In this document: in pieces, positions 1-32,823 of the stretch
How positions within the stretch are numbered: position 1 is the stretch's first letter
Layout of the letters: the number at the start of each line of letters is the position of its first letter
Source: Candidatus Krumholzibacteriia bacterium
Lineage (GTDB): Bacteria; Krumholzibacteriota; Krumholzibacteriia; LZORAL124-64-63
Assembly: GCA_014859985.1 (NCBI GenBank)
Contig: JACZKN010000074.1
Coordinates: forward strand, 1 to 32,823
Reading direction: 5' to 3'
Length of the DNA: 32,823 bases
Program-made: the position numbers and the translations under genes
The notes under the pieces: model-generated
Told to the model about the DNA's origin: nothing
Databases searched by the model: none
Seen by the model: the letters and a program-made list of their open reading frames with translations, nothing else

Positions 1-1
1 G

Positions 2-142
<141 letters not shown>

Positions 143-153
143 GAGGGAATCCC

Positions 154-177
154 GGCGGGGGCGGCGACGCCCCCGCC
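154..177 (+). other. GC-rich stem-loop in the tuf-rpsJ spacer (10-bp stem, GCGA GNRA-type loop, no U-tract)
   Basis: GGCGGGGGCG-GCGA-CGCCCCCGCC is a perfect inverted repeat. Confidence 0.55.
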
Positions 178-284
178 AGCGACATGGGACGAGCAGGACC
201 CCCCCGGGGGACACGCGGACGGCGAGCAGGCGGCGGGGCCGGGCCCCGGCGAGGCTGGAGTAGCCGACGCGAAGGAGAACAGAA

Positions 285-593
285 GTGGCTCGACAGAAGA
301 TCAAGATCAGGTTGAGGGCCTACGAGGCGGCGGTGCTCGACCGCTCGGCCGAGGTGATCGTCGCGACCGCGCTGAAGACCGGCGCCCTGGTGCGCGGGCC
401 GATCCCGCTGCCCACGCGCCGCACGACCTACACCGTCCTGCGCTCGCCGCACGTCGACAAGAAGTCGCGGGAGCAGTTCGAGATGCGTATCCACAAGCGG
501 CTGATCGAGATCGAGAACTCGACGCCGCAGACGACGGAATTCCTCAAGAAGCTGACCCTGCCGGCCAGCGTGGACGTCGAGATCAAGGTCTGA
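285..593 (+). CDS. rpsJ: 30S ribosomal protein S10
   Basis: KIKIRLRAY...GPIPLPT...[14 protein letters not shown]; GTG start after AAGGAG. Confidence 0.98.
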
Positions 594-631
594 TGCCGCC
601 GCACGGCTCGGCTGCCAAGGGAGCGAACAGA

Positions 632-1252
632 ATGATCGGACTGATCGGCAAGAAGCTCGGCATGACCCGCCGCTTCCAGGAGGACGGGCGCAGCGTGCCC
701 GTCACCGTGATCGAGGCTGGTCCCTGCGTCGTCACGCAGGTCAAGAACGAGCGGAGCGACGGCTACTTCGCCGTGCAGCTCGGCTTCGGCGCCAAGAAGC
801 CCAAGAACACCCCGCTGCCCATGCAGGGTCACTTCCGCAAGGTCGGCAGCGGCCCCCTGCGGACCGTCGTCGAGTTCCGCCTCGACGCCGACGCCGGCTA
901 CAAGCCCGGCGACACGGTCGGCGTCGCGGTGCTGGCCGAGGTCGCGACCGTCGACGTGACCGGCACCACCAAGGGACGCGGCTTCGCGGGCAACATCAAG
1001 CGCCACGGCCACCGCCGCGGCCCCGCCGGCCACGGCACCAAGAACGTGCGCATGTCCGGCTCGATCGGCATGCACACCGAGCCGGGCCGCGTGCTGCCGG
1101 GCAAGGCCATGGCCGGCCACATGGGCAACAAGAGGGAAACGAAGCGCAACCTGAAGGTGATCGCCGTCGACCCGGAGCGGAACCTGATCCTGGTCCGCGG
1201 CAGCGTGCCGGGCCACAAGAACGGCATCGTTTTCATCCGGCCCAGCCGGTAG
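632..1252 (+). CDS. rplC: 50S ribosomal protein L3
   Basis: MIGLIGKKLGMT...PVTVIEAGPC...KGRGFAG; start moved to ATG 632 after GGGAG. Confidence 0.97.
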   Translation: MIGLIGKKLGMTRRFQEDGRSVPVTVIEAGPCVVTQVKNERSDGYFAVQLGFGAKKPKNTPLPMQGHFRKVGSGPLRTVVEFRLDADAGYKPGDTVGVAVLAEVATVDVTGTTKGRGFAGNIKRHGHRRGPAGHGTKNVRMSGSIGMHTEPGRVLPGKAMAGHMGNKRETKRNLKVIAVDPERNLILVRGSVPGHKNGIVFIRPSR

Positions 1253-1296
1253 CCGCCGGGCTGGTCCCGCGGGACCGGAAAGGAACGAGGTAGGAA

Positions 1297-1926
1297 ATGG
1301 CAACGGCGAAACTCTACAACGGTGCCGGCCAGGTGCAGGGGACGGTGGAACTGCCCGCCTCCCTGTTCGCCCAGCCCGTTCACCGCCAGGCCCTCTACGA
1401 GGCCGTGCGCTGCTTCCTGGCCAACCAGCGCCAGGGCACGCACGACACCCAGACCCGGGCCGAGGTGGCCTATTCGACGGCCAAGCTCTTCCGCCAGAAG
1501 GGCACCGGCCGCGCGCGCGCCGGCTCCGCCGGCAGCCCCACCCGCGTGGGCGGCGGCGTGGCCTTCGGGCCGCACCCGCGCGACTACAGCTACAAGCTGC
1601 CGCGCAAGATCAAGCGCGTGGCGCTCAAGAGCGCCCTGAGCGACCGGGCCGTCAACGAGCGCGTGAACGTCGTCGAGGACTTCGCGCTGGAGGCCCCGCA
1701 GACGAAGGCCGTGGCGGGGATGCTCAAGGCCATGGACCTGCCCGGCCGGCACACCCTGCTGGTGCTGCCGGTCGACGGCGACCGGCTCTGGAAGTCCGCC
1801 CGCAACATCAAGGGCGTGCGGGTGCTGCGCTCCCACGAGCTCAACGCCTACACGATCCTCTGGGCCGACAACCTGGTCTTCACCCGGGCCGCCCTCGCCG
1901 GCGCCGAGGAGGTGTTCGGATCGTGA
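1297..1926 (+). CDS. rplD: 50S ribosomal protein L4
   Basis: RQGTHDT.TRAEV...[12 protein letters not shown]...GGGVAFGP. Confidence 0.97.
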
Positions 1927-2213
1927 AGGACCTGAGCAAAGTCATCGTGCGCCCGATCATCACCGAGCAGGGCGGGATCATGCGCGAACTCAACAACGAG
2001 TACTCGTTCCAGGTGGCCCCCGAGGCCAACAAGCACGAGGTCAAGAGCGCCGTCGAGCAGTACTTCGGGGTCAAGGTCACCCAGGTGCGGACCATGAACT
2101 ACCGCGGCAAGGTCAAGCGCATGGGGCGCTTCTCCGGCAAGCGCGCGGACTGGAAGAAGGCGGTCGTCACCCTCGCCGAGGGCGAGACGATCGATCTGTT
2201 CGAGGTCGGCTAG
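1923..2213 (+). CDS. rplW: 50S ribosomal protein L23
   Basis: RPIITE...ANKHEVK.AVE..FGVKV...WKKAVVTL; GTGA overlap with rplD stop. Confidence 0.97.
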   Translation: MKDLSKVIVRPIITEQGGIMRELNNEYSFQVAPEANKHEVKSAVEQYFGVKVTQVRTMNYRGKVKRMGRFSGKRADWKKAVVTLAEGETIDLFEVG

Positions 2214-2309
2214 CGGCGACCCGTCAGGTATAGCCGACGCCGCGCGGCGACCGGCTGCAAAGACGCCCGAGCGCCGCCCCCGGGGCGGCCCGGCAAGGGA
2301 GAGAACGGA

Positions 2310-3137
2310 ATGGCAATCAGGAAACTCAAGCCCGTGACGCCGACCCAGCGGTTCCGGACCGTCGCGGACTTCAGCGAGATCACGCGCAGCGAGCCGGAGA
2401 AGTCGCTGCTCGAGCCGCTGGCCAAGAACGGCGGCCGCAACAACAACGGCCGCATCACGGTGCGGCATCGCGGCGGCGGCCACAAGCGCCGCTACCGCAA
2501 GATCGACTTCAAGCGGAACAAGCACGAGGTGCCGGCCAAGGTCTTCAGCATCGAGTACGACCCCAACCGCAGCGCCCGCATCGCCCTGCTGCACTACGTG
2601 GACGGGGAGAAGCGCTACATCATCTGGCCCAAGGGCCTGCAGGTGGGCGAGACGGTCGTCTCGGGCGAGAAGGCCTCGTTCAACACCGGCAACGCGCTGC
2701 CCCTGGAGCGCATCCCCCTGGGCACGCTGGTGCACAACATCGAGCTGACCATCGGCAAGGGCGGCCAGCTGGCCCGCTCGGCCGGGTCCTTCGCCCAGGT
2801 GATGGCCAAGGAGGGCGAGTACGTCACCCTGCGCATCCCCAGCGGCGAGGTGCGCATGGTCCACAAGCGCTGCATGGCCACCATCGGCGAGGTCGGCAAC
2901 GCCGAGCACGAGAACGTGGTCAGCGGCAAGGCCGGGCGCTCGCGCTGGCTGGGCATCCGCCCGACGGTCCGCGGCGTCGCCATGAACCCGGTCGACCACC
3001 CGCACGGCGGCGGCGAGGGCCGCACCAGCGGCGGCGGCCACCCGGTGACCCCCTGGGGCAAGCCGACCAAGGGCAAGAAGACCCGCAAGAAGCAGCCGTC
3101 GGACGCCTTCATCGTGCGCCGCCGCAAGGCCAAGTAG
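2310..3137 (+). CDS. rplB: 50S ribosomal protein L2
   Basis: [20 protein letters not shown]; [17 protein letters not shown]. Confidence 0.99.
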
Positions 3138-3184
3138 TCACCGCCGGCCGCCGGCGCGGCGGCCGCAACGGAGGAAGCTGGAAC

Positions 3185-3454
3185 ATGTCGAGAAGCATCA
3201 AGAAGGGGCCGTTCGTCGATACGTCCCTGCTGACCAAGGTCGAGAGGCTGAACAGCGCGGGCGACAAGCGGGTGGTCAAGACCTGGTCGCGCCGCTCGAC
3301 GGTCGTGCCCGAGTTCCTCGGCCACACGATCGCGGTGCACAACGGCAAGCAGTTCGTGCCCGTCTACGTGCAGGAGAACATGGTTGGCCACAAGCTCGGC
3401 GAGTTCGCGCCGACGCGGACGTACCGGGGCCACACCAGCAAGAAGAAGAAGTAA
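3185..3454 (+). CDS. rpsS: 30S ribosomal protein S19
   Basis: [10 protein letters not shown]...KTWSRRS...[11 protein letters not shown]. Confidence 0.98.
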
Positions 3455-3473
3455 CACGCTGGAGGTTTCCGAG

Positions 3474-3821
3474 ATGGAGGCACGTGCCGTCTCCCGCTAC
3501 ATCCGCATCTCGCCGCGCAAGGCCCGGCTCGTCGCCGACCTGATCCGCGGCAAGAACGTGGACGAGGCGCTGGGCATCCTGGCCCTGACGCCCAAGAAGG
3601 CCTCGCCGTACCTGCGCAAGGCCGTCCTGTCGGCCGCCGCCAACGCCCGCAACAGGAGCGACGGCGACGTCCGGGTCAAGAATGCGGACCTGCTGATCAA
3701 GGAGATCCTCATCAACGAGGGCCCGACGCTGAAGCGGATCCGCCCGCGGGCCCAGGGCCGCGCGTACCGCATCCACAAGCGGACGAGCCACATCGAGGTC
3801 ACTGTCGCGGCCGGGGCCTGA
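3474..3821 (+). CDS. rplV: 50S ribosomal protein L22
   Basis: [26 protein letters not shown]...RPRAQGRA; ATG 3474 after GGAGG. Confidence 0.97.
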
Positions 3822-3914
3822 CCGGTCCGGAAGATACGCGGCGGGCCCTGCGGGGGCCCGCACCGGGATTGACGCCGCCCCCGGGCCCACGGGGACGGCA
3901 ACGGAAGGAAGACC

Positions 3915-4589
3915 ATGGGGCAGAAAACGCATCCGATCGGGTTCAGGCTGGGGATCGTCAAGGACTGGAACGCGGCCTGGTTCACCGAGAAGCACTTCGC
4001 CGACTGGCTGAACGAGGACCTGCTGCTGCGCAAGTACATCATGGCCCGGGTCGGCGGCGCCGGCGTCGAGTCGGTGAAGATCAAGCGCTTCCGCGAGAAG
4101 GTCAACATCGTGGTCGCCACCAGCCGCCCCGGCGTGGTCATCGGCAAGAAGGGCCAGAAGGCGGACCAGCTGCGCGCCGAGTTGCAGAAGATGATCGGCA
4201 AGAACGTCAAGCTGGACGTCGAGGAGGTCAAGAAGCCGGAGCTGAGCGCCATGCTGGTCGCCGACCACATCGCCGTGCAGCTCGAGGGCCGCGTCTCCTT
4301 CCGGCGGGCCATGAAGAAGTCCATCGCCACGGCGATGCGCATGGGCGCCAAGGGCATCAAGATCCGCTGCGCCGGCCGGCTCGGCGGCGCCGAGATGTCC
4401 CGGGTCGAGACCTACCACGACGGCAGTGTGCCCCTGCACACGCTGCGTGCGGACATCGACTACGGCACCGCGACGGCCCGCACCCAGTACGGGGCCATCG
4501 GCGTGAAGGTCTGGATCTGCAAGGGCGAGATCTTCCCGGCCGAGTACAAGGAGCAGCAGCGCAAGCAGGTGGTCGAGCAGCGGGCCTGA
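3915..4589 (+). CDS. rpsC: 30S ribosomal protein S3
   Basis: [13 protein letters not shown]...[10 protein letters not shown]...[12 protein letters not shown]. Confidence 0.98.
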
Positions 4590-4676
4590 CGGCCGCGCCC
4601 CGGCCCGTGGCCGGACCGCTCGTGGAAGCCTGGCCCGTAGGCACAGCCCGGGCCGAGAGAAGAGGACGACAGAACC

Positions 4677-5090
4677 ATGTTGATGCCGAAGCGCACCAAG
4701 TTCCGGAAGATGTTCAAGGGCCGTCGCACGGGCCTGGCCTGGCGCGGGTCCACCATCGCCTTCGGCGACTACGGCCTGCAGGCGCTCGACAACGGCTGGA
4801 TCACCAGCCGCCAGATCGAGGCCACCCGTATCGCCATCACGCGCCACATGAAGCGCGTGGGCCAGGTCTGGATCCGGGTCTTCCCGGACAAGCCCATCAC
4901 CCTGAAGCCCGCCGAGACCCGCATGGGCAAGGGCAAGGGCAACCCGGAGTACTGGGTGGCGGTGGTCAAGCCGGGCCGGATCCTGTTCGAGATCAACGGC
5001 GTGGACCACGCCCTGGCCAAGAAGGCCCTGGGCCTCGGCGCCTCCAAGCTGCCGTTCAAGACGCGCATCGTCAGCCGTCAGGGAGAGTAG
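4677..5090 (+). CDS. rplP: 50S ribosomal protein L16
   Basis: [11 protein letters not shown]...[23 protein letters not shown]. Confidence 0.98.
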
Positions 5091-5094
5091 AGCG

Positions 5095-5292
5095 ATGAAG
5101 AAAGCCCACGAACTGCGGGACATGCCGCTCGAGGAGCTCGAGGGCCTCGAGCGGGAGAAGGCCGAGGATCTGATGAACCTGAAGATCCGGCTCAAGATGC
5201 GCCAGCTCGACAACCCGTTGCAGGTGCGCAACCTGCGCCGCGAGATCGCGGTTGTCAAGACGGTGATCACCCAGAAGAGGGCCGCCCTCTAG
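5095..5292 (+). CDS. rpmC: 50S ribosomal protein L29
   Basis: ELR...[19 protein letters not shown]; located between rplP and rpsQ. Confidence 0.95.
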
Positions 5293-5348
5293 GCGACCGC
5301 ACGGACCGGCCGGCCGCGGGCCGCCGGGACCCAGGGAGTAGTGACAAG

Positions 5349-5612
5349 ATGACCAATACCGAGAGAAACGTGCGAGCCGTGCGCATCGGCGAAGTGGTCT
5401 CCGACAAGATGAACCAGACCGTGGTCGTCAAGGTGAGCCGCCGCTTCCCGCACCCGCTCTACAAGCGGATCATCACCCGCACGGCCCGGCTCGTCGCGCA
5501 CGACGAGGCCAACGAGTGCAAGGTCGGCGACATCGTGAAGGTCATGGCGACCCGTCCCCTCTCCAAGACGAAGCGCTGGCGGGTCGCGGAGATTCTCGAA
5601 CGGGCCAAGTAG
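5349..5612 (+). CDS. rpsQ: 30S ribosomal protein S17
   Basis: [12 protein letters not shown]...HPLYKR...[10 protein letters not shown]. Confidence 0.97.
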
Positions 5613-5629
5613 TCCGGAGGAATGGTGCA

Positions 5630-6001
5630 ATGATTCAGGAATACACGAGACTCGTGGTCGCGGACAACTCGGGCGCCAAGGTCGTCCAGTGCTTCCGCGT
5701 CCTGGGCGGGAGCCACCGGCGCTACGCGCGGGTCGGCGACATCATCGTCGCCTCGGTCAAGTCGGCCATTCCCAACGGCAACGTGAAGAAGGGCCAGGTC
5801 GTCAAGTGCGTCATCGTGCGCACCCGCAAGGAGATCGGCCGCAAGGACGGGTCGTACATCCGCTTCAGCGACAACGCCGCGGTGATCATCCAGGAGGACG
5901 GCGAGAACCCGGTGGGGACGCGCATCTTCGGGCCGGTGGCGCGCGAGCTGCGCGACAAGAAGTTCATGAAGATCGTCTCGCTGGCCCCGGAGGTGCTGTG
6001 A
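5630..6001 (+). CDS. rplN: 50S ribosomal protein L14
   Basis: [17 protein letters not shown]...[13 protein letters not shown]...SLAPEVL; ATG 5630 after GGAGG. Confidence 0.98.
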
Positions 6002-6315
6002 TGCGGATCAAGAAGAGCGACCTGGTCCGCGTGATGTCCGGCAACGACAGGGGCATGGAGGGCAAGGTCCTCAAGGTGTTCCCCGAGTCGGGCCGCATCA
6101 TCGTGGAGAAGGTCAACCTGATCAAGCGCCACACGAAGGCCAGCCGGAACATGCCGCAGGGCGGCATCATCGAGAAGGAAGGCCCGATCAACGCTTCGAA
6201 CGTGATGCTGGTCTGCCCCAACACGGGCAAGCCGACCCGCATCGGCAAGGAAATCCTGTCCGACGGCAGCCGCGCTCGCGTGAGCAAGAGAAGCGGCGAG
6301 ATGCTGAACGACTGA
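6001..6315 (+). CDS. rplX: 50S ribosomal protein L24
   Basis: [24 protein letters not shown] (KOW), [15 protein letters not shown]; TGATG coupling with rplN. Confidence 0.97.
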
Positions 6316-6341
6316 TGGCGTCCGCTGGGAGGAAAGAGAAC

Positions 6342-6893
6342 ATGGCTGCTGCGGCGAAGCCCAACATGAGGGTGAAATACGAGCAGGAGGTGGTCACGGC
6401 CCTGCGTGAGAAGTTCGGCTACACGAGCCCCATGCAGACACCGAAGCCGGTGAAGGTCGTGATCAACATGGGTCTGGGCAAGGCGCCCACGAACCCGAAG
6501 ATCATGGAGAACGCGCTGGTGGACCTGGAGGCGATCGCCGGCCAGAAGGCCGTCAAGACCCGTGCCCGCAAGTCCATCTCGAACTTCAAGATCCGCGAGG
6601 GCATGCACGTCGGCGCGGCCGTGACGCTGCGCGACCGGCGGATGTGGGAGTTCCTGGACCGCTTCATCAACGTGGCCCTGCCGCGCATCCGCGACTTCCG
6701 CGGCGTGCCGGCGCGGCTCAGCGGGTACGGCGACTTCACCCTGGGTCTGAAGGACCAGCTGATCTTCCCGGAGATCGACTACGACAAGGTGGACGAGCCC
6801 CGGGGCATGAACATCACCATCGTCACCACGGCGACGAACGACGAAGAAGGCCGGGAACTGCTCAGGCTGCTCGGCATGCCGTTCCGGCGATAA
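6342..6893 (+). CDS. rplE: 50S ribosomal protein L5
   Basis: KVVINMGLG...[22 protein letters not shown]...LPRIRDFRG...IFPEIDYDK; ATG 6342 after GGGAGG. Confidence 0.97.
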
Positions 6894-6906
6894 GGAGGAG
6901 TGAATC

Positions 6907-7092
6907 TTGGCCAGGAAATCGTTGATCGCCAAGGCCCAGCGGAAGCCCAAGTTCAAGGTGAGGGCCTACAACCGGTGCCGCCGCTGCGGCCGGTCCCGGG
7001 CCTTCATCCGCAAGTTCGGACTCTGCCGTCTGTGTTTCCGGCAACTCGCCCTCAACGGCGACATCCCGGGCGTGACCAAGGCGAGCTGGTAG
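6907..7092 (+). CDS. rpsN: 30S ribosomal protein S14, short Zn-binding type Z form
   Basis: 61 aa with CRRC...CRLC and GVTKASW; TTG start after AAGGAGG. Confidence 0.97.
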
Positions 7093-7111
7093 CGAGACAG
7101 GAGCGAGTGCA

Positions 7112-7519
7112 ATGAGCATGACCGATCCCATCGCGGATATGTTGACCCGCATCCGCAACGCGACGACGGCCGGCCACCGGCGGGTCGAGATGCCGGCTTC
7201 GGGCCAGAAGCGGGCCATGGCCGAGCTGCTGGTGAAGCAGGGCTACGTGGAGAAGTTCGAATTCATCGAGGACGGTCCGCAGGGCACCCTGCGGCTGTTC
7301 CTGAAGTACTACAGCCGGGATGGCCGGCGGACCGGGGTGATCGAGGGCATCCGGCGCGTGAGCCGCCCGGGCCGCCGGATCTTCGCCGGCAAGGACAACA
7401 TCCCGAAGGTCTGCGGCGGCTACGGGATCAGCATCCTGTCCACCAACCAGGGGATCCTGACGGGGCACCAGTGCCGGATGCGTGGCATCGGCGGCGAAGT
7501 GCTCTGCGAGGTCTGGTAA
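7112..7519 (+). CDS. rpsH: 30S ribosomal protein S8
   Basis: MTDPIADMLTRIRNA...RVSRPGRR...GGEVLCEVW. Confidence 0.98.
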   Translation: MSMTDPIADMLTRIRNATTAGHRRVEMPASGQKRAMAELLVKQGYVEKFEFIEDGPQGTLRLFLKYYSRDGRRTGVIEGIRRVSRPGRRIFAGKDNIPKVCGGYGISILSTNQGILTGHQCRMRGIGGEVLCEVW

Positions 7520-7558
7520 GCAGGTCCCCCGGGACCGGATACCGCGAGGAGCAGAACG

Positions 7559-8098
7559 ATGTCGCGCATTGGCAACAACCCGATTTCCCTGCCCGCCGGC
7601 GTGACCGTCACCGTCGACGGCAAGACCTGCGTGGTCAAGGGGCCCAAGGGCGAGCACCGGCAGCACATTCCCGTCGGCCTCGGGGTCGAGACCAGGGAAG
7701 GCAAGGTGCACGTCAGCCGCCCGGACGACAGCAAGCCCATGAAGGCGCGGCACGGCCTGGTCAGGGCCCTGATCGCCAACCAGGTGACGGGGGTCACGGC
7801 GGGCTTCCAGAAGAAGCTCGAGATCGTCGGCGTCGGCTACCGCGCCGCGGTCAAGGGCAGCATCCTGGACCTGCAGCTGCAGTTCAGCCACCCGGTGGAG
7901 TACCCGATCCCCGCCGACGTGAAGATCAGCTGCCCGGACCAGACCCACATCGTGGTCGAAGGCATCGACAAGCAGCGCGTCGGCCAGGTCGCGGCCGAGA
8001 TCCGCGCATACCGCAAGCCCGAGCCGTACAAGGGCAAGGGCATCCGTTACGAGGGCGAGGAGATCGTCCGCAAGGCCGGCAAGGCGGCGGGCAAGTAG
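7559..8098 (+). CDS. rplF: 50S ribosomal protein L6
   Basis: MSRIG..PI...VKGPKG...RKPEPYKGKGIRY. Confidence 0.98.
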   Translation: MSRIGNNPISLPAGVTVTVDGKTCVVKGPKGEHRQHIPVGLGVETREGKVHVSRPDDSKPMKARHGLVRALIANQVTGVTAGFQKKLEIVGVGYRAAVKGSILDLQLQFSHPVEYPIPADVKISCPDQTHIVVEGIDKQRVGQVAAEIRAYRKPEPYKGKGIRYEGEEIVRKAGKAAGK

Positions 8099-8124
8099 GC
8101 CGCCGGGCCGGGAGGTGACGTCCA

Positions 8125-8499
8125 ATGATCAGTGTCAGCAAGAAGCGGCGCAGCGCCCGCCTGCAGCGCAAGGTGCGGGTGCGCAGGAAGCTGCACGGCA
8201 CCGCGGAGCGTCCGCGGGTGACCGTGTTCCGCAGCCACCGGAACATCTACGCCCAGGTGGTCGACGACGACCAGGGCCGCACGCTGCTGTCGTACGACGG
8301 CAGCCGGGGCGGCGAGTGCGAGGTTCCCGAGGGCATCGGCGGCAAGTGCGCCGTGGCCTACGCGGTCGGGCGCAACCTGGCCGGCATCGCGAAGGAGAAG
8401 GGGATCACCGCCATGGTCTTCGACCGCAACGGTTACCTCTACCACGGGCGCGTCGCCGCCCTGGCCCGCGGGCTCAGGGACGGCGGTATCGAAGTCTAG
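8125..8499 (+). CDS. rplR: 50S ribosomal protein L18
   Basis: GTAERPRVTVFRS..NIYAQVVDD...VFDRNGYLYHGRV. Confidence 0.97.
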   Translation: MISVSKKRRSARLQRKVRVRRKLHGTAERPRVTVFRSHRNIYAQVVDDDQGRTLLSYDGSRGGECEVPEGIGGKCAVAYAVGRNLAGIAKEKGITAMVFDRNGYLYHGRVAALARGLRDGGIEV

Positions 8500-8541
8500 G
8501 ACCCGACCGGCCGCGCGCCGGTGGAATCAGGAGCAAGGCAG

Positions 8542-9117
8542 ATGGCGGATTTCACGAACAGCAACACGGGCGGCCGCGGTCGCGATTCCCGCGAACCCCG
8601 CGACGCGTCCGGCGACATGCACGAGAACGTGATCAACATCAACCGCGTGGCCAAGGTGGTCAAGGGCGGCCGGCGCTTCAGCTTCAGCGCCATCGTGGCC
8701 GTCGGCGACGGCAAGGGCAAGGTCGGCGTCGCCATGGGCAAGGCCAACGAGATCGCCGACGCCATCCGCAAGGGCGGCGAGGGTGCGCGCACCGCCCAGG
8801 TCACCGTGCCGATGCTCGGCGACACGATCCCCTACCAGGTGATCGGGCGCTTCGGGGCGAGCCGCGTGCTGCTCAAGCCGGCCAGCCCCGGTACGGGGAT
8901 CATCGCCGCCGGCGGCGTGCGCGCGATCCTCGAGGCGGCGGGCGTCAAGAACATCCTGACCAAGCAGCTCGGCTCGCGCAATCCCAACAACGTGGTCAAG
9001 GCCACCATGGACGGCCTGCGCCAGCTGCACACCGTCGAGCAGATCGCCGCCAAGCGCGGCCTGACCGTCCCCGAGGTCCTGGGCTTCGACCGCAAGGAGA
9101 CGACGGGCCATGAGTAA
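8542..9117 (+). CDS. rpsE: 30S ribosomal protein S5
   Basis: [18 protein letters not shown]...[12 protein letters not shown]; ATG 8542 after AGGAG. Confidence 0.97.
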
Positions 9118-9292
9118 GCTGAAGATCCGGCAGGTCAAGAGCGTGATCGGGCGGCCCCGGAAGCACCGCCTCGTGATCGAGTCCCTGGGCCTGAAGCGCA
9201 ACCAGACCGAAGTGGTCCACGACGACACCCCCGCGATCCGCGGGATGGCGTTCAAGGTAAGGCACCTCGTCGAGGTGGAAGAGGTCAAGTGA
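9110..9292 (+). CDS. rpmD: 50S ribosomal protein L30
   Basis: [11 protein letters not shown]...LGLKR...[14 protein letters not shown]. Confidence 0.97.
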
Positions 9293-9294
9293 AC

Positions 9295-9744
9295 ATGCTC
9301 AAGCTGAACAACCTCGGCGCGCCCAAGGGCGCGAACCGCGACACGAAGCGGCGCGGGCGCGGCCCCGGCTCCGGCCAGGGCAAGACCGGCGGGCGCGGCC
9401 ACAAGGGCCAGAAGGCCCGCTCCGGCGGCGGCATCCCGCCCTGGTTCGAGGGCGGCCAGATGCCCCTGAACCGCCGTCTGCCCAAGCGCGGCTTCACGAA
9501 CATCTTCAAGAAGAGCTTCCAGCTGGTCAACGTCGACGAGCTGGAGGCGGTGTTCGAGGCGGGCGCGAAGGTCGACAACGAGTCGCTGGCCCTGGCCGGG
9601 CTCGTCAAGCACCTGGACCGGCCGGTCAAGCTCCTGGGCCGGGGCAAGGTGGAGAAGTCGCTGCAGATCGAGGTGGCCAAGGCCAGCAGGGCCGCGGTCG
9701 CCGCCGTGGAAGCCGCCGGCGGTTCCGTGACCGTGACAGGCTGA
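9295..9744 (+). CDS. rplO: 50S ribosomal protein L15
   Basis: RRGRGPGSGQGKTGGRGHKGQKARSG...FEGGQMPL.RRLPKRGF; ATG 9295 (alternative GTG 9289). Confidence 0.97.
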   Translation: MLKLNNLGAPKGANRDTKRRGRGPGSGQGKTGGRGHKGQKARSGGGIPPWFEGGQMPLNRRLPKRGFTNIFKKSFQLVNVDELEAVFEAGAKVDNESLALAGLVKHLDRPVKLLGRGKVEKSLQIEVAKASRAAVAAVEAAGGSVTVTG

Positions 9745-9781
9745 TGCGCACCTGGGATTCCGAGCCAAAGGAAGCTTCGCT

Positions 9782-11083
9782 TTGAACATCACCAGCAGCT
9801 ACCAGAGCATGTTCAGGATCCCCGAACTGAAGCGTCGGCTCCTGTTCACCGGGCTCATCCTGCTGATCTACAGGCTGGGCAGCCACGTGCCCACGCCGGG
9901 CATCAATCGTGCGGCCCTGGCGCAGCTGTTCCAGAGCCAGTCGGGCTCCCTGATGGGACTCTACGACATGTTCTCGGGCGGCAACCTGAGCAGCGCGACG
10001 ATCTTCGCCCTGGGCATCATGCCGTACATCAGCGCCTCGATCATCTTCCAGCTCCTGCAGGCGGTGGTGCCGTACTTCGAGAAGCTGGCCAAGGAGGGCG
10101 AGGAGGGCCGCAAGAAGATCACCCAGTACACGCGCCTGGCGACGGTCTTCCTGGCGCTGATCCAGTCCTTCGGCATGGCCGCGGGCCTGGAGCAGATGGG
10201 CGGCATCGTCACCAACCCGGGCATGGGCTTCAAGCTCCTGACGGCGATCACCCTGACCGCCGGCACCGTGTTCGTGATGTGGCTGGGCGAGCAGATCACC
10301 GAGCGGGGCATCGGCAACGGCATCTCCCTGATCATCTTCATCGGCATCGTGGCCGCCTACCCGACCGACATCCTGAACACGGCGCAGCAGCTCGCCAGCG
10401 GCGACATGCACGTGATCAAGGCGCTCGTCATCGGCGTGTTCATGCTCTTCGTGATCGCGGGCATCATCGCCATCACGCAGGCGCAGCGGAAGATCCCGGT
10501 GCAGTACGCCAAGAAGATCGTGGGACGCCGCGTCTACGGCGGGGCCAACACCCACATCCCGCTGAAGGTCAACACCGCCGGCGTGATCCCCATCATCTTC
10601 GCGCAGGCCATCATCATGTTCCCGGCGACCCTGGGCCAGATGTTCCCCAACGTCGGCTTCCTGACGTCCCTGAGCATGGCCTTCCAGCCGCCGATGCCGC
10701 TGTACGTGATCGTGTACTCGGCGCTGATCATCCTGTTCGCCTACTTCTACACCGCGGTCATCCTCAACCCGGTCGACCTGGCGGACAACATGAAGAAGAA
10801 CAGCGGCTTCATCCCGGGCGTGCGCCCCGGCAAGAAGACCGCGGAGTACATCGACCGGGTCCTGACCCGGGTCACGCTGCCGGGCGCGGTCTTCCTCGCG
10901 GTGATCGCGGTCCTGCCCGACATGATGATCGCGTGGCTGAGGGTTCCCTTCTACTTCGGCGGGACGGGGCTGCTGATCGTGGTCGGCGTGGCCCTGGACA
11001 CCCTGCAGCAGATCGAATCGCACCTGGTCATGCGCCATTACGACGGCTTCATGACGAAGGGTCGGCTGCGGGCGCGGAGGTAG
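9782..11083 (+). CDS. secY: Preprotein translocase subunit SecY
   Basis: IFALGIMPYISASII; WLGEQITERGIGNGISLIIF; FIPGVRPG; GGTGLLIVVGV; TTG start. Confidence 0.99.
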   Translation: MNITSSYQSMFRIPELKRRLLFTGLILLIYRLGSHVPTPGINRAALAQLFQSQSGSLMGLYDMFSGGNLSSATIFALGIMPYISASIIFQLLQAVVPYFEKLAKEGEEGRKKITQYTRLATVFLALIQSFGMAAGLEQMGGIVTNPGMGFKLLTAITLTAGTVFVMWLGEQITERGIGNGISLIIFIGIVAAYPTDILNTAQQLASGDMHVIKALVIGVFMLFVIAGIIAITQAQRKIPVQYAKKIVGRRVYGGANTHIPLKVNTAGVIPIIFAQAIIMFPATLGQMFPNVGFLTSLSMAFQPPMPLYVIVYSALIILFAYFYTAVILNPVDLADNMKKNSGFIPGVRPGKKTAEYIDRVLTRVTLPGAVFLAVIAVLPDMMIAWLRVPFYFGGTGLLIVVGVALDTLQQIESHLVMRHYDGFMTKGRLRARR

Positions 11084-11088
11084 CGGGG

Positions 11089-11727
11089 GTGAACATCGTC
11101 ATCATGGGCCCCCCGGGTGTCGGCAAGGGCACCCAGGCGGAAGCGATCATGGCCGAGCGCCACGTCGCCTACATCGCGACCGGCACCATCCTGCGCGGCG
11201 CGGTGCAGGAGGGCAACGAGCTCGGCCTGCAGGTCGCGGCCCTGATGGCGGCGGGGGAGCTGGTGCCGGACCACCTGATGATGGAGATCATCAAGGAACG
11301 GCTCCTGCGCCCGGACGCCCGGGACGGCTGGCTGCTGGACGGCTTCCCGCGCACGGCGCCCCAGGCCGACGGCCTGCTGGCGCTGCTGGACGGGATCGGC
11401 CAGCGGATCGACCGGGTGCTGGTTCTGGACGCGCCCGACGACGAGATCGTCCGGCGCCTGGGGGGGCGGCTGACCTGCCGGGCCTGCGGGCACGTGACGA
11501 ACCTGCAGCGGGTCGGCGGACCGCCGACGGCATGTTCGACCTGCGGCAAGGATGCCCTGTATACGCGCGATGACGACAGCGAGGAGACGATCCGGCGGCG
11601 GCTGGAGGTCTTCCGCGAGCGGACCTGGCCGGCAGCCGAGCGGCTGGGCGAGCGGTCCGCCCTGGTGAGGATCGACGGCCGGGGCACCCCGGCAGAGGTC
11701 AAGCAGAGGATTGCGGGTGTCCTTTAG
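11089..11727 (+). CDS. adk: Adenylate kinase with Zn-finger LID
   Basis: GTG start, NIVIMGPPGVGKGTQA P-loop, LLDGFPRT, CRAC...CSTC LID. Confidence 0.96.
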   Translation: MNIVIMGPPGVGKGTQAEAIMAERHVAYIATGTILRGAVQEGNELGLQVAALMAAGELVPDHLMMEIIKERLLRPDARDGWLLDGFPRTAPQADGLLALLDGIGQRIDRVLVLDAPDDEIVRRLGGRLTCRACGHVTNLQRVGGPPTACSTCGKDALYTRDDDSEETIRRRLEVFRERTWPAAERLGERSALVRIDGRGTPAEVKQRIAGVL

Positions 11728-12505
11728 CAGGCAGCAGATCAAGTTGAAGTCGGCCGACCAGGTTGACAAAATGCAGGCCAGTGCCGACATTCTGGCTTCT
11801 GTCTTCCTCGAGGTCCGCAAGCTGGTGCGCCCCGGCGTGACCACCGGCGGGCTGGACGAGGCCATCGAAGCCATGATCCGGGATGCCGGCGGCGTGCCCT
11901 CCTTCAAGGGGTACCACGGGTTTCCCGGTTCCGCCTGCATTTCGGTCAACGAGGAAGTCGTCCACGGCATCCCCGGCCCGCGGGAGCTCCGCGACGGGGA
12001 CATCGTCGGCATCGACATCGGCGTGATCAGGGACGGTTGGCATGCCGACAGCGCCGAGACGCTGCCCGTGGGCAACGTCGACGCCGAGGCGGCCCGCCTG
12101 CTGCGCGTCGCGCAGGAGTGCCTGGGACGGGGCATCGCGGCCATCGCCCCGGGCGAGCGCGTCTCCGTCGTCGGCGTGGCGATCGAGGAGCACGCCCGCG
12201 CGCACGGGTACGCGGTGGTCGAGTCGCTGGTGGGACACGGGATCGGGCGCGACCTGCACGAGGATCCGCAGGTGCCCAACTTCCGCTGCTACACCATGCC
12301 GGACCCGGTGATGGAGGAGGGCCTGGTCATCGCCATCGAGCCGATGATCAACGCCGGGACCAAGCGGGTCGTCACCGCGCGGGACGAGTGGACGATCGTG
12401 ACGGCCGATCGCGCCCTCTCGGCCCATTTCGAGCACACGGTCGCCGTCACCGCCGACGGTCCCCGCGTGCTCACGCAGCGCGGCACGGGCGTCGCGGCGT
12501 TCTGA
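11717..12505 (+). CDS. map: Type I methionine aminopeptidase
   Basis: [14 protein letters not shown]-x10-D, GHGIG..LHEDP, IEPM, SAHFEHT; GTG 11717 after GAGGA (alternative TTG 11711). Confidence 0.96.
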
Positions 12506-12528
12506 AAAACGGAGCGGAGGCTCTACGG

Positions 12529-12747
12529 ATGGCCAAGGAAGAGGGAATCAGCGTCGAGGGGACCGTCGTCGAGGCGCTGCCGAACGCGATGTTCCGGGTC
12601 GAGCTGGAAAACAAGCACGTCGTGCTGGCGCACGTGTCGGGGAAGATGCGCATGCATTTCATCCGCATCCTGCCCGGCGACAAGGTGACGGTCGAGCTGT
12701 CCCCGTACGACCTGACGCGGGGCCGGATCACCTACCGCTACAAGTAA
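12529..12747 (+). CDS. infA: Translation initiation factor IF-1
   Basis: [28 protein letters not shown]...[15 protein letters not shown]. Confidence 0.98.
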
Positions 12748-12797
12748 GAGCGGATCGGCGCGGGTCCGCGTGCGGCGCGCCGACGGGAGGCATCACG

Positions 12798-12911
12798 ATG
12801 AAGGTTCGCAGTTCGGTGAAGAAGATCTGCCCGAAGTGCAAGGTCATCCGGCGCAAGGGCGTCGTGCGGGTGATCTGCGTGACCCGACGCCACAACCAGC
12901 GCCAGGGCTAG
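12798..12911 (+). CDS. rpmJ: 50S ribosomal protein L36 (Zn-ribbon form)
   Basis: Manual translation [37 protein letters not shown]; SD GGGAGG; absent from the ORF track (37 aa). Confidence 0.97.
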
Positions 12912-12980
12912 TACCGGGCAGACGGCCGCGGCGGGCGTACGGACGCCGGGCGCGGCAGGGACAGGAAGAAAGGAGCCATA

Positions 12981-13349
12981 GTGGCACGCATCGCCGGTGT
13001 GGATATCCCCAGCAACAAGAGGATCGCGACTTCGCTGACGTACATCTTCGGCATCGGTCAGCACCGGGCCTTCGAGATCTGCGCCAAGGCGAAGATCGAT
13101 CCCGAGATCAAGGCGCGCGACCTCACCGAGGAGCAGACGCGTTCGATCATCGGCATCCTCGACAAGGAATACCAGGTCGAAGGTACCCTGCGTACCGAGG
13201 TCGCGATGAACATCCAGCGCCTGATGGACATCGGAAGCTATCGCGGGCTGAGGCACCGGCGCAAGCTGCCGTGCCGGGGCCAGAACACCAAGAACAATGC
13301 CCGCACCCGCAAGGGCCCCAAGGCCCGGCCCGGCGGCAAGAAGAAGTAG
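12981..13349 (+). CDS. rpsM: 30S ribosomal protein S13
   Basis: [12 protein letters not shown]...YRGLRHR..LP.RGQ.TK.NARTRKG. Confidence 0.98.
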
Positions 13350-13376
13350 CCCCGGCGGGGATCCAGGAGGTTTGAC

Positions 13377-13781
13377 GTGGCGACAGCCAAGGACAAGCGG
13401 GTCAAGGGCCGCAAGGCCAAGAAGAAGAAGCTGGACTCGGTGGGCGTGGCCCACGTGAAGTCGAGCTTCAACAACACCCTCATCACCATCACCGACCTGC
13501 AGGGCAACGCGATCACGTGGTCCAGCGGGGGCCACCAGGGCCGCTACAAGGGCTCGCGCAAGAGCACCGCGTTCGCCGCCCAGCTGGCCGCGCGCTTCTG
13601 CGCCCAGGAGGTCATCTCCAGCGGGATGCGCAAGGTCGAGGTGTGGGTGAAGGGGCCCGGTTCGGGCCGCGAGGCCGCCATCCGCAGCCTGAAGGCCGAG
13701 GGCCTGGAGGTCACGCGGATCAAGGACTGCACGGCCATCCCGCACAACGGCTGCCGGCCCAAGAAGCGCCGTCGGCTGTAG
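13377..13781 (+). CDS. rpsK: 30S ribosomal protein S11
   Basis: SSFNNT.ITITD..GN; [12 protein letters not shown]; [11 protein letters not shown]. Confidence 0.98.
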
Positions 13782-13841
13782 TCTACAACGATTGGCCGCG
13801 CGGGGCGACAAGGCGCCGCCGCCGGCCGGGAGGTTCGATCA

Positions 13842-14471
<630 letters not shown>

Positions 14472-14503
14472 GACGCCGCCGAGCGGAAGGGATGGAAAAG
14501 ACT

Positions 14504-15502
14504 ATGAAGTGGGTCAACATGATGATGCCCGAGGGCGTGAGGGTCCGGCCGGAGACGCGCACCGAGACCTTCGCGGAGATCGAGATCGCGCCCCTGGAGC
14601 GCGGCTTCGGCCACACCCTGGGCAACGCGTTGCGCCGGACCCTGCTTTCGTCGATCCACGGCCAGGGCATCACCGCCGTGCAGATGGACGGCGTCAAGCA
14701 CGAGCTGAGCACGATCCCCCACGTCCTGGAGGACGTCACGGACATCGTGCTGAACCTCAAGCAGGTGGTGTTCAAGCTGAGCGACGCGCCCGCCCACTGG
14801 GCGCGCATCGACGCCACCGGACCGGGCGTGGTCACCGCGAGCATGATCGAGGGCCACCCCGACCTGCAGATCGCCAACCCCGACCACGTGGTCTGCACGA
14901 TCACCGAGAAGGGCGACTACAGCGCGCGCATGTACATCGACATCGGCCGGGGCTACGTGGACCGCGAGTACCACACGATCCCCGACGAGGTGATCGGCGT
15001 CATCCGCATGGACACCAACTACTCGCCGGTGCGCAAGGTCAGCTTCCGGGTCGAGGACACCCGCGTCGGCCAGCGCACGGACTACGACAAGCTGGTGCTG
15101 GGGATCACCACCAACGGCGCGGTGCGGGCCGAGGACGCGGTCGGCTTCGCGGCCAAGCTGCTGAAGGACCAGCTGCAGCTCTTCATCAACTTCGACGAGG
15201 CGCCGATCGACGCCCAGGAGATCGAGGTCAACGAGGAGCAGGAGCGCCTGGTCGAGCTGCTGGCCCGCCACGTGGAGGAGCTGGAGCTGTCGGTCCGCTC
15301 GGCCAACTGCCTGAAGTCGGGCCACATCAAGACCCTCTACGACCTGGTGACCAAGAGCGAGCAGGAGATGCTGAAGTTCCGCAACTTCGGCCGCAAGAGC
15401 CTCAACGAGATCGCCGAGATCCTGGAGGGCATGAACCTGACCTTCGGGATGAGCTTCGAACCCGAGATCTCCGAGCGGGTCCGGGAGAAGACCGGCGACT
15501 AG
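14504..15502 (+). CDS. rpoA: DNA-directed RNA polymerase subunit alpha
   Basis: PLERGFGHTLGNALRRTLLSS; RVGQRTDYDKL; ELSVRSANCLK; NFGRKSLNEI; ATG 14504 (alternative 14492). Confidence 0.97.
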   Translation: MKWVNMMMPEGVRVRPETRTETFAEIEIAPLERGFGHTLGNALRRTLLSSIHGQGITAVQMDGVKHELSTIPHVLEDVTDIVLNLKQVVFKLSDAPAHWARIDATGPGVVTASMIEGHPDLQIANPDHVVCTITEKGDYSARMYIDIGRGYVDREYHTIPDEVIGVIRMDTNYSPVRKVSFRVEDTRVGQRTDYDKLVLGITTNGAVRAEDAVGFAAKLLKDQLQLFINFDEAPIDAQEIEVNEEQERLVELLARHVEELELSVRSANCLKSGHIKTLYDLVTKSEQEMLKFRNFGRKSLNEIAEILEGMNLTFGMSFEPEISERVREKTGD

Positions 15503-15566
15503 CCGGGCAGCCCCGTCCGGCGCGCGGACAGCCGCCGCCGGCCGTCGGATAAAGGATGGATGAGTC

Positions 15567-16103
15567 ATGCGCCACAACGTCAGCGGCCGGAAGCTGAACC
15601 GCACCCCGGCCCACCGCAAGATGCTGTACCGCAACCTGGTCACCGCGCTGTTCAAGCACGAGCGGATCCAGACGACGGTGCCCAAGGCCAAGGAGGCCCG
15701 CATCGTGGCCGAGAAGCTGATCACCTTCGCCAAGAAGGGCGATCTGCACTCGCGCCGCATCGCGGCCCGCAAGGTCAACGAGCCCGAGGTGCTGCAGAAG
15801 CTCTTCGCGGAGATCGGCCCCCGCTACGCGGAACGGCCCGGCGGCTACACGCGCATCATGCGCATGGGCCCCCGCAAGGGCGATGCCGCGGAGATCGCGA
15901 TCCTCGAGCTGGTGGACGGGACGGCCCGGCCCAAGGTCAAGGACACCCTGAAGCGCAAGCGGGCCCGCCGCGTCCTCGAGCTGGAGGAGAAGGTGGAGGC
16001 CCGGGCCGCCCTGCAGGAGGCCCACGACGCCGCCGAGGTCCGGAAGATCGAGGCCCAGGAGGCCGCGGCCGACGACGCGGACGAGGAGAAGAAGGGGGAC
16101 TGA
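15567..16103 (+). CDS. rplQ: 50S ribosomal protein L17 with charged C-terminal extension
   Basis: MRH..SGRKLNRT..HRK; I.TT..KAKE; RPGGYTRI; RKGDAA. Confidence 0.97.
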   Translation: MRHNVSGRKLNRTPAHRKMLYRNLVTALFKHERIQTTVPKAKEARIVAEKLITFAKKGDLHSRRIAARKVNEPEVLQKLFAEIGPRYAERPGGYTRIMRMGPRKGDAAEIAILELVDGTARPKVKDTLKRKRARRVLELEEKVEARAALQEAHDAAEVRKIEAQEAAADDADEEKKGD

Positions 16104-16193
16104 GGTTCCCGTCTCGCCACCGGGCGCCTCCGGGGTGGACCGGCTGACCGCCGGTCGGCCCGACCGAAACCGCCCGTGGTGCTCGTCCCGATC

Positions 16194-16237
16194 AGACACA
16201 CCCCCCGGCCCCTGGGCCGGGGGGTGTGTCTTCTTTT
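16194..16237 (+). terminator. Rho-independent terminator of the ribosomal superoperon
   Basis: AGACACACCCCCCGGCC-CCTG-GGCCGGGGGGTGTGTCT perfect 17-bp stem followed by TCTTTT. Confidence 0.85.
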
Positions 16238-16296
16238 GCCGGGGGCGACGCTGCGTTCCACCTCGGTGCTATGACTGGCCGTAGTGGAAATGATAT

Positions 16297-16326
16297 TTGA
16301 CAGTCAGTTGTTGATTGGTGTACGCT
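16297..16326 (+). promoter_or_regulatory. Putative sigma70 promoter for the accessory block
   Basis: TTGACA (16297-16302), 18-nt spacer, TACGCT, in the most AT-rich intergenic stretch of the window. Confidence 0.55.
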
Positions 16327-16400
16327 GGCACCTACATCCCGATGCGGCAATATGACTGAAAATGACATCCATATCTCCTAACTGAAAAAAGGGGGACGCC

Positions 16401-16535
16401 GTGCCCAGGTTAATCCTGCTCACCACGGTCTTATTCGCCGCCTTGGTGGATCCATCGCTGGCAATGATCCAGATACCGCCGTCGGAGAACTCCTACCTTT
16501 TGGGAGGGGGTATGATCCCACCGGAGACACGATAA
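16401..16535 (+). other. Out-of-frame signal-peptide segment, probably the true N-terminus of the 16553 gene
   Basis: GTG after AAAAAAGGGGG; MPRLILLTTVLFAALVDPSLA...ETR*; overlaps the open but start-less upstream part of the large ORF frame. Confidence 0.65.
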
Positions 16536-16552
16536 AGGCCAAGTTCATCTTC

Positions 16553-19500
16553 GTGTCGTTCCCGGTGGACGGTATCCCCGCGACCTTGACTTGGGACTAT
16601 CAGGGGCAGTTTCCGGCAATTTTTGACGATTACTTCGATAAGTTGACGAACGGCAAACTCCGCCTCGATCCTGCATCCGGGATCCTCTTGCCTCCCGGAG
16701 AGGTTCTAGATGAAGCTCATCCAACAGCGCAGACTTGGCAGGCCGAACTCGGCGGCGTGCAGTACCGGACCGATGCCTCGTTACCGGCGGGTTACACGTA
16801 TCGGTACCTCTCGGACTGGTGGGTGGGCCTCGACCACTACGCATCGCCGCTTGGGGCGGAGATCCTACACAAGATCTGGACCGCGTATGCGGGCTCCGGG
16901 CAGGATCTGTTCCCCGTCGTTCCAGGCGCGGATCCCGAGTGGCAGCTGTTCCTACTCTACGTGACCAACCGGTCGCCTTATGCCTGGGACATCGGAGGGC
17001 GCCCGAACGTGCCCGTCAGGGCGGTGGAAGTCAACGCCGGCACGGATGGATTCTTCGCCAACGTCGCGGTGACCCCGGGGGGCGAGTTTCTCGGCACGAA
17101 CCAGCAGGCGCTTGCCGCAGATGTGCTGCTGGGGCCGCGGCATCCCCATGCACCCTTGCGGCCGGTAATCCACGAGTTCATTCACACGCTCGGGATCCCG
17201 GACGGTCCGCCCAATCTCTATTTGGTGGACAATCTCTACTCGGAAATGAAATACTTCTACGGGAACCTCAACATGATCTCCCAGGCGTTTCCGCATGACA
17301 ATGATGGATGCGTGGGCATCGCCCCATTCAAGGGTTTCCCGCCCTTGGCCGATCCCCACCTGGCCCGTCTGCCCTGGCATGACGGGTCCGATGGCGGGGA
17401 AGTCGTCAGGGATTTCAGCGATATTTCGCTTTGGAACGAGAAGGTCTACTCCGTAGGCTCCGGCGGCAGATTCTACAAGTACATTGTCGGCGAAAACGTG
17501 TCCGGGACCTTTCCCATCGAGGAGAGCTTCATCTTTGCCTATCATGCCGGCGACGGGCTGGATGACCAGGGATACGTACCCGGCGAACCGGTCGTGCCGA
17601 GCCGCGGGCTAGCGATCTGGCACTGCATGGGTGACGGGTCAGGACCGGGTGATTTCCTGGATCTCGAATCGGCGCACGGGTTGTTCGACTACAAGGATCT
17701 CGGGCTACGTACATTCGTACCGTACTGGGGGGATCCGGCCGTCGCGGCCGCGGCCAATCCGATCGACGGCTTCGACAACTACGACCTTTGGGCGTACTCG
17801 CCGACGGATTACCGGACGGACTACTGCTCGGATGATGGGTCCGAGGCGGATTTCTTCCAGATCAACCCGACCGTACCCCATCTGGACAAGCGCCGCTTCG
17901 ACTGGACCACGAACCCGAACACGAACGGCTACGCCTGGCCGGACGGCTCGGGTGTCCTCGACCGGCGCCGTCCGCAGAACGTGCCGACCTCGCTGGTCGT
18001 CCGGATCAGGGGCACGGGCTCCGATGCCAATGGCGAGTACATGATCGTCGATCTGCTCTGCGGCCCGGCGGAGCGGGTCGTTTCCCCAACTCTCGACGGG
18101 CTGGTCTTCGCCCCGGGATCGACCTACGACCTCACGTTGTCCACCGATTACGCCGAGGCGATCTCGTCCTACGACGTGTATCTCTCGACCGACGGGGGGG
18201 CGAACTACTGGTACACGGTAGCCGAGGGTGTCCCCTACGGGCCGACGGACAACGTCTTTCACTTCACGCCGCAGGCGGGCCAGGGGACGGCTGGCGGCAA
18301 GCTGAAGTTCGTCTTCCACAACACCCGGGACCCGTCGCGGACCGCTGCGTCGACGACCGACGGCCTGTTCACGATCGACGCGACCGTCGTGGTCAGGGGC
18401 GATATCACGCTGCCGGATGGCGGCGAGGAACTTTCGACGCGGACGGCAGGTTTCATCGAATGGCACGACTTTTTCGCAGGATACCCCGCCCTGTCCCCTC
18501 AGATCGTCAGTGCGCAGATCGAGCTGCTGACGGACTGCCAGATCGACCCGATCCAGCTTGGCACGTTCTTCAACCCGACACTCGTCCACGAACCGGTCCC
18601 GGACGAGTTCTTCGAGTTCGTGTCAAGGGACGGCAGCATCTACGGCCGGGTAGCTTTCACGCCCGACGACACGCTGGTGTGCGACCGCGCCCGGATCAGG
18701 GTCACGTTCGAGTCGGCAACCGGGACCACGGTCGACGAGTCAGCGGCGGATTTCGCGATCCTGCCGTTGCCGGTGCGGTTCGTCGCAGAGGCGGCGGCCG
18801 AGCACGGCGTGGACTATACCGGACGGGCGGTGGGGATGAGCGTCCTGCATCTGGACGCGGACGACCTCCCGGACCTCTTCGTGGCTATCGGGAATAGACT
18901 CGCTGATCCGGATGAGCACTCGCACCTGTATAGGAACTCCAGCTTACAATTGGGCGAGATCCGATTCACCGACCTAACCGGATTCCGCTTCGTCGGCGGT
19001 GATCTGCCACCAGCCGAGGCGGACGCTGTAGCGATTGCCGACGCCGACGGTGACGGTCGCCTAGAGATTGCCATGGCTCACCTGACGACCCCGGCGTTCT
19101 ACGTGGAAGGTCCTGATGGTGTCTTTGCCAATGTCCTAGGCGACACGAACTACTTCGACCCCGATGAGGTCGCGCTGCTGGCGGAGTCCCGGAGCCTCGC
19201 CTGGTTCGACCACGATCACGACGGCGACCTCGATCTGCTTGTGGGCAAGGGGCTCGCGGCCGGACCCAGCCCGACAAGCCTGCCGCCTGTCCTGTTCCGC
19301 ACGTACAGCCAGGCAGATGGGGCGACCTCCACGCGGCTAAGGATCGACGACGGGTGCGGTCTCACCGCCTCGGAGAGCTTCACGACGGCGATTGCAGTCG
19401 CGGACTACGATGGCGACGGACTTTGGGAGATCGTGACGGACAATATCGCCAATCCCTTGGGGCGCCTGCGGGCGAGTGAAGAAGAGATTCCGGGCCACTT

Positions 19501-20686
19501 CGAGGCCGCGACTGCATTTGCCACGGAATTCGTTGGGCACAGCGGCCTGGGCGCGGCAGCGTGGGCCGATTACGACCGCGACAACGACCTCGATCTGGTA
19601 TGCGTCGACCAGTGGGTACTAGCGATTGCGGCGGGCGCCTACTTCTACGTCTATGAGAACGTGGGCGGCACTCTGGCACCGACGCCGACGATCACGCAAG
19701 CCCTGCCCGGCCGCAGCCGCGCGTCCCACGTCGCGGACATGGACCTCGACGGGTATCCGGATGTTATCGTGGTCGGCGACGAGACCACGGGCGGCGAGTT
19801 TTTCCTGAACAGAGTCAGCGATGGCGCCGTGGGCAACCGCTTCGTTGCGCGCGGGACGGCTTCCGGCTTCGTTTCTGCAGGGAGTTACGGCTATGCGGCA
19901 GCCATCGCCGACTTCAACGGGGACGGTTTCGCCGACATCATCGCCGGACGGGACGATCTGGCGGGACGTGTCCTGCGGACCGTCGACACGGGTCCCGGCG
20001 GCGCAAGCGCCCCGAATTGGCTGAAGCTGAAACTTATCGGTGACGGTGAGGACAACGAGGTGGGAATTGGGGCTACGGTCCGGCTGTCCACCCCGGGCGG
20101 TGATCCCCTCGGCGCCCAGGTGGTCGTGGCGGCCAGTCGGGCGGGCGGGCAATCAGATCCCGTTTTGACTTTCGGGCTGGGGACCTATGCCGGTGACGTC
20201 AACGTCAGGATCGACTGGCCCCTGGGTCTGCGTCAGGATTTCACGGTCGGTAGCGGTTCCCTCAACAGCCTGGTCACGATGGGGCAGCCGGTCGGGTTCA
20301 CGCTCGACAACGGATCGGTCGGCGTCACGAAGACATTCGACGCGATATATGGTTCCATGGAGTGGACTTTCGAGTGGCTCACGGACCGCCTGACATCCCT
20401 GGAGTACGACATCATCGCAATCACGAACACCAGCGGCGGGGACTGCATCTTCAGCGAACTCCAGGTTGCGGGGCCGGAATGGATCACGCCGGCCCGCTAC
20501 GAGATCGACGCCGTCACCGGCCAGGTCCGCTTCCGTCACGAAGCGACACTCCGCTTCGGGGATTGCCATTCACCCTGCGTCTACTCGTACACCGTACAGA
20601 GCCAGGACGCGCGCGACCTCTATCCGCAAGTCAGCTCCACGAAGACTCTGAAAGTCATGGCCTGTCCGGTCACGGGCGGAGAGTAG
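16553..20686 (+). CDS. Large exported multidomain protein: M6 (InhA)-like HEXXH metalloprotease + two Ig-like 'P.GGE' domains + FG-GAP/VCBS propeller + ASPIC/UnbV (CRTAC1-like); 5' end frameshifted
   Basis: HEFIHTLGIPD (17171-17203), PSRGLAIWHC, YLSTDGGANY, LPDGGEEL, seven DxDxD-type repeats, NWLKLKLIG...GIGATVRL...LTFGLG...IDWP. Confidence 0.8.
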   Translation: MSFPVDGIPATLTWDYQGQFPAIFDDYFDKLTNGKLRLDPASGILLPPGEVLDEAHPTAQTWQAELGGVQYRTDASLPAGYTYRYLSDWWVGLDHYASPLGAEILHKIWTAYAGSGQDLFPVVPGADPEWQLFLLYVTNRSPYAWDIGGRPNVPVRAVEVNAGTDGFFANVAVTPGGEFLGTNQQALAADVLLGPRHPHAPLRPVIHEFIHTLGIPDGPPNLYLVDNLYSEMKYFYGNLNMISQAFPHDNDGCVGIAPFKGFPPLADPHLARLPWHDGSDGGEVVRDFSDISLWNEKVYSVGSGGRFYKYIVGENVSGTFPIEESFIFAYHAGDGLDDQGYVPGEPVVPSRGLAIWHCMGDGSGPGDFLDLESAHGLFDYKDLGLRTFVPYWGDPAVAAAANPIDGFDNYDLWAYSPTDYRTDYCSDDGSEADFFQINPTVPHLDKRRFDWTTNPNTNGYAWPDGSGVLDRRRPQNVPTSLVVRIRGTGSDANGEYMIVDLLCGPAERVVSPTLDGLVFAPGSTYDLTLSTDYAEAISSYDVYLSTDGGANYWYTVAEGVPYGPTDNVFHFTPQAGQGTAGGKLKFVFHNTRDPSRTAASTTDGLFTIDATVVVRGDITLPDGGEELSTRTAGFIEWHDFFAGYPALSPQIVSAQIELLTDCQIDPIQLGTFFNPTLVHEPVPDEFFEFVSRDGSIYGRVAFTPDDTLVCDRARIRVTFESATGTTVDESAADFAILPLPVRFVAEAAAEHGVDYTGRAVGMSVLHLDADDLPDLFVAIGNRLADPDEHSHLYRNSSLQLGEIRFTDLTGFRFVGGDLPPAEADAVAIADADGDGRLEIAMAHLTTPAFYVEGPDGVFANVLGDTNYFDPDEVALLAESRSLAWFDHDHDGDLDLLVGKGLAAGPSPTSLPPVLFRTYSQADGATSTRLRIDDGCGLTASESFTTAIAVADYDGDGLWEIVTDNIANPLGRLRASEEEIPGHFEAATAFATEFVGHSGLGAAAWADYDRDNDLDLVCVDQWVLAIAAGAYFYVYENVGGTLAPTPTITQALPGRSRASHVADMDLDGYPDVIVVGDETTGGEFFLNRVSDGAVGNRFVARGTASGFVSAGSYGYAAAIADFNGDGFADIIAGRDDLAGRVLRTVDTGPGGASAPNWLKLKLIGDGEDNEVGIGATVRLSTPGGDPLGAQVVVAASRAGGQSDPVLTFGLGTYAGDVNVRIDWPLGLRQDFTVGSGSLNSLVTMGQPVGFTLDNGSVGVTKTFDAIYGSMEWTFEWLTDRLTSLEYDIIAITNTSGGDCIFSELQVAGPEWITPARYEIDAVTGQVRFRHEATLRFGDCHSPCVYSYTVQSQDARDLYPQVSSTKTLKVMACPVTGGE

Positions 20687-20696
20687 GAGGGGACCC

Positions 20697-21575
20697 ATGA
20701 AGATCTTCAATCTTGTGCTCGTGCTGCTGGTCGCCGCGTGCGTTGCGCCGGCGGCTGACGGGATCGACTACCCCAAGGCGGAAGGGATCATCGGCATCGA
20801 CGCGGGCGGCAGCGCATCGTGGCTCGCCGTCAGGGTCGACGTGCCGGAGGGCATGGCTCTCGCGGGATTCGCCTGGTACAACAACGATGATGCGACGGAA
20901 TTCCCCGGCGTGTATCTAGGCACGGGCTACGACCGGGGGCCGGCCCCGATGGACGAAGCCCTGGCGGTCGGCGGCTTCTTCGGCGGTGCGGCGGACTCCT
21001 GGTCGCAGCTCGAATTCGCCCAGCCGGTCGCGGCCAGCCTGGGCAACCTGTTCGTCATCTTCGCGTTCCCCGCGGGCCCGGTCTACACCGACCGTGGCAG
21101 CGGCGGCGGGCCGGGGGTGGGCTACGTGGCCGGCGACAAAGGCAGCCGCGGCTGGATCAGCGGCGACGGGGAGTCGTGGCTGGCATTGTCCGCCGGGTAC
21201 GGCTTCGCGGTGCTACCGCGGTTCGTCGCGGCGGACGGTGCCGTTCTCGCTAAGGCGCTACGCATCGGCGGCGCTCCTGCCGGTGGGGCGCCACAGATCC
21301 TCAAGGATTTCTTGCAAGCCGCACCAAATCCGTTTAACCCGCAGACAAGGATCACCTACGGCTTGAAGACGGGCCGGGACGTCAAGGTGGAGGTCTTCGA
21401 TCTGCGCGGCCGGCTCGTCAAGCGCTTGTTTGGCGGCATCCAGGAGGCCGGCGAGCATGAGGCGGTCTGGCGGGGCGAAGACGCCGGTGGTCGCCGGGTG
21501 GCAAGCGGGGTCTACCTCGTCCGGATGCACGGTAGCGACATCGCCTTGACACGCCGCGTCATTCTGTTGAAGTGA
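20697..21575 (+). CDS. Secreted protein with C-terminal FlgD-Ig / T9SS type-A-like CTD
   Basis: Signal peptide MKIFNLVLVLLVAACVAPAA; PNPFNPQTRITY...VFDLRGRLVK...W.G.D..GRRVASGVYLVR; SD AGGAGG. Confidence 0.85.
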   Translation: MKIFNLVLVLLVAACVAPAADGIDYPKAEGIIGIDAGGSASWLAVRVDVPEGMALAGFAWYNNDDATEFPGVYLGTGYDRGPAPMDEALAVGGFFGGAADSWSQLEFAQPVAASLGNLFVIFAFPAGPVYTDRGSGGGPGVGYVAGDKGSRGWISGDGESWLALSAGYGFAVLPRFVAADGAVLAKALRIGGAPAGGAPQILKDFLQAAPNPFNPQTRITYGLKTGRDVKVEVFDLRGRLVKRLFGGIQEAGEHEAVWRGEDAGGRRVASGVYLVRMHGSDIALTRRVILLK

Positions 21576-21592
21576 AGAATGAGGAAACGATC

Positions 21593-22834
21593 ATGAACTG
21601 CCGCCTGCATACCATGCTCCGCATTGCCTTGGCCTTGGCCGCCGCCGTCGCAACGGCCGGGCCGGCCGAGGCGCGAACATGGCAAGTGGCCAAGTCGGGG
21701 GAGAGGGACTTCGCGGTGATCCAGGACGCTGTGGATGCGGCCGCGTCCGGGGACACGATCATGATCGGTCCGGGGCGGTACGAGGAGTTCACTTGGATAA
21801 CGCTGGGGAACTTCTTGGTCTACGTTGAAGGTCGCGACAAAGACATGACGATCATCGGGGCGGGCATCGACGAGACGATCATAGGGCACGAGAACCCTCC
21901 GTTTCCGGATAATGTCGGGACGACTGGGATCATATGGCGAGGTTCCGGTGTCGCGTTGTCAGTCCGCGGTCTTACGTTGGATAACCTCCAGGCAGCAAAC
22001 GGCTTCTTCTACGATGGGAGGCGATTGGAGATTGATGACTTCGCGGTCAGAAATTGCTATGTGGGAATCAATCTCGTAGCCCGCGAAGGCGGATGGATCC
22101 GCAACTGCGAGTTCGAGACGGTCGGGTACGACAGCACCGATCTGACGATTACAGCGCAATCCGTGATCGTATACGAGCCCACGGTCGATTTCGTTATAGA
22201 ACAATGCACGTTTGTGGACTGCGGCATTGGTGTGGGGGCCTATTGGGACTTCACGGACAATATTGCTGTGCAATACTGCAGCTTTCGTGGGGGCAAGGGT
22301 GGGGTCGACTTCAACAGCGGCGCCTCCGGGACGATCCGCCATTGTACATTTTTCTCGCAATACCAGTACGGCATCGTCGGCAGCTTCAACGACGGCGCCA
22401 CCCTCGTGATCGAAGACAACACCATCGTGGCCGACCATCCCGCCGGCAAGGCCTACGGCTTCAGCCTCTATTGGCCCCGGGGCACCTACACCCTTCGCCG
22501 CAACACGATCACCGCCGCCAACGGTAACGCCTGCATCTGGGTCACCGTCCCAAACGCCGTCTTCGACGCCCGCGACAACCACTTCCTGCGGGCCGACACG
22601 ACCTCGTTCCTGGCCAAAGGCTTCGCCAATCCGAATGCCCCCGGCGCCCCGTTCACCATCGACGCGACGGGCAACTGGTGGGGGACGACGGACCCGGCCG
22701 AAATCGCCGCGGGCATCCTCGACCTGCAGGACGACCCGGCCCTGGACTACCGGATCGTGTTCGAGCCGTTCCTGGGCGGGCCGGTGCCGGTCCGGAACCG
22801 CAGTTTGGGGGGCGTGAAGGCGCTGTTCCGGTAG
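21593..22834 (+). CDS. Secreted right-handed beta-helix (pectin lyase-like fold) protein with short C-terminal SLGGVKALFR tail
   Basis: Signal peptide ending AEA; IQDAVDAAASGDTIMIGPGRYEE cap; IRNCEF/IEQCTF/IRHCTF/IEDNTI repeats; IDATGNWWGT; ATG 21593 after GAGGA (alternative GTG 21572). Confidence 0.85.
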   Translation: MNCRLHTMLRIALALAAAVATAGPAEARTWQVAKSGERDFAVIQDAVDAAASGDTIMIGPGRYEEFTWITLGNFLVYVEGRDKDMTIIGAGIDETIIGHENPPFPDNVGTTGIIWRGSGVALSVRGLTLDNLQAANGFFYDGRRLEIDDFAVRNCYVGINLVAREGGWIRNCEFETVGYDSTDLTITAQSVIVYEPTVDFVIEQCTFVDCGIGVGAYWDFTDNIAVQYCSFRGGKGGVDFNSGASGTIRHCTFFSQYQYGIVGSFNDGATLVIEDNTIVADHPAGKAYGFSLYWPRGTYTLRRNTITAANGNACIWVTVPNAVFDARDNHFLRADTTSFLAKGFANPNAPGAPFTIDATGNWWGTTDPAEIAAGILDLQDDPALDYRIVFEPFLGGPVPVRNRSLGGVKALFR

Positions 22835-22865
22835 TAGCGGCCTCCGCGGCCACCCCACACTCCGC

Positions 22866-22894
22866 TTGCCCCACCCGCACCCATCGCCTACCTT
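22866..22894 (+). promoter_or_regulatory. Putative sigma70 promoter upstream of fabH
   Basis: TTGCCC, 17-nt spacer, TACCTT. Confidence 0.4.
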
Positions 22895-22989
22895 GAACGC
22901 CAACCCCATCCCGGCGGCGACGCCCGGCCGCGACGCCCCTAGCCGTCCCCGCCGGGGCCGGCCCGACCATTGCTCCGGAGGACGGATCC

Positions 22990-24000
22990 ATGCCCGCAAG
23001 GACGCTGCTCACCGCCGGCATCACCGGTGTGGGGATGAGCTTCCCCGAACGCCGCCTGACCAACGCCGAGCTGGAGACGATGGTTGACACCAAGGACGAC
23101 TGGATCGTCGAGCGCACCGGCATCCGGGAGCGGCGCCTGGTGGAGCGGGGCGTGGGCGCGTCGTTCCACGGCGCCAAGGCGGCCGAGCAGGCGCTCGAGC
23201 ACGCGGGGCTCAAGGCGACCGACATCGACCTGATCATCGTGCCCACGGTGACGCCGGACATGCTGTTCCCGGCCACGGCCTGCCTGATCCAGCACATGAT
23301 CGGTGCCGACAAGGCCTGGGGCTACGACATGGAGGCCGCCTGCAGCGGCTTCGTCTTCGCCCTGCAGAACGCCCGCGCCCAGGTCGAGAGCGGCTTCGCC
23401 CGCCGCGTGCTGGTGATCGGCACCGAGGTCATGTCCGCCATCACCGACTACACCGACCGCAACACCTGCATCCTCTTCGGCGACGGCGCCGGCGCGGTGG
23501 TGGTCGAGGCCGTCGACCCCGCCCGCGTGGGCATCATCGACGCCATCCTGCGCGTCGACGGCTCGGGCGCCGACCTGCTGAAGATGGACGGCGGCGGCAG
23601 CCGCATGCCCCCGACCGCCGAGAGCGTGGCCGCCAAGGCCCACTACATCTTCCAGGAGGGCCGCGAGGTCTACAAGTTCGCGGTCAAGGGCATGGCCAAC
23701 ATCACCGCCGAGATCGTGCAGAAGAACGGCTTCACCGGCCCGGACGTGGACCTCTTCGTGCCCCACCAGGCCAACCTGCGCATCATCGAGGCGGCCCAGC
23801 GGCGGGTCGGCCTGGAGGACCGCCAGGTGGGCATCACCATCGACCGCTTCGGCAACACCACCAGCGCCAGCATCCCTTCCTGCCTGCGCGTGGCCCTCGA
23901 GGAGGGCCGGCTCCAGGAGGGCAGCCTGGTGGTCGCGACCAGCTTCGGGGCGGGCTTCACCTGGGGCTCGGTGCTCCTGCGCTGGAACGCGCCGCTGTGA
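22990..24000 (+). CDS. fabH: Beta-ketoacyl-ACP synthase III
   Basis: WIVERTGIRERR; catalytic triad motifs AACSGF, VPHQAN, FGNTTSAS; FGAGFTWG. Confidence 0.95.
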   Translation: MPARTLLTAGITGVGMSFPERRLTNAELETMVDTKDDWIVERTGIRERRLVERGVGASFHGAKAAEQALEHAGLKATDIDLIIVPTVTPDMLFPATACLIQHMIGADKAWGYDMEAACSGFVFALQNARAQVESGFARRVLVIGTEVMSAITDYTDRNTCILFGDGAGAVVVEAVDPARVGIIDAILRVDGSGADLLKMDGGGSRMPPTAESVAAKAHYIFQEGREVYKFAVKGMANITAEIVQKNGFTGPDVDLFVPHQANLRIIEAAQRRVGLEDRQVGITIDRFGNTTSASIPSCLRVALEEGRLQEGSLVVATSFGAGFTWGSVLLRWNAPL

Positions 24001-24022
24001 CCCCGGCCGGCGGCGGAGCCTT

Positions 24023-24991
24023 ATGATCGAAGTCAAGGGACTGACGCGGCGCTACGGCTCGACCCTGGCCCTGGACGACGTCAGCTTCGACGTCGCCGCG
24101 GGCGAGATCGTCGGCTTCCTGGGCCCCAACGGCGCCGGCAAGTCGACCACCATGAAGATCCTCACCGGCTCCCTGGCGCCCACCTCCGGCAGCGCCCGCG
24201 TGGCCGGCCACGACCTGGCGAGCGAGCCGCTGGCGGTGCGCCGCAAGGTGGGCTTCATGCCCGAACACGTGGCCCTGTACGGCGACATGGGGGTGGCCGA
24301 GCTGCTGCGCTTCGTGGCCGAGCTCAAGGGCACGCCCGCGGCCCTGCAGGCCGGCCAGGTGGCCCAGCTGCTGGACCGGACGGGCCTGTCGGACGTGCGC
24401 CACCGCCTGGTCGGCACCCTCAGCCACGGCTACCGCAAGCGCGTGGGCCTGGCCCAGGCCCTGATCGGCGAACCCGAGGTGCTGGTGCTGGACGAGCCCA
24501 CCAGCGGCCTGGACCCTCACCAGATCGTCGAGATCCGCGAGCTGATCCGTTCCTTCCGCGGCACCCGCACGGTGCTCTTCTCCAGCCACATCCTGAGCGA
24601 GGTGGCGGCCATCTGCGAGCGGGTGCTGATCCTGGACAAGGGGCGCCTGGTGACCGGTGAGGTGGCCGCGGGCCTGGCCCAGGACGCCCCCGCGGCGTCC
24701 CGCAACACGGTCGTGCTCTCCTGGGACGGCGACCGCGAGGCCGTGACCCGGGCCCTGGCCCTGGTCACGGGGGTCGACAACGTGATCGTCACCGACCAGG
24801 GCGCCGAGGTGCTGATCGCCGGCAACCCGGTGGAGATCCGCCCCAGGCTGGTCGAATCGGTGCTGGCTGCCGGCGGCCGCCTGCAGGGCCTGCAGGACAA
24901 GGGGCCCAGCCTGGAGGACCTCTTCCTGCGGCTGACCGGCGCCGGGCGTGACGCGGACGGCGCGGACGGCGCCGAGGAGGCCCGGCCATGA
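24023..24991 (+). CDS. ABC transporter ATP-binding protein, GldA-like
   Basis: GPNGAGKST, LSHGYRKRVGLAQA, VLDEPTSGLDP, SSHILSEV, C-terminal SLEDLFL. Confidence 0.92.
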   Translation: MIEVKGLTRRYGSTLALDDVSFDVAAGEIVGFLGPNGAGKSTTMKILTGSLAPTSGSARVAGHDLASEPLAVRRKVGFMPEHVALYGDMGVAELLRFVAELKGTPAALQAGQVAQLLDRTGLSDVRHRLVGTLSHGYRKRVGLAQALIGEPEVLVLDEPTSGLDPHQIVEIRELIRSFRGTRTVLFSSHILSEVAAICERVLILDKGRLVTGEVAAGLAQDAPAASRNTVVLSWDGDREAVTRALALVTGVDNVIVTDQGAEVLIAGNPVEIRPRLVESVLAAGGRLQGLQDKGPSLEDLFLRLTGAGRDADGADGAEEARP

Positions 24992-27177
24992 GGCAGCTGC
25001 GGGCCATCCTGGGCCGCGAGGTCGGCTCCTTCTTCCACGGCGCCGTCGGCCCGGTGGTGCTGGTGGGCTTCCTGGTGGGGGTGGGGCTCTTCTTCACCCT
25101 CTTCGTGCTGGGCTACAGCGAGATGTCCCTGACGGCCATGCAGTCGGCGCGCAGCGGCAACTACCTGAACCTGGCCGAGGGCCTGTTCCGGCCCATGGTC
25201 TCGAACATGACCCTGTTCCTGCTGCTGCTCTTGCCGGCGGTCACCATGCGCCTGTTCGCCCCCGACTACCGCTCCGGGCGCTGGGAACTGGTGGCCAGCT
25301 GGCCGGTGCCGGACCTGGTCTGGGTGCTGGGCAAGTGGCTGGCGGCGGTCGCCGTCGCGGCGGTCCTGATCCTCGGCTCGGGGGCCTACTTCGGCGCCGT
25401 CTGGCTGCTGGGAAGCCCGGAGCCCGGACCGCTGGTGGCCGCGTGGCTGGGCCTGCTGCTGTACGCCGGCTGCCTGGCCGCCTGGGGCGTGCTGGCCTCG
25501 ACCCTGGTCGGGCACCAGATCCTGGCCTACTTCTCGACCTTCGTCCTGGGCATCGTGCTGTTCCTGGTCGGGGCGCTGGAGCGCTTCCTGCCCGCGCCCT
25601 TCGGCGAGCTCTGCCGCCAGTTCTCCCTGCTGACCCACTTCGAGAAGTTCAGCCGCGGCGTGCTGGACAGCCGGGACATCGTCTGGTTCCTGGCCATGAC
25701 CGCCGTGCCGCTGGCCGCGGCGGCGGCGGTCCTGGCGGGCCGGCGCCAGACGGCCCAGCGGCGCCTGGGCCAGGCCGCGCCGGTGCTGCTGGTGGTCCTG
25801 GTCGCGCTGGTGGCCTACCTGGCGGCCCTGCGCCTGCCGCTGGTGGCCGACCTGACGGCCGACAAGCGCTACAGCCTGGCGCCGCAGACGGTGCAGATCC
25901 TCGAGTCCCTGCCCGACGGGCTGGCGGCCCTGCGGGCCGCGGCGGATTCCGCCGGCGCCGACACCCGGGACCTGGACCACGTCCAGGTCACCGCCTTCTA
26001 CCAGCGCCTGGACCCGGCCCGGGACCTGACCGAGGCCCTGCTGAAGGCCTGCACCCAGCACACCCGGGCCTTCCGCTACCGCATGGTGGACCCGGAGGAG
26101 GAGCTGGATCTGGTGCGCCAGTACGGCGTGAACGTCTCGCGCACCATCGTCGTCGCGGCCGCGGACCGCTGGACCAGCGTCCTGCAACCGGAGGAGGGCG
26201 GGCTCATCAACGCCGTCTACCGCCTGGTCTCGGGCCGCAGCACCCGGGTGCTGCACCTGCTGGGCCACGGCGAGCACCTGCCCGACAGCGACGACCTGGG
26301 TGGCTACTCCAGCTACGGGCAGCTGCTGTACGAGCAGGGCTACGACCTGCAGACTTTGCACCTGCCGGCGGCGGGCCGCGTGCCGCCGACGGCGGACGTG
26401 GTGGTGATCGCCGGCCCGCGCACCGAACCGGGCGACGAGGAACTGGCGGCGCTGGAGGAGCACCTGCGCCGGGGCGGCGCCGTGCTCGGCCTCTTCGACC
26501 CGCCGACCCCGGACCGCTGGCGCCGCTGGCTGGCGCGCTGGCGCGTGGAACTGACCGGCGACGTGATCGTGGCGGCGGACCGGGCGGCCAGCGAGTTCGG
26601 CGTGGGTGCGCGCACGGTGGTCGTCGGCGACGGCTACGGCGACCACACCGTCTCCCGCTCCCTGACGGGGGTGGCCACGGTCTTCCCCCTGGCCCAGCCC
26701 CTGGCCCTGGTGGGGGAGCCGGACAGCGTGGTCGCCGGCGCGGTGATCCTGCGCAGCAGCGAGCTGACCTGGGCCGAGCGCGACCCGGACACCCGCTTCA
26801 GCGGCCGCGCCCGCTACGACGCGGGGGTGGACGTGCCCGGGCCCCTGGATTTCGGCATGGTGCTGGAGCTGGCCCTCGATCCCGAGGGCGGGCGCCCCGG
26901 CCGCCTGGTGGTCGTCGGCAACTCGGAATTCCTGTCCAACGCCAACCTCAACCTGGGGGGCAACCGGGACCTGCTGCTGAACGCCCTGGGCTGGCTGGCC
27001 CGGGAGGAGACCCTGATCCAGCTGCGGGGGCGCGATCCGCTGAGCCAGCCCGTGGTGCTGGACGACACCTGGAAGAAGGTGCTGGGCTGGGGTTCGGTGC
27101 TGGGCTGGCCCCTGCTGGTGGGCAGCCTCGCCGTCGGCGTCATGCTGCGCCACCGCCGGGCAGGGGGTGCCGCATGA
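24988..27177 (+). CDS. Fused ABC-2 permease (GldF-like) + GldG-like auxiliary domain protein
   Basis: Multi-TM N-terminal part (PAVTMRLFA, VLGKWLA, HFEKFSRGVLD); DLTADKRYSL, GHGE, GRLVVVGNSEF, GNRDLLLNALGWL; C-terminal TM. Confidence 0.88.
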   Translation: MRQLRAILGREVGSFFHGAVGPVVLVGFLVGVGLFFTLFVLGYSEMSLTAMQSARSGNYLNLAEGLFRPMVSNMTLFLLLLLPAVTMRLFAPDYRSGRWELVASWPVPDLVWVLGKWLAAVAVAAVLILGSGAYFGAVWLLGSPEPGPLVAAWLGLLLYAGCLAAWGVLASTLVGHQILAYFSTFVLGIVLFLVGALERFLPAPFGELCRQFSLLTHFEKFSRGVLDSRDIVWFLAMTAVPLAAAAAVLAGRRQTAQRRLGQAAPVLLVVLVALVAYLAALRLPLVADLTADKRYSLAPQTVQILESLPDGLAALRAAADSAGADTRDLDHVQVTAFYQRLDPARDLTEALLKACTQHTRAFRYRMVDPEEELDLVRQYGVNVSRTIVVAAADRWTSVLQPEEGGLINAVYRLVSGRSTRVLHLLGHGEHLPDSDDLGGYSSYGQLLYEQGYDLQTLHLPAAGRVPPTADVVVIAGPRTEPGDEELAALEEHLRRGGAVLGLFDPPTPDRWRRWLARWRVELTGDVIVAADRAASEFGVGARTVVVGDGYGDHTVSRSLTGVATVFPLAQPLALVGEPDSVVAGAVILRSSELTWAERDPDTRFSGRARYDAGVDVPGPLDFGMVLELALDPEGGRPGRLVVVGNSEFLSNANLNLGGNRDLLLNALGWLAREETLIQLRGRDPLSQPVVLDDTWKKVLGWGSVLGWPLLVGSLAVGVMLRHRRAGGAA

Positions 27178-28688
27178 GCCGGGTGCGCCTGCTCCTGGTC
27201 CTCGGCGGCGTCCTGGCGGCGCTGGCCGTCGCGTTCTGGCTGCTGCGGGCCGACCGGGACACCGACCTGACCGCCGGCGGCCCCCTGCTGGCCACGGACC
27301 TGGGCACGGTCGAGCGCATCCAGCTGACGCTCAGCGGCGTGCCCACCGTGTTCGAGCGCCGGGAAGACTCCCTGTGGACCATGTCCGGGGCGGTGCACGA
27401 CTGGGTCGATCCCCTGCGCCTGTCCCAGCAGCTGGCGGTCCTGGGCGCGGCCGAAGGCGGGCGCCTTTTGCCGGGCACCGAGCCGGAAGACCGCCGCTAC
27501 GAGTTCAACGGGCCCCAGGCGGTGCGCCTGGTCCTGTTCGGGCCCGGCGGCAGCGAGGAGCGCCTGTCCCTGGGCGCCGCGAATCCGGTGACGGGCAACG
27601 TCTACGCCAGCGGGGCGGGACGGACCGCCTGCTTCCCCGTCCTGGCCGAGACCCGTGACCGCCTGGCCAGGCTGCCGGAGGCGGTGCGCCTGACCACGGT
27701 GCTGCCCCCGGTGCCGCTGACGGCGCTGGAGCGCATCACGGTCACCCGTGGCCGCCGCACCGAGGTCCTGGCGGCCGCAGGCGGCCGCTGGTGGCTGCTG
27801 GTGCCGGCCGCCGACCTGTCCGTCCTGCCGCCGTTGGCCCAGGACTGGCAGCGCCTGCACGACGACCGCCGGCGCCGCGACGACGAGGGCCTGTGGGTCC
27901 TGGCCGACGAACGCCGGGTCGGCCTGCTGGCCTACGAGGCGGGCCAGCTGCAGGTCAGCAGCTTCGTGCCGCCGGAACAGGCCGCCGACGCCCTCGACCA
28001 ATGGGAGCTGGACCCGGCCTGGCTGACGGTGGTGCTCGAGGGCCGCGGCATCGACCCCGACCCCACCACCGGCACGCCCGACCGGCTCGTGGTGGGCTTC
28101 GGCCCGCCCCTGGACGAGAAGACCGTGCCGGCGGTGCGCCGCGGCAACCCGCTGCTGGTGCCCCGGCAGGCCCTGGCCACCCTGGAGGCCCCGCCGGGGG
28201 ACCTGCTGCACCTGTTCGCCTTCACCGACCGGCCCCTGCTGGCGGACGAGGTGGAACTGGCCGCGGCCGGCGGCCCGCTGCTGCGGGCCCGCCGCGTCGA
28301 GCGGGAGGTCCGCCACGACGAGCGTGCGCAGTGGGATCAGCTGCTGCCCGAGCCGGGCCGCGACGAGGCGCGCGCCCACCTGACGGCCCGCAACTTCATC
28401 GTCGACCTGGACCGGCTGGCGGTGCTGGCGGTGCTGCCGCCGACGGATGCCAAGCGGGTGCTGCAGCCGGAGGGCCGGGTCACGGTGACCGTGCGCTGGG
28501 GCGATCCCGCCCGCAGCGAGGTCTGGCACTGCGGTCGCCTGGACCTGCCCAACGTGCCCGGCGGCCCCGAACGCCTGGTCCCCGGCGACGACGGCGAGGG
28601 GCCGGTCGGCTTCTGGCGCCCCGCCGACGGCCGGCTGCTGCAGGTGCCGTCCACGGTGCTGGTCACGGCGCGGAACCTGGCGCGCTGA
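27174..28688 (+). CDS. Membrane-anchored DUF4340-like protein (usual partner of GldAFG-like transporters)
   Basis: ATGA overlap with the upstream stop; N-terminal TM MSRVRLLLVLGGVLAALAVAFWLL; VERIQLT/LERITVT repeated modules; gene context. Confidence 0.7.
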   Translation: MSRVRLLLVLGGVLAALAVAFWLLRADRDTDLTAGGPLLATDLGTVERIQLTLSGVPTVFERREDSLWTMSGAVHDWVDPLRLSQQLAVLGAAEGGRLLPGTEPEDRRYEFNGPQAVRLVLFGPGGSEERLSLGAANPVTGNVYASGAGRTACFPVLAETRDRLARLPEAVRLTTVLPPVPLTALERITVTRGRRTEVLAAAGGRWWLLVPAADLSVLPPLAQDWQRLHDDRRRRDDEGLWVLADERRVGLLAYEAGQLQVSSFVPPEQAADALDQWELDPAWLTVVLEGRGIDPDPTTGTPDRLVVGFGPPLDEKTVPAVRRGNPLLVPRQALATLEAPPGDLLHLFAFTDRPLLADEVELAAAGGPLLRARRVEREVRHDERAQWDQLLPEPGRDEARAHLTARNFIVDLDRLAVLAVLPPTDAKRVLQPEGRVTVTVRWGDPARSEVWHCGRLDLPNVPGGPERLVPGDDGEGPVGFWRPADGRLLQVPSTVLVTARNLAR

Positions 28689-28706
28689 GCCGGCTGGAGG
28701 GGGCGG

Positions 28707-30125
28707 TCAGTCCGCCGCGGAAATCACCACCAGCGGCGCGTGCTCGGCCGCGTAGGTGGCCCCGTCCCAGGCCGGCGGCTGGATGATCGCCACCGCGGAG
28801 ACGGGCACGGTCCCGCCCAGGGTCACCGCGTCCAGGGCGGCGGCGTACTGCTCGCCCAGGGCGGCGAACACCGGCAGCTGGTCGCCGGGCACCGGGTCCG
28901 CCGGCGGCAGCTTCAGGGTGCGCGGGTTGACGAACTGGCCGCTCTTGCGGACGCGGAAGTCCAGGTGCGGGCCGGTGGCGTAGCCCGTGGCGCCCACGTA
29001 GCCGATGATCTGCCCCTGCCGCACCCTGGTGCCCTCCTTGACGCCCTTGGCGAATCCCGACAGGTGCAGGTAGAAGGTCTCGTATTCGCGGTTGGTGTGG
29101 CGGATCTGCACGTAGCGGCCGTTGCCTTCCTTGCGGCGGGCGGCCACCACGGTGCCGTCGCCGGCCGCGCGCACGGGCGTGCCCAGGGGCGCGGCGTAGT
29201 CCACGCCCAGGTGGGGCATGTGGCGCTTGAGCACCGGATGGAAGCGGCGGTAGGAGAACTCGCTGCTGACGCGGGAGTACTCCAGCGGCGCGCGCATCAG
29301 CTGCTTCTGCAGGTTCTTCCCCTCGGGGTCGAAGTAGCCGGGCTTGCCCTCGGGGTCGGTGTACAGGTAGGCCCGCTTGGGCTCGCCGCGGTTGACCAGT
29401 TCGGCCGCGAGCACCGGGCCGGCGCGGAGGAACCCGCCGTCCTTCCAGATCTCCTCGTAGACCACGCGGAAGGTGTCGCCGCGGCGCAGGTCGCGGCTGA
29501 AGTCCACGTCCCAGCCCAGGATGTCGTTGAGCTTGGCGGCCAGGGCCAAGGGAGCGTCCAGCTGCTGCAGGCTGGCGTAGAGGCTGACCTCGATGGTGCC
29601 GCCCACGCCGCGCAGGCGGCGCTCGACGGGATAGGTGCCGTCCTCGCGCTCGTAGGTGTCGCCGCGGCGGACCCAGGTGACGTGGCTCTCCACGTCCAGG
29701 TCGAAGCCCAGCGACTGCAGGCCGCCGTCGGGGGCCACGTGGATGCGGAAGCGCTCGCCCGCGCGGACCTTCGCCAGGTTGCGGAAGGGTTTGCAGGCCT
29801 TCACCAGGACCATGATGTCCTCGTGGGCGGCGCCGCGGGCGCTGAGGGCGTCGTAGAAGGTCTCGCGGCGGCCGATGACCATCTCCACCGGGCCTTCGTC
29901 CGGGCGGCAGAGCGGGCCGAGCTCGTCCGGTGCCAGGGCCGGCGTCCCAACGCGGCGGATGAGGGCGCCGGGCAGCAGGTGCGAGAATCCGGCCTCGACC
30001 GTCAGGACTTCCGGGAGCGGCGCCTCGGCCGGGCCGCCCATGCCGCTGCCGGCGTCGTACGCCGGCATCCGGCCGGACCCCCAGGCCAGGAGCACGAGGC
30101 CGCCGATGGCCAGGGCCGGGGCCAC
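28707..30125 (-). CDS. M23 family peptidoglycan DD-metalloendopeptidase (MepM-like); start possibly CTG at 30155
   Basis: WDVDFSRDLRRGDTF, RVSSEF..RRFHPVL, HLGVDYAAP.GTPV, YLHLS, ATGPHLDF. Confidence 0.92.
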   Translation of the reverse strand: MAPALAIGGLVLLAWGSGRMPAYDAGSGMGGPAEAPLPEVLTVEAGFSHLLPGALIRRVGTPALAPDELGPLCRPDEGPVEMVIGRRETFYDALSARGAAHEDIMVLVKACKPFRNLAKVRAGERFRIHVAPDGGLQSLGFDLDVESHVTWVRRGDTYEREDGTYPVERRLRGVGGTIEVSLYASLQQLDAPLALAAKLNDILGWDVDFSRDLRRGDTFRVVYEEIWKDGGFLRAGPVLAAELVNRGEPKRAYLYTDPEGKPGYFDPEGKNLQKQLMRAPLEYSRVSSEFSYRRFHPVLKRHMPHLGVDYAAPLGTPVRAAGDGTVVAARRKEGNGRYVQIRHTNREYETFYLHLSGFAKGVKEGTRVRQGQIIGYVGATGYATGPHLDFRVRKSGQFVNPRTLKLPPADPVPGDQLPVFAALGEQYAAALDAVTLGGTVPVSAVAIIQPPAWDGATYAAEHAPLVVISAAD

Positions 30126-30267
30126 GGGTATGGACTTCAGGAGCTTGGAAATCAGGGTTCCGTCCTTAACGTTCGGGCGAGATCCATCCTGGACCCGGGG
30201 CCAGGAAAATCTGCCTCATCGACCGGGCCCGATCAAGGGTTTTCTGGGTCCCGTCCTTGCTGGGACC

Positions 30268-30296
30268 ATGACCGGGGTCCGCTTCCATGCTATGAT
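30268..30296 (+). promoter_or_regulatory. Putative extended -10 sigma70 promoter for the FG-GAP gene
   Basis: ATGACC, 17-nt spacer, TG-C-TATGAT in the divergent intergenic region. Confidence 0.5.
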
Positions 30297-30394
30297 GACC
30301 CCCGGAAACCGTGCATTTCGCCCGCCTTGGCCGGATTCCTGCCAGGAATCCCGGTAGGGGCGGGGGCAAATCGTGCCGATGCGGAGGTCCTGTC

Positions 30395-32413
30395 GTGTCC
30401 AGTCGCAACCGCTGCAACCCTCATGCCGTCCTCGTGTTCCCGGCGTTGTTGCTGCTGGGTTTCGCGCCCGCCGCCCGGGGCACGGTGCACCTGACCGACG
30501 CTGCCGGGGGCGCGACCGGTAAGCTCTTCGGCACATCGGTCCGCGAACTGGAGGATCTTGACGGCGACGGGCGCTGGGAACTGCTGGTCGGGGCGCCGGC
30601 CTCGGAGGTGCCAGGCGGCAACAAGGCCGGCTCGGCCTTCCTGTGGCTGGGCGGGCGCAACCTGACCGTGGCGCCGGACCGCGCGTGGCACGGCGCCGCC
30701 GAGGACGAGTTCGGCTGGTGCGTGGCGCCCATCGGCGACGTCAACGACGACGGGCGGCCGGACTGGGCCGTGGGCGCCCCGGCGCGGGGCTCGAGCCGTC
30801 CCGGCCGGGTCTACGTGTTCCATGGCGCGGCGAACCCGCCGTCAGGACCGGCTTTGACCATCAACGGCGCCTCGACCGACGACCACTTCGGCTTTTCCGT
30901 TTCGGCGGCGGGGGATTTCAACGGCGACGGCATCGACGATTTCGTCGTCGGTGCGCCCATGGCCGACGTGGGCGGCACCGACAACGGGGCCGCCTACGTG
31001 ATCTACGGAGCCGCCGGCGGGCCCAGCACCAACCTGGCCGACGCCACCGTCCTGAGGGGATCCTTCGCCGACGACCACTTCGGCTGGGCCGTGTGCGACG
31101 CCGGCAACTTCCTGGGGGGCAATCCCCGGGCCATCGCCGTGGGCGCCCCGGACAACAACACCCGCGGCATCGACGCCGGCGCCGTCTACGTCTACGAGGG
31201 TTCCCTGGGCGGGGCGGCTCCCGACACCACCATCGACCACTGGATCAGCACCTCCTACGGCAACCCCGCCGGCGGCCGCTTCGGTTTCTCCCTGCGCAAC
31301 GCGGGCCGTTGGGACGGCGGCAGCATCGACGACCTGGCCATCGGCGCCCCGGAGATGAACGCCGGCGCCAGCCGCAACGGGCGGGTCGAGCTCGTCTTCG
31401 GCGGCACGAGCCCGTCGCACGCGGGCGACCGCTACGTCAACGGCGCCAACGCCGGCGACCGTTTCGGCTGGTCGGTGGCGCGCCTGGGCAACGTTGCCGG
31501 GACCTCGGCCGAGGATCTGGCCATCGGCGCCCCCCAGCGGGACTTCGAGGCCAGCAACGCCGGCCGGGCCTACATCTGGGAAGGCGGCGCGGCGTCCCAG
31601 AACAGCGCGGCCAGCCTCGGCATCCTGGCCAATATCCCGTTGATGCCGGGCACCGAGGCGGACGACCAGTTCGGCTGGGCGGTCAGCTCCGCCGGCGACT
31701 TCGACGGCGACGGCCTGCGGGACATCGCCGTCGGCGCGCCCTACGGCAACATCGCCACCAACACCACCGGGGGCTTCTGCCTGCTGGTGGACACCAGCGA
31801 CCAGGTGGTGGCCACGCTGCTGACCCGCTGGGAAGCGACCTGGACCGCCGAGGGGGCGGTGCGGCTGGTCTTCGCCCTGGGGGTGCCCAGCGACGGCATC
31901 ACCCTGCTGCACCTGGTGCGCCAGGGACCGGGCGGTCCGGCCACGGTCTACGCCGGCGCCGCGGTCCCGGGCGAGGGCGCGCTCGAGCTGACCCCAGCGG
32001 GCTTCGAGGTCCTGGACACGGCCGTGCCCGCGGCCGCGGGCTTCACCTACGACCTGACGGTCACCCTGGCCGACGGTGGTCCGCGGACCCTGGCGGCCCT
32101 GGACGGCCCGCGGGGGGCGGCCCCGGCCCTGCCGGCCAGCCTGGCACTGGGCGACATCTGGCCCAACCCGGCCAATCCGCTGGTGAGCATCCGCTTCCGC
32201 GCCGAGGGCGGCGAACCGGTGGCCTGCCGCGTCTACGACGTGCGCGGCCGCCTGGTGCGCACGCTGCACAGCGGTGCGGCGACCGGCGACTGGCAGACGG
32301 TGCGATGGGACGGCCGCGGCGACGACGGCCAGTCCGCGCCTTCGGGCAGCTACCTGGTGCTGCTGCAGACGGAAGCCGGCGCCCGGGCGCGCCAGTTGAC
32401 CCTTGCCCGCTGA
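30395..32413 (+). CDS. Secreted integrin-alpha-like FG-GAP seven-bladed propeller protein with FlgD-Ig / T9SS-like CTD
   Basis: GTG after GGAGG; signal peptide ...LLLLGFAPAARG; seven FG...GAP repeats; WPNPANP...VYDVRGRLVRTL...WDGR...SGSYLV. Confidence 0.9.
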   Translation: MSSRNRCNPHAVLVFPALLLLGFAPAARGTVHLTDAAGGATGKLFGTSVRELEDLDGDGRWELLVGAPASEVPGGNKAGSAFLWLGGRNLTVAPDRAWHGAAEDEFGWCVAPIGDVNDDGRPDWAVGAPARGSSRPGRVYVFHGAANPPSGPALTINGASTDDHFGFSVSAAGDFNGDGIDDFVVGAPMADVGGTDNGAAYVIYGAAGGPSTNLADATVLRGSFADDHFGWAVCDAGNFLGGNPRAIAVGAPDNNTRGIDAGAVYVYEGSLGGAAPDTTIDHWISTSYGNPAGGRFGFSLRNAGRWDGGSIDDLAIGAPEMNAGASRNGRVELVFGGTSPSHAGDRYVNGANAGDRFGWSVARLGNVAGTSAEDLAIGAPQRDFEASNAGRAYIWEGGAASQNSAASLGILANIPLMPGTEADDQFGWAVSSAGDFDGDGLRDIAVGAPYGNIATNTTGGFCLLVDTSDQVVATLLTRWEATWTAEGAVRLVFALGVPSDGITLLHLVRQGPGGPATVYAGAAVPGEGALELTPAGFEVLDTAVPAAAGFTYDLTVTLADGGPRTLAALDGPRGAAPALPASLALGDIWPNPANPLVSIRFRAEGGEPVACRVYDVRGRLVRTLHSGAATGDWQTVRWDGRGDDGQSAPSGSYLVLLQTEAGARARQLTLAR

Positions 32414-32823
32414 CGGCGGGACCGCGGTCCTGCCGCGGGTCGAGCTGCACACCCACCTGGAGGGGTCCCTGACCCCGTCCCGGCTGATCGCGCTGGCCCG
32501 CCGCCACGGCCAGCCGGGCCTGCCTGCGGCCTGCCTGGACCCCGGCGGTTCGGCCTACCGTTTCGCCGGCTTCCAAGGCTTCCTGCAGCTGTTCCGGCGC
32601 GCCACCAGCGTCGTGCGCACCCCCCGTGACTACCACGACCTGGCCCTGGACCTGGGGGCGCAGCTGGCCGCCGACCGGGTGGGATACGCCGAGGTCATCG
32701 TCTCCTACGGGGTGATGCTGCGCCGGGGCATCGACCCGGTGGCGGTGCAGCGGGCGTTGGCCGAGGCCGCGGCCGAGGTGGAGCAGACCCGCGGGCCGGT
32801 GCTGCGCTGGCTGCCGGACGCCG
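32403..32823 (+). CDS. add: Adenosine/adenine deaminase family protein, 5' part (runs off window)
   Basis: Manual translation from TTG 32403: MPADGGTAVLPRVELHTHLEGSLTP...FQGFL...VGYAEV; HxH metal motif; absent from the ORF track. Confidence 0.88.
   Translation, partial: MPADGGTAVLPRVELHTHLEGSLTPSRLIALARRHGQPGLPAACLDPGGSAYRFAGFQGFLQLFRRATSVVRTPRDYHDLALDLGAQLAADRVGYAEVIVSYGVMLRRGIDPVAVQRALAEAAAEVEQTRGPVLRWLPDA

Follow-up and report, generated by a model that had tools for sequence, protein, structure and literature searches.

A predicted Sec-exported beta-helix protein encoded in the 32,823-nucleotide stretch of DNA analysed here (the window) ends in a short C-terminal tail (Table 1), which raises the question of whether this tail is a dedicated sorting signal and, if so, which machinery reads it. 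The original prediction, made from the letters of the sequence, held it to be a dedicated export or surface-attachment tag of unknown machinery. The first part is supported, as the tail is terminal, portable and enriched on signal-peptide proteins; the second needs correcting, as the machinery now has a strong candidate in an operon encoding a barrel and two lipoproteins, LipA and LipB, with a predicted role in export or anchoring. Tail and operon together make up what is probably an undescribed protein-sorting route.

Table 1. Coordinates of the tail, the cargo gene and the neighbouring cassette genes in the window.
Feature	Position	Strand	Remarks
C-terminal tail, PVPVRNRSLGGVKALFR-stop	22781..22834	+	Linker V-P (PVPVRNR), core S-L-G-G-V-K-A-L-F-R, stop
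Ten-residue core, [ST]-[WLF]-[GS]-x-[LV]-K-A-L-[FY]-R, predicted donor helix	22802..22831	+	Profile matches the LipA C-terminal helix
Cargo gene, 413-aa right-handed beta-helix protein	21593..22834	+	ATG start at 21593; alternative GTG at 21572
Predicted Sec signal peptide, residues 1-27, end A-E-A	21593..21673	+	Sequence and home-made heuristic
Beta_helix PF13229 match, residues 139-306	22007..22510	+	Pfam, E 2e-14
Upstream 292-aa signal-peptide protein with FlgD_ig / T9SS type A-like CTD	20697..21575	+	PF13860, E 1e-9; TIGR04183, 27.6 bits, over cut-off
Large FG-GAP/ASPIC protein with HExxH motif, first cassette gene	16553..20686	+

The tailed protein and its cassette

The original description of the locus was borne out: the open reading frame lies exactly where it had been placed, with a Sec-type N-terminus and a PF13229 match. 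The tail is not a transmembrane anchor, the best 19-residue Kyte-Doolittle mean over the last 40 residues of the window protein being 0.64, and it is unlike a type IX secretion system (T9SS) C-terminal domain (CTD), with no match to TIGR04183 or PF18962 on the window protein. Three close orthologues (75-83% identical) share this tail at their ends. More widely, a variant of the tail was found by eye at the end of 66 of 68 homologues (227-723 aa), the remaining two looking truncated. The strict regular expression is matched by 49 homologues, in which the position of the tail 'W' is occupied by L in 23, W in 19, F in 6 and M in 1; the W-to-L variant remarked upon originally is therefore routine.

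The tailed gene is the last of three in a cassette of lower GC (16553-22834) between rplQ and fabH, which codes for a large protein, a small CTD protein and the tailed beta-helix protein, and in which the CTD gene overlaps the alternative GTG start of the cargo gene. Its FlgD_ig/T9SS-like CTD is the other sorting signal of the source genome. A similar arrangement is present on source-genome contig C448 (26465-30484), and beta-helix paralogues are found on C27, C473 and C507. Tail-only remnants of the beta-helix gene lie at C134:1809-1991, C228:602-727, C113:1340-1525 and C303:10082-10237; those on C134 and C228 directly follow a CTD gene, and in the one on C303 the tail is joined to part of a CTD. 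These remnants may represent deletions, recombination at the tail, or misassembly. Elsewhere in the window (24023-28688), a GldA-like ATPase is encoded together with a fusion resembling GldF and GldG and one more membrane protein; each of them scores under the NCBIfam cut-offs.

Copies and carriers in the source genome

The source genome (G000) comprises 4.05 Mb on 609 contigs and is 91% complete. A position-specific scoring matrix (PSSM) for the tail was built from regular-expression seeds and used to scan all six frames at a threshold of 14 bits. Of 63 matches, 61 lie within five residues of a stop codon and two are weak and internal; the window tail, one of the 61 terminal copies, scores 40.5 bits. 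The regular expression proposed with the original prediction matched 28 called-gene termini and two internal sites in 1.095 million positions, compared with 0.0 of 3147 termini on average when these were shuffled 200 times. The tail is not a chance pattern. Its consensus is [VI]-P-x-[ED]-x-x-[ST]-[WLF]-[GS]-x-[LV]-K-A-L-[FY]-R, and its core is a predicted short, amphipathic, basic helix with a mean hydrophobic moment of 0.48.

Carriers of the tail are diverse. The 54 carrier bodies longer than 70 residues form 36 BLAST clusters, and among 22 sampled carriers four matched LTD, CHRD or DUF4397 over the cut-off, two gave weak matches and 16 had no Pfam match. By a home-made heuristic, a signal peptide is present in 39 of 48 complete carriers versus 545 of 2429 other genes (odds ratio 15); the same heuristic scored one in 75 of 96 CTD proteins. 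Unrelated carriers, enrichment among signal-peptide proteins and restriction to C-termini had all been expected of a dedicated tag, and all three are found here. Carriers are also small, with a median length of 204 aa (88-420) against 728 aa (154-2469) for CTD proteins (P 7e-19). The largest carrier has 420 residues in the source genome and 515 among 65 carriers from elsewhere.

The tail and the T9SS-like CTD are interchangeable at the same junction in paralogues. A CTD ends eight of 11 tail-less relatives of carrier bodies versus 123 of 3554 called genes, and a pair of paralogues on contig C553 (58% identical) diverges exactly at the start of tail or CTD; the swap is absent from all 68 beta-helix homologues of the window protein. 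A [VI]P dipeptide is frequent upstream of both tails and CTDs, whereas an [ST]xV linker is found at 45 of 98 CTD junctions (control 7/98) and before only three of 55 tails. Because this linker is rare before tails, cleavage of the tail is not favoured, and the cleavage near 'PV' proposed in the original prediction is without support.

An operon encoding a barrel and two lipoproteins

A screen of the lipoproteins and barrels of the source genome singled out a candidate operon on contig C420, in which a 5'-incomplete barrel gene (at least 635 aa) is followed by genes for two lipoproteins of about 205 residues each, LipA and LipB. None of the three products has a Pfam or NCBIfam match; for the barrel this applies to the incomplete source-genome protein and to six full-length homologues, with DUF560/SlipAM included among the models. 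The barrel is about 640 residues long, has some 27 amphipathic strands by a crude count and is predicted to be an outer-membrane beta-barrel pore. LipA is present in 59 of 61 genomes of the source-genome phylum. There, the order barrel-LipA was seen in all 20 fetched loci, with LipB next in 19; in the loci seen outside this phylum, the barrel gene does not adjoin the Lip pair.

LipA and LipB are paralogous and have conserved core residues in common. An AlphaFold model of LipA (pLDDT 96.3) is NTF2-like by Foldseek (E 1e-6) and by VIA (best Z 13.6, rmsd 2.5, 124 aligned), and an Atlas model of LipB has a TM score by target of 0.82 to a DUF4440/SnoaL cluster. On the basis of these models, both lipoproteins are assigned a predicted NTF2/SnoaL fold.

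The link to the tail lies at the C-terminus of LipA, which reads [TS]-W-[GS]-x-L-[RK]-[GA]-x-F, the profile of the cargo tail, and which forms a confident C-terminal helix (residues 171-180, pLDDT about 97) in the model. The LipB sequence stops at the strand preceding this helix. Consistent with this, the best window for the cargo-tail PSSM falls within the last 25 residues in 91 of 109 LipA but 16 of 75 LipB sequences, and 10 bits or more are reached by 28 LipA and no LipB. The position of the tail K is K or R in 188 of 188 LipA-like rows. Nevertheless, LipA tails match the cargo PSSM weakly (median 3.5 bits versus 24 for cargo), and the source-genome LipA has M in place of the tail W. As judged from sequence, the likeness between LipA helix and cargo tail is real, but looser than that among cargo tails. 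Covariation over the 188 LipA rows did not locate a groove, its signal being dominated by conservation artefacts.

Other members of the Lip family vary. A canonical cargo tail occurs in cis on seven of 37 LipB-profile matches. The source genome encodes two tail-less LipB-like genes; in the second of these (C56:5397-6035), a stop codon stands where a cargo-type tail would have its W and the remainder has decayed, and intact homologues of this tailed gene exist (e.g. P0293). A third NTF2-like paralogue (C350:12588-13106) has a degenerate LipA-type end helix and no lipobox that we could see, and lies beside a two-component system. Tandem arrays of four to six Lip-family domains or genes, some in two-domain proteins, were observed at G243:C5, G248:C1, G253:C28 and G258:C329.

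Spread of the tail and the F0 family

A strict DNA pattern for the tail, run over three of the 64 parts of the GTDB collection, yielded 126 loci. All 129 distinct matches have a true stop codon at the end, although the pattern permitted TGG, and a signal peptide was scored in 65 of 81 complete open reading frames at these loci. Carriers are labelled as Eisenbacteria, Krumholzibacteriia, Latescibacterota, Effluviviaceae, KSB1 and Ignavibacteria, as well as the cultured Adhaeribacter terrigena and Rosettibacter primus. The spread through FCB-related phyla stated in the original prediction holds, and it reaches further into Ignavibacteria, KSB1 and Cytophagales. In the source-genome phylum, the tail pattern is present in 59 of 61 genomes with up to 53 copies, and a reversed control gave two matches in all. 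One 355-aa tailed protein (labelled Kerfeldbacteria) is encoded on a contig that was placed in a genome of 1.3 Mb, G245, without a Lip match, which may reflect mis-binning or transfer.

The tail matches in Ignavibacteria, KSB1 and Bacteroidota belong to a single family, here called F0, of about 130 residues, in which a signal peptide, some 95 residues of FN3-like domain and the tail follow one another. F0 has no Pfam or NCBIfam model. A profile search returned 5029 matches (71-247 aa), full-length F0 is single-copy in each of five genomes checked, and most sampled Bacteroidota have one carrier per genome. The F0 tail is nearly invariant and the body divergent; in the AlphaFold prediction the tail is a short helix of low confidence (block pLDDT 58-64). 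The F0 body domain recurs in many long proteins of F0-bearing genomes. A search of solved structures with alignment A1 gave nothing beyond weak matches to gp130 FN3 domains (E 0.02). The gene neighbours of F0 were considered as machinery and rejected, as they are housekeeping genes only. No clear F0 orthologue was found in the source genome (best E 0.03), which does encode a stand-alone 125-aa signal-peptide FN3-like protein (C269:394-771) of weak F0 likeness (E 0.08), with neither tail nor CTD. The F0 proteins of Ignavibacteria, KSB1 and Cytophagales probably represent the ancestral partner, from which the tag expanded to tens of proteins per genome in Krumholzibacteriota and Eisenbacteria.

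Co-occurrence of tail, lipoproteins, barrel and SprA

Profiling of co-occurring gene families had been suggested as a route to the machinery, and the barrel-LipA-LipB operon does track the tail. The same 151 genomes of the Bacteroidota phylum (that of genome G001) were searched for each part. Full-length F0 was found in at least 55 among the matches listed, the Lip family in 56 (55 of them with one tailed and one tail-less copy), the barrel in 52 (24 with a distant profile) and SprA in 120. The Lip family is present in every F0 genome among the matches listed and in every barrel genome, and SprA in every genome with the Lip family; at least 51 of the 151 have all four parts. Conversely, 64 SprA-positive genomes are without the Lip family, and none of the 31 SprA-negative genomes has it. 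Within the order of G001 (81 genomes), the nine genomes with the tail all fall within the ten with the Lip family. These are plain genome counts, and since relatives do not make independent observations, few gains and losses underlie the co-occurrence.

Of 52 genomes chosen solely by a tail-pattern locus, 50 were searched, and 45 of these have the Lip family. The five exceptions comprise four genomes of 1.1-2.0 Mb and one of 5.0 Mb (G221), and one of the five is a 15-aa chance match. In addition, G176 (96% complete) has two tails and no LipB-profile match, four Lip-positive genomes have no barrel match, and G057 has no F0 among the matches listed. Two cultured strains are included in the distribution: Adhaeribacter terrigena, with all four parts, and Rosettibacter primus, in which searches for F0 and Lip found F0 and the Lip pair.

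Proposed mechanism and alternatives

Sequences and models together lead us to favour an account in which the tail is a donor helix that completes LipB, which in turn hands small proteins to the barrel for export or display; as a whole chain we consider it a little better than evenly probable. The signal would be the ten-residue tail itself, which is portable and sits on small proteins predicted to carry Sec signals. LipB, NTF2-like and lacking the helix, would have an empty groove matching the LipA helix, to which cargo tails would bind in trans; alternatively, cargo may displace LipA's own helix. From LipB the protein would then move on to the predicted outer-membrane barrel of the same operon, through which small folded proteins would pass to export or surface display, with the tail staying uncleaved. 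Fold completion is the simplest account because LipA and LipB are paralogues, one with the helix and the other without, and the cargo would supply it: the putative acceptor lacks an element that both its paralogue and the donor carry. The structure models predict a well-ordered helix for the LipA motif and a poorly ordered tail on the free carrier. Export or display through the barrel is favoured because of the shared distribution, the approximately 27 strands, the CTD swap and the size ceiling.

Several observations count against this reading. Having one carrier in most sampled Bacteroidota is odd for a dedicated channel. The low PSSM scores of LipA tails, and M for W in the source-genome LipA, weigh against a shared helix as far as sequence can tell. 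So do the covariation that located no groove, G176, the tail genomes without Lip and the Lip genomes without a barrel, the barrels that do not adjoin the Lip pair in the loci seen elsewhere, and the beta-helix family without a swap. All of these count against the favoured reading as a whole. The most far-reaching version is plausible, though short of an even chance: an undescribed outer-membrane secretion system beside the T9SS, in which a wide barrel is gated by two NTF2-like lipoproteins and a helix on the cargo licenses small folded proteins, with an ancestral one-substrate form in Ignavibacteria, KSB1 and some Cytophagales and an expanded form in Krumholzibacteriota and Eisenbacteria.

The same parts could also serve for docking without export via the barrel. 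Binding of tails to LipB would then serve only to keep proteins on, or display them from, a scaffold of lipoproteins; F0 would be a permanent member of an envelope complex of four parts, and other proteins would have borrowed its docking peptide. Such docking fits the single-carrier genomes better than barrel export does, given the one near-invariant-tailed carrier per genome in most sampled Bacteroidota; it also draws on the tail being without the [ST]xV junction linker of CTDs, and on extra Lip paralogues in some genomes of the source-genome and related lineages. We nevertheless regard it as rather unlikely, as tens of unrelated carriers per genome are set against the two tail-less LipB-like genes of the source genome, the size ceiling fits a pore, and the tail replaces a secretion-type CTD.

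The association with SprA invites a different account, in which the tail is a fourth, miniature T9SS signal. The Lip pair would do as an adaptor what PorP/SprF do for type B CTDs, bringing tail proteins either to the translocon SprA or to shuttles of the PorV family. All 56 Lip-positive genomes having SprA and none of the SprA-negative genomes having Lip would agree with this, as would the recurrence of the F0 body domain in long proteins of the same genomes and the source genome's own complement of SprA, seven PorV-family genes, one PorV gene immediately preceded by that of a C25 peptidase, and 123 CTD proteins. We judge it improbable, however: 64 genomes combine SprA with absence of the Lip family, the module comes with a barrel of its own, neither the fold nor a motif of the CTD is present in the tail, and SprA carries large cargo, so that a SprA adaptor would not explain the size bias. 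Finally, the short, amphipathic and basic core, with its hydrophobic moment, might suit a machinery-free amphipathic membrane anchor, or the tail might be a protease or stability tag. This is very improbable in our view, as a generic lipid anchor would not be expected to show residue-level invariance of G, K and R, to be so strictly placed, or to co-occur with three particular gene families.

Comparison with known systems

In donor-strand complementation, as in chaperone-usher and type V pili, a partner fold lacks a secondary-structure element that a peptide from another chain provides, and one paralogue can be self-complemented. The tail would similarly supply its partner's missing element, with LipA as the predicted self-complemented paralogue; the donor here, in contrast, would be an alpha-helix on unrelated cargo and the acceptor NTF2-like. 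As far as descriptions of type XI secretion (Slam/DUF560) drawn upon here go, the two have in common a single outer-membrane barrel linked to the export of small Sec-exported cargo, and differ in that the barrel of about 640 residues has no Pfam or NCBIfam match and that the route proposed here would also depend on two lipoproteins and a peptide tag. Clusters bearing SlipAM and BBP2_2 are among the nearest named look-alikes of the barrel in the Atlas, which we treat as a lead only.

Passages of a preprint on tripartite sorting signals (LPXTG, PEP-CTERM, GlyGly-CTERM and MYXO-CTERM) describe them as terminal, present in many copies on unrelated signal-peptide proteins and co-occurring with their machinery, and list among their criteria a hydrophobic transmembrane segment and a terminal cluster of two to five basic residues (10.1101/2023.06.07.544157). 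On that description, the tail resembles them in being terminal (61/63), multi-copy, mostly on signal-peptide carriers (39/48) and traceable to machinery via co-occurrence. It differs in having no transmembrane helix and no Arg cluster (one K and one terminal R), and in that its co-occurring genes encode a barrel and lipoproteins rather than a protease.

In the literature surveyed (listings, openings of abstracts and passages), there was no description of the tail or the module. Searches with literal motif strings returned no relevant paper, and 'TWG' has no occurrence in the main texts of the Haft preprint (10.1101/2023.06.07.544157) and the Poribacteria paper (PMC3909097). This analysis adds that the tail has the motif of the last helix of LipA, that LipB is without it, that F0 is a single-copy family in cultured bacteria, and that the four parts co-occur. 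The signal with its module is a real feature, new as far as the literature surveyed goes, and the proposed mechanism is likely. If the proposal is true, proteins would be addressed to the Gram-negative envelope in a new way, by a tag of ten residues that is read when it completes a fold, and the module of barrel and lipoproteins would be a candidate for a new secretion system in several phyla. Four uncatalogued families would gain a role, and thousands of hypothetical proteins a destination; about 3300 stored stretches match one strict tail pattern. So short a tag would also be useful for engineering secretion or display. As the tail and the Lip pair are present in cultured, named strains, the proposal is directly testable at the bench.

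The type IX secretion set of the source genome

The type A CTD of the T9SS (TIGR04183 / PF18962) is, according to passages of PMC10202324, read by PorV/SprA and cut by PorU, for which a cut motif is also given there. The tail is like this CTD in being a C-terminal signal on Sec-exported proteins that swaps with it at the same junction, and its module was found only together with SprA in the sampled phylum. It differs in consisting of a predicted helix of ten residues where the CTD is a folded, Ig-like domain with some 70-80, in being carried by small cargo without the [ST]xV linker, and in tracking its own barrel and lipoprotein pair. When 42 tails were compared with NCBIfam models, none matched.

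The source genome itself encodes SprA, PorV and a PorU-like sortase. Its T9SS-like set, spread over contigs C336, C67, C289, C578, C504, C81, C552, C157 and C434, comprises SprA, a PorU-like/PorV pair, PorV-family genes that all score over cut-off, and the CTD proteins. GldM and GldN had no match in this 91% complete genome, where the controls were silent too, and its T9SS is possibly motor-less. A 358-aa lipoprotein (C62:2972-4006) and a barrel of more than 1039 residues (C102:1-3120) each resemble SprA over a short segment in its interior (E about 1e-7), and on this sequence likeness they are possible SprA-related accessory proteins.
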